Origin: Narcine bancroftii
Taxonomy: Eukaryota
Assembly (NCBI RefSeq): GCF_036971445.1
Contig: NC_091470.1
Span: forward strand, 298,406,001 to 298,470,000
Direction: 5' to 3'
Length of the DNA stretch: 64,000 nt
The notes under the pieces were generated by a model that saw only the letters and a program-made list of their open reading frames with translations, made no database searches and was not told where the DNA came from. The translations under genes and the position numbers were made by a program. Below are positions 1 to 64,000 of the stretch, piece by piece (position 1 is the stretch's first letter; every line of letters begins with the position of its first letter).

Positions 1-1484
1 AAAGTCTGAACCCAAATAAAGTATGGTTTAATCTTCACAAGATCCATCTTAAACTATCTAAATTGAAGGCTTTTCCACATTAATCAATTAAACATTTCCA
101 ACAATTCCAAATGAAAATGATATTCACAGAAGATTGAGCCTTTCCCAAATTAAAGCCATTTCTTGGTACAATTGGAGACATAGTCTAGAAACATGGAAAA
201 TTGCAAATGCTAGAATCTCCAGCTCCAGAGCCTCAATGAAGGGTTCACATTTCTTTTCCCCTATTGATGCTCCTCAACTTGTTGAATTCTTCCAACAGAT
301 TGTTGTTCGTTGCAATGACATGGTCAGATTCCATTACTTGTGGGATCTCACTGTCAGAGGGCAATCAGAAAAGAATTCTTGGGCAATTTTATTTATATCA
401 CAACAGAACACCACCCCAACTCAACAATTATTACAAGGAAATGTAGCTTGACAGGCACAATGATGTTGGAAAATATCGGTAAATTCATTTTCACTATGAT
501 TCTGGTTAAGCAAGGTATCTGGAAGGAAAGTAAGTTTTAAAAACCCACTTGAAGGAAATCAAAAGTGGATTTCCTTGGCTTAAAATGTAGACAAGGGCAT
601 TGTTAGTCAGGCAGATCCTTTGATCCAGAAGATAAAGAAACGTTGACTTGAAATCTAATCAATTAGTTGTCCTTCTAAGGGTCAGGCAATTAAACAGTTT
701 TAACTGCTGGAACATTTTGCAAATGTGTTAACTCTTAACATCATTATTGCAATAGACATCAGAAATAATGAAATTTCCATTTATAGTAATGTGCTATAAC
801 ATTTTGAGAATATGCCTCCAACTAACAGTAAAAGTGGTGTCTTGTACATGGCTGGACAATTAGAATGATGGAAAATGGTACATATCATGCATTGACATCA
901 TTTATGCAAAATACATTTGCTCATTTGTGGTCTGTGTACTGTACTGGCCAGGTGTTCAAAAACTTAGCTTCACAAGGCAATAGAGCACTTCCACACAACT
1001 TAAAGATCAGCTCCTCTGGTGTGAGGCCATGAAGTTTTGCTGTATAAACCCTGCAACATTTGCCGTGGCACCTTTTAATTCCCACCCAACCACAGTCGTC
1101 GTCCAATGTTGCCCTTGCCCAGAATAACTGTTGATCCCCATCAACTGAAGCTTTCATGCTTCCCCATCATTTGCACAAACCACAACCTCACTCAGCCTTT
1201 CTGCTTTCACCAAAGTGGCAGAGCTACAGAAGATGACGCTTCTGTTTTCTTTTTTCATCAAAATATCTCCTTTCAGTTTGCTGCACCTTTTGAGATATGG
1301 GACAAGTTCTTGCCCAGAAGACAAAGGCAAGTTACGAAAAACACTTACAAAACACTAGGAATGCATCAGCAGCAGGTGATATCTTCATTTCTGAGTGAAT
1401 TTGAAGGTGGTGAGAAAAGAAAAACTTTAGTTATGTGAAGAGGCAGGAGATGCTGGTCATCCTCCTCAGAGGAGAATAGACCAG

Positions 1485-1630
1485 GAAAATACAGGAAATA
1501 CTCAACAATCCAGTTGGCATCTGAATTAAAGATAATAAGCTAACTACAAGACCTCCATCAAAACTGAAGGGTTTGGATATGAAACTTTTACCATCTTTTT
1601 CTTTCCACCAATGCTGCACAAACTATTGAG
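1485..1630. mobile_element. Penelope-derived hairpin (inverted pseudo-LTR) relic
   Basis: ggaaatactcaac..ggcatctg on the left and atgctgc..ttgagtgtttcc on the right form degenerate inverted arms. Confidence 0.55.
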
Positions 1631-2597
1631 TGTTTCCAGCATTTCATTTTAAGCAGTTTTATGATTTCACTGAAGGTGAAGATTTGATGGGGTTTGTCAG
1701 TTATGAATGATTTAAAGGGAAGTGATTCCTAATCTGTCTAGCAATAGAAAAGGACCTCACATTTAAGGTCATTAACAAAATATCAAAGGAGACATGAAAT
1801 GTGTCTTTTCCTTTATGCACCATTGAAACTTTCAAAAGGAAGTTTGATAAATAATTGAACAGAAGGATTTTCACATCATAATTAAAGAATAGGCTGAGGA
1901 TTATTTAGATGGCTCTGCCAAACAGCTGGTGTAGGAACAAGAGATTTATGGCTATATTAGTACTTAATCAGACTTTCAGAACAAATTATTCTGCAATTAT
2001 GATGGACGATGAATTTGTATATCCATTTGCAGACACAAACACAATTGTGTGTAAAGATGCTTTTAGCATTTGAGAATGCTTTGCTGTAAGGAGAAGGGAG
2101 TAAATCAAATGAATGTTGAATCTATTCAGCATGTTTTGAAGTTCTGTGGTGTTGTCACCACGGATGCACTTTATTAATATTGCTAAATTTGTATCTTGAA
2201 TCATTGGAATGTTTGAACAGAATCATTTTATAGGAGGGAAAAGTCATGAAAATAATTATTCAGTTTTTTTATAGAAAGTCTGTTTCCTGGTTAAGTACAA
2301 TTTTTTTTAGTCTCAGAACTAATCTTATTTACATTGTAATGCATTTATTAAAAAATTGCTATACTTCAATGGTGATGATATGAATGGCCAGTGAATGGAT
2401 TAAATGATAACATTTTCAAGTGGATGATGATCAGAAAATTTTTCAGGGAGGAAAGACGACATGGAAAATGACATCCACCTGACCAGATAGACATGCTTTT
2501 GGTTTATTACCCTTCTGAAAGACAATATTTCTGCAAAGCAGCAATTGTTTGGTGCGGTACTACAAACAAACAGGCAATTGTTAGTCTGAAGACACGC

Positions 2598-2760
2598 TGT
2601 AGATGCTTAAATCTGAAGCTAAACACAATCTGCTGGAGGAACTCAGCACATCAACCAGCGTCAGTGGGAGAAAAAGTTTCCAGCCTGAACAAAACATCAA
2701 AAAGGGGCTCTGGTTCGTTTCTCTCACTGAGTTCCTCCAGCAGATTGTGTTTAAATCCTT
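2598..2760. mobile_element. Penelope-derived hairpin element
   Basis: Perfect 27-bp inverted repeat: taaacacaatctgctggaggaactcag (2620-2646) and ctgagttcctccagcagattgtgttta (2727-2753). Confidence 0.75.
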
Positions 2761-4335
2761 AGACTGAAACAGGCTACCACTGTGGAATCAAGCTAAGTAA
2801 ATGGCTGAGCATTTCAAATGCAAACTGCTTAACAGATTGAGTGACATGATCACTGTTTTTCAGTATTTCTACTGTTGTGACTGTAACTGAGATGTATTCT
2901 TTATTTTTTAGTTTGTAAGCCTAGAGGATGACTTTGAGAGAAAAGACTGGGAGATATTTGATAGTTTCACAACAGAACAAGCCTGGATTTAAGGGTCAGC
3001 TTTTCCTTTAAAAATTCCTTTTAAAATTCATTGACTCATGGTTACCAGTTAACTGCTTATCTCAAGAAACTGACTTAACTGTGTTACAGGAAGAATGGCA
3101 TTACAATGTAAATCAACTGACAGCAGCCCATAAGATTAGTTCTGGGAGTTTGCAAAATTGTACTTAACCAGAAAACAGACTTTCTATAAAAATAATCAAA
3201 TAATACTTTTGGTGTCTTTTCCCTCCTATACAATGATTCTCTTCAAACGTTCCAATGATTCAAAATACAAATTTAGCAATATTAATAAAGTGCATCTGTG
3301 GTGACAAAACATGCCGAATGGATTCAACATTCGTTGGACTCTCTCCTTTCTCCTTATGACAAAGCATTCTCAAATGCTGAAGGCATCTTTACATATTATG
3401 CCACACCAGCTTTTAATATAGATCAAATTCTGTTTTAACAGACCATGAACCTCCCAAAAATCCATTTGCCATTCTCAAACTGTTCATCAAGTTTGCCCTT
3501 TCCTGTATAACTAAACAACAGTATTGAATGTGTCCATAAGTATATCTAAACTGAAACGTTCCACTGCACACTAACCAGTTAAAGTTACTGTGCGACATAC
3601 AATTATTCAAAGGAATAACACCATTCAGTGAAAATGGTCATTTTGGTAAATGGTACAGTGTTGAAAATGTCACTCATGTAAAAAAGATGTACTAGTTTTA
3701 CTTTAATGCCAGATTTTAAGGCATTATTTCAAGCATCTCATAGATGGTCAAGTTACAAAACAACTGAAATGTTTGAAAGTTGGCAGAAAATAAGTATTTC
3801 ATAATTAATTGATATCTGTAACAATAACTTACACCCATAAAGTCTTTTAACATCCCAATCTGCTCTGGAAGCTCACCAGGCAGAGATAATTTACAGATAA
3901 ATATTAATCAGTCTTCAGCAGACAAGCTGATCCAAAATCATTTGTATTTAAATAAAAGATTATAATTTCCTAGCAAACTTTAAACTTTATGGTTATTTTT
4001 CATCCTTAAAAAAAAGTCACAGCTCCAGGACAACCAATGCTTACTGCAAATTATCTTCAGAGGAAAACCCATTTAGTTCAAAATAAATTCTTTCAGAGTT
4101 TAATTCACTGTCAGGGGAAGCACTTTAACGATGTTGTGATAAAGAGCTCCAAAGATGAACAAAAAAAATTACTTCCTCTGGTGGAATGCAAGTTTACATT
4201 CTGGTAATGAATTGTTCTGTCAATTATTTTAACGCTGTCATTAATACTTTCACAATACAGTACTCAGGACAAAGTTCAATACTTTGTTGACTTCACTCAG
4301 ACAGAAACTGTTTATAGAGACTAAAATCCACTTAC

Positions 4336-4510
4336 TTCTCCGATGTATGAAAAGGAACCAGAAAGAATTGGTCCTATGGCTGTACTAAAATCATCAATTT
4401 TCAACAAACTTGAAGGAAATTGTCCTCATGTAGACTTACTATTATTTAAAAACACACACCAAAATTACTTCAGAGCGAAATAGCGACTGCTTAATCCACT
4501 CCGTGGCCCA
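4336..4510 (-). other. Putative non-coding first exon (probably lyn exon 1)
   Basis: Strong donor GAA|GTAAGT at 4336/4335 just downstream of the promoter-like segment; stops in all three frames. The transcription start is not determinable. Confidence 0.4.
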
Positions 4511-4600
4511 ACTAAAATTGAGGAACTAACTGATGTTTTTCTCCCAACCCCCCCCCCCCATACACTACTTCCTATACACTGCTTCCTGGTGTTTAAACAA
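4505..4600 (-). promoter_or_regulatory. Putative haematopoietic promoter (probably lyn)
   Basis: PU.1-type site aaattgaggaact (4515-4527), C12 tract (4548-4559), two tandem ETS cores (acttcct 4567-4573, gcttcct 4581-4587) and local CpGs in unique sequence. LYN lies downstream of TGS1 on the same strand in other vertebrates. Confidence 0.45.
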
Positions 4601-5740
4601 ATCAAATAATCTCCCCAACTCAGACTGGCTCACAATTTGCATGAGTCTACAGCAAATTTCACAGACGTTGACAGCTTTGGCTAGGAAGTACATGGGAACT
4701 TCAGTCCAGTTATTTGGGGAAGAAACCAGAGCAATAGCAAATAAGTGTAAAATAATTCAGTTCAGCTTTTCTCAGTGTATTTGCCAGATTTTTTTTGTTT
4801 TCTTTTAAGTTCCAAGATATTAGGGCAATTATAAACAGAAACCCACAACATAATTCCAATGCTGAACTTTGTAACTGGACAGAAAACCTACATCCATTAT
4901 TATGTGATGTCTAAACTTTAAGATGGAAGTGACCCCTTGCCCTTTGCAGAATACAGTCATGAACTCAATAGGACACAAAGCAATCTTGTGATTCAGGACT
5001 TATTTCAGGATAAAGGAAAATCTCCCATTAACTTATTTTTGCTCAACCATATTTACAAAACTAAACACCATTCTTGTTAGATACTTGCAATTCTACATGC
5101 TACATAAATGTGCTTCATACTCATTGATCATCTTTATTTCAACCATAGAAACTGTGACAAAAGCAGGAAAAGCAAGTTTATAGTATTCTTAAAATAGTGG
5201 AGAAGGGTTTCCGCTTTTGATGCGATTTATAACTTGGGCAAGAATTGTGCTCAAGTTCATTACAAGAAGTAAAATCTTTTGTTCCAGTTCCTACGAAAAT
5301 ATATTTGCATATCACTAAAGAAAAATGTTCACAAAGATTCCTTTGCGATCCCCTGGATTTGGGGTAATTAAACTCCGACAATTACAACTATTTTCCTTTG
5401 AGCAAGATGTAATTTGAACCAGACATTAAAAGTGGAGAAGAAATCCGAGGCAGATCAGCATGGCCATCATGACTGGCAGGACAGGAGTGACGGGGTTAAT
5501 GGTCTTCCTTTGGTTCAGTTTTCTGGTGGTTTTGTGAGCTTTTCCAATTTATAAAAGAGCTCCTTCAGTCCCACTGAATCAAATGCAGCCTTGATATAAA
5601 GGGTAGTGACCCTTACCCCTCTTCTGGAATCTATCCCTTGGTCAAAGTCTTGAACCACAGAAATGAGTGGTCCGGGTGAGAATTAGCACAGAATGATTAA
5701 ACTATTAATAACATTTTTCATCTGCTGAGATCATAAAATA

Positions 5741-5945
5741 CAGTAAAACCTCTGTTATCTGAAATTTAAACAACTGGCAACCTCAAGCAACTAGAAAAAA
5801 AAAAGGAAAAAATCAAGGGCAATAAATAGGTAAAAAATACAGAAGTTTAAAATTGGTGCTCCTCGCCATTAGTTTGAATGGCAACCGGGAAATTCACTTA
5901 CCAGCATCTACTAATGCCCATTGGTACAGGATAACAGGGATCAGC
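5741..5945. mobile_element. Tc1/mariner (pogo/Tigger-like) MITE
   Basis: TA|cagtaaaacctctgttatc left end and a partial complementary ggataacaggga right end. Confidence 0.5.
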
Positions 5946-6181
5946 TTGACTAAGACACAACTAGTTCTGGTGCTCAATAGTACATGAGGGGATGACAGCA
6001 GGACCGGTTGTCATTGCTGCGTCTTGTCCTCAGTATTTTTCCTTAATATCATGTTGAATGAATTGGTCAGACCAGCCTCTATGATGGTGGGGGTCATCAG
6101 AGAAAAGCATTCGAAATCATAAGCTTGATACTATTCAAAGTTCATATAAACTAACCAAAGGTCACATTAATTGGAAAAGTC

Positions 6182-7268
6182 TGCAGTGAATGGGGATTCA
6201 CTGGGAGAGTGCTGTATTGATGACTGGCCCTGCTTCCCAGCTCCACTCCCATTTATCCATATATAACCCTGGTTTCCCGCTTAAACCCAGAACTCCTCTG
6301 AATCCTACTTGTGAACCCTACCTGTTGTTGAAAGCTAATAAAAGCATTTGTTCTCCCTCCAATCATGTGAGAGCTTTTATTTACACTACAATTTCATTAG
6401 CTTTTAAAACCAGGATGGAGGTGTTACTCAAGACCCCCGGTCCTCCCATGCGGCTGAGGAGTTTGAATATTGGCTAGACTGCTTCCAGGCTTACCTGAAC
6501 GTGACTAGGGATGTCTTCCACACAGACGAACTCCAGAGGTCAACACTCATCTCCAGGGTAGGAACAAAGGGGTATGCAGTCATCAGAAATTTCCTGGCAT
6601 ACGAAGCCGCCGTCGAGGAGCTGAAAACTTGCTACATGAAGGCCCCGAGCGAGGTCCTAGCAAGGCACTAGGTCACACTACATCGCCAACGGCCTGGAGA
6701 GTCGATCCTGCTGGATCTGTGGACGCTTGCTAAGAAGTGCAGGTATGAAGCGGCTTCGGGTCACGTCCAAGAAGACGAGCAGATTTGGGACACTCTGATT
6801 GCAGGAATCCGCTTGACGTACATGAGGCAGCAATGACTTGAGTCAGGAAAGAAGGACCTTGATAGTCATATCGATCTGGCTAAATCACTGGAACAGGCCA
6901 GGCACGAAAACACGATCTCAAAGCCAGCGAACTCGCATTCTCAAATTACCTAAATTTGTAAATAGTGTATGTACTGTATATATTTGTTTCTCTCTTCTGC
7001 CGGCTTCTGATCCCATGTTCTCTTCATCCAAAGCCTCTTAATTCTGCAGGAAGGGGTGAATGCAGTGAACTGGGATTCACTGGGAGAGTGCTGTATTGAT
7101 GACTGGACACACCTCCACCTCCACCCTCATTTACAAATATATAACCCTAGTTTACCGCCTAAAGCCAGAACCTTTCTGAAGCCTACTAGTGAACCCCACC
7201 TGTTGTTGAAAGCTTATAAAAGCATTTGTTCTCCCTCCAGTCGTGTGAGAACTTTTATCTACGCCTCA
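6182..7268 (+). mobile_element. Internally deleted Ty3/Gypsy LTR retrotransposon (LTR-gag-PPT-LTR)
   Basis: Direct repeats 6182-6390 and 7061-7268 (TG..CA, TATA, AATAAA); purine tract aggaaggggtgaa before the 3' LTR; flanks aagtc/aagtg as a near 5-bp TSD. Confidence 0.92.
6415..6905 (+). pseudogene. gag: Degenerate Gypsy gag
   Basis: MEVLLK../DPRSSHAAEEFEYWLDCFQAYL..EVLARH*VTLHRQRPGES..IWDTLIAGIR..LAKSLEQA, with stops and frameshifts. Confidence 0.85.
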
Positions 7269-7879
7269 AAGTGTAGCTTTCAAAAGCTCTTTGAATTCTT
7301 AAAAGTACAAGTGGATTAATTAAGCAACAAAACAGTTCAAACAAGGTATCACACTAAGAACAAGTGTCCAACCATCAAAATAAAATTATTCTTCAGATCA
7401 AAATGGTATACAATAAATAGATTTATGAATATTACTTTCCACTAAAATCATTGCTTCCAATTCAGTTATGTATTCAGGTTACATGGTTTTAAGAACTCCT
7501 TTAAACAGATCCCACATGTTTTGCATGTTAAATCTGTCTTTAATTGCCATGAATCCACTTATTGCATTTCCAGAGGCTCCTAATAATGCACCCTCCATGC
7601 TAAATGAACTCAAATTTGTAAACTCTCATATATCCTTTTTCAAAATTATTGACCTCATTTAATTAAGCAATGATAAATCAAGCAGTTCATGAATGAGCAA
7701 AGGCATCTATTAAAGATTTAAATCTCCTCTCACCATGCTTTCAACAACAGCAGAAAACAACCAATCGAACTCCAGGATAACAAAAGCAACATTCATACTT
7801 GTGCTATACTCTTAATTAGGAAAACCAAACAACTATTTAGCTTTTTTTTCATTAATTCTAATAGCCACATTATCTCATT

Positions 7880-8669
7880 TGGATAAATTTGAGGTTATAC
7901 ACTTTGGAGCCAAGAACAGGAGAGAAGATTATTACCTAAATAGTGTCCGATTAGGAAAAGGAGAGATGCAACGTGACCTGGGTATCACTGTGTATCATTG
8001 AAAGTGGGCATGCAGGTACACAGGCAGTGAGGAAAGCGAATGGTAATAGCAAGTTGATTCAAGCATAGGAGCAGAGCGGTTCTACTGCAGCTGTACAGAA
8101 CCTCGGTGAGACCACACCCAGAGTATTGTGTACAGTTTTGGTATCCTTATCTGAGGAAAGACATCCTGGCCATAGAGGGAGTACAAAGAAGGTTTACTAG
8201 ATTGATACCAGGGATGGCAGGACTTGCATATGAAGAAAAGCTGGATGAATTAGGCCTATATTTGCTGGAATTTTGAAGATTGAGGGGGGACCTTATAGAA
8301 ATGCAAAACATTCTTAAGGGATTGGACAGGCTAGATGCAGGAAGGTTGTTCCCAATGTTAGAGAAAACCAGAACCAGGGGTCACAGTTTAAGGATAAGGA
8401 GAAGTCTTTTAGGATTGAGATGAGAATTTTTTTTCTCTCAGAGTGGTGAAAATGTAGAATTATTTGCCACAGGAAGTAGTTGAAGCCGTTTCCTTATCTA
8501 TATTTAAGAGGGAGATAGATTTGGCCCCTGTGGCTAAGGGGCTCAGGAGGTATGGGGAGAAGGCAGGTACTGGGTACTGAGTAGATGATCAGCCATGATC
8601 AAAATGAATGGTGGTGTGGGCTTAAAGGGCCAAAAGGCCTACTCCTGCACCTATTTTCTATGTTTCTAC
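7880..8669 (+). mobile_element. CR1 LINE 3' fragment (HER1-like)
   Basis: Decayed CR1 ORF2 C-terminus (RDLG, LVRPHLEYCVQFW-like, RLRGDL, RTRGH) and tail ggcctactcctgcacctattttctatgtttcta. Confidence 0.9.
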
Positions 8670-8699
8670 CTTAGGTAAAATCCTTTTGTTTTACCCATC

Positions 8700-8845
8700 T
8701 CCCTCCACCTTTTAAGCTGCCTACATTAACTTGCTTTCTCTCTTCTAGTTCTGATGAAGGGCCTCAGACTTGAAATGTTACCCATTTCTCTTTCTACAGA
8801 AACTGCCAAACTTGCTGTCAGCTCCCACCATTTTTTGTTTTCATT
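8700..8845 (+). mobile_element. Penelope pseudo-LTR relic carrying a hammerhead-like core
   Basis: CTGATGA-AGGgcctcagaCTT-GAAAtgttac at 8751-8781, followed by the same arm sequence seen in the other hairpin elements. Confidence 0.6.
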
Positions 8846-9334
8846 TCTTTTCTCATCTCCATTAAGTTTGGATCCATGATATGGGGTCCCACTGTAGACT
8901 TTCATGTGAATCCAAAATTAATGGCAATAATCAGTTCAATTCAGTTTACCAAAAGGTAGTCAAAGTATTCCAAATAGGAAATAACAACTTAATTCAATTT
9001 CTTCTCTCCTGAGACTTTGTCCTCAATAATTACATTTAACTTTATAACCTAGTACAGTCAGACATCCAAATATATATATATATAACAACTACAGCCTCCA
9101 GCATAGAAACAAGTTGTATACAGATCAAATACGAAGAGATTTTTTAAAAAATCACAGCCTGTTCGAGCACATCTCATTGAGTATTCAGTTATACTGATGA
9201 AATTCATATACTGTAATTTGGCTGAATCCCTGGAGGCAGATAGATGTTGAAATTTGTGAAAATTTATCACCTTTTCCTAAATTTGAGCCCTTTTGACAAT
9301 CTTTCATTGCTGCAGTTGAAGGTTTCCACCTACT

Positions 9335-10290
9335 TTAAATGAGCTTCAATCATACCAGTGCTCAAGAGCTGAGTGACCCTCAATGACTATTGCTGAGTAG
9401 CATTCACATCTACTGTGATGAAATGCTTTGAGAGGTTTGGCCAGGGACAGAATTAATTAGCACCCAAGACATGGACCCACTGCAAATTCGTCTACTACCA
9501 CAATCGCTCCACAGCAGATGCAATCTCACTGACTCTTCAATCAGCCCTGGATCACCTGGACAACAGCAACACACACATTGGGCTGCTTTTCATCGATTAT
9601 CGCTCATCTTTCAATACCATCATCAACTCGCTGTTGGTCAGCAAGCTTCAAAACTTGAGGTTCTGCACCTCCCTCTACAATTGGAGCTTTGACTCATCGG
9701 AAGACCATGGTCAGTGCAAATCAATAATAACATCTCCTCCTCCCTGATAATCAACACAACTCAAATGCAATCTACAAATTTGCCAATTACACTATGGCTG
9801 TTGGGAGAATCACAGACAGCAATGAGGAAGTGTGCAGGAGTGAGATAGGTCAGCTAGTTGAGTGGTTTCATAACAACAACCTTGCACAGAACATTAGCAA
9901 AACTAAGGAGCCGATCGTGGACTTCAGGAAGAGGAATGTAGAATATGAACTAGTCCTCATCAAGGGGACAGCAGTGGAAAAGGTAAAAAACTACAAATTC
10001 CTGGGTGTCAACATCTCTGAAGATCCATCCTGGTGTCTCCATCTCACTGCTATGTTCAGGAAGGGAGTACAGGTGACTGAAGATGAACAACAAAATAGCT
10101 TCATCCCCTCTGCCACCAGATTTCTGAATGGATAATGAACCCATGGACTCTACCTCTCTTCCTCTTCTTTTACACTAACTCATTTATTTAGTTTAAAAAT
10201 GTAATTTATAGCAAATTTTGCAGCCATAATGCACAATAATGTTCCTGGAAAACAACAAATTCCATGACACATTTATGACAATAAATTCTG
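9335..10290 (+). mobile_element. Rex1/Babar-type LINE fragment
   Basis: Decayed RT motifs DPLQF(A)Y..STADAI..LFIDY..KTKE.IVDFRK..KFLGVNISED, and a tail ending acaataaattctga. Confidence 0.88.
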
Positions 10291-10379
10291 AAAAAATGTT
10301 TATTGGTCCTCTTTAACTGCTATTGGGTCAGGAGGTCTAAGATTTAGACACAGTGACTGATAATGAGAAAAGGAAATAA

Positions 10380-10690
10380 GATTTCCAAGTCAAGTCTTGA
10401 AGAACCCCCCAGGGGATGAAGTTCACTGCTGGTTTTGAGCTTCCTGGTTCTGCAGGTTGAGAATTTGGGTTGTGCTGTAAGAGTAGCTGCATTCCTTTTG
10501 GAGACCACATGCACAGATTGCTGATGGAGGAAGGCATAAATGTTTATGATGGTGGATGGAGTACTAATTAAGCTAGCTGCGATATCCTGATGGCGCCAAT
10601 TTTAAAAAAATGTTGTGAGAGCTGCACTCATCCAAATGAATGAAGAGAATTTCATCAGATTCCTGATCTGTGCCTTGAGGATGGAGCAAA
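10380..10690 (-). mobile_element. Old CR1/L2-group LINE 3' fragment
   Basis: Reverse complement resembles KAQVRSVMEY..WMSAA..LDTIQDKAA.LI coding sequence. Confidence 0.6.
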
Positions 10691-11073
10691 AGATTCTAGA
10701 TTGTGAAATGTTCCTTTAAGTGCTGGATGTAAAACAAAAGAAACAGAACTGATGGGCTTTAATGCTGACTTTACAAGAACTTGCAACACAGCAATAGGAA
10801 ACAAGGAAATTACACAACAGAACTAACTGAAAACCACACTCTTTAGTTGATTTTCACAGAGATGGAGGGCTTTACAATGTTTTACCAAAGCAACTTTTAG
10901 CCTTTCACTTTTTAAGCTCTGTGACATTCAAGTATGATACAAATCATACATGATCTGCAGAGAAATGTTCCAAATGTCCATAACTCAAGGAATAATCTTG
11001 TAATTGAAATTCATTGCTAATATTAACACATCCCTTCAGTCTAATGTAATACAGTTTGCAATTCAATGTGAAA

Positions 11074-11736
11074 TGTTACAAGCCCAGAGAACCCCAAAAC
11101 CCAGCAGCAATAGATATTCACCAAGGCAAATGGTTACTAAAACAAAAGTTGTTTTTAATTATCTTGAAACATGAAAACAGAATCACACTTTAACTTATCA
11201 CTATTGACTTAACTAACCTAACCCCCTTCTAATTCCAAGCGCAATGTGTGTGTAAGATCAGAAAAGTTCTTTGATTCACAGTCCAATCGCACTTCTCATT
11301 CCTCCAAGTTCACTGGTTGCAGGCAATTCTTATACTGTGCACAGAATTTAACATTTATAAATTTCACCAGGCTTTGGTGCTTGAAAGATAAATGGTTACC
11401 CCTCAGGAAAGTTCTTGTCGGTTGTCAGAGAGAGATTCATTGTTCCAGGACACCTACAACTGATTTACTTCCATCAACCACTTCAGTGGCTTGCTGACAA
11501 AACTTTCTCCATCAGGGTTCTCCAGATGATAACCTCTTTCTTTCAGATCATCATGGAGTTCTTTCTTGTTTCAAGTGAAACATTAGACAACCAGTCCTCT
11601 CCTCTTGCATGGACCACAAGGGCTTTGACCATGCTGAACTAAGCATTCACAACCCATTTTCCCAACGGGGTTTTCAACAAAATTTCCAGCTTGTCCTGCT
11701 CCAGTTCCCGCTGCTGGCTGTAAAACTGCAGAACTG

Positions 11737-11807
<71 letters not shown>

Positions 11808-12003
11808 AGGGAGAAAGTCCATTTGACTCTCTCTGCTTGCAAAACCACATAACCCTCTTAGAACAGCAAGTTCCACTGCAGACAATCTGTGGCTCTGACA
11901 AGCTCTTTCATCTGTTACCTTTTGTAAACAACAATCCATTAGGGAAGTCTCTTGGGCACTCTCCAAAGCTTCTGCAAAGACTGTTAGCCCTGACATGTCT
12001 AGC
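11074..12003 (-). mobile_element. Solo LTR of a ~1-kb family (5'-truncated)
   Basis: Reverse-complement homolog of 28000-29017 and 56087-57090; terminus tgttaca at 11074. Confidence 0.85.
11739..11806. repeat. (CT)n(CA)n compound microsatellite within the LTR
   Basis: Directly visible. Confidence 0.98.
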
Positions 12004-12109
12004 ATGGGACAGGGCAAGGAGAAACTGGGTTAATTTTAAAAGTTGAAGGCACTTTACAAGAGCAAGTAAAGAGACAAAATGGTAATGGTCTTAAACTACT
12101 ATTTAATTT

Positions 12110-12205
12110 GCCATTCTGCCAAAAGTACTTTGACTTGAAACATCAGGTGTTTCTCTCTCCACAAATGCTGCTTGACCTGCTGGGTATTTCTACCATTTTG
12201 TTTTT
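12110..12205 (+). mobile_element. Penelope pseudo-LTR relic
   Basis: gacttgaaacatc..aaatgctgcttgacctgctgggtatttctaccattttg arm. Confidence 0.55.
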
Positions 12206-15200
12206 AACTTTGAGAAGATGATCAATCATATTTACTTGTGAGGGCAAAACTTATTCACTGATATTGTCTCTCAGGAGTAAATCTGACAATACCATATACT
12301 GATTTGCTGGCAAGATTACATTCATATAGCTAGGAATGGACTGAATTGGATAATGTACAACCTCCTTGTGTTGAAGTTTGGTATTTTATTTCAGCCTGTT
12401 AATTATAAAATCAGCACTTATACACAGTTGGTTTTACCAGCAGAAGAAATATTTAGATACACAATGCAAAGCTGATATCGTAAATAGAAAATGCACTGAG
12501 AATTTATTGCACAACTGGGGATTCTGTGACCCTAAATTATCTTTCAAATTTTGTGGCTCTGCAGTAATGTCCCTCAGCTGCAGGCTCAGCCAAGTTCGTG
12601 AAAGACCCAAAAGTATTCTTCGAGGCGCTCACCAGGTTGCTGCTTGCAAAGTGACCAGGAGATTTCTCACGTAGACCTTGTTTGTCCTAGGCCTGCACTA
12701 GTTTTGGAACTTCTTCATATGTAGTGCAGCTCCTGATCACTGTGTAGGCGTGGTGGCCGATCCGCGATCATAGTAAATGCAGCTTGTGGTTGTCTGACAG
12801 TGCAGTTTCTACTGCAGAAAGAGAGTAATTGTATCATTCTTGTAAGACAGTCAGCTAAAAATACTTGCATAATTCCTAAAAATGTAATTTTATTATTTGG
12901 CATCTATTGTGCTGTAAATCAATTTTTTTTTAATTTTAAAAACATCTGTGTAGGCACTAAAGGATGCTTAATCTGCCTTTCTTATTTAATTTTCAAAATG
13001 AAACCATTGCTTACTCAAGTACCCTGAAATGGCTTGGTAATTCTTGAGGGAGCCTTTGTCAAATCATCTAGTGGCTCAAGAGAAATAGATCGTTGTCTCA
13101 GGAGATTACCAGGAATATAGAAATTCTCCAATGTCATTTTAAACTATCCCCAGTTAGCCAGAGGGATTTTAATGTTGTAGTTTCTGTGATATTTGAGCTT
13201 GATCCGGCTGGAGAAAGGGTGAGGGGGTGGGTTGAAAGAGGAAAGATGAGCTACTTTAAATCTGTGAAAATTGAATTCAAGGTTGGGAGCCAGCTCCAAT
13301 CCATCAGTTTAACTGATCTACTCTTAGATAATAGGTTGCTGCATCAGTGCACATCTCTAGTTTCACCTAGTCTTTGGAAAACCAAGCAGCTTCATGAAGA
13401 TGAGGAGACATTCATGGGCAAGTCCCATCACAGCCCTGTGATCTGGGAGACACAGGCCTTCAGGTAACCCTAAACTCCCACAGCAAAGAATGAGCCCACA
13501 CCATTAATTTGCCTATCACACTGGGGTCTCTTAGTGAGCGAATAAGTAAAAATCCAACATTCAAACTATATCTTGCCTGACATCTGGGATTGTAGATTAA
13601 AATTACCTGTGAGTGGACATCCCACAACTATTTCAAGAAGGACAGGATTGGGGAAGGAAAACGACCTGGTGTACCTAGCATATAACCAGGACCTGCTTTT
13701 CTATTCTACATTCTGACTCCTCCTAACTTCCCCAGGATCAGAGGATGGAGACTGCTGGAATTGGTCTTTGTGCAAAGTGCATATGCTAGCAGACAGGAAT
13801 TTTTTTTTTATAGAACATAGTACGTATGCCAATCTAATAACCTACTCAACCAACTGCCTATCATTTCCCTGCTGTGCATCCCTCCATTTTTCTCAGTTCT
13901 ATGCACTTATCCAACAGTCCCTTAAAATATCCCTTTATACCTGGCTTCAGGATCACTATTCCATGCACCTATTGCTCTGTGTGAAGAGCTTCAGTCTTGC
14001 AGTCTTCTGTTGAGAGCCAGACTTATCAAAATCAAGGCCCAACAATCAGCTCAACTTTCAGATGAGGAAAGTGGACAACTTGAAATGATGTTTTTATACC
14101 ATGAAAGCTAATATCATCTGAAACTTACTTTCATATCTAGGTAATGAATTCCAATCATAAATCCTGGGCTTCTTTTCTGATACTTATAGTATTTTTGGAA
14201 TAAAAACAGATAAGAGTCAACTTCAAGATCTGGCTAATTTGTGACTTTCAAATCTTTGCTTTATTTTTTTGTTCTGTGGTTCTTTGCTGAAGCCCTTAAT
14301 GACTGCATTAAAGCTAAGTCAAAGGTTTACAAACCTAATCAAATAAAATACAGGGAAGCTTGGGTTGACTTAAAGTCTGGGTTCGTGATGTTATGAGCAT
14401 AGTGTTGATTTTCTGTTCTCTATTTCTGGCAAAATTGTCAGTTGCTCCAAAGGAATACACACGTGATAGGAAATCCTGCCTCTATGTTCAGTGTTCCAAA
14501 CACACAATAAGGAAATCTTGCTGTTCACTACCACCCCTTTTTTCAAAGGCTAATGAGCAAAAGAAAGGCAATGAAACTAGCTTAAACAATATATTTGAAA
14601 CTATGGAAAATTTTTGATAAGGTTCTATGTTGATGACAAATGATAACTTCACCAAAATAAAACTGATATACAAATGGATAATGTTAAAGATCCCAGAGGT
14701 GGTTTTACAAAGCATTATCTTAAATCTATGCTAAATGAACTAAAACTGTACCACATATACCATGAAAAACAAATCCCTTCAAAAGAAAAATTTCTGAGAT
14801 GCTAATATAATCATAAAATGCATCTCAAAATTTTAAGAATTACATTTGAAGGATTCAATACAAAGGTGCAGATTCCATAATTCTATCTTTACTTTTTATT
14901 TTAGTGACACTTTAGAATTCTTAGCTCTTTTTTAAATAGGCTTTTCTCTCAAATATAGTTACCCGTCATATCATAATTTTGTTCTACAATGAATTTACTC
15001 CCTTGGTGTAAATGTCAATCCTTCCCTTACTTTTCCAATAGGCTTATTTCTGCTGTAATTTAAATCAACACTGCTGTCTCTTCCCCCCCCCCCCCACCAC
15101 AATCACTACTTCTTACTTCACCTTCCGCCTAGGAAACAGACCCCATCCTCTTCCCATCAATAAATACTTTCCTGTCCAAGAACAGATTCTGAAATCTCAA

Positions 15201-15399
15201 AGATGAATCCTCCTTTCCTACCTCAGACTTTCAACAACTGGTTCATTTTCCTGATCTGTCAACATCTGGGCCAACTAGCAGATGGCCTGTGAAATGATCC
15301 AGAAATTATCACTATGTGGATTTTTTAAAAAAACAAGCCTGAATCTTCCCTGCAACCTTTGTTCCAATACTCAACACCTTGTGGATTCACCAGGATCCT

Positions 15400-17345
15400 T
15401 TTTTTCAATATTTTTATTCATTTCATTTAGCCAACGTTATATAGGTAAATAAACATGAATAGAACAATAATCATATTTATGTGATAAATACATGCAAAAA
15501 GAAAATAAGAAACTACCAGTAGCTATTCTATTCTTCAAATGCGACCCCCGACCTACAGAGGCTGTTGGCAAAATACATAGTCCACTATCTGATAATGAAT
15601 AAATAATAAACAATGAGGTCAAGAATCACAAAAATAAGTTATGTTTACAAATTTGAGAAATAATTAAACAAAGAATCCCATAAAGAAATAAAGTTTACAT
15701 TCATTACAGTAGTAGAGCATCTAATTTTTTCTAGACAAACATGTTAAACCCTGGGTGGATGGTTCCTTGAGGTATTATTTGAAGAACTGTCTCAACTACT
15801 CTCTATTAACTTGTAACATCGCATTTGTTATCCTCTGTAAAAGGTAAGCCAGGGTTCTGGATCTAGGTTCAGTGGTATATCTCCTAGTTTTATTGAATTA
15901 CATTGAAGTTACAGCAAAGATAGGGGGCATTCAGCCCAAATGCTTGGCCATGAAGTTCTGCTCAAATAAAATCCCTTCCCACTCTCTTCATTTCATTTTA
16001 ACGACATCACTTTCCCTTTCAATATTTTTATTAGTTTCATTGTGGACACCTTCAGCTCTGGTAATTCCAGAAATTTCATTTGATTGTTGAAAGGCAATGG
16101 CTAAAGCTTCTAATGCCAGGTTAAAGAACAGGAGTCTTGTTCTGATGCAATTTAAAGGTTTGGATTTAATTGAGGTAGTAAAAATTGAATCTGTAGGAGA
16201 TAAATATATCAATTTTATCCAATTGATAAATTGGGGACAAAAATTGAATTTTCCTAACACAGTAAATAGATATTCCTATTCCACCCTATCAAATGCTTTT
16301 TCAGCATCTAAGGAAATAATACATTCAGAGGATGCAACTGGAAGGGAATAAAGAATATCTAACAAATGTTAAATTCAGAATGATGACCTTTCATAAGCCT
16401 AGTATGGTCTTCAGAGATAATAAAAAGTATAATAGTTTCTAGCCTGGTATAAGAGGTACAGTTTAATGGATCCTTATTCTTTTTAAGTATTAAAGAAATT
16501 GAGGCTTTGTAAAAAGTTTCTGGTAACTTCCCACTTGCGAAATATTGAGATTAAACTAAATTCAATTGAGGTTATCAATAGGTGGGAAAATATTTTAAAA
16601 CTCCGCAGGGAAGCCGTCTGGCTCGGCAACTTTGCCGTACTGCAAAGAGTTAATAGCTGTAGTAATCTCACTTACAGAGATAAAGCTGTTTCAGCTTTAG
16701 TTTGTTCTCTGAAGAGACAGTGGGAATATTCATTCTATCCAAGAATTGCATCATAGAGGTTTAATCTTAAACCAAATCAGAATTGAGTTAAAATAAAACT
16801 GGGGAAAACTCTTGTTTATTTCAGCATGATTATTTATAATCTTACTATTAGACTCATGGATCCCTGTAATAAGTTGTTTAGCTGTATAACTTTTACTTCG
16901 GATAGCTAATAGTTTCCCTGCCTTATCTCCATGAAAAAAGAATTTAGATTTACTTTTTAAAGAGTTGAGTCTGTATAGGTAGTTAAGAAGCAAGTCATGT
17001 CTAGTTTTAATTTTGACCTTTATAAAAAGCTTGGGTTTCAGACCCAAGGCATATTGTTGATCAATATGTTTAATTTGATTAGCCAAGTCATCTTTCTCAG
17101 AATTAGTTTTCTTTTTAACATTAGTCATAAAATAAATTATTCAACCCCTAATGAAGGCATTAAAAGCATCCCAAACTACGAAACAGGATACATTTGGAGT
17201 AGAACTTTTACTGAAAAAAGTGGTTTGATCTTTCATAAATTTAAAAAAATAAATCGGGATCTGATAGAAATAGTGTTAAAATGCCATTGCTTGGTTACTT
17301 TAGAGCAAATCCTGTATATTAATAGACAAGATCACAAGATCATGA
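15400..17345 (-). mobile_element. Degenerate L1 LINE (family A), internally deleted
   Basis: Poly(T) end at about 15400; ORF2 remnants HGDKAGKLLA, SLDAEKAFDRVE, FINWIKLIY, LALEALAIA. Confidence 0.88.
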
Positions 17346-17699
17346 ACCAGAATCCTTTCTAATTTCCCCTCAAGCCACTATGAGATATCCCTAACCAGGT
17401 AGGCAAGACAACTTTCAGGATTTTTGTTACTGGACGCAAGATTTTTAATGATCTTTTTAACTATTTCCTACCTACATTATGAACCATGTGTCTTGATTTG
17501 TGCTGTGGCTGTCTAACCTGTAGCCTTTCTCTTTGTCCCCAGAGGTAAAAACTCCACCATATTTGTTGAACAGGATCATGTCTGTGGAACACTCAGAAAC
17601 CCTTTCTACTTTGAATAAGACAATTCAAGTTACATTTTCAAGATTATGAAAGGGGCTAAAAACTTGTACAAATAGTTATTTACTGTATTGAATAGAACA

Positions 17700-18290
17700 C
17701 AAGAACATAAGAAATAGGAGCAGGAATAGACTGTACACCCGTTGAACTCTGCCATTTAATGAGATCATGACTGATCTGATGATTAGCTCATCTCCATCTA
17801 CTTGCCTTTTCCTCATATCCTTAAATTCCCCTATGATGTAAAAATCTATCCAACCTTGTCAAATATATTTACTGTGGTAGCCTCCACTGCTTCAATGGGC
17901 AGTGAATTCCACCCTCTAGGAAAAGCAGTTCCTCCTTATCTCGCTTCTAAATCTATTATCCACCCTACTTCTAGTCTCCCTCACCAATGGAAACAACTTA
18001 ATAACCTCTACCTTGAATATGCGTTTCATAATTTTATAAGTTTCTATGATCCCCTCTCATTCTTTTAATTCCAGCGAGTACAGTCTCTCCTCATAGGCTA
18101 ACCTTCTCATCTCTGGAATCAACCTGGTGCACCTCCTCTCCACTGCCTCAAAAGATGGTATATCCACAAGTAAGGAGACCAGAACTGCATGCAGTACTCC
18201 AGATATGATCTCACGAGTACCGTGTACAGTTGCAGCATAACCTCCCTGCTTTTAAATTCAATCCCTCTAGCAATGAAGTACAACATGCAT
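17700..18290 (-). mobile_element. CR1 LINE 3' fragment
   Basis: Tail aagaacataagaaataggagcagg (reverse complement of the CR1 3' end) and LEYCMQFWSPY coding remnant. Confidence 0.85.
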
Positions 18291-18724
18291 TCAGAACAAT
18301 CTGAAGAATTTTAACCTAGAAATTACAGACTAATAAAACAAGATACTGTAGCAGACATTATAAATGGCTTCAAGCTGTTAATCTTCAGGAGAGACAGCAG
18401 ATTTTTTGTGATTAAAGGTATCTGTCCTGTTCATGAACTTAGAATTTCCCTGAAAACAGTAATAAATCTCTGCTTTGCAGAATAGCACAGAAGCACATGC
18501 AATAGATAATAAAGCTTGTTGTGGGTTATTGCACAAAAAAAGTACAACATTTCTGCATAGAACCAGCATCTCAAAGAAATCATATAAAATCTATAACACA
18601 GGAATAGACCATTCCATCTCTCACACCTGAGCCAGTGGGGAGAGAGTACTCCAACCTGATTCCTCCATCTAGCACCAGGTCTGCAACCTAGTAGGTCATG
18701 GTCTTTCACAGCCATACCCCAAAA

Positions 18725-20095
18725 GTAAACTACTGCAGGAGCTGGAAAGCTGAAATTAAAAGCAAAAAGCCAGAACTACTCAAAAGATCATGCAGCACCA
18801 CGGAAAACAAGACAAAAATCAACATTTCGGGTTGATGACGTATCACCAAGAGTAGGAAAAGTTAGAAAAATACACGTCAAGCTGCAGTTAAAGAGGGGAG
18901 TGGCAGGAGCAAAAGGGAATGTTTGAGAAAGGATGGAGGATTATGACTTGATGAGAGAGAAAACAAAAAGTCTGGGGATACAAAGGTCACAAAGGCTGAT
19001 TAATATATGGTGAAATCATTGCTGGGTCTTAATGACTCCAGTGTATCCAAGGCTTCCAAATGACGGCAGTGCTGGGCTGCTGTCATGGACCTACGGCAAG
19101 GGGCTATGGCCTGGTCATAATGCTGATGGGTCCATACAGGCTTTAAAAAAAAATCTTTAAACCACAGAGGTCCTTGTCCAAAATAGTGGCTCCCATGCTT
19201 GACAGCAGACCATGAGGGGTTGCGGACTTCAGGAGATCAGTGAACCATTACAGGGCACCAGAGTGGGAGATCACTCTGCATCCCCCAGCTGAGAAAGTGA
19301 AGCAAGGGAAATGACCCGACAGGGAAGGGTACACAGCAGTAGTCCAGCGAAGGGTTGAAGGCTCCACATAGGCCAACAGGCTGCTAATAACTGGTTCCAT
19401 GGGAATCAGGTACCAGGACACAAAAGGATGCAGAGGGTAAGAAGGTTTCCTGAAGGAGCCTTGGGTGGTAAAAGCTTCTTGATAGTATAGGATCTTCTGT
19501 TATATTGTATGGGTTTGTCAATGCAAAAATAGGAGGGTACGAAAATGTCGAAGTGCTGGAGGTGAATCCATAGACACTCAGGGTCTCCGATGTGACTCTA
19601 TTGCTTCTCTTTCTTTTATTGTTGGGGGCACCAGGAAATGCCGATAGTATCTCTTTGTTTGCCTTACACCAGTCAAAAGTTGAAAAATTGTGTGCATTAT
19701 AACATTTTGTGTGTTAGTACACAACAATAAAGGAATACTGAATCTAGTTAGAAGATGAAGAGGGTTTATCAGAATGGGAGCAGTGTATGTGATGCAGAAT
19801 TAAGGTGACAGGCAAGAAAAACTTGCAGATTGAATGGAAGTATTCTGCAGAGAGATTTTCCAATTTCTATTTGAGATCCAGTTGGCATGGCCACCACTTC
19901 TGTCATTCTCTCTCCCGGTTTTGACTTTCCCACACACCTTTTTTAGTTCAACCCCGACCCTTCTCTCTGCAGCTGAAATCTTGTCTCTTATCTTCCCCAG
20001 TTCTGATAAGAAAGAATTCAATTTGAAATGTTCAGTTTCTGTCTCCATAGCTGTTCCCTAACCTGCTGAGTATACTCAGATTTTTTGTTCATTTC
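18725..20095. mobile_element. Penelope-derived element with ~200-bp inverted arms (18725-18940 and 19900-20095), split by an insertion
   Basis: Left arm aacatttcgggttgatgacgtatcaccaag and right arm ttctgataagaaagaattcaatttgaaatgtt are degenerate reverse complements. Confidence 0.55.
19040..19745 (+). mobile_element. Non-autonomous element with a Rex1-like 3' tail (copy 1)
   Basis: Diverged reverse-complement homolog of 21715-22500; ends acaataaaggaatactgaatct. Confidence 0.6.
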
Positions 20096-20289
20096 TAGTT
20101 TATTTATCATGTGACAGAACATATATAGCGCTTGCGTGAATAACCTTGAGGTCTTCTTCTGGTCTTCAGTTCACTATAGAGCAGGTGATCATCCATTCTG
20201 ATGACACGTCCCACCCATTGCATCTGGGCTCTGATGATCAGAAACTCAGTGCTGGTGGACTTCATGCAACACTGTGAAGGAACCCCCTA

Positions 20290-20580
20290 CTCTACTGTGA
20301 CATCCAGTCAAGAGAACTAGGAGCTGCAACTGCTGACAGATCCTGCTGGTGAACCCTGTGCTATGAAGCCTACGCCAGTTGTGAAGACAGGCACTGCCAA
20401 AAACTGATGGAAAACCGTGAATAGCATCACAAATCAGGAGCCACAGTTATTACAAAATGGACTTCCAGTGCCCCCATTGTGCTAGACTTTGCGCTTCCAG
20501 ACTGGGACCGCAAAGTCACCTTCGTGTCCACAGATGAACTGCATTACAAAGTGTCTTTTTCGACCTGAACGACTACCAAT
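20290..20580 (+). mobile_element. RTE-clade LINE 3' fragment
   Basis: C-terminal zinc knuckle CPHCARLCASRLG..SHLRVHR* followed by a short 3' UTR (ttcgacctgaacgactacc). Confidence 0.7.
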
Positions 20581-20699
20581 ATATATGTACATATATAACC
20601 AAACAAGACAGTTTCTCCCAACCACAGTGCACACATATGTACACACAGGAATCACATACAAAAATACAATACAAAATAAATACTTACAACATTTCAGAA

Positions 20700-21150
20700 T
20701 AATCTACTGGTTTGATTTATAAGAGACCCAAGGTTACAGGATATCATTCATCCATTTCACAGCCTTCAGGAGGAGGTTATTTGTCAGCCTGGCAATCCTG
20801 ATTTTGTTCGTGAACCTCCGGCCTGTGTGATAGAAGTAGGGATCATCGATAATTTAAGCAATGCTCCCAGTGAATGTCATTAATAAAGGAAAAGGAGATC
20901 CCAGTGATTTTCTCAGCCATTCTAATACTCCTCTTCATTGATTTCTGGTCCGATGTTTTGCAGCTACCACACCACACAGTAATGTAGCCAAACAGCACAT
21001 TCTCAATTGTGCTCCAATGAAACATTGTCAAGATTAGAGCTAGCAGCCTTGCCCTCCTCATCCTCCTTAGGAAATATAGTTACTGCTCCATCTTCCTAAC
21101 GAATGAGGTGTTGCAGATCCTGGATAGGTCATCTGTTACATGCAAACATT
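20700..21150 (-). mobile_element. Rex1/Babar LINE 3' fragment
   Basis: STIENVLFGYITVWCGSC..AEKITG. Confidence 0.8.
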
Positions 21151-21404
21151 AAAGCGATGTATGCAAACTTTCTTGGCCTTGGACTTTCTTTTGATAATTA
21201 AAACAGAAATATCAAATAAATTTTGAGGGTGCCTAGATATATTTGGCACATTTGTAGGAATGAAGGAAAACACGGCAGCATTAAGCAATACACCTAAAAA
21301 TGAACCTGTGTTAAATAATAGCCTTTTTAAGTTTCTCAATAATTAGATCTGGGATATGAATTCATAGGCCATTTGAAGACAAATTCAGCACTGATTTAAA
21401 AGTC

Positions 21405-24100
21405 GGTAGAATCAGGTTTATTGTCATGAACATGTGTCATAAAATGTATTGCTTTACAGTAGAGTGCAGAACAAGATGCAACATTACTATCAATTCCAAT
21501 TCCATTAATTTTAAGATTTTAAGAAAGTAAATAATGAGTGCAAAAAGAGAAAAAGTAAGGTAGTGTCCTGAGGTTCATTGGACATTCAGAAAGCTGTGTT
21601 TGAAACGTTGAATGTGTGTCTTCCGGCACCTGGATCTCCTTCCTTATAGTAGCAGTGAGGAAAAAAAAAATGGTCTGGGTGGTGAGGGTCCTTGAAGATA
21701 GAAGCTGCTTTCTTGATTCAAGATTACTTTATTGTCATGCAATCAAATAGAAAATGTGATATTACACAAAATTTCCTTTAGTCTCTGGTAAGGTAGACAA
21801 AGATTTGCTCTCAGCAGAAATTGCCCAGCACCCCTTACAATCAGAGAAAGAGAAGTAAAAGAGATTCCCCCAGAATCACTGAGTGTCGATAGATTTTCCT
21901 CCTGTGCTCCTGCAGGCTCTGCAGCCACACAGCCTTCAGTCCAAATCATCAGGAATCTGAGCTCCACATGCAAACTGCTGACCTGATCAGGAAGCCCCCA
22001 GCACCCTCTACCTCCTGGTTACAATACCTGATACCCCATCAGCCAGTATCAAGTCAGTCTCCAGCAGTCCGCAGCCTGGTGAGAGTCCCTTTACCACAGA
22101 TGCCAGCAGCCCGTAGCTTGTGTGGGTTCTTTGTCTCGAGTCGCCAACAGCTCGCTGCCTGTGTGATTTTTAGCATCAGAGGTTTCACTGGTCCACCACC
22201 TTGGCCACCATCCTGTGGGTTGTCTCCTCTGGTTCTCCTTGTCAAACTGAGGAGATGGGGGTCCTCCCCATTTTCTGTGCCCTGCACCAGTTCTCTGCTT
22301 CCCCAGAGTCTGCAAACCCCTGTGGCCACTGCTATACATAGGGTCCATTATCTTGGGCCCAACCCAGCATTTAAAGCCTGCAAAGATCTGATGGTAGTTG
22401 GACACTGTGGGGTACCACTGTGTCTCCACTGTCCAGTCTCAATAGGTCCCCACCAGCAGAGGCACTGCTGTGTGAATGGGAGCGCTGCCATTTTTTTCTT
22501 TAAGTGGCACTAACTCTTAAAAATGTCTTTAATGAAGACCAATGCCCAAAATGGCACTGACTGAGTTTACCATCATCTGTAGCCTGTTCCTGTTGCATGA
22601 TTGGTGCCTCCATACCATACAGTTATGCATCCAGACAGAATGCTCTCCAAGTACACTAGTAGAATTTGCAAGTCTTTGGTGACGTAACAATTTTTCTCAT
22701 CTCCTAACAAAATATAGCAACTGATATGCTTTCTTCATGATTGCATCAACATGATGGTCCCAGGATAGATCTTCAGAGATGTTGACACCCAGGAATTTGA
22801 AGTTTATTACCCTCTCCATTGCTGACCCCTCGACTAGGAATGTTTTGAGATCTCCATGCTTCCCCTTCCTGAAGTCCATAATCATTTCCTTAGTTTTACT
22901 GATGTTGAGTGCAAGGTTGTGACACCACCCAACTAGCTGATCTATCCCACTCCTTTATGCTTCCTCATTGCGATTTGCAATTCTACTGACAACCATGGTG
23001 CTATCAGAAAATTTGTAAATGCCATTTGACTTGTGCCTAGCCACACACTCATGGGTGTAGAGTAGAGCTGTGGGATAAGCAGGCATTCTTAAAGTGCATC
23101 TCTGTTCATAGTCAATGAGGAGGAGACATTATTACTGATTTGCACTGATCGTTGTCTTCTGATGAGTAAGTCAAGCATCCAGTTGCAGAGGGAGGTGCAG
23201 TGGCCTAGGTTTTGAAGCTTACTGACCAGTTCTGTGTGATTGATGGAGTTGAAAGGTGAACTATAATTGATGATTGATGAAAAGCAGCCTGATGTAGGTA
23301 TTGCTGTTGTCTAAGTGATCCAGGGCTAAGTGTAGAGCCAGTGAGATTGCATTTGTTGTGGAATGATTGTGGCGATAGACAAATTGCAGTGTCGAGGGCT
23401 TTACTTAGGCATGAGTTAATTCTGGCCATGACCAACCTCTCAAAACATTTCAATACAGTAGATCTGAGTGCTCCTGGGTGATAGTATTGAAGCAACTCTG
23501 CTCTTCTTGACTGATGCTCTTTTGAAGCAGGTGGGAACCTCCAACTTCAGCAGTGAGAGAACGAAAATGTTTGTGACTACTCCAGCTAGTTGGTTGGCAC
23601 AGATTTTCAGTACCTTTCCAGGTATGCCTTCAGGGCCTGGTACCTTGTGAGAGTTCTGATGTTGGCCTTTGAAACTAATACCACAGGGATGCCATCTTTT
23701 GCAGGATTCTCACTAGTACTGTTGAATCCCCCTTTTCAAAGTAAGGATGAAAGGCTTTCAACTCATTCAGGAGTGAAGCATCACAGCCATTTACGATGTT
23801 AGGTTTTTCCTGTAGGATCTAATGCCCTGCAAGCCCTGCCATAGCTGTTGTGGATCTGATTCTAACTTCACACAGAGTTGCTTCTTTGCTGCTACAATAA
23901 CCTTCCAAAGGTTGTACCTGGCCTTTGTATCGAAATCTGGATCACCATTGATAGAGCCCTCATCAGGTTGAAAATACTTTAGTTCATCCACAGCTTTTGG
24001 TTAGGCTACTCATGGTATGTGTGGGCACACACTCATCTGTACAGGTCCTATGAAGTCAGTGTCAACTGTAGCACATTCTTTCAAATCTGAAGATGAATCA
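21405..24100 (-). mobile_element. Rex1/Babar LINE, decayed, interrupted by 21715-22500
   Basis: LWQGLQ, GPEGIPG, LKCFERLVM, IMDFRKG..FKFLGVNISEDLSW motifs; tail acaataaacctgattct. Confidence 0.88.
21715..22500 (-). mobile_element. Non-autonomous element with a Rex1-like 3' tail (copy 2)
   Basis: Begins aaaatggcagcgc and ends gacaataaaagtaatcttgaatc on the minus strand; homologous to 19040-19745. Confidence 0.65.
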
Positions 24101-24109
24101 TTGAATCAG

Positions 24110-24824
24110 AATTAGAAGTTTATTCACAAGTAGGGTGGAGAATCTTGTCTATCACGTGATCCTACCAGTAAGTACCTAGTCAGAAATCGCATCACTTGCC
24201 AATCAAGGACCATTGGCTCTTTTAATCACCTAACGATTATGTGGGCTGGACCCTCCAACTTACTGTACTATAAAATCCACCAAGAGGAGCGGCTCTTCCT
24301 CTTTTGCTCTTCGGCCCTGAGATGAACCCTGGTCCACTCCAGTTCAAGAACTGTGGGCAATGCCAGAGGAGTCTTTGGTAAGCTGTGCATTACATAGGGA
24401 TCGAGGCTGTTGTATATTATTGTAGATAGCATCTAAGCCGTGTCCACATTAGACAAAGAATGGTAGGTGGCGTATTGTAGTCCTTAGTGCGCTAAATCTG
24501 TAAAAAACAGTTGCTAGTATCAGTAGTGTTAAGTTCGATGTGAATTGGTTGTACTGTGCTTGCATGTCTGTACACAGTTGCTAATATTGGGAATCATTGT
24601 ATCTAATATGAATGGGTTGTACTGTGCTTGTTTGAGAGGAAGCAGTTGCTTGTATCAGGAGTGTTGAGTTTGATGTACTGAGTTGTGTGATTGAGGGTAC
24701 TAGTGTGTGCAATCCCTGTTGCAATCCCTTTGCATGTGTTTCAATAACACATTCCTGTGTTCAGCCTGTGTCCAGACTCGTTGGACTTTGAAACCATTGA
24801 ATTTGTTTCCCTTCCCACATAACA
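24110..24824 (+). mobile_element. ERV 5' LTR (left boundary uncertain)
   Basis: CCAAT at about 24199, TATAAAA at about 24269, three internal ~65-bp repeats, ends ..cataaca immediately before a PBS. Confidence 0.7.
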
Positions 24825-24826
24825 AT

Positions 24827-24846
24827 TAGCGCTGCAAGCAGGGTTC
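24827..24846 (+). promoter_or_regulatory. tRNA-Ser-type primer-binding site
   Basis: tagcgctgcaagcagggttc versus the complement of vertebrate tRNA-Ser 3' ends as recalled (TGGCGCAGCGAGCAGGGTTC / TGGCGCTGTGAGCAGGATTC). Confidence 0.7.
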
Positions 24847-26130
24847 AAGGAAATTTGGCTGGACACGTAAGAGAGTGAGAGAGAGATGGCATACTTCCTT
24901 GTGAACAGGACCAGCAGGAAAGGTTGGTAAGGGAGCCTCTGGTCACCAGAGTAGAATTCCTCGGAGGATAGATAACACGAGTTTTCATAGGTTAGCGGGT
25001 TTACTGGTGAACCATGGAAGACTGGTAGTCTGGGCTAACAGTTTGGACCTGTGAGGGGAAGAAGACTGGGCACCATTTGGCATTCTTCCTTGAGAAGTTG
25101 GGATTTCCCGAGACCAAAGGGAATCATGGGGGGCCCTTTATCTTATGGTGTCTCTCCTGAGAAACCAATGGGGAACTATAGAAGAGTTAGGCCAACAGGA
25201 TGACCAGAAAGATAAGGAAATAGAATCCCTCCAGCATTGCTGTAGTGTGCGATAGGAGGCAGCACAGACTGCCTATCAAGCTACCAATTTAGAGTTGAAA
25301 GGTACAGAGGCAGCTTGCAAGATGATTAAAATGCAGCAGCTGCAAATGCTGGCAGCTCAACCCAATTGAGATGCGAGCCATTGCCTGGCAAGGGGAAGGC
25401 ATTGATACATGGTCGGAGGATGGGGATGTGTGGTTGGACAATGATGACCATGAAAAATCAGAGTCCTACTACACAAGTCCTCTTCTGTGTGCCCAAGCCT
25501 TAGCAAGCACAACCAGTGGCCACACAGTCCCAGACCTGTAATAACGCACCCCGCCGATCCTCCAAAATGGGATGTCCTCAGGTGGACATGCATGCAGTTG
25601 CTGTGAAATCACATAAACCTGGGACTACTCTGCTAAGAAGCTAATCAGGCTAGGGGACAGATACCGCCAGTAGCCAGGAAAACACAGCTGCCTAGATGTT
25701 ATAACTGAGGGACAATTGGGCCCCCAGTATCATCTCTCTTATCTAGGTGAGTGCCTAGGCAGTCTGTCTGACCAATAAGCGATTAATAATGCCTTGTGGG
25801 GGCTGCCAGGGGTCAGTGCCGGCACCACCCTATGGGATTGGGTGGCGATTATAGTGTGGGTTAGGTACCATATCCTTTTAGAATGTGACCTACAATGGCT
25901 GGCTGAAGTGGCACAGCATTATCGAAGGGACAAGGGTTATTAAGGAATGCACACTAGTCTTGGGCATCTACAGGGGCATCCGCAAGAACCGCTTCCCTGA
26001 AAACATGAGGGTGACTGGTGCTTTGGTGGCCTGACATTAGAAGGGTGGTCTTAGCCCTCATTTGATCGGTGATCAGGAAAACCATCCGGGAAGCCATTAC
26101 CTCTCCTGGAGGGACATGAGTATGTGAAGC
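24847..26130 (+). pseudogene. gag: Class III (ERV-S/ERV-L-like) retroviral leader and gag relic
   Basis: WDYSAKKLIRLGDRYRQ*PG and TLWDWV resemble the class III Gag motifs R(P/D)Y..EL..LG..(F/Y)RQ.PGE and sLl.W. Confidence 0.6.
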
Positions 26131-27220
26131 AGAGAACACCTGCTCAAATGTGCATGTAGTAAAAGCTAGACAACATCCAGACACGGATTAATAATTGATG
26201 ATGCTGCACTGTGGAGGGGACTTTCACAAGTACCGCAATAGTTTAAGAATGTGGCTCACCACCAACTTCTCAAGGATGTTAAGTGATTGCCAATAGATGT
26301 TGCTCTTGCTTGTGACAACTACATCCTACAAAATGATCAAATAGATCTTAAAAAAAAATTATATGACCACAATTATTCCTTTCTGCAGTCAGTGCCATTA
26401 AAAATATCCAGCCAAATCTGATGGCTGCTGTTGAACACTGCTGTCCAACTTAACCGTGTGATAGCAATCAAGTACCACCCACACTTCTTTATATTATCAG
26501 CACTAGTTTAACAAACTGTTTTGCTGAACTGAATTCATAGATATATGCATTTCAATTATTAACTTAAAGATTTTGCAAAATCAGCAGTTTCTCAGGGTTT
26601 TAACATCGTGTAGCCCACAATCATCACCCTTTCCTAAAATATGAAACTGAAGATTGTGTAAAGGCACAGCATACATGATGATTTTTTTTTTGGTGAAGGA
26701 GACACTAGTAAAGTTACCAGAGCATGGTAGAACTTCATATTCAGTTTGAAGCAGAGAAACCTAGGTCTGACATTCTCATCTTAAATTTAAATAAAGGTGA
26801 TTACAGCGATACAAGGATGTTAGGCAAATTGGTCTCAGAAACTTAAGGGTAGAACAATAGATCAGCAGTGATAGATACTAATGAAGTTATTTCATAAATC
26901 TCAGGAGAGGTCTTTTTAAGTGCGGATGAAAAGTTCTACAAAGAGGATGCTCCATCTGTGACCAACCCCAGGAAGATTAAAGATTGATTTGAATGAAAGA
27001 CCATAAAATGTTGCAAAGATTCATGGTCAGACAGAAGTTTGGCATGCTTTTAGAAGTCAGCAAAGGATGGCTGAAAAATATAGAGGGAGAAAATAAAGTA
27101 CAAGAATAAACTAACAAAATAATATTAAAATAGATATAAAAGAGCAGCCAAATCTTGGTCATTGCGGGTGAAATTGGTAAAATAATAATGTGTAATAGAG
27201 AGAGAACAGAGCTTCTAAAT

Positions 27221-27577
27221 CAGTAGTTCTCAACCTTTTTCTTTCCTCTCACATACCCTATGCCATAGGTGCTCTGTGATTAGTAAGGAATTGTTTAAGG
27301 TGACACGTGAGTGGAAAGAAAAAGTTTGAAAACCACTGTTTTAATCATACTTAATTAACTTGTCATGTGCACTTTTCATAACTTTTCAAATGGGCCAATG
27401 ACAATTTTTCTCAAACAAAATATTTCAGTAACAATTGGGTCTAGAGCACTGATTCTCAACCTTCCCTTTCCATTCACATCCCACCTTAAGCATTCCCTTA
27501 CTAATCATAGAGCACTGATGGCATAGGGATTACTTAAAGAGGGATGTGAATGGAAAGAAAAAGGTTGAGAACCACTG
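27221..27577. mobile_element. hAT (Charlie-type) MITE, composite palindrome
   Basis: TIRs cagtagttctcaacc / ggttgagaaccactg; flanks ttctaaat and atctaagg resemble the NTCTAGAN Charlie target. Confidence 0.88.
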
Positions 27578-27999
27578 ATCTAAGGCAAAAAGTAGCAAGT
27601 AGATATAATGTTTGGGTTTCCAGAAGGCTTTTGATGAAATGATACACAAAAAATTATTCCACAAGAGAAGAATACATAGGGTAGAGATAATACATTGGCA
27701 TTGATAGGCAAGAGAATGCAAATCAAAATTCTGAGATGAGAAACTTTTGGACTGTTAATGAGTAAATTGTTGGATGTTACAACCATCAATGCCAGAGTTT
27801 AACTATTTTCCATTTACATTAATGACTTGGAAGGTCTGCATGCACTATAGGCAAGTATGTAAATGATATAAAATAATTAAGTTATGAGAACAAGATAATT
27901 TGGTAAGGATATATACACAAGTTAAGGGATTGGCAGGAGAACTGCAATATGAGAAATTAAAAAAAAATCAAAGTCAAATTAATTTAAATGAAGTGAGAC

Positions 28000-28298
28000 T
28001 GTTACAGGGTATGTTAGAATAGTTATGGGTAAAATATGCCTTTAAAAAAGATAGATTGTGGGGGGTTTAGCATAGGTTATACTTCACAGAGTAACACTTC
28101 ACAAAAGACATCTCATTTAAAATGCAAGAACTTTGCTGAAGCTAGACGTTCAGGCTCTGGTTGACTTTGCAGAAGCAATGAAGAATACTAATCTATTGTG
28201 TATGGACAATAAAGTCCAGCATTGATAAGATCTTTGGAGCCCTGTAAGAAGTCCGTTGGTTTTTACAAGCAGAGAGAGGGAAAAAAAATCAAACAGGT

Positions 28299-28356
<58 letters not shown>

Positions 28357-29017
28357 GAGGGAGGGAGAGAGAGATCAGTTCTACGGTAGCAGTTGAGGCT
28401 GTAAAATGGCAAGCTGGCAGGGTTGTTGAAAGACCCCATTTTGAAGACAGGTTGTGAATTCTGAGTTCAGCCTGTTCAAAACCCTTGTAGTCCTTACAAG
28501 AGGAAATGGCTGGCTAGAGTGTTTCTCCAGAGGAAGTCTGTGGTGACCTGGAAGAAGAGGTTATCATTTGGAAAACCTATGATGGGAAAGTTCCTTGGGC
28601 AAGACATTGAAGTGACTGATTGGAGGAAATCCGTTTGTGTGTGTCCAATAAGCAACAAATATCTCTCTGAAACCAACAAGAACCTTCCTGAACGGTAACC
28701 ATTTAACTTTAAGCACCACAGCCTAGTGAATATTCATAAATGTTAAATTCTGTGCACAATATAAGAATTGCCTGATATCGGTAAACTTGGAGAAGTGAAA
28801 AGTGAATGATTGGACAGTGAAACAGAGAACTTTCCTGAACATATAGATATTACATACACATGCATTTGGAATTATAAGGGGTTAAGTTAATAGTAATAAG
28901 TTAAAAATTGATCTGTTTATAATGTTTAAAGAAAATTTAAAGTAACTTTTGTTTAAGTAACCATTGTCTTGGTGAATTTCTATTGCTGCTGGGTTTTGGA
29001 GTCCTCTGGGCATAACA
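28000..29017 (+). mobile_element. Complete solo LTR (~1-kb family, probably Gypsy)
   Basis: tgtta..taaca termini, perfect 4-bp TSD agac, internal (GA)n at 28303-28374. Confidence 0.92.
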
Positions 29018-30629
29018 AGACCATTAACATTTTATAGTACAAGGTGATCTGGGGATCATAGTGCATGAAACACTAAATTAGCATGCAGGTACAGTGAGTA
29101 ATCGAGAAGATTAATGGAACTTGATCTTTACTGCAGGGAGTATATGATTTGAATTATGGAAATTTAGATGCAAATTTACAGCATGAAGCTATGACCATGG
29201 CTGGAATCCTGCATACAACTTTGATTTTCATATTTAAAGGAGGAATGTACCTGTTTTTGCAGCAATGTAGAGAAGGTTCACTGGGTTTATTCCTGGGAAG
29301 AAGAAGGTGGCAGATGAAAGCTGAAAAAAGTTGGGCTTCCACATTGAGGTACAAAAGAATGGAAACCTATTTAACTGAAACACAATACTCTTGAGTCAGA
29401 TCCTAAAAGGATGTTTGAGAGTGTATAGGATCAATATAATATCAGAATAAGGGATCTCCATTTCAGATGGACACAAGGAATAGTTTCTCATTGATGGTAA
29501 TAAATCTTAAGAATTATCTACCAAAGACAGCTGTGAAGGTGATTAAATTTATTCAAGGCAGAGACTGATGGATATTTGAAAAGAGTCAATTATCTGGGGA
29601 GAGAGCAGGAACAATGTTTGTGCCAAGACTGAGTATGTAGTGCTATTTATTATAACACCAAAGAACTGATTGGCCCAGTCATTGTTCAACAAAACAATTA
29701 TTTAGGAGCATGGATTTAATTACACAAAAAATGTTAACAGATTAGAGACATCATAAAAAGCTTCCAGGCTCTTGATTGAAATCAGAAAAAGGAAAAAAAA
29801 TTAAATTGTTTGTAGTCTCTAGTAGAACATGAAGTTTTAACAATCTTACAGTTTGAATCAGGGCTCTCAGGACAAAAGGAAACACCTGTGATGAATGGAA
29901 ACTAAACAAAGGGTTTTAGAAGTTAAGTCTTTGGTCAGATGTTAATTGTAAATTAGAATTCATTGGTATTGAAGGATATGAGACATAACCAAGTGAATGG
30001 ATACCAGTATAGATTAACCACAATCATATTGAATATAAAGTACATTTGAGTGGGTAAATGGTCCATTCCTGTTTGTATATTTAGGTGGTTCTGTGATAGT
30101 TTGTCTTCATTAATATTGTCCAATAATAGTCAAGGATTTGTTAACTGATTAACATGAGACTTTGGCTGTAACATAACGTTACTCAGGCTTTAACTTCTTT
30201 GTGTTCTTTGAAATGCGTAAAACATATTGATGATTATCTGTTAGAAAATTAGAGCAAGAACAGGTCATTAAGATGCAGGTAGCATTTGTCAAAGAAGCTT
30301 TGTACATCTAAATTTACACGAGTTAATGAAGAGTAAAATGAAATGCCTACTTTGATTTTCATTTTCCTCCTACATATAACTGATTTTGTCACAATTTTAA
30401 GCCTCCCCTCTATTTAACAGGTTATATATATATGTTTAGACATCTAACACTTTCAGTTAATGGGATTAGATAACTAGCACCTGCAACCTGAATGATGAGA
30501 AATTTAATCTGTTCATGAATCACCAATAGTTAAAAAAATGTTTTACATCAAGGTAAGCATTTAACTGTAGAATATATAATCTGTAGCTGCAATTTGAATG
30601 TATATGAAATGATTACCTTAATGAGTTCT

Positions 30630-30845
30630 GCGGATTCCACGATGCCAAACACATTTTTCGTTGCCTCCGTCTCCAGGCCTACTTCCATGATCGTGACTCT
30701 CCACCATCCAAAACTCCTCCTACTTTAAGGCTTTTTAAAATACCTTGATGAAGACTGAAGCCCGAAAGGTCAGTTATGTATCTTTATCTTTGCTACATAA
30801 AGGACATTGTTTGACCTGCAGTTTCTCCAGCATTGTGTTTTTACT
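30630..30845 (+). mobile_element. Penelope 3'/pseudo-LTR relic with a hammerhead-like core
   Basis: ttgatgaagactgaagcccgaaaggtc at about 30745-30771; its arm is shared with 54400-54500. Confidence 0.6.
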
Positions 30846-31879
30846 AAGTTGATGAGTAGAATCTGGCTCACAGCTTCTTGAGTATTTCCGCAGTTAGTTT
30901 AGCAATAACTCAGGGCTGGCAGACTATCTTGGCATAACCTGAACTAGGACAGTCCAGACTGGGCCAGGAAGAACTCATCTACATTTCTTTGAAAATATCT
31001 CCAGGAGAAGGCAAGTCTGAATTCAGCTGGTGCCCAGGATCTTAGGGAGATTAGGAGGCAAGTCTTGCCAAGTTGCCAAGATTGAGTGGTAAACTGGTGT
31101 GGGTTGAGGGTGGTGTTGTTTGAGGCAGGGTTCGAAACCTTCCAATTTATCAGAAAAATAATTCTCATTAGAATTGATCCAGTATGATTAAATTCAGACA
31201 GCTCAAAATGGACCCCAGAGACCCCAGGAGAGGTGGGAGAAGATTAAGAACTGGTGCTTACATTTGTTCTCAATTTCTTTCAGTAGCAGTTGCCAAAATC
31301 ACTATGGCAATCCTTAGTTCCAGTGTTCATATTGCAATTTGCATTTACTATTGTCAGGCAGCAGAAGATGCCTGAAATAAGCATTCACGTAGATGTGGGG
31401 AGGGGGTGATGGGTGCAGGGGTCACAAAAGCATGAGCACTTGGGTGGGATGTGGTGGGGGAGAATATCATTCCCTTATAAGGTTGGAGCATTTGAAAGTT
31501 TGGTTCCTCCAGATCTACTAGATTTCATGTCCACAGATGAACTAGGTGCAAAGTTAAGGAGCAAGTACAACAGGATTAGTAACTGTAACTTGTAAGCTTC
31601 ATCTTCTATCATCTCTTTCTCGAATATATTTTAACCCGGGATCAATATTTCTTAAGAAAAAAGGTTACCTAGTTATTCCATTGTTCTCTGTGGGAGCTTT
31701 CCTATGCAAATTGACTGAAACAGGAAGACCTACAGTATGGAACAGACATTTCAGCACAAAGTCCATGCTGATCAAGCTAGTCCTACTTGTGTTTGGCTCA
31801 TGTCACTTTAAACTTTCCTATACATGCACAAATAACCCCTGGTATCCAGGAAAGGTAGCTAGTTAAGTGGATTCCGGAG

Positions 31880-32412
31880 GACTCAGTGCTCTCTACTCTG
31901 TCCATTCTTAGTTTATTAATGTGTAGCAGAGGATGGTCGTCCCTAGTCCTCCTGAAGTCCATTATCATCTTTCTCGTCCGTATTGAGACTCAGGTTGTTA
32001 TTCTCACACAATACAAGATTTTCCACTCTACTCTGTAGTGCGACTCATTGTTGTTGCTGAGGTCAATAACTGTCATGTTCCCCGCAAATTTGATGACTCT
32101 GTTGGAGCTGGATTTAGCATTGTAGTTGTGAATCAGTAGCATGAACAGGAGTAGGCTGAGCACGGAGACCTGAGGTGCTTGATGTTGCTTGATGTTCTGC
32201 TACTGACCTGGACAGACTGTACAGGGGTTGTAAATTAATTAGATGTAAATTTGGTGGCACAGGCTTGTAGGGCAAAACCATGCTGTATGCCTAATTAAAA
32301 AAAAAATTAAAAACTGATCATTCTTTTCTGAAGTCCAGAATCCAGTTACAGAGAACAGTGTTGAGTCCCAGTGAAAACAGCTTTTTCACTAGGCTCTGGG
32401 AAATGATCATAT
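31880..32412 (-). mobile_element. Rex1/Babar fragment (with a small CR1-tail insert near 32220-32290)
   Basis: FNMII..LGLNTVLCNWILDF..VIKFAG..MDFRR. Confidence 0.75.
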
Positions 32413-33570
32413 TGAAGATGTTGAAGATATCTGGAAGGACCTCCCTCAGTTTGTCTGAGTAGTCCTTCAGTACCCAACCAAGTATGTTGTCTTGTCCTGC
32501 TGCCTTGTGTAGGCTTACCATGGATAGGGTTCTCCTCACAACACATCATTGCAGCAGTCCATTGTTCCACCGGTTCCAAGGCAGCCATCATCATCGCAGT
32601 ACTAAAGAGGGCAAAAGTAGCAGGCCAGTGGCATTGGCCTCCACCATTATGAAATGCTTAGAATGTCTGGTGATGGAATGTTTCACACCTCCCAGATACA
32701 TTGGACCCATTTCAGTTCACCACTGCATTGACAAAGATTAGAGCCTTGTCCCTCCACTCCATCTTAACCCACTGGAGAACAACCCATCATATGCCAGGCT
32801 GGTGTTCATTGACTTCAGTTTGGCATTTCATATGATCATTCCCCAGAGGCTGATGTCCTCACTGGGTCTCAACACTCCTCTCTGCAAATGGATTCTGGAC
32901 TTCCTAACAGAAAAACTGCAGTCTGTCCGGCAGCAGAACTTTGAGCACCATCACATTGAGCACTGGCATACCTCAGAGCTGTGTGCTCAGCCCATTCCTG
33001 TTCATATTGACCCACAACTGCAACGCCAGCTCCAGCTCCAAGTCAAGTTTTCAGATGACAAAACATTAAGTCGCAGTGCAGAGATGGAACATCTCGCGAA
33101 ATGGTGTACGAATAACAACCCGAGTCTCAATGTGGACAAGATAAAGGTGATGACCATGGACTTCAGGAGGACCAGGGATGACCACCAACCACTACATATT
33201 AATAGCTCAGTAGTGGAAAGCACCAAGTTTCTCAGAAAGTTACCTAACCTGGACATACATCTCCTCATATCCCAGGAAGGCGCAAAAGCAACTGCACTCC
33301 CTTAGAGAACTGAGGCTAGCAAGGTTAATGGCCACAATTCTGTCAACCTTCTACAGAAGCTCTATCGAGAGCATCCTGGCTAGTTGCATCACAGTTTGGT
33401 ACAGTTGCTGTACATTGGATCAGAAGTCAATCCACAGGACCATAAGAGCAGCAGAGAAGATCACTGGGGTCTCCCACTATCAATATGATTAACCAGTATT
33501 GTTGTTCAAAGGCGGCTCGTTAAATCAGTGAGGACTCTGACCACCCTGCACACAGCATCTTCCAGCAGTT
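32413..33570 (+). mobile_element. Rex1/Babar LINE with an inverted 5' segment (32413-32540)
   Basis: The plus-strand part runs [41 protein letters not shown]; the inverted part encodes the immediately upstream KAAGQDNI..DIFN. Confidence 0.8.
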
Positions 33571-33574
33571 CTAG

Positions 33575-35360
33575 TAAGGAAAGAAATACAGAATTTATTG
33601 ATGTAATGGGAGGTGAGGATTTAGATGCAATAGCTATCACTAAAGAGGTAGTTCTGAGTGAACCTGTGGGTCTAAAGATAGTTAAGTCCCCTGGTCCTGA
33701 ATGCATCCCAGGGTACTGAAAGAAATGGCAGAAGTGATAATAGAGGCTTTGGTGATTATTTACCAAAATGCTCTGGACTCTGGGCAGGTCCTTGCAGATT
33801 TAAAGATGTCGATTGTCACACCACTATTTTTTTTAAAGGAGGTAGGCAAAATGCAGGGAACTATAGGCCAATTAGTTTAACATCTGTGCTTGGGAAAATG
33901 CTTCAAGATATCATTAAGGAAGAAATAGTTAGGCATTTGGAGTAAAATAGATTCTTCAGGCAGACACAGTATGGATTTAGCAAAGGCAGGTCCTGCTTGA
34001 CAAACTTCTTTGAGGATATAAGGACAGTAGATAGAGGGAAGCAGGTGGATATTGTTAACCTGGATTTCTAGAAGGCATTCAATAAGGTGCTACATAAAAG
34101 ACATACATAAGGATTCAGAGTTGAGGATGATGTATTAGCATTGATAGGGGATTGGTTAACCAATAGAAAGCAGAGAGTTGGGAGACTGGGGTGCTTGTTT
34201 GGTTGGCAATCAGTGGTGAGCCAAGGGCCGCAGGGATCAGTACTGGGCCCTCAACTGATCACAATGTACATCAATGATTTGAAAGAGGGGACAGTGTGTA
34301 GTGTAAGTTTGCTGATAGACACTAAATTGAGTGGAAAAGCAAATTGTACAGAGGATATGGAAAATCTGCAGAGATATGTAGATAGGTTAAATGAGTAGGC
34401 AAAGGTCTGGCAGGTGGGGTACAATGTTGGTAAATTTGAGGTTATCTACTTTGGAGGAAATAATTAAAGTTCAGATTATTATTTCAATGGCAAGTAATTA
34501 CAGGACTACTCAGCTCTATGACGGTCTCTGCTCACACCCCCTCACTCAGTCTGAGGGGTGGGATGGTTGGGGCAGGCCACGACAGGTCTAATTCTACCTG
34601 TTCATGAGGCAGTTCATGAGCCTTAATGTCACTCAATGCTCATAATCAGTCAATGTGTCGCTTCTACAATCTGTCCTCCACTAGAACAGAGTATGATCAG
34701 GGGCTCAATTTTTGTAAGATTACAAAATCTTTATATTGTCTATAATCTTGTACCAGAACACTCTCGCCCACTTCCAATGTTCTAGGTGAGGTCTGTGGTG
34801 ATGCTTATTACAGGACTTGCATGAAATGCAAAAGGCTGGTTTGCAGGTGCAGCATGCTATTCATTGCCAGAGGCTTTGGAGGCTGTCCAGAGGAGGTTCA
34901 GCAGGTTGATTCCAGAGGTGAGAGGGTTAGCCTATGAGGAGAGATTAAGTCATCTGGGACTGTTCTCTCTGGAATTTAGAAGATTGAGAAGGGATCTTAT
35001 AAAAATGCTAAAATTATGAAAGGCATAGTTAAGATAGAGGTAGGTAAGTTATTCCTGTTGGAGGAGATTAGAACTAGGGGGGACATAGCCTCATGATTCA
35101 GGGTAGTACATTTAAGACAGAGATGAGGAGATACTGCTTTTCCCAGAGGGTGGTGAATATATGGAATTCTCTGACCAATGCAACAGTGGAGGTGACTTCA
35201 GTAAATATATTTAGGTTGGGTAGATTTTTACAAAATAGGGGAATTAAGGGATATGGGGAAAAGATAAGTAGGTGGAGATGAGCCTAATATCAGATCAGCC
35301 ATAGAAAGGCGGAGCAGGTCTCATGGCATGGATAGTCTACTCTTGCTCCTATTTCATTTA
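33575..35360 (+). mobile_element. CR1 LINE RT to 3' end
   Basis: KSPGP, GNYRP.SLTS, GRSCLTN, PQGSVLGPQL..YINDL, RGDL motifs and CR1 tail. Confidence 0.92.
34508..34806. mobile_element. Unclassified 299-bp insertion in CR1
   Basis: Flanked by the 11-bp direct repeat attacaggact (34497-34507 and 34807-34817). Confidence 0.65.
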
Positions 35361-37499
35361 GGTTACATGAGGTGAAAAGAAAACAAGGCTTTTACTTAAA
35401 TGTGTTTGTGCCCCCATGGGCCATAGGGCCCCCATTGAGAATGGCTGGTTAAAATAATAGATGGCAGAACAAAAGTACATTAGAAACAGTGTTTGCAGGC
35501 AAATGTTGGATAGTTTGAGTCACATGTTCTATTTCCATGATTGGTAAACTAAAGATGATATTGTTTGAGGTGAATCGCCACTCTGAAGTACCTCTCTCAT
35601 AGAACAATCTGCCATTAAAAAGTACGATGCATCACACATATGGAGGAACTGGGAGAGGACATAAAAGATGGTGGCACCTCAAGGGTACTGACATGTTAAG
35701 GTTTGCCTTTAAGTGCATGACCCCCTCCCATGCAACCATCTCAAACTGATGCTATGAATGGTCTTGGATATTTGTTGTTAGACTGATTCAAATCCTCTTG
35801 CTGTTTTCCAGCACACCAAAGGGAGCCAGACAACACTCATGTTACTTTAAATTATGACATTCATCAAAAGAATATCAGAATAAAAGTTCTGAAACACATT
35901 TTAGCTTAATTTATAAATATAAACTGGTCTGTTGGTCTTTCACCTGAAATTTATTTTATAATCAGAAACTCTATGCTCCTCAACATTTGTCAGATTTGGT
36001 TCTTTCATCCCACACCTGGTTCCTGTGCCTTTGGCTGGACCCCAATATAAAGAATTCATTTTGTCAGCCTTTTTGCCTTCCATCCAACAATTCTTTGTTT
36101 TAACTCTACCTCTTTAGCACACTATCATTACAACCCTTCCTTTAACTTGGTATCAAACTATGTATTATCAACTTTGGGGCCTTTTACCAGAACCAGAATT
36201 TATTGTCATGAACAAGTCATGAAATTCAGTGTTTTGCAGCATCACTTTACAACAATACATTTAAAAAAAGTGCACAAATAGTAAGGCAGTCTCTTTGGTT
36301 CATTGATTATTCAGGAATCTGATGGCAGCGGGGAAAAAGCTGACCTTGTGCCACTGAGTGCTCATTTTTAGGCTCCTGTACCTTTTTCCTGATGGTAGCA
36401 GAGTAAAGAGGGTGTTGGGGGTCTTCGAGGATAGAGGCTGCTTTTCTTTTTAAAAGACAGTACCTCTTGTAGATGTCTTCGATGGAGTGAAGTCTGCTGC
36501 CTGTGATGTTGCAGGCTGAATTAACAACCCTCTGGAGTTTATTCTTGTTCTGGGAGTTGGTGTCTCCATACCAAACAGTGATGCAACCAGCCAGAATGCT
36601 CTCCATGGTACGCCTGTAGAATTTTAAGTCTTCAGTGACATACCAAATCTCCTCAAACACTTCACAGTAACGCCGCTGGTGAGCCTTCTTTGTGATTGCA
36701 TCAACATGAAGGCTCTAGGGCAGATCCTTGCAGATTTAAAGTGCTTGATCCTCTCCACTACTGAGCCATGCTTCCCGGAGTTCCTCCCGAAGTCCACAAT
36801 AATCTCCTTGGTTTTGCCAATGTTGAATTCAATGACCTGATCTATCTCCCTCCTGTACTCTTCCTCAGTGCTGTTTGTGATTCTGCTGACAACCAAGGTG
36901 TCATTGGTCACACAGTCATGGGTGTAAAATGAGTAGAACAGAGGGATAAGCACGCACCCTTGAGGTGTGCCTGTGTTGATACTCAGTGATGAGGAGACAC
37001 TGTTTCCAATTCAGACTGACTGTGGTCTTCTAATGAGGAAGGCAAGGATCCAGTTGCAGATAGGAGTGCAGAGGAACAGTTTGTAGCTTCTTGACCAACA
37101 CTGAGAGAATAATGGTATTGAAAGTTGAGCTATAGTTGAAGAGCAGCCGTATCTATTAGTTACTGTTTGTGGTGATCCAGAGCTGAGTGGAGCCAGCAAT
37201 ATTGCGTCTGCTGTGGAGCAATTGTGACAATAAGCAAGTTGCAGTGGGTCCAGACCTTTGCTTAGGTACACATTAATTCTGCCCGTGACCAGCATCTCTT
37301 TTTAAAAAACAAACTTTATTTAAAAAATCATTCATAGTAATACAAAGTACATTCCATAAAGAAAATTTTATGAATATACATTAAAAAAATAAAATTAAAA
37401 AAAGACAACTAAAAATTAAAAACAAAATTCCCACCCCATCAGCCAACTCTCTTAAGGAGAGCTAAAAATATATAAATAGAAACTAAGAGTATATAATAA

Positions 37500-40400
37500 A
37501 TCAAAATATATCTAAATGCATATATTCCAAATATGGTAACAACTTATTAACAAAAAAAATTGTCATGTAAATTATACGTAATTTTTTCCATAACAATACA
37601 AGCTTTCAATTCATTATGCCATCGCATTATATTAATCACTATATTATCTTTCCATGTACATGCTACACATTTTCGAACTAGACAATGCTAAATATATAAA
37701 TGCAATTTGAAATTTATCCAACCCTAATCCCCTTAAAGGAATCATATAACCCATTAAAAAAATAGATGGATTTAATGGTAACTTAAAATTATATAATTTT
37801 TCCAAAATTCACTTAATTTCAACCCAGAATGGTTGTACATACATACAAGACCAGACAGTATGTAAAAAAGTTCCAGTACATACACCACATCTAAAACAAG
37901 AATCCGAATGACTAAAACCAAAATTATAATTAACCATTCCGTACCGTACATTCGTCAATTTAGTAACACTAACATGGCACGTATCTGCCCAATAATCTTC
38001 AGGGAAAACAAAAGCTAAATCATTTTTTCATTTAAGCTTAGATTTCTTCCATTCCAACTTATCCATATTATCTTGTAATACTTGATACATAACAGAAATA
38101 TAACCCCTTTTTGGTATAGAAGAAATCAAAGACTCAAATTCCATTAATACAGGTAAAATCATCTCTCTACCATACATATTTTTCACCAAAGATGAAAGTT
38201 GATAATAAACAAATAAAGAATTTTCAGCAATATCAAAAAGCTCTTTCAGGAGTCTCCAGGTGGCGCTCATGGAGTGAACACGTTTTGGTTTATGCTCCAT
38301 AAAATATACTATTTTTAACCTGTATCCACCTTTGAACTAACTTCACAGAAGTCAGAAAGATCTTTATTATTTCTCTATTTATACTTGAGTCTGAAAATTT
38401 TGAAGAAATGACTGAAGGAAAAGCTACACGAGCTAAAACCCGGGCAGAAAAAGCTCTTTCAATTGAGTAAAAGAAAGAAACAGACCTTCCACAAAATAGT
38501 CCTGTAATGTTTTTATACCCTTAAAATCCCAACTCTTTAAATGACTATTAAACATTGAAAAAGAAATAAGCTAATTATTATATAATGCAGTTAAAATCGA
38601 CAATTTACCTTTTGATCCTAAAATTTTATTTTTTTTTAATCCATAATTTTAATAAATGTTTTAATATCAGCATATTGTATTCCCTCAACAAATTTACATT
38701 CCAATGAAATATAAATTGATACACCTCAACTTCAGAAATACAGGCCATCTCAACTTTAGCCCAACTTGGAGGCTGGTCCAAATCCATCAATCTACTAATA
38801 AATTTGAACTGGGCTGCTTCATAATAATTCTGAAAATGAGGTAATTGAAGCCAACCTAACACATACTTCCAAGTAAGTTTATTTAATGCTACCCGTGGTA
38901 GTTTACCTTTCCATAAAAATTCTCTCGTAACTTTATTTAAATCCTGAAAGAAATTCTTTGTAAGAGAACATGATATTGATTGAAATAAATATTGAATACA
39001 AGGAAAAATATTCATCTTAATACAATTAACTCGACCAATTTAAGTTAACGGAAGATCTTTCCACTTAATTAGATCTGCTTTAATCTTTTTTAATAATGGA
39101 ATATAATTTAACTCATAAAGATTGATACTCAGTATTTACAATTATTCCTAAATATTTAATTTTATCAGACTATTTCAATTTTATAATATTTTTATACTCT
39201 GAATAATCTCCTTCTCCAACTGGTAAAATTTCATTTTTATCCCAATTAACTTTATATCCAGATAATGTTCCATAATGTAATAAACATTCCCGTAAATGTG
39301 GCAATGATTGTTCTGGGTTTGTTAAATATATCAAAACATCATCTGCAAACAAATTAATCTTGTACTCTTTATCCATAACTCTCATCTCTCTTATCTGTTC
39401 ATTCTGCCTTATTGTTTGAGCTAATGGTTCAATAGCCAATGCAAACAGGGCTGGTGATAATGGACAACCTTGTCGAGTTGAACGTGTCAATTTAAACGAT
39501 GATGAAACTTGACCATTTGTCACCACCCTAGCAGTCGGGTTCATATATAAAGCTTTAACCCAACCAATAAAAAAAAGGGCCAAATTTAAACTTCTCCAGT
39601 ACTTTAAATAAAAAAAATCCCATTCGACCCTATCAGAGGCTTTATCTGCATCAAGCGCAATCACCATTGGGTGGTTGGGCTGCTGTCGATATGCATTGAT
39701 CAAACTACTCAATCGAAGAATATTATCTGAAGCATTTCTATTTTTAATAAAACATGTTTGATCAACATATATCAATTTAGGTAAATACTTAGCAAGTCGA
39801 TTTACTAGCATTTTTGCTATTATTTTATAATCAACATTCAATAAAGAAATAGGTCTATACGAAGACACTTTCAACAGGTCTCTATCTTTTTTCAGGATTA
39901 CAGTAATTAAAGCACTAGAGCAAGATTCTGGTAACTCATAATGTTCAGTAACTTGTTGTAACACCTCCCCAAACACCGAAGATAAATCTTCATAAAACAT
40001 TTTATAAAATTCCACCGAAAACTCATCATCACCTGGTGACTTTCCGTTGGGCATTTCCAACATAGCCACCTTAATCTCTAATTCTGTAAACGGAGCTTCC
40101 AAATCTGTAACATCCTCCTCTTCTAATGCTGATAACATTAACTTAGATAAAAAAGAATCAATAGAACCTTTATCCTGTTTCCCCCTCAGAAGTATATAAT
40201 TTTTAATAAAATGGATAGAACTGGTCATTAATTTCCTGAGGTTTATAGGAAACTGTTGAATTCTTTTTTTACAGCATTAATCACCCGTGAAACCTATTCC
40301 TTCTTTAACTGCCATGCAAGTACTTTATGTGTCCTCTCACCCAACTCATAATATCACTGCTTAATTAAACATTCAAATCGATAAGTCTGCAACGTATTAT

Positions 40401-41419
40401 AACGCAATTTCAATTTAGTCAAAGCCACTTTTTAAAAATCTTCTGTCACTTCCTTCTGAAATTCTTTCTCCAATTCATCAATTTGCTTTTATCTAATTCA
40501 AAGCTTTCAACCATATACTGTTTCTTGACTTTAGTGGTATAACTAATAATCTGTCCTCTTAAATAAGCTTTTAACGCATCTCATAAAACAAAACGACATT
40601 TACTGAATTAGCATTTTCAGATAAGAAAAAAGTAATCTGTTCTTTAACAAAAATAACAAACTTTGTTTTTTTTCAACAACATTGTATTAAATCTCCATCT
40701 ATAAGATGAATGTACCACTTCTGAACTTGCATAATAAAAAAAATAATAAAGAATGATCTGATATAACCCTGTTTTTATATTCTGCCTGTGATACCTTTCC
40801 TTGTAAGTGTGCCAATACTAAAAATCTATTCTAGAAAATGAATCATGACAAGACAAATAAAAAGAAAAATCCTTCTCTGTAGGATTAACCCTTCTCCAAA
40901 TATCCACTAAATTTAAATCCTTCATCAAGGCCCCAATTTGTATCGCCATCTTTGATTTTTGGGGATCTGTCCAACGAAGGATCCAAAACACAATTATAAT
41001 CTCCCCCTAACTAAAATATTTTCATTAGCTTGATTTAATAACAAAAAAACATCCAAAATAAAACACTCATTATCCACATTAGGTGCATAAATATTAAGCA
41101 AAGTCCAAAATTCAGTAAAAATTTTACAATTCACCTTTAAAAACCCTTTCAGCATTCCCTTACATAGTATGCAACTCAAAAGACAAATTCTTATGAATTA
41201 GAATTGCTACACCCCTTGCCTTAGAATTAAATGAAGAAAAAAAAACACATGCCCAACACAATCTCTCTTCAATTTCAAATGTTCTTTTTCAGTCAAATGT
41301 GTTTCTTGTAAAAAGGCAATATCAATTTTCATTTTCTTGATACAAGCCAAAACTTGCTTTCACTTAATCTGATTATTCAACCCCTGAACATTAAAGGTTG
41401 CAAATTTCAAACAAGACAT
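37500..41419 (-). pseudogene. L1 ORF2 (APE endonuclease, RT, C-terminal Cys motif), disrupted
   Basis: MSCLKFATFNVQGLN, AFLQETHL, NIYAPN, SDHS, KSPGDD, YRPISLLNVDYKI, RQGCPLSP, LFADD, CFRC..GTFLH..W.C. Confidence 0.95.
38249..38447 (+). mobile_element. Retrocopy resembling an L1 5' UTR plus ORF1 start, inserted into L1 ORF2
   Basis: Perfect 14-bp TSD aaaaagctctttca (38235-38248 and 38448-38461); starts ggagtctccaggtggcgctcatggag; ATG at 38408 (MTEGKATRAKTRA). Confidence 0.7.
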
Positions 41420-41710
41420 CTTTACAAACTAACAATATAGTCATTTACTACAAAATATCGCTCCCCTTCTAATAAATGAAAACCACTCTCCCTCCCCTAA
41501 ATATTTTTTAAGAGAATATATTATGTAGAAAATTTTTTAATTATTCCCCCCCCAAAAAAGAAACACTACCCAAAGGGAGTAACGCCCTAAAAAACTGGGT
41601 GTGGTAAACCCCACTAGTGGCAGATGACTATCAAAGATTTCAGTGCCATCCATCCCCTTCAGCCAGAAATACATCATTCATATTAATACAATTCAATACT
41701 GTAAATATAT

Positions 41711-43270
41711 TCAACCCAATGATTCCATTTCCAATGATTGTTCCGGATCTTCAATGTCAATAAGACTTTGTGTTAAAACTTTTTTCTTTCCATTTTTCCC
41801 ATTCTGCCCATTTCCATTTACCCTCTTTTTAGGCGACAGTGGTGAAACTCTTCCATGTCCTCGTAAATCTGGTAATGAATTAGCAAAAACTAATGCATCA
41901 TGATCATTCTCAAAACATTGAGATTGAAAGTTACCATAAAAGACCTTTAACACAGCAGGATATCGAAGAGCAAAATTATAACCCTTCCGCCACAGCACTT
42001 CTTTAGCCGAATTAAACTCCTGTCGTTGCCTAATAATTTCTTGACTCAAATCTGCATTAAAAAATACTATTATTTTGAGTCATCATTTGAGATTGACTTT
42101 GTTGTCCCTTCTGTCCCGCCCACCATAGTATCATTTCTGTCTTGATAGTTCAGGCACCGAATTAAGTCCGCTCGTGGTGGTTGTCCCGGTAATGGTTTCT
42201 TTCGTAATGCTCTATGTGACTTCTCCAATACTAGACCTCCCGAGAAAAACTCTTTACCCAATACCTCGGGGATCCAACTCTTAAAATTTTTTATTGGATC
42301 AGATCCTTCAATGTCTTCTAGAAGATCCACAATTTTCACATTATTTCTCTGACTTTGATTTTCCAATGAGTCAATTTTTTTCAGCAAGTCTTTCTTCTGG
42401 ATTTCCCAATCCACAAACGAATCTTCCACTTTCTCTATTTTTTCCTTATTATGTACAACTTGATCTTAACATTCAGAAAAAGCTGTTTCAATTAAAAAAA
42501 AAATCTTGCAATGTATCCACTGATTTAATACATTTATTAACATCCCTCTTAAGTGTAGACATATCCTCAGACATATTAGATATTTTAGTTGTCATTTCCA
42601 AAAACCCTCGAGTCTTTTGTTTAGATATATTGTCCATATGATAAGCAATCCCTTCCAAATCTGCACAGACTCTAATCCAGATTCCAGTTCCACATCTTGA
42701 GGCCTACCTTCTCTAGACTCCACCTCCAATTGTTCCTGTGAACTGCTCGGTAAAGTCCTCTTCTTCTTCCAATGTTGTTGGGCCCTTCCCGGTGCATCTG
42801 CGGGTTTGTACACCTGACGGTGGCATCCCGACCACGTTGGGACACCACCGCTTGGGTCCCCCCACAGCCCACACACGGTCCAATAATTCACAGACCCTGG
42901 AGGGACTGCACATGCCCGGCAAGGCCAGGGACTGCATAGAGGCAGTTTCCAATGCCATTCTGCACTTCTCTAGTTCACCCGATGGCAGCATGGGTTCAAG
43001 GGCCCTTCTCTCAGCCGGGATGCCCATGCGTCCAACATTGCAAACATGCGAATCAACACCGGCCGAGCTCGTCAACATGCCATCGCCATCTTGTGGAGAC
43101 AAGTTTGGAGCCGGTGTGATACTCAGCCTGGCAGGAGTTCTCTGTGCCTTGGACGTTCCAAACGACAATTCCGTGACTTCAACAGGACAGGTAGGCCTCA
43201 ATTCTTCAGCACTTTTAAAAGGTAGTTTCTTCTGTAATTGAGTTTTCATTTTTTAAACATTAGCCGCCAT
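41711..43270 (-). pseudogene. L1 ORF1 (coiled coil, RRM, CTD) with frameshifts
   Basis: LENQSQRNNVKIV..E..EG, LEKSHRAL..PR..LIR, DLSQEIIRQRQEF..ALRYPAVLKV. Confidence 0.88.
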
Positions 43271-44049
43271 TGTAACCCACTAATGTTCTTAAAAATAAAA
43301 ACACAACTTTTATTCGCTTAGATAAAGTTTAAAGATGGGTGCTTAAAAAACTGGCTGAGGAGTACGATTGCCACATCCCCCATGACCAGCATCTCAAAGC
43401 ATTTCATCACTGTGGTTAGATCTACTGGGTGACAGTTGTTGAGGCAACTCAAACTGCTCTTCTTGATGCCATTTTGAAGCAGGTGGGAACCTCTGACTGC
43501 ACCAGAGGTTGAAAACTCTGGCTAGTTAGTTGGCACAGATTTTCAGTACCCTGCCAGGTAGGTTGTCAAGGCTTGATGACTTGTGAGGGTTCACCCTCTT
43601 GAATGATGTTCTGATGTCATCCTCAGAGACAGATATCACAGGGTCTTCAGCCTTTGCAGGGATTCTAGTAGGCACTGTTTGGTTCTCCTTCTTAAAGTAG
43701 GCATAGAAGGCATTCAGATCATATGGTGTTCACCTTTGCTTTGTAGACTATGATGGCCTGCACTCCCTGCCATAGTTGGCGTGTATCTGTCTGTCTCTAG
43801 CTTCCTCTGGAATTGCCACTTTGCTTCAGAGATGGTCTTCCATAACTATACTTGAAATTCTTGTAGATATCTAGATCCACAGCCTTGAATACTCTTGATC
43901 TTGCCCTCAGCAGGTTGAAAATCCTGATTCATCCAAGGCTTCTGATTAGGGAACACACAGTATGTGCGTATGGGCACACACTCATCCACACAGATCTTGA
44001 TGAAATTGGTGAACCTGCTTTCATTACATTACCACTTGCCAAGTACATT

Positions 44050-44390
44050 AGGGCAGCATACTGTCACACTACAAACCTCTGCCTTAAAGACACAAGGTTT
44101 CAATCATGACTTGGAGTGCTGTCCTTGTGGAGTTTGCACAATTTTCTGTGACCATGTTTCCTCTAGGTGCTTCAGTTTCCTCCCATATCCTAAAGATGTG
44201 CTCGTTAGTAGGTTACTTGCACACTGTAAATTTTCCTGAGTGTGTAGGTAAGTGGGGGAATATAGAGTTGTTGAGATTGCAGGGAGAAGAAAAATATTGG
44301 GAGTAATGAAGAATCAGTGTAAATTGGTAGTTACTGGTCAGCATTGATGGTGAGCCAAAAGGCATGTCTCTGTGCTATATCTTTCTGTGT
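44050..44390 (+). mobile_element. V-SINE (HE1-like)
   Basis: tRNA-like head remnant, V-domain gtggagtttgcac..ggtgcttcagtttcctcccatatcctaaagatgtg and a CR1-like tail. Confidence 0.8.
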
Positions 44391-44395
44391 CATTA

Positions 44396-44570
44396 GGTGG
44401 CAGGGGTGGGAGGTCAGCACAGCTAGTAGTTGTTGCTTCACACCTCCAGTAGTTCAGGATGAACCTTCAGCTCTGGTATTTCTGCATTTTCTACCATGGC
44501 CATGTGTATGTTCCGGTTTTCTCCCATGTTCCAAATACATGTTCAGATGTTAATTGGCCCCTCAAAATGG
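44396..44570 (+). mobile_element. Second, more decayed V-SINE
   Basis: gttgcttcacacctccag..tccggttttctcccatgttccaaa..taattggcc. Confidence 0.6.
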
Positions 44571-44754
44571 TGCTCGGAAATGTAAAATTCCTTTTATGGG
44601 TCAGACATATTATTGACAGTCATAACATTGCCTGTTCCAAATTGCTCGAGTAAGCGTTGAGTAGTCTTCTTAACTATTGCAGTTAATTACAGTTTAAAAT
44701 ATTCTTACATTTTTCAATAGGTTGGAGTTGCAGAATGTAGACCCAATGGTAATT

Positions 44755-45500
44755 GAACCATGGGACATTATAGCACAGAAACAGGCCTTCTCGGCTCTTC
44801 TAGTCTGTGCCAAACCATTTTTTTTTTAACTAGACCCATTAACCTGCACCATACCTCTCCCATCCATGCACCTGTCCAAATTCTTCTTAAATGTTAAAAT
44901 TGATCTACCATTCACCACTTCAGCTGGCAGCTTATTCCACACCCTCACCGCTCTCTGTGTGAAGAGGTTCCTTCTCATGTTCCCACTAAACTCTTCCCCT
45001 TTCACTCTCAACCCATGTCCTGTTTGTATTTCACTTACCCTCAGTGGAAAAAGCCTACCTACATTTACTCTGCCTATCACCCTCATAATTTTAAATACCT
45101 CTATCAAATCTCCCCTCATTCTACATTCCAGGGAATAGTCCTTACCTGTTTAACCTTTCCTTGTTACTCAGTTCCTGAAGTCCATACAACATCCTATTAA
45201 ACCTTCTCTGCGCTCTTTCTATCTTATTGATATCTTTCCTGTAGTTAGGTGACCAAAACTAAACACAATACTTCAAATGTGGCCTTACCAATGTCTTATT
45301 CAATGTTACCATAACATCCCAACTCTATAATCAATACTTTGATTTATGAAGGCCAATATATCAAAAGTTCTCTTTATAGCCCTATCCACCTGTGACACCA
45401 CTTTCAGGGAATTATATATCTGTATTCCTAGATCTCTGTTCTACTGCACTCCTCAGTGCCCGACCATTTACCATACGTGCTCTTTTATGATTTGTCCTTC
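44755..45500 (-). mobile_element. CR1 LINE 3' fragment (HER1-like)
   Basis: MRGDLIEVFKIMR..GHGLRVKGE..FTQRAVRVWN. Confidence 0.92.
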
Positions 45501-45749
45501 CGAAACTAAAGAAAATTCCACATTAAAATTATGTGAAACAGATATGATTTTGAATTCATCTCCACCACATTCCTCACAATCCAGTTATCATCAGAATATT
45601 AAAGAAACACAAAAACTGGAACTGCTACACTCTTAGCACAGATGGCATGAGAGGAAGGGAGACAAGAAGGAGGAGACCACTAGGAAGGGAAGGAGAGCAG
45701 AAAAAAGAACAGGAGTAAAAAAGAAATGGAAACACTGGGAAAAAAATTG

Positions 45750-45990
45750 TAAAATCAATGTTCATGCCTGTAGAAGATATCTAATGCATTGTTCCTCAAG
45801 TTTACACATAGCCTCATCTTTACAATCAATGCGGCTGAGGACATATATACATGTGCAGGTATAGTTGGGGGTTGGCAGCAAGAAGCTCAACTTTATAACT
45901 ACAGAGTGGCTCTTGTGCACTGGTGAGACCAAACAACTTGCTTGCCAAACACCTATGGTGTTTGTGGTTCTAAACTTGAACTTCTTGTAG
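45750..45990 (-). mobile_element. Penelope GIY-YIG C-terminal fragment
   Basis: EAMCKLEEQCI resembles the Penelope motif (R)KLEEQHLIFRLG. Confidence 0.55.
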
Positions 45991-45999
45991 CCAACCACC

Positions 46000-46620
46000 T
46001 TTATAAAAAATGCACCTGTAGCCCCAAGTCTTTTTGTCCTACAACATTTACCAAGGTCCTACCATTTATTGTGCAAGTCCTGCTCATGTGGCTCATAAAG
46101 GTGGAAATGCAGGTAGACAGGGTGATGACGGCAACTTGTCCATTCTTGCCTTCAGTCAGGGCATTGAGTACGGGAGCAGGAACATAGAATTACAACTGTA
46201 CAAGATGTTGGTAAGACTGCACTTGGAGAAGATGCACAGTTTTGGTTACCTAGCTGCGGCAAAGATATCATAAGCTGCAAAGTTATAAGGAATGGCTGTA
46301 TAGGTTGGCACTTTTCTCTCGAGAGCTTCGGGAGGACTTTAAAAATCAAGGTACATAATTAGTGCCTTTTGCTCCCTCAATGCAGGTGAATCAGAAACTA
46401 AAGGACATGGATTTAAAGTAAGAGGGGAAAGAATTAAAGAGGATAAAAGGAGCATCTTCTTCACAAAGAGGGTGGTGGGTTTATGGAACAAATCACAAAA
46501 GGTAGTGGTAGAAGTGGGGACAATTGTGATGTTCAAAAGACATTTATAGAGTTACATGGAACTAGCTTGGCAGCATGGACAGGATGGGATGAAAGGCCTA
46601 TTTCTGAGCTATAAAACTCC
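46000..46620 (+). mobile_element. CR1 LINE 3' fragment
   Basis: QGIEYGSRNIELQLYKMLVRLHLE; RGHGFKV-like motif; CR1 tail. Confidence 0.82.
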
Positions 46621-47028
46621 ATAATTCATTAGAAAGACCATATCCTTATTTTAGGCTCTTACAAGTTCAATTCCCTTATTCCATTCCCTAATTATTGAGA
46701 CTGAACCAGACTGTACATAAACTTTGGTAAACTGCAGATGGAGTAGAAGAGTTCAACATGGGGAAATATAATGCACTTATTGCAGTTAAGCAGTAAGAGA
46801 AAGGAAATGAAATAAATAAATTGGTATGCCTAAAGTATAACTTTAGCATATAAGGAAGGAAATTGAGAGCTGGCTATCATTTCTCAATCATCTCTGGCTA
46901 TTGGAAAGACAATCAAAGGCTCTCAAAATGCCAAATTACCAAATTAAACAAAATTTCAAGACAGCTGAAGTTATGAAGAATACTGGGAAAAAGATCAGAT
47001 GAGTATTGCACACTATTAAATAAAAAAC

Positions 47029-47034
47029 TTTATT
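47029..47034 (-). terminator. tgs1: Probable tgs1 poly(A) signal
   Basis: AATAAA on the minus strand 30 nt after the TAG, followed by T-rich sequence. Confidence 0.6.
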
Positions 47035-47064
47035 AGATTTAAAAATAGATCATGCAACCTTAAT

Positions 47065-47223
<159 letters not shown>

Positions 47224-47479
47224 CTAACTTTCTACAGTATTTCAGCAGTACGTTCGAGGATACAATTCCTTAACCTGTAATTCCACCCACTTTTTAGACA
47301 ATTATTTTGACAGAGGCTGATGCTCTCAATTTTCCCCTCCATAAGGCAATTAAATCTCATGAAACAAATGAACAATCACAATCAACTGTTCTATCTTTGT
47401 AAGTATTTGCTTTTTCATGAACTTAAGCTCCATCATACAGCATTAAAACATATGTAATATTTAAAATTAATTCTTTGGC

Positions 47480-47790
47480 AGTTTCCTTGGGAACAAGGAT
47501 GATTTGCTTGGTTTTATGGGGTCTGAAGTGGCTAATGGGTCTAATGCATAAACTACAAATTCTCCCCCAGATGGGGCTAGTAAGTGAGTAGTTTTGAGAA
47601 GCGTGCATTTCTTCTGCTGTATATATATCTGCAAGCCATGGGTGGCTCTGATTCATGGCCTCCAGATTTCCAATACCATTCTTAATATTCCTTCTGTACT
47701 TTGAACTGTTGTGGGGCAGAAATTCCCAGGTGTCAGTTGGACATAGCACTTGACTGAACTTGGAATGGGACAGCCAAGTTCTAAGCACAT
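47480..47790 (-). mobile_element. Probable RTE-clade LINE 3' relic
   Basis: Resembles a common elasmobranch LINE 3' end (gtggctaatgggtctaatgc..cagatggggc); coding signal is weak. Confidence 0.4.
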
Positions 47791-49294
47791 CTTTGAATTT
47801 TTTTTTTCTCTCTGTTTACTTGATAATCTCCTCCTATAATGTAACTCTGAAAGGAGAATCTAGTCAAATATTGGGCATATGCAAAATGTGGCCTGCCTAC
47901 TAAAGGTGCATGTAACCAGAGCTTCAATGTTGCAGATAATGGCGAGGGAGAGAACATTGGTTCCATTTTCCCCGATGAATTTGGAGGATTTTGTGGATTT
48001 AGCGTTTGTACTTTTCTAGTGCGAGATGCCTGCTGTAGTCATGCATGTGAATTTTTCAAATAATCTCATTCAGCTTTTGTTATTTTTCCAAGTTCCTCAT
48101 TTAACCTTCCTAACCTGCTCGATTTCAACATAAAAATAGATTTCATGGAGCTTGCACTCCGAACTAAACGGTTGAAAACAATTAAGCTTTTCAGAGTTTC
48201 AATAGCCTTCAAATATTCTGATCAAAACTGATCACAAAACTTCATGAAAGCAAAGAAATGCATGTGGATATTCTTTATTTTGTCTCTATTGTTTCATCAG
48301 GCACAAAACCCTATTTAAAAAAATCTTATCGGCACTTCACACCATATTATGCTTCTTAATTGAACAGTTCATTAATTAATGATTTCATCTCGTTAACAGT
48401 GCCTTTTTAAAAATGCACACACACATGCTTTCAATTCTCAAGCAGGTCCTCCTATTAAATGCCATTGCTATCCATGGGACATGCACTTAATTGGCCCATA
48501 TTTAGAGAAAGCAGAGTTATTCTATCTGTGCAGAATCCTACATGCATTTGAGGCAAAGATTTTGAGAAAGATAACCCTCTTCTGGGATTAATAATAAAAT
48601 TGGGAACAAGAGAAATGCAGCTGTGATTAAGTGTTTCGTGAACACCATGAGTCATCTCTTTCTTTCATAATATTCATAAGAACAGTTGCAGATGAAAAGA
48701 GACATTGGTGCAGCTGTCGTGGAGCTGAGGCATTCAGGTTCACTCCTGTCCTGGAGTAGGAATTGTGCAGAATTGGCACGTTGGCTCCATGGCTGCTGAG
48801 CTGGAAAGTTGATTTCTACTCTGTTGGCCTTTGGTACAGGTGAATGGCACAAAAAATCAAATGGGAGTTGATCAGTCTGTATGAGGAAGAACAAGTTGCA
48901 GTGGCACAAAAGACAATTAATGAGTAGAATAGACTCCATCTGTATCATTGTAGTTTAAGGTGAAATGAATCCATTTTTTCTTGGTATTATTTAAGAACCA
49001 CTAAATGTTGATATTCTACCTTTGCACAAAAAAAATGGAATCACTGCAGCAAAATGTAAAGAAATCAGTCGAATCAAACATAAAAGAACATTTTTCAATG
49101 AAGTTTGACTATATATTACTGTGATCTAGTTAGCAGATTTTTAACTGCACTCTCATTTGAAAATCCTATCTGTCAGTCGCATTATAATTTTCAATGCTCT
49201 CAGTTTCTGGAGAACATTTCTTGGGACCTCTGGCAGAGGTGTGAGATAATCATATCAGGTGCACAGAATAAAAATATAATTATCAAAAGATTTA

Positions 49295-49480
49295 TTTCTT
49301 CTGAAAATATTCAGAGCAGACTGCATCTGTGAAGAGAGTTGTTGACTTCTCACAAGGATACCCATCAGCTCTGAAGTAAACTCAACAATCTGAAATGATC
49401 ATTCTGATTTCTTTCGCAACAGATGTTGCCTAACCCTCTGGGTAGTTCCAGAAATTTTTTATTTCATTTCCGATTTCCAT
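49295..49480. mobile_element. Penelope-derived hairpin relic
   Basis: Inverted arms ctgaaaatattcag..gcatctgtg and acagatgttgcc..ctgggtagttccag. Confidence 0.5.
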
Positions 49481-51319
49481 TACTTTGTTGAGATTTTTTT
49501 TTTGCCTGAATATTATTTTGCAATGAAGCTTATGCACTGGTTTATATGAACCAGAGCTAGCTTTCCTTTAATACAGGCTGGCCAAATCTATTAAATGAAT
49601 ACCTGATTTTAAGAAATTCCCCCCAAAAAAATGTTTACATTGGGCACACCAGGGTACATGTGTACATGGGAAACCTATATGGGAGGAGGGTGCACGAAAT
49701 GTTTGGGCTTCATCAATCAACAAAACACAAATATGCATAATATTTTTCATGATGATCATGTCCCCACTGAGAATTGTGCACAAGGGTTAAATTCTATATT
49801 TACACAGGACTTCCTCTTTCTGCATGTTCAAAAACAAACAATAATAGTTCCGACAAGACCTTTAATATGCAATTATTTTCCATCAATCAAGAACAATCAA
49901 TTGATCCTCAAGAAATTCACATTTTAAATAATGAACAATAGGAGAATTTTAAGTAGACAGTTTAGAAAAAGACACAATGGAAAAGAGGCTTGGATACCAA
50001 TTTCCAAACCAACATTAAAGTGGCAATGGATGAAAACAGCTGGCTAAGAGAATTAAAGGAAAGAAAAGCACAACCACAGTATTTTTCTAGACCAGAATGG
50101 TGCTCCCAGATCATTGCTGTTTATCTTAAAGCCCTGGAATTTGCAAAACAGCATACTCGATGGTTTCAGGTGTAGTTGGAGAAAGTGGAAGAGGATATCA
50201 ACAGATTTCAGGACACAGATGAGTGAAATAGGCTAATAGATGCCTATTAAATTTTAACAAGTTGCTCTTTTACAAAAAAATAAACTGAATGGTACAATTT
50301 CCGAAGGTCACAAGACAGCATGGGATTAAATCCACAAGAAGATGTCATGACAAGCAGGGAAAAACTTTAAAAGCTATGCAGGATTTAGTAAGGCACAATG
50401 TTATAAAGACAGGGGGCTTTAATTTTCTATGAAGTACTCATTTGACCACAATGAGACTATTTCAAGCAACCTTTAAGTTGTACACTTTAGAAAGAAAACT
50501 AGATCTGAGAGAGAAATATAGGAACATTTGAAGAAAATGCAGTAAAACTTAGATAATTGGGTAACCAGGAGACCTTGGCAGAGGCAGACTATTAGATGTT
50601 ACTCCTAATACACCACAGCATAAGATCCTTTTACTTTTGAAAAAACATATTACCCAGTAGTGCAGTACACTTTCCAGTAAACCCAGCAACTTTCTTCTTT
50701 TTCAATTTTTTAAATTGATTTCTACAATAATAGTACACAAATAGTAGTCATAAATCAAAAGTAATATATAAGAGGGAATGTACAAAAGGAATCCTTATAC
50801 AAGAAAAAACTATTATATATAAACTAGATAATAGTAAAATTTGGCAAATTGAAAAAAAGATATTAAAAAACTAAATACTATACTACAAATTCCACCCCCT
50901 TCCCTTCCGAAGATATATGGTAAGTACATATAATTTCACTACCATTAAAAGAAAACAAACTCACAAGAGCTAAGTGATCTTATAGATTACAAAAATACTT
51001 AATAAAAGGACCCCATAAATTTTAAAACTGTTACATTAGAAGAGCATCTGATTTCTGCCCCCCCCACCCAAAGTTAGACATACCATATCAGATAGCTATT
51101 GAGTATGAGTAGGAGGGACAGCATCTTTCCATCTCATCAGTATTAATCGACTAGCAATAAGGGAAGCAAATGAAACTACATGGGATTAAGACAGAGTTAA
51201 ATTCAAATTAATAGCTTTAATTGATCCAAAAAGAGCAATTAAAGGATTAGGTATCAGATTCACATTGAGAACTAAAGATAAGGTATGAAAGAACTCTTCC
51301 CAAAATGTGGAAAGAATAA

Positions 51320-54045
51320 ATATTCCATATTTATTTCTCAATTGTTCAAAAGATATCAATTGGCCTTGTTCATAACAATCTTCAAAATTTTTAATACCCT
51401 TAACAAATCAAATTATTAAAAATTGTAATCCTTTGAAAAAGGTACAAGTTGGTTTTGAATTAAAGACAAATTAGGCAATATTCTCCCTTTTATTCCAATT
51501 TTGTAATTTATCTTTTTCCCCCAACAGTATTCAAATGTTTCAGCTATGGTGTCTCTTTAACCCCAATTAATAATTTTGAAATTCATTTATACATAAATTC
51601 CTCTGCCAACCCCTCTTCTATTTTATCTAACTAATTTTAACTCATGCCAGCTTTTATACTTCTCCAAATGAGAGGCAAGAAATTTATTTGAGCCGCTTGG
51701 TAACAATTCTTAAAGTTAGGAAGCTGCAGGCCTCCCAATTCATATTTCCATGTTCATCTTTCTAAAGAGACTCTTGGCATTTTATCTTTCCAAAGAAATT
51801 TCCTTACATGTATATTTAATTCTTGAAAAAATATTTGTGGCAGTAGTATAGGTAAGGTTTGAAAGAGATATTGAATTCTTGGGAATATATTCATCTTTAT
51901 ACGATGGTAGTCATCCATTTTTTAAAAATCTTCAATTTTTTTGAGTAATGGCAAATGATTCAATTAATATAAATGATTAAAATTGTCTACACAAATCCCT
52001 AAATTGAGTATTTATTTGACAATAACTATAATCTCCTTCTGTGAGAGGCATAATTTCACTTTTGTCCCAATTTATTTTATAGCCAGAGATTTTACCATAT
52101 TCTTCTAAGTTAATGTGTAGTTTCCTTAAGGAAGTCTTAGGTTCTGTTGGGTAAAACACCATCAGCAAATAATTTTATGCTCTTGTTGACCAAACTTAAA
52201 TCTCTTAGTTTCCAAGTCGCTTCTAATAATTCAGTAAATGACTCTACTTAGCATAAACAAAACTGGAGATAAAGAGCATTCTTGCTTACTTGATCTCATC
52301 AGTTGAAATATGGGAGATATCTGCCCATTAGTTACTACTTTAGCTCTAGAATCATTATATAATGCCTTAATCCAATTTATAAAATCCAAATTTAACCAGA
52401 ACTTTAAATAAATAGTCCCATTCCAATCTGTCAAAGGCTTTTTCTGCATCTAAAGCCACAGCAACACTTAAGTGTTTTCTTTTTTGTGCTAAATGTATAA
52501 TGCTAAGTAGTCTGGCCACATTGTTTGCTGATTATCTCTTTTTTTAAAAAAAGCATGTCTGATCCATATTTATTAATTTAGGCAGTAATTTAGTCATCCT
52601 ATTTTCCAATATTTAGCAAGTATCTTGTAATCTGCATTTAATAATGAAATAAGTCTGTATGATGAGGGTTTCAAAGGATCTCAATTTTTTTGGTATCATA
52701 GTAATTGTTGCTTTTGAAAATGATTCTGGAAATCTATGCATTCTTTATGCTTTATCAAGTATTTCCATAAAAATAGGAATTAATAAATCTTTAAATTCAT
52801 TATAAAATTCAGGTGGAAAACCATCTTCTCCCAACGCCTGATTACACTGTAAAGAACTAATTGCCTCCTTCACTTCTAATTGTGTAAAATTAATTATCCT
52901 TGTTCTCCTGTGCTCAATCTAGGTAAATGTATCAGGATAAATATTTATTTTATTCTCATCTTTTAAAGTCCCTGACCTATTTAGTTTAGAGTACAATTTC
53001 TTAAACAATTCATTTATTTCTTGAGATTTGTAGCTAACAACATTAAAATCATTTTAATTATATTAACTGTTCTTGATACTTGCTCTGCTTTAAATTGCCA
53101 TGTGATCTTTCACCTAACTCATACTTCTGATTAGTTCATGTAATCAGCTTTTCTGTTCTTTAAGTTGTACTGTATTATATTGAAGTTTTTTGTTAATTAG
53201 TTTCTATGTTTATCCTCAGAGTTCCTCTTTTGTAGATCTTTTTACAAAACCGATATTTCTTGTCCTAATCAATCTACCTCTTTCATATACTCCTTGATTT
53301 TAGAAGTAATTTACTTGTAATTTGATTTTTAGAATGCTTTCAGAGCATCCCATATTATAAATTTATCATTCAGAGTTCAAATTTATATCACAAAATAGCT
53401 GTATTTGTTCTCTAATGAAATCCTGGAAATCTGGTCTTTTTAATAGTAATGAATTCAATCTCCATCTATGAACATTTCTCTTTTTGGCATTACAATAGTA
53501 ATGAATAAAGGTAAATAATCAGACAAAATTTTCACTTGAAGTTCTGCATCTAATATCCTGCCTTTTAAATGTGACGTTAGAAATAAATCAATTCTGGAAT
53601 AGAAATCATGGCTATTTGAATAAAAAGAATAATCTCTTTCTCTAGGATGAATTCTTCTCCAAGCATCTATTAGGTTCAAGTCTCTCATTAATACCAATGT
53701 GGCCTTTGCTGCTTTAACTCTTGATATTCCTCTAGTAGTTCTGTCTAAGATGGGATCCAAACAGAAATTAAAGTCTCCTGTTAAAATATTCTCATGTACC
53801 TCTATTAGGTTCAAAAACATTTCCTGTATAAATTTTTCATCATTCATTTTTGGTGCATAAAGATTTAGAAGAGCCTATAATTCTGAATCTATTTGACAAT
53901 GTACCATCACATATCTCCCTATAGGATCTATAGCTACATTTTATATTTTAATTGGAAGATTTTTTTCTCTCCAAAATTACCACTCCTCTTGCTTTAGAAT
54001 TAAACAATGAAGCTGCCACATAGACATCCTGTCTCTTTTTAAGTA
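51320..54045 (-). mobile_element. L1 ORF2 fragment of a different family (closer to family B)
   Basis: GDFNFCLDPILDR..IDAWRRIHP..YSRIDLFL..LSD; LDAEKAFDR; ISGYKINWDKSEI. Confidence 0.88.
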
Positions 54046-54049
54046 CACA

Positions 54050-54550
54050 AGGCCATGAACAGACAAGTGAGCACTGGAGAGTGACTCATAGACTCTCCAG
54101 CCGGATGGCATTAACATAATTCCAAGTCACTCTCCAGTGCTCAAATGTCTGACCATGGCCTTTTGTCCTATTCCACCCATTCTAACTGCAAACTGAAAGA
54201 GCAAGACCCCATTGTCCTTCTAGGCACCCTCATCCAGATGGCATTGACATTTCTGCTTTCTACTAAACATGCTTGCCTTTTCTTTTTCCCTTCCTTCCCC
54301 CTCACCCTCCCAGCCATCCCTCCTCCCCCTCAATCTTTCATCTCCCGCCTTTGCCACCCCTCCCCACACTCTATTGTACAGATGCTTGCCAACATTTTCT
54401 CATATGTGGATGGTCTCAAAGCCCAAAATGCCAGTTATGTATCTTCACTTTTGCTACATAAAGGACACTGTTTGACCTGCTGAGCTTCTCCAGCATTTTG
54501 TGTTTTTTTTATAACTTCAACCACAGTGTCTACAGAATTTTGTGTTCTAC
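54050..54550 (+). mobile_element. Penelope 3' end and pseudo-LTR
   Basis: KLKEQDPIVLLGTL.PDGI motif, C-rich tract and pLTR arm; 19-bp inverted repeat at 54068-54086 / 54125-54143. Confidence 0.7.
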
Positions 54551-54865
54551 ATTTGCATATAAAGAAACCTTATGAACACTTCCCCCCTTAAGACTCCAAA
54601 AATGTCATTAGATTACCGAAAGGCCACAACTAATGGTTCTAACTATGCCAAATTAATAATAACGGGCTAAAAGGATAACCTTGCCTAGTTTCACAGTAAA
54701 GATCAAAAAATTTGGATTTTAAAGAGTTGGTAAAGATTGAGGCAACAGTAAATAAATTTATCAATTTAATCCAATTGATAAATTTAAAGCAAAAGTTAAA
54801 TGTTTCTAGCACTTTACATAAATAGTCCCATTCTTACATAACAAAGGCTTTTTCACCATCTAAGA

Positions 54866-55583
54866 CACACATGTCAAACTCAGGATCGCGGGCCAAATTT
54901 GGCCCGTGATATAATTATATTTGGCCCGCAAGATCATATCAAATATGTATTAGAGCTGGCGCACTGGCCGCCGCGCCAGTATAGCGCATGCACAGCTAAT
55001 ACTACAAATCCCAGAATGCTTTGCAAATGTATTGGCGCTGGCCCGTCAGCCCGCTAATTGCCCCCACCTCCTCTGTTTACTTTCATTAGCATCTGTGACC
55101 TGTTGCCTAACTCACATGTAATAAAAGACAGAAAACAGGACCTTTCAAGACAGGTGGGAGGCAGATTATATGTTCATCATTTTAAAAGACAAACCTGTTT
55201 GTGTTATGTGTAGAGCCAGCGTGTCTGTAGTTAAAGAATATAACATACGACGACACTATGAAACGAAACACCAGGACAGGTATAACAATCTGAACGAGAA
55301 GCAAAAGCTCCAGAAGGTGGAGGAGATGAAAAGAAGTCTAGCTTTACAGCAAACTTTATTTTATATTTTATTTCTCATTTGTTAATGCTTCTTCTGGAAA
55401 GAATTTAACCAAAACTATTATTAAACATTTATTTTAATAAGAAAAAGTTTAACATTACATATGTTGAAAGAAGAGAAAACATGTAGATGTTGTTGAAAAT
55501 TTTCAATAAATATTTAGTTTGGCCCACGACTTAGTCCAAGTTTTTAATTTTGGCCCTCTGTGAATTTGAGTTTGACACCACTG
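54866..55583 (+). mobile_element. hAT DNA transposon deletion derivative (GTF2IRD2/Charlie-like transposase N-terminus)
   Basis: Perfect 8-bp TSD atctaaga; TIRs cacacatgtcaaactc / gagtttgacaccactg; BED-type finger KPVCVMC..KEYNIRRHYETKH (55170-55385). Confidence 0.95.
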
Positions 55584-55657
55584 ATCTAAGAGATGACACG
55601 CTCAGAAGATGACACAGAAGGAGTAAAAAAATAATTAATAAGCGACAGATATTAAAT

Positions 55658-55874
55658 TGTATTGAATGTTTTTATGTAGAATGTAGTTGCTCACTGTTAG
55701 CTGGTATGGAGGACTGGTGTTGTAGGCTGACTAGGGGACAGTAGCCTCCTTGCTTGCATACAAGTGTTCCTGTCCACTGCTCTCAGCTCAAGATGTAGAT
55801 GGCTAACACTTGCTAATAAAAGCCTCTGTTATTCACACAACTCCTGTCTCGTGAGTTATTGATTGTGGTTCACA
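55658..55874 (+). mobile_element. Short solo LTR
   Basis: tgt..aca termini, internal gctaataaaagc poly(A) context like the 6182 LTR; interrupts L1 RT. Confidence 0.65.
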
Positions 55875-56086
55875 ACCCTTAATAATCTGTTTGATCTTCA
55901 GAAATAATAAGAGGCATAATGTTCCAACCTACGGGCCAATATTTTGGACAAAATCTTAGCATCGGTATTCAAAAGAGAGATTGGCCTATAAGAGGAACAG
56001 CCAGATAAATCCTCATTATTTTTGGGAATGTGAAATTGAGGCTTCATAAAAGGTAGCAGGTAATTTCCCAACAACAAAAGATCCAG

Positions 56087-57090
56087 TGTGACAGAGTACA
56101 TAGATATGTTTTTGGGAGATAAATTGGGAAAGGTTTGGTAGTGTAGGTCACCTAGAAACACTTTAAAACAGATCTTATTTAAAATACTGGAGCTCTGCTA
56201 ATGCTAGACATATTGGCCCCAAAGCCTTTGTAAGAACTTTGGAGAGTGCCCAAGAGACTTCACTAATGGATTGTTGTTTACAAAAAAAGGGAACAGCCGC
56301 ATTCTATCTGGAAAGGAACTTGCTGTTCTGAGAAGGTCATGTGCTTTTGCAAGCAGAGAGAGTCAAATAGGCTTTCATCTGTGTGTAAGATAGAGAGACA
56401 CACAGAGATCAGATCTACAGTGTTACAGATAATAACAGCAGCTGGGACTGGAACAGGGCAAGCTTGTGGAAAACCCCATTTGGAAGACGGGTTGTGAGTT
56501 CTTAGATCAGCCTGGTCAAAGCCCTTGTGGTTCATGCAAGATGAGATGACTGGATGCCTAATGTTTCACTTGGAATCAGAGAAACAAAGAAGCACTCTGT
56601 GGTGATCTGAAAGAAAAGGTTATCATCTGGAGAACCCTGAGGGGGCAAGTTTCATCAGCAAGACAATGAAGTGGCTAATGGAAGTAAATCAGTTGAGGTT
56701 GTCCTGGAACAACAAATCTCTCTCTCTAAACTGTCAAGAACCTTTCTGAGCAGTAACCATTTACCTTTCAAGCACCAAAGCCTGGTGAACTTTATAAATG
56801 TTAAATTCTGTGCACAGTATAAGAATTGCCTGCAACCAGTGAACTTGGAGGAATGAGAACTGAGATTGGACTGTGAATCAAATAACTTTTCTGAACTTAC
56901 ACATACATTATATACATGTGCGCTTAGAATTAGAAGGGGATTAAGTTAGGTTAGTTAAGTCAACTAGTTAAGTCAACAGTGCTAAGTTAAAGTGTGACTC
57001 TGTTTTCATGTTTAAAGATAATTAAAAAGAACTTTTGTCTTGGTGAATATCTATTGCTGATGAGTTTTGGGGTCCTCTGGGCTCATAACA
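56087..57090 (+). mobile_element. Solo LTR (~1-kb family)
   Basis: Homologous to 28000-29017; tgtgac..cataaca termini. Confidence 0.88.
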
Positions 57091-57357
57091 TTAAAAAAAA
57101 ACAACAAATCTATGTAGGGTACCAATGATGCAAAAATGTTTTATTAAGTTCAGCTGGAAGATCATCAGGGCCGGGAACTTTGCTGCATTTTAAAGAGTTA
57201 ATTACTGCAACAATCTCCTCAGGGGAGTCTGGGTTTTCCAACAGTTACCGGTCTTCTAAAAAAAGGAAATGTCTTCATAAAAATTGATTCATTAGGAGAT
57301 TTGGATTGATAAAGGTTAGAATAAAACTGACAAAATCCTTCATTTATCTCTACATGG

Positions 57358-57717
57358 TGTTAGGTCTGCTTTGTTCGAGAATGAGTGAGTCAGACACCAG
57401 ACTGAGTCGAAATCAAGGTTCTTTATTACCGGATTGTAATACTTGCAACTAACAGTGTTAGTTGGAGAAGGCGCATTCTAACGATATCAGCAAGTGGTGT
57501 TTTTTTTATACCCCAGGATACGCACTTAGTATATTATCATACCATTACATTGTCCAATGAATAAGCTGTTGCTACCCTTCTCTGTTAGTCTGCTGCACAT
57601 CATTCTTGTTATTGCCATACTTATCTTGAGCATACAAGGTCACACCTGCATCCTGTTACTCCTTAGTACTGGGTAACTCCTTCTCCGGTCCCAACTCATG
57701 ATGTTTTTAACCTTACA
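57358..57717 (-). mobile_element. Solo LTR (~360 bp)
   Basis: Termini tgttagg..ccttaca, minus-strand AATAAA near 57425, and tacatgg duplicated on both flanks. Confidence 0.75.
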
Positions 57718-59389
57718 ATTACATGGTCAGTACTAATAACCCCATTATCTTGACAAATTTCTGAAATAAGAGCAGTGTAACCTTTTAATTGACTAGCTAG
57801 AAGCTTTCCTGCTTTATCACCATGAATATAAAATTTAGATTTCCTCTGTAAAATTGAGTCTGAATAGGATAAGCAAGAAGTAAGTCATATCTAGTTTTCA
57901 GTTAAACTTTTTTTTATATACAAAGCTCAGGCTTCAAAGTTGCAGTTGGTCCATACACTTCAGTTGATTGGCCAATTCATCTCTCTTCAAATTGGCTCTC
58001 TTTCTGACATTAGCCATAAATGAAATAATTTGACCTCTATTACCAAACCAGAAAACTCATAGGAGGAATTTTTTTCTAAGACAGCAATTTGACTTTTTAT
58101 AAATTCCAAAAAAAAAAATCAGAATCTGACTATCAAATAGGATTCAAAAGTCATTGTTCTAGATAAATCCTGAAAATTAAATGATAATAGCACTGGAGTG
58201 TGGTCAGAAATTAATGTGCTCTCATATTTACAAGAATCAATAAGTGGAATTAATTGTTTATCTGCAAGGAGGTAATCAATCCGGGAATATGCATGATGCA
58301 CCGGAGGAAAAAGAAAGTATTCCTTATCAGTAGGATGAAAAAAATCCCCAACTAACTATAATGCCACATTGTAACATGAATGAGTTGATGAATATGGCAG
58401 ACTTGTTTAATGTGACAATTTAAGGAGACGAGCGGTCAAGTACAGGATTTAACCAACAGTTCAGGCCACCTCCTATAATCAAAAAATATAAATTGAAATC
58501 TGGTTTAAAAAAAGAAAAAAGCTGTTAAAAAAAGTTTGGATATTCTATATTAGGGCCATAAACATTATAGTAAATTGATTATTTTTGATAAAGTTTACCA
58601 GATAGAATCAAATAGCATCCATGAGGATCAGCAACAATGTTATGCTTAATGAATGATATAGACTGGTCTAGACTTAGTGATAGACACTGAATGAAAGTGC
58701 TGTCCCTTCCAAGACCCTAGAAAATGAGAGGCATCAGGTAGACAAAAATGAGTCTCTTAAAAAATAAAATCCCTGGTTTAAATTTTTAAATATCTTGCAT
58801 CACTTTATAGGATGATTTAAACCACGAACATGCCAACTGATCATCTTAATTAATTTAGCCATCTGAACAATTAAAATCCAATATTACAGAAAAAAAGCAG
58901 AATTGGGAACAATATAATTAATTAGCAATAAAATTATAAACATTCTGAAAATGCCAAATCAGCCATATCTTTGAGAAACCCAAACAACTTCACATGGGAA
59001 ACCCAATCTCAAACTACAATCGCCTCCCACCAACTACCTATCCCAAGCTGTCCCTGAGAACAGCAAGTTCACAAGAAAAGCCCACATCTCTCTGCTGGCA
59101 GCATTCCTAATCAGTTGAAAACTAAACCGTGCTTCCATAGAACACCAGACATATTTTGACTAGCAAGGAAGCAGCAAAGTCAAAGAAGAAAGCTGTATAC
59201 TTATAGCTATGTTACTGAAATTAAAATTATAAATCCAAACTAATGAATAATTGTTAATTCAGAAATAAGGGAAACAGAACATTAACAATCTTGTAAAAAG
59301 AATAAAATCTATTGAGAAGATCAAGAAGCAAAATAAATCTAAGTGGCCAGGTTAGTTAGGACTTCATTTTTCCAGGTGACCTCAGACAT

Positions 59390-59760
59390 TTCATTTGTTA
59401 TGACAACAAAATAGCTCAAGGAACAACACCTCATCCTGTGCCTGGGCATGCTGAACCCAGAAAGACTCACTGTTGAATTAGATAACTTGATCCTTTCTGT
59501 TTGTACCAGAACAGGCAATTTTTGGTTGACTCTTTTTTTTTGATCTATTTAGACCATTCAAATTTAGTGACATTATTATAGTTTATACATTAGCAACAAA
59601 GCTTAATCTGATTTAAATGACTCTTCAGCTGCTCCCCTCCACTGCTCTGTGACCTAGACTAACGATTCTCCATTTCTCAGTTCCAATGAATAATCCCAGA
59701 CCTGAAATATCAATTGTTCTCTTTTCATTGAAGATTTTGACTTGCATGTTTTTTTTCCAA
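59390..59760 (+). mobile_element. Penelope C-terminus and pLTR relic
   Basis: LKEQHLILCLGMLNPERLTVELDN, then a decayed hammerhead position (ttccaatgaataatcccagacctgaaatatc). Confidence 0.6.
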
Positions 59761-59900
59761 AAAAGCATGTTATGTTTTCATTGGATATAATGTGAGGGGA
59801 AAAAAGATGAGTTTGAAACTTATTGATATGAAATGCAAATCTGATTTTTTTTAAAGCATGTTATGTTTTTATTGGATATAATGTAGTGAGGGGCAAAAAT
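59748..59900. repeat. Local ~90-bp tandem duplication
   Basis: aaagcatgttatgtttt(c/t)attggatataatgt..gagggg occurs twice. Confidence 0.85.
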
Positions 59901-60014
59901 TGAAACATTGATAAGAATGGAAAATCTAATTCATTAGGCAATCCTTGTTTAATTTACAAAAAAAAACAGCTCAACCCTTTCATAGCTTCAAGCCTTCCCT
60001 TCAGAGATTTAATA

Positions 60015-60350
60015 AGTGATCTGCACTGATGATGCAGTGCAGCCCTGTGGGAGTACTTATCTACTGGAAGTGTCACTTCTTGGATGAAGTATTAAGCAAA
60101 GGATCAGCTTGTGAATGTAAAAGATCCACTGAGAGTAATAATTTATATATTTTTTGTCTCTTTCATTCCTCAATGTGAATAAAATTTTTGTCTCTTTCAT
60201 TCCTCAATGTCAACAAAAACAGAATATCAAGTCAATACCAATCTGGTATTTGAAGGAGCTTGCTTAGCAGAAGATGGCTGCAACATTCGCTAAAATAGTG
60301 ACTGGGCTTAAAAAAAATAATCACTTCATAAAGCATCCCATGCTCTCCCA
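60015..60350 (+). mobile_element. Deu-SINE (SacSINE1-like) relic with an internal 27-bp duplication
   Basis: Deu core ggatgaagtattaagc..gtgaatgtaaaagatccac..ggagcttgcttagcagaagatggctgc; tttttgtctctttcattcctcaatgt occurs twice. Confidence 0.6.
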
Positions 60351-62024
60351 CGATAATAAAAGGTACTTTAAAAAGTTTACTTTTATCTTTTCCTTAGAGC
60401 ACTCCTAATGGGACTCCTCAACAAAACTTTTGGTCATTTGTTTTACTATCCCTTCAATTATCCAAGCAGAATTACACTATTACAAAAAACATTTTACTTT
60501 CTTGAAGGTAATAAATAAATGGACCCTACTGTCATTTTCCCCTTTGCCAAGACACTCTTTCCCAAGAGAATTGCCTGTTTGGAAGAAACTATTATTGCTC
60601 CCCAAATCACTTGCATTTCGATTCAAAGTAACAGCATAAAAACCACTTAAAGGTTACTAGAGCTGTTCTGATCAGAATGCTAAAGTGATCAAAGATATGT
60701 CAGAGTTGTCAAAGTAACCTTTAAATGCATTCATTATAAACAAAACTTTTCACATAAACTGGCAGGAATGTAGCTGAGATGGTTTCAAGATGTGAATGGC
60801 ATACATTTTTGTCAGGCCTTCAATTCCCCAAAAAAGCTGATGCATTCTCACTTTGCTCTTGCTGGCAAGTTCCTCAGAGTTTAAAGAAGCCTGCGATCCC
60901 ACTTTAATTATAAAAAGCTTGAGAATAAAACAATCAACATTTGAAACCACTAACATGACTCTTTTGAAGGTGCTGTTCATAGATAACCTTATGTGCAGCA
61001 ATTAAAATACAAAAGTCAGGGGCTTCCCTGAATGTTGCCAATTTCCTGGACTTTAAAACTGCTCTGACACCTAGGTGCTCCTCTACATTAAAATAGGCAA
61101 CACTGCAAGATACCAATCAACTACTTTTGATGTGAAATTAATACCAACAATTGATTTTAAATTAGTTGCCATGCCAAAATGTCACCACTGAAAAGAGGTT
61201 ACATCTATTAGATAGGACTAAGAATTAGTGGCTAAGGTAACCGTGTTCCTCAGATGCCACTTTAGTTTAAAACAGATGAACTCCTGGTAAAGATTAAATA
61301 TATCAATTGTGGTATTCAGCTGCCTTAATCAAGTGTGCATAAGAACTTAGATGGCCAAAGTATGGGCTGAATCTCCACACCAAACCAATGGCATTTATGA
61401 TCAATGACCTATACTGGGCGAGAAAGAAGGATAGGGAGCTTTTAAAAAGCAGTGGCACAGTGAAAGTTATTCCAACAGATGTTTTCTTGTTCTCCACATT
61501 TCAGTATCTGCAACTTCTTGGGTCTTCAGTTTCACAAACAGCATTACTCGTACTATCTTTTTATTCCAGATTATTTAACTAACTGAGCTTTAATTTCCTC
61601 CATTGGTGGGATTTTACATTGTGCTTCCATATGGTGTCCTCTGGTTTCTTGATGGGTAGTCCTTGTGATTGAATGGAATGCTGAGATTTTAGATTGCTGA
61701 ATCTTTTCACATTCAGAGCCCTTGATTTTAGCCAGGCTGCGCTTTTTTGTTACAGCAAACTGACTGGCATTTTTTTGGGGGAAGATTGGGTTATTTGGCA
61801 ACATTGACCTGGTTTGTAACGGACTCTTTTTTCAATCTCAGCAGAGCAATATGTTCTCTCACTCCTACCATGACTTAAAGACGCCCCATCCTTCTTTCCA
61901 ACTCACTGCAAGCTACTGATCATAATTGAAATGAAGTTGGTGTGGGGATCATGCCCCTATTTTGGACAACTAAATCCAATATGGAAGCAAACAATACTGG
62001 CCAAAGCAATTAGATCAACAAAAC

Positions 62025-64000
62025 CATAGAAAATTACACCACAGAAGCAGGCCCTTCAGCCTTCTTGTCTGTGCTGAACTATTATTTTGCCTGGTCCCAA
62101 TGACCTTCAACCAGTCCACAGCCCTCCATACCTCTGCTATCCATGTACTTTCTTAAGTGTTAAAGTTGAGCCCGCATTTACCACTTCAGCTGGCAGCTCA
62201 TTCCACACCCCCACCACTTTGTGTGAAGAAATTCCCCCTAATGTTCCTCCTCCACTCTTAACCCATGTCTTCTGATTTGTATCTCATCTACCCTCAGTGG
62301 AAAAAACATTTACTCTGACTATACCCCTCATAATTTTAAATACCTTTACCCAATCTCCCCTCATTCTAACCTGTCTCTGAAACTCAGTTCCTGAAGTCCA
62401 GGCAACATCCTAATAAATCTTCTTTGCATGGTTTCTATTTTATTGATATCTTTCCTGTAGTTAGGTGACCAAAACTACAAACAATATTCCAAATTTGGCC
62501 TCATCAATGTCTTCTACAACTTCAACATAACATCCCAATTCCTACTATCAATACTTTGATTTATGAAGGTAAATATGCCAAAATCTCTCTTTACCTGTGA
62601 TATCACTTTCAGGGAATTAGGTATCTGTATTCCTAGATTCCTTTGTTCGACCACACTACTCAGTGCCCTACCATTTACCATGCATTTCCTTTCTTGGTTT
62701 ATCCTTCCAAAATGCAACTCTTCACACTTGTCTACATTAAATCCAAACTGCCATTTTCATCCCATTTTTTCAGCTGGTCCAGATCCCTCTGCAAGCTTTG
62801 AAAGCTTTCCTCACTGTCCACATCTCAAATCTTTCTCTCCTTTGCAAATTTGCTGATAAAATTTACCATATTATCATCCAGAACACAAATAACAATGGTC
62901 CCAGCATCAATCCCTGAGGCACACTACTAGCCTAAGGTCTCCAGTCTTAGAAGTAATCATCCTCTACTACTCTCCTGTACAGCCAATGTTGAATCCTGTT
63001 TACTACTTCACCATGAATGCCGAGCATCTGAACCTTGATGACTAACCTCCCATGTGGGACCTTGTCAAGAGCCTTACTAAACTCCATGCAGACAACATCT
63101 ACAGCCTTTCTTTCACCAACTTTCCTGGTAACCTCCTTGATAAACACTACAAGATTAATTAAACACAACCTACCAGGTACAAAGTGATGTTGACTATCCC
63201 CAATCAGATTTCTTAGAACACCTTCTGAGAACTTACCTACTACTGAAGTCAAGCCCACCAGCCTATAATTTCCAGGGTTAATTTTGGAGCCCTTTTTTTA
63301 AAAAAAACCGGAACAATATGAACTATTGTCCAATTTAAAATGTCCTTATCTTGTGCTAAGGACATTATAAATATTTCTGCCAGAGACACTTAATTTCTAC
63401 ACTAGCCTCCCTCATGGCCTGAGAAATATCTTGTCAGGTCCTGGTGATTTACCCATCCTTATTTGCTTTAAGACTGCAAGTACCTCCTCCTCACTGCTTG
63501 TTTTCCTTACTTCCCTAGATTCTATGCCAGTTTCTTGAGTAAATACTGATGCAAAAATAAAACACAAGATCTCCCCCATCCCTTGTGGCTCCATACATAG
63601 CTGACCACTCTGACCTTCAAGCGGATCAATTTTATCCCTTACTTTCCTTTAGCTCTTAATATATTTTTAGAAACCCTTAGGATCTTCCCTCACATTGTCT
63701 GCCAAAGCATTCTAGTCTTCTTATAGCCTTCCTGATTTAATTCTTAAGGGTATTTTTTTTTCTCATTTTTCACATTTCTCAAGTACCTAATTTTCTCCAT
63801 GTGGCCTATACCTGCTATACTTTCACCTCTCTCCTCTTCCAAACCAGATCCCCAAGATCACTCAAAAACCAAGGTTCCCTATGCCTGTTAACTTTGCCTT
63901 TCATTCTGAATGGAACATACAAACTCTGTACTCTCAATATTTCACCTTTGAAATTCTTCCATTTGCCTCGCACGTCCCAATCCACACATTCCAGATCCTT
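62025..64000 (-). mobile_element. CR1 LINE (RT to 3' tail), running off the window
   Basis: GKSPGPDKI, LTSVVGK, VDVVCMEFSKALDKVPHGRL, MHFGRIN, and CR1 tail at about 62025. Confidence 0.92.

Follow-up and report, generated by a model that had tools for sequence, protein, structure and literature searches.

The window analysed here, a 64,000-nucleotide stretch of the Narcine bancroftii genome, contains a Ty3/gypsy-type retrotransposon on its forward strand at positions 6182-7268, a decayed, internally deleted copy from which pol is gone. The hallmarks of Ty3/gypsy LTR elements (TG...CA LTRs, a polypurine tract and a target-site duplication) are present. The 5' LTR (6182..6390, 209 bp, TG...CA) carries a TATA-like box (6260..6268) that, judged from the sequence, would place the transcription start about 30 nt downstream, near 6289. 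The gag ATG lies at 6415, and the remaining 5' part of gag (6415..6934), frameshifted and with stops present, maps on the full-length copies L066 and L070. It runs into a deletion junction, placed approximately at 6935..6948, where about 3.2 kb is missing, comprising the rest of gag and all of pol. A polypurine tract (7048..7060) is followed by the 3' LTR (7061..7268), which is 86% identical to the 5' LTR and has an altered poly(A) hexamer. The left and right 5-bp copies of the target-site duplication (6177..6181 and 7269..7273) match at 4 of 5 positions; all 7 of the young intact sister copies checked had exact 5-bp duplications. Elsewhere in the window, decayed LINE-type RT fragments at 9457-10135 and 22718-23385 form an inverted pair about 13 kb apart, and there is another inverted pair at 2050-3393.

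No TGG-initiated primer-binding site (PBS) follows the 5' LTR, an absence first remarked in the earlier note on this DNA. Instead, a predicted PBS at 6392..6407, one base past the LTR end and with no tRNA match, is complementary to an arm inside the LTR at 6328..6343. This LTR arm, the predicted 3' end of a self-primer, includes the poly(A) signal AATAAA (6337-6342), and junctions in sister families (described below) would put a cut after 6343. The pairing proposed between the two segments was exact as described, with 14 Watson-Crick pairs, 1 G:U and 1 mismatch, and in undamaged sister copies all 16 of 16 positions pair. The helix score of 12.5 was matched by 0 of 1000 shuffled LTRs, and for the 97-nt stretch the predicted folding energy is -22.1 kcal/mol (z -3.4, reached by 0 of 200 shuffles), while z values of -2.1 and -2.4 were obtained with two alternative trims. 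At the 30 loci fetched with the element's 3' end, 3' LTRs share the same CA end and then give way to unrelated DNA; the second arm therefore lies outside the LTR, in the PBS slot, and nearly all of 30 5' LTR loci run directly into it. Its assignment to the LTR itself was ruled out, as it is missing from the 29 other 3' LTR loci. With the partner strand missing there, the helix is impossible at the 3' LTR, as the earlier note held. That note also had an outer cctg/cagg extension reach the gag start codon. The extension is predicted in families of this genome, but across the clade it is not significant (7295 of 50,000 permutations, and 18,708 of 50,000 when the related families of this genome were reduced to a single row), and on this basis an outer helix covering the AUG was rejected as a feature of the clade.

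Just past the right target-site duplication, 12 bases (7274-7285) are identical to the family PBS/leader. No such match was found at the other 29 3' LTR loci, and it could be chance, a PBS remnant, or the trace of an insertion guided by PBS homology, a mode of insertion described for Tf1 in the available text of PMC11042837.

The lineage that carries this arrangement is a compact one, with a single ORF, a length of 4-5 kb and no chromodomain. Full-length sisters are about 4 kb long, and these copies and 6 full-length homologues share the order gag-PR-RT-RNase H-IN and have no env. In a young sister family the two LTRs are identical, the 5-bp duplications are exact and the open frames are long. 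Single-ORF homologues of about 1200 aa occur in rays, sharks, hagfish, a tunicate and a sea cucumber, and also in cnidarians, Trichuris, a shrimp, a damselfly and a spider. None of the 6 full-length proteins matched the chromodomain (PF00385) or the Tf2-type SH3 domain (PF24626) at E values up to 0.1; both profiles were detected in fish sushi-type proteins. The nearest solved relative was the Ty3 RT, and RT-RNase H identity to chromovirus proteins was 29-33%, on a separate branch. In a quick RT-RNase H tree of 22 rows, among which Tf1 and sushi-ichi themselves do not figure, the clade was monophyletic with support of 100 and a long stem, and forced grouping with 3 fish and 1 fungal Tf2-like rows was rejected (p-AU 0.024). 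By these sequence comparisons the window element is a member of a compact animal Ty3/gypsy clade, not of Tf1/sushi. The likeness to Tf1/sushi elements drawn in the earlier note thus stands for the mechanism and falls for membership, given that there is no chromodomain and no grouping with chromoviruses.

This clade may be one of the unplaced metazoan Gypsy clades MolGy, PolGy or LGF2/LGF4, which the available texts of PMC6238403, PMC8556966 and PMC8220671 present as well-supported clades beyond the classical groups; the words 'PBS' and 'primer' are absent from the available main texts of PMC6238403 and PMC8556966. The clade names 'Smaug' and 'Saci-2' were followed as leads in the literature and yielded nothing, and the viral contigs searched contained no relative. 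Two further features of the related loci were noted. In copies L073-L087 a GC-rich tandem repeat of variable length lies in frame between gag and protease (P0008 residues ~310-440), and this repeat belongs to the young family. Loci L404 and L408 are decayed sushi-type chromovirus remnants, and a young-family copy interrupts L408.

The earlier note had asked for covariation between the LTR arm and the post-LTR sequence in other family members, and this was found: the letters differ and the pairing is kept. We looked at 100 copies in which a gag start is present: this genome supplied 74 of them, and 80 metagenome loci supplied the other 26. In 4 copies there was no candidate for the LTR end; the remaining 96 received scores, which came to at least 12 in 72 cases. 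Fully matched arms of quite different sequence included TTGAAAGCTAATAAAA (L006), TCTTTTGCTAATAAAA (L073), TGAGTCGTTTAAA (L093) and TTGATGATGATAAAA (L159), and paired arm length in the clade ranged from 13 to 19 nt. Among 19 distant families, for which own-genome representatives were chosen after their scores were known and metagenome families entered once each with failures kept (2 loci without an LTR end and near-duplicates being left out), the cognate helix scored a mean of 12.4 against 7.1 for non-cognate combinations (0 of 100,000 permutations). A score of at least 12 was reached by 12 of 19 cognate and 5 of 342 non-cognate combinations; the other 7 families scored below 12, and L108 and L131 did no better than chance. 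Over 67 distinct rows, PBS positions 1-12 were Watson-Crick paired in 60-66, and positions 4, 7, 9 and 11-14 each showed two to four Watson-Crick pair types. The helix began at LTR end +1 in 62 of the 72 helices scoring at least 12, and the LTR-end base itself was Watson-Crick paired in 2 of the 67 rows. A fixed start of this kind is a primer register.

Other Gypsy lineages of the same genome served as a control and scored 5.5-9 (17 of 20 fetched loci with a repeat pair), some of their LTR ends being imprecise. TGG was seen in several of these other lineages. Six of the Gypsy elements (L386, L389, L390, L394, L396 and L403) have the integrase before RT, an order that we take to be Gmr1-like, and in several of the six TGG begins about 5 nt past the end of the LTR, with a U5-complementary stretch after it.

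In L202 the PBS complementarity extends to 36 nt, beyond the arm. A junction pattern built from this copy had 323 exact matches in the genome, and its reversed control had 0. Each junction reads through the LTR end and one base into the antisense arm, and then into antisense upstream LTR. The plain pattern of LTR end plus PBS had 3607 matches, some of them counted twice, and the junctions come to about one in ten of the young-family LTR-PBS junctions. The 98 loci examined cover the first 100 of the 323 places listed and are not all independent events; all 98 derive from young families. For the window's old family there were 0 exact read-through junctions, and the best 2 of 48 loose matches proved to be ordinary LTRs in reverse orientation. 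On the opposite strand, a junction runs along the LTR to the last A of the arm and then into the complement of U5, which, as sequence, is the product expected from a primer that ends at the arm and is extended on U5. The junction alone cannot fix the cut site, as a template switch within the 16-nt inverted repeat gives identical letters.

The inverted copy extended to the LTR start in 71 of the 98 loci. The use of L202 as a 35-nt map of the start site was dropped once other inverted copies were seen to run through U3. In a first form, a whole LTR and one base lead into an inverted copy that runs from the end of the arm to the start of the LTR. Exact 5-bp duplications flanked 14 of the 19 such palindromes with located ends, and therefore integrase used the inverted end. 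Only 4 of the 19 had two identical palindrome arms, a finding that speaks against read fold-backs. At one palindromic LTR (L287, G000:C5:69297190-69298240) the host DNA on one side is also an inverted copy of that on the other, and this locus is either a larger palindrome or an assembly fold-back. Among the matches listed from four contig sets of one study, no contig reached 31 nt past the palindrome junction in both directions, and these sets showed no start or end sites.

In a second form, antisense internal sequence jumps, mostly without microhomology, to a U5 fragment that leads into the inverted LTR. Once 38 whole-LTR loci and another 8 that have U5 inversions are set aside, the U5 fragment began within 12 nt of the arm end (nt 192) in 35 of 52 loci, with a median at nt 189, and near the predicted transcription start in 2 of 52. 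This clustering suggests that the template itself was cut or blocked there, and the second form would fit strong-stop DNA that ended at the arm border, as if the RNA had been cut at that point. The small U5 inversions lie beside the read-through junctions of L254, L264, L273, L290, L292, L323, L324 and L325.

A third form joins a whole LTR to an inverted copy that stops early. Of 24 such events, 15 stopped at nt 136 or beyond, and a predicted transcription start lies in this region, judged from a TATA-like motif at LTR nt 109 and one resembling an initiator at nt 141. When the stop jumped into element sequence, 10 of 11 fell at nt 137-170 (a range drawn after the data had been seen), at or downstream of the predicted start. 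These positions suggest a primer of about 50 nt. A small hairpin spans the predicted start site at LTR nt 129-152 of L086 and at the corresponding position in L330; the two young families retain it although its letters differ between them. The early stops could mark pauses at that hairpin instead of the 5' end of a primer. Snap-back of plus-strand strong-stop DNA could likewise give the same border at nt 192/193 and the same cluster; since it needs a U5-end PBS copy, which is normally made from the primer, it also points to a primer with the arm sequence.

The proposal that the element primes its own reverse transcription independently of tRNA was well supported by the genomic record, through the covariation, a helix that begins at LTR end +1, the absence of a tRNA that fits and the junctions, and we regard self-priming in some form as very probable. 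A more specific model, in which the primer is a 5' fragment of about 50 nt cut in cis at the arm end, is likely. Under this model the 5' end of the RNA would fold back so that the LTR arm pairs with the 16 bases after the 5' LTR, with transcription starting, as the TATA-like and initiator-like motifs predict, some 50-55 nt upstream of the arm end. The RNA would then be cut after the final A of the arm, probably by RNase H, by analogy with Tf1. The released fragment of about 50 nt could prime minus-strand DNA without tRNA, and minus-strand strong-stop DNA would copy only about 47 nt, from U5 back to the cut. The primer presumably stays attached, and the plus strand would copy it, rewriting the PBS from the LTR arm in each cycle. 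Such recopying would account for exact covariation with no need of double mutations. Copying this end too far, or its snap-back, may then yield the palindromic or inverted insertions that make up about one in ten young-family LTR-PBS junctions.

The strongest competitor to this 5'-fragment model also has an element-derived primer, though not one cut in cis: the arm copy in the 3' R region, trimmed to the duplex, or a short LTR transcript acting in trans, from sources such as solo LTRs or early polyadenylation. Since the arm precedes the poly(A) site, it would be present at both RNA ends. The inverted copies mostly traverse U3 to the LTR start (the 71 of 98 loci above), the arm copied in L202 is one base off that of its own LTR, which suggests a second template, and several palindromes with arms of unequal length suggest the same. 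Against this, among junctions mapped on the full element, 0 of 30 pass the LTR start into the polypurine tract or internal sequence by more than 2 nt, and the U5 fragments of the second form begin at the arm end and not at the predicted cap site. On balance we consider a primer of this origin improbable.

A second alternative is that the hairpin is mainly regulatory, hiding the 5' poly(A) signal or controlling gag translation, with priming by something else. The helix of the window family encloses the whole of AATAAA, whose mean pair probability in predicted leaders is 0.73-0.99; this helix cannot form at the 3' LTR, and each of the 12 strongly paired distant arms finishes within or beside a TAA(A) run, an arm end that is conserved. 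However, a canonical hexamer (AATAAA or ATTAAA) lies in the arm in 6 of these 12 families, in the loop in 2 (L093 and L094, at 6 and 27 nt past the arm), and is absent within 150 nt in 4. Because two families carry the signal outside the stem, occlusion of the poly(A) signal is not a clade-wide invariant; silencing of the 5' poly(A) site, as earlier suggested, is possible in the window family, but it is not conserved across the clade. In the window LTR the signal is predicted to be paired within R-U5 alone as well, and the outer helix over the AUG is not conserved. Occlusion, moreover, needs no helix start at LTR end +1, predicts no junctions and leaves the element without a primer. A mainly regulatory role is therefore quite unlikely, and in those families whose arm overlaps AATAAA, its burial is probably a by-product or serves a secondary use. 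An A-rich loose end 11 nt past the arm (2 contigs, agreement 0.65) was too weak to be taken as a poly(A) site.

Finally, priming by a tRNA fragment or other host small RNA, with the LTR match incidental, is hardly credible: half-tRNA priming is known in copia-type elements (PMC6317226 and PMC10886601, in their available texts) and the tRNA set searched was partial (22 distinct host genes, 9 amino-acid types), but within that set the search urged by the earlier note found 3'-anchored matches of at most 1 nt and a best internal match of 6-7 nt, and the PBS letters vary by family, each time tracking the family's own LTR.

A PBS complementary to the element's own LTR-encoded RNA, in place of one that fits a tRNA, is a likeness between this clade and the Tf1/sushi elements as described in the available texts of PMC7175516, PMC4600332 and bioRxiv 10.1101/2022.12.06.519325. 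Tf1/Tf2 of Schizosaccharomyces pombe, Tj1 and the Tf1/sushi group also share the Ty3/gypsy domain order with the clade. In Tf1 the primer is the RNA's first 11 bases, freed by an RNase H cut between bases 11 and 12 (PMC7175516, available text); by our model the arm of the present clade probably lies 35-40 nt inside the transcript instead, and it ends in a TAAA run, often overlapping the poly(A) signal. A three-duplex 'pretzel' leader is common to Tf1/sushi chromoviruses, according to the available texts of bioRxiv 10.1101/2022.12.06.519325 and PMC4600332, whereas in our clade extra helices are predicted in single leaders, and the one outer helix examined was not conserved. About 50% of Tf1 cDNA retains a single-stranded PBS copy (PMC11042837, available text), and a primer or PBS copy kept on the cDNA end would be a further likeness to the clade.

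Outside this group, self-priming with a PBS that pairs with the element's own LTR has been predicted for the plant elements Tcn1 (gypsy) and TAR (copia) in the available text of PMC6317226, so that it had already been predicted in more than one lineage. Dictyostelid Skipper elements have neither a tRNA site nor an LTR complement (PMC5006619, available text). Tcn1 and TAR belong to other lineages and other hosts; the present clade is animal, compact, single-ORF and non-chromovirus. HIV-1, which is tRNA-primed, buries its AATAAA in a stem close to the RNA's 5' end, in a hairpin within R/U5. In our clade, by contrast, it is the PBS that supplies the second strand, and some families have no hexamer in the stem. 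To our knowledge, proof of self-primed reverse transcription exists only for fission-yeast Tf1, and in animals such priming has been inferred for chromovirus relatives. The literature searched, which did not extend to subscription journals or Repbase, contained no description of self-priming in a non-chromovirus animal Gypsy clade, and a prior note may exist. For an animal non-chromovirus clade the arrangement is not described in the available texts of PMC3601003, PMC13524379, PMC6934838, PMC10886601, PMC8556966, PMC6238403 and PMC8220671. New here are the 323 genomic junctions of young sister families.

At its widest, the reading would be that, in a pan-animal Gypsy clade, self-priming evolved independently of Tf1/sushi, with a long capped primer (about 50 nt) whose cut site marks the end of the poly(A)-signal region, the primer retained, the PBS rewritten from it in every cycle, and the primer copied through in about a tenth of events to yield palindromic LTRs inserted by integrase; we judge the chances of this whole to be evenly balanced. 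If true, a second, separate and widespread animal lineage would have lost the tRNA requirement again, with a different geometry, and would stand outside control by host tRNA fragments. The junction copies predict both cut site and primer length, which makes the question testable from genomes alone, and a vertebrate genome would carry a fossil record that maps a priming mechanism. They also represent a route by which a retrotransposon may seed hundreds of palindromes of about 430 bp in a vertebrate genome.
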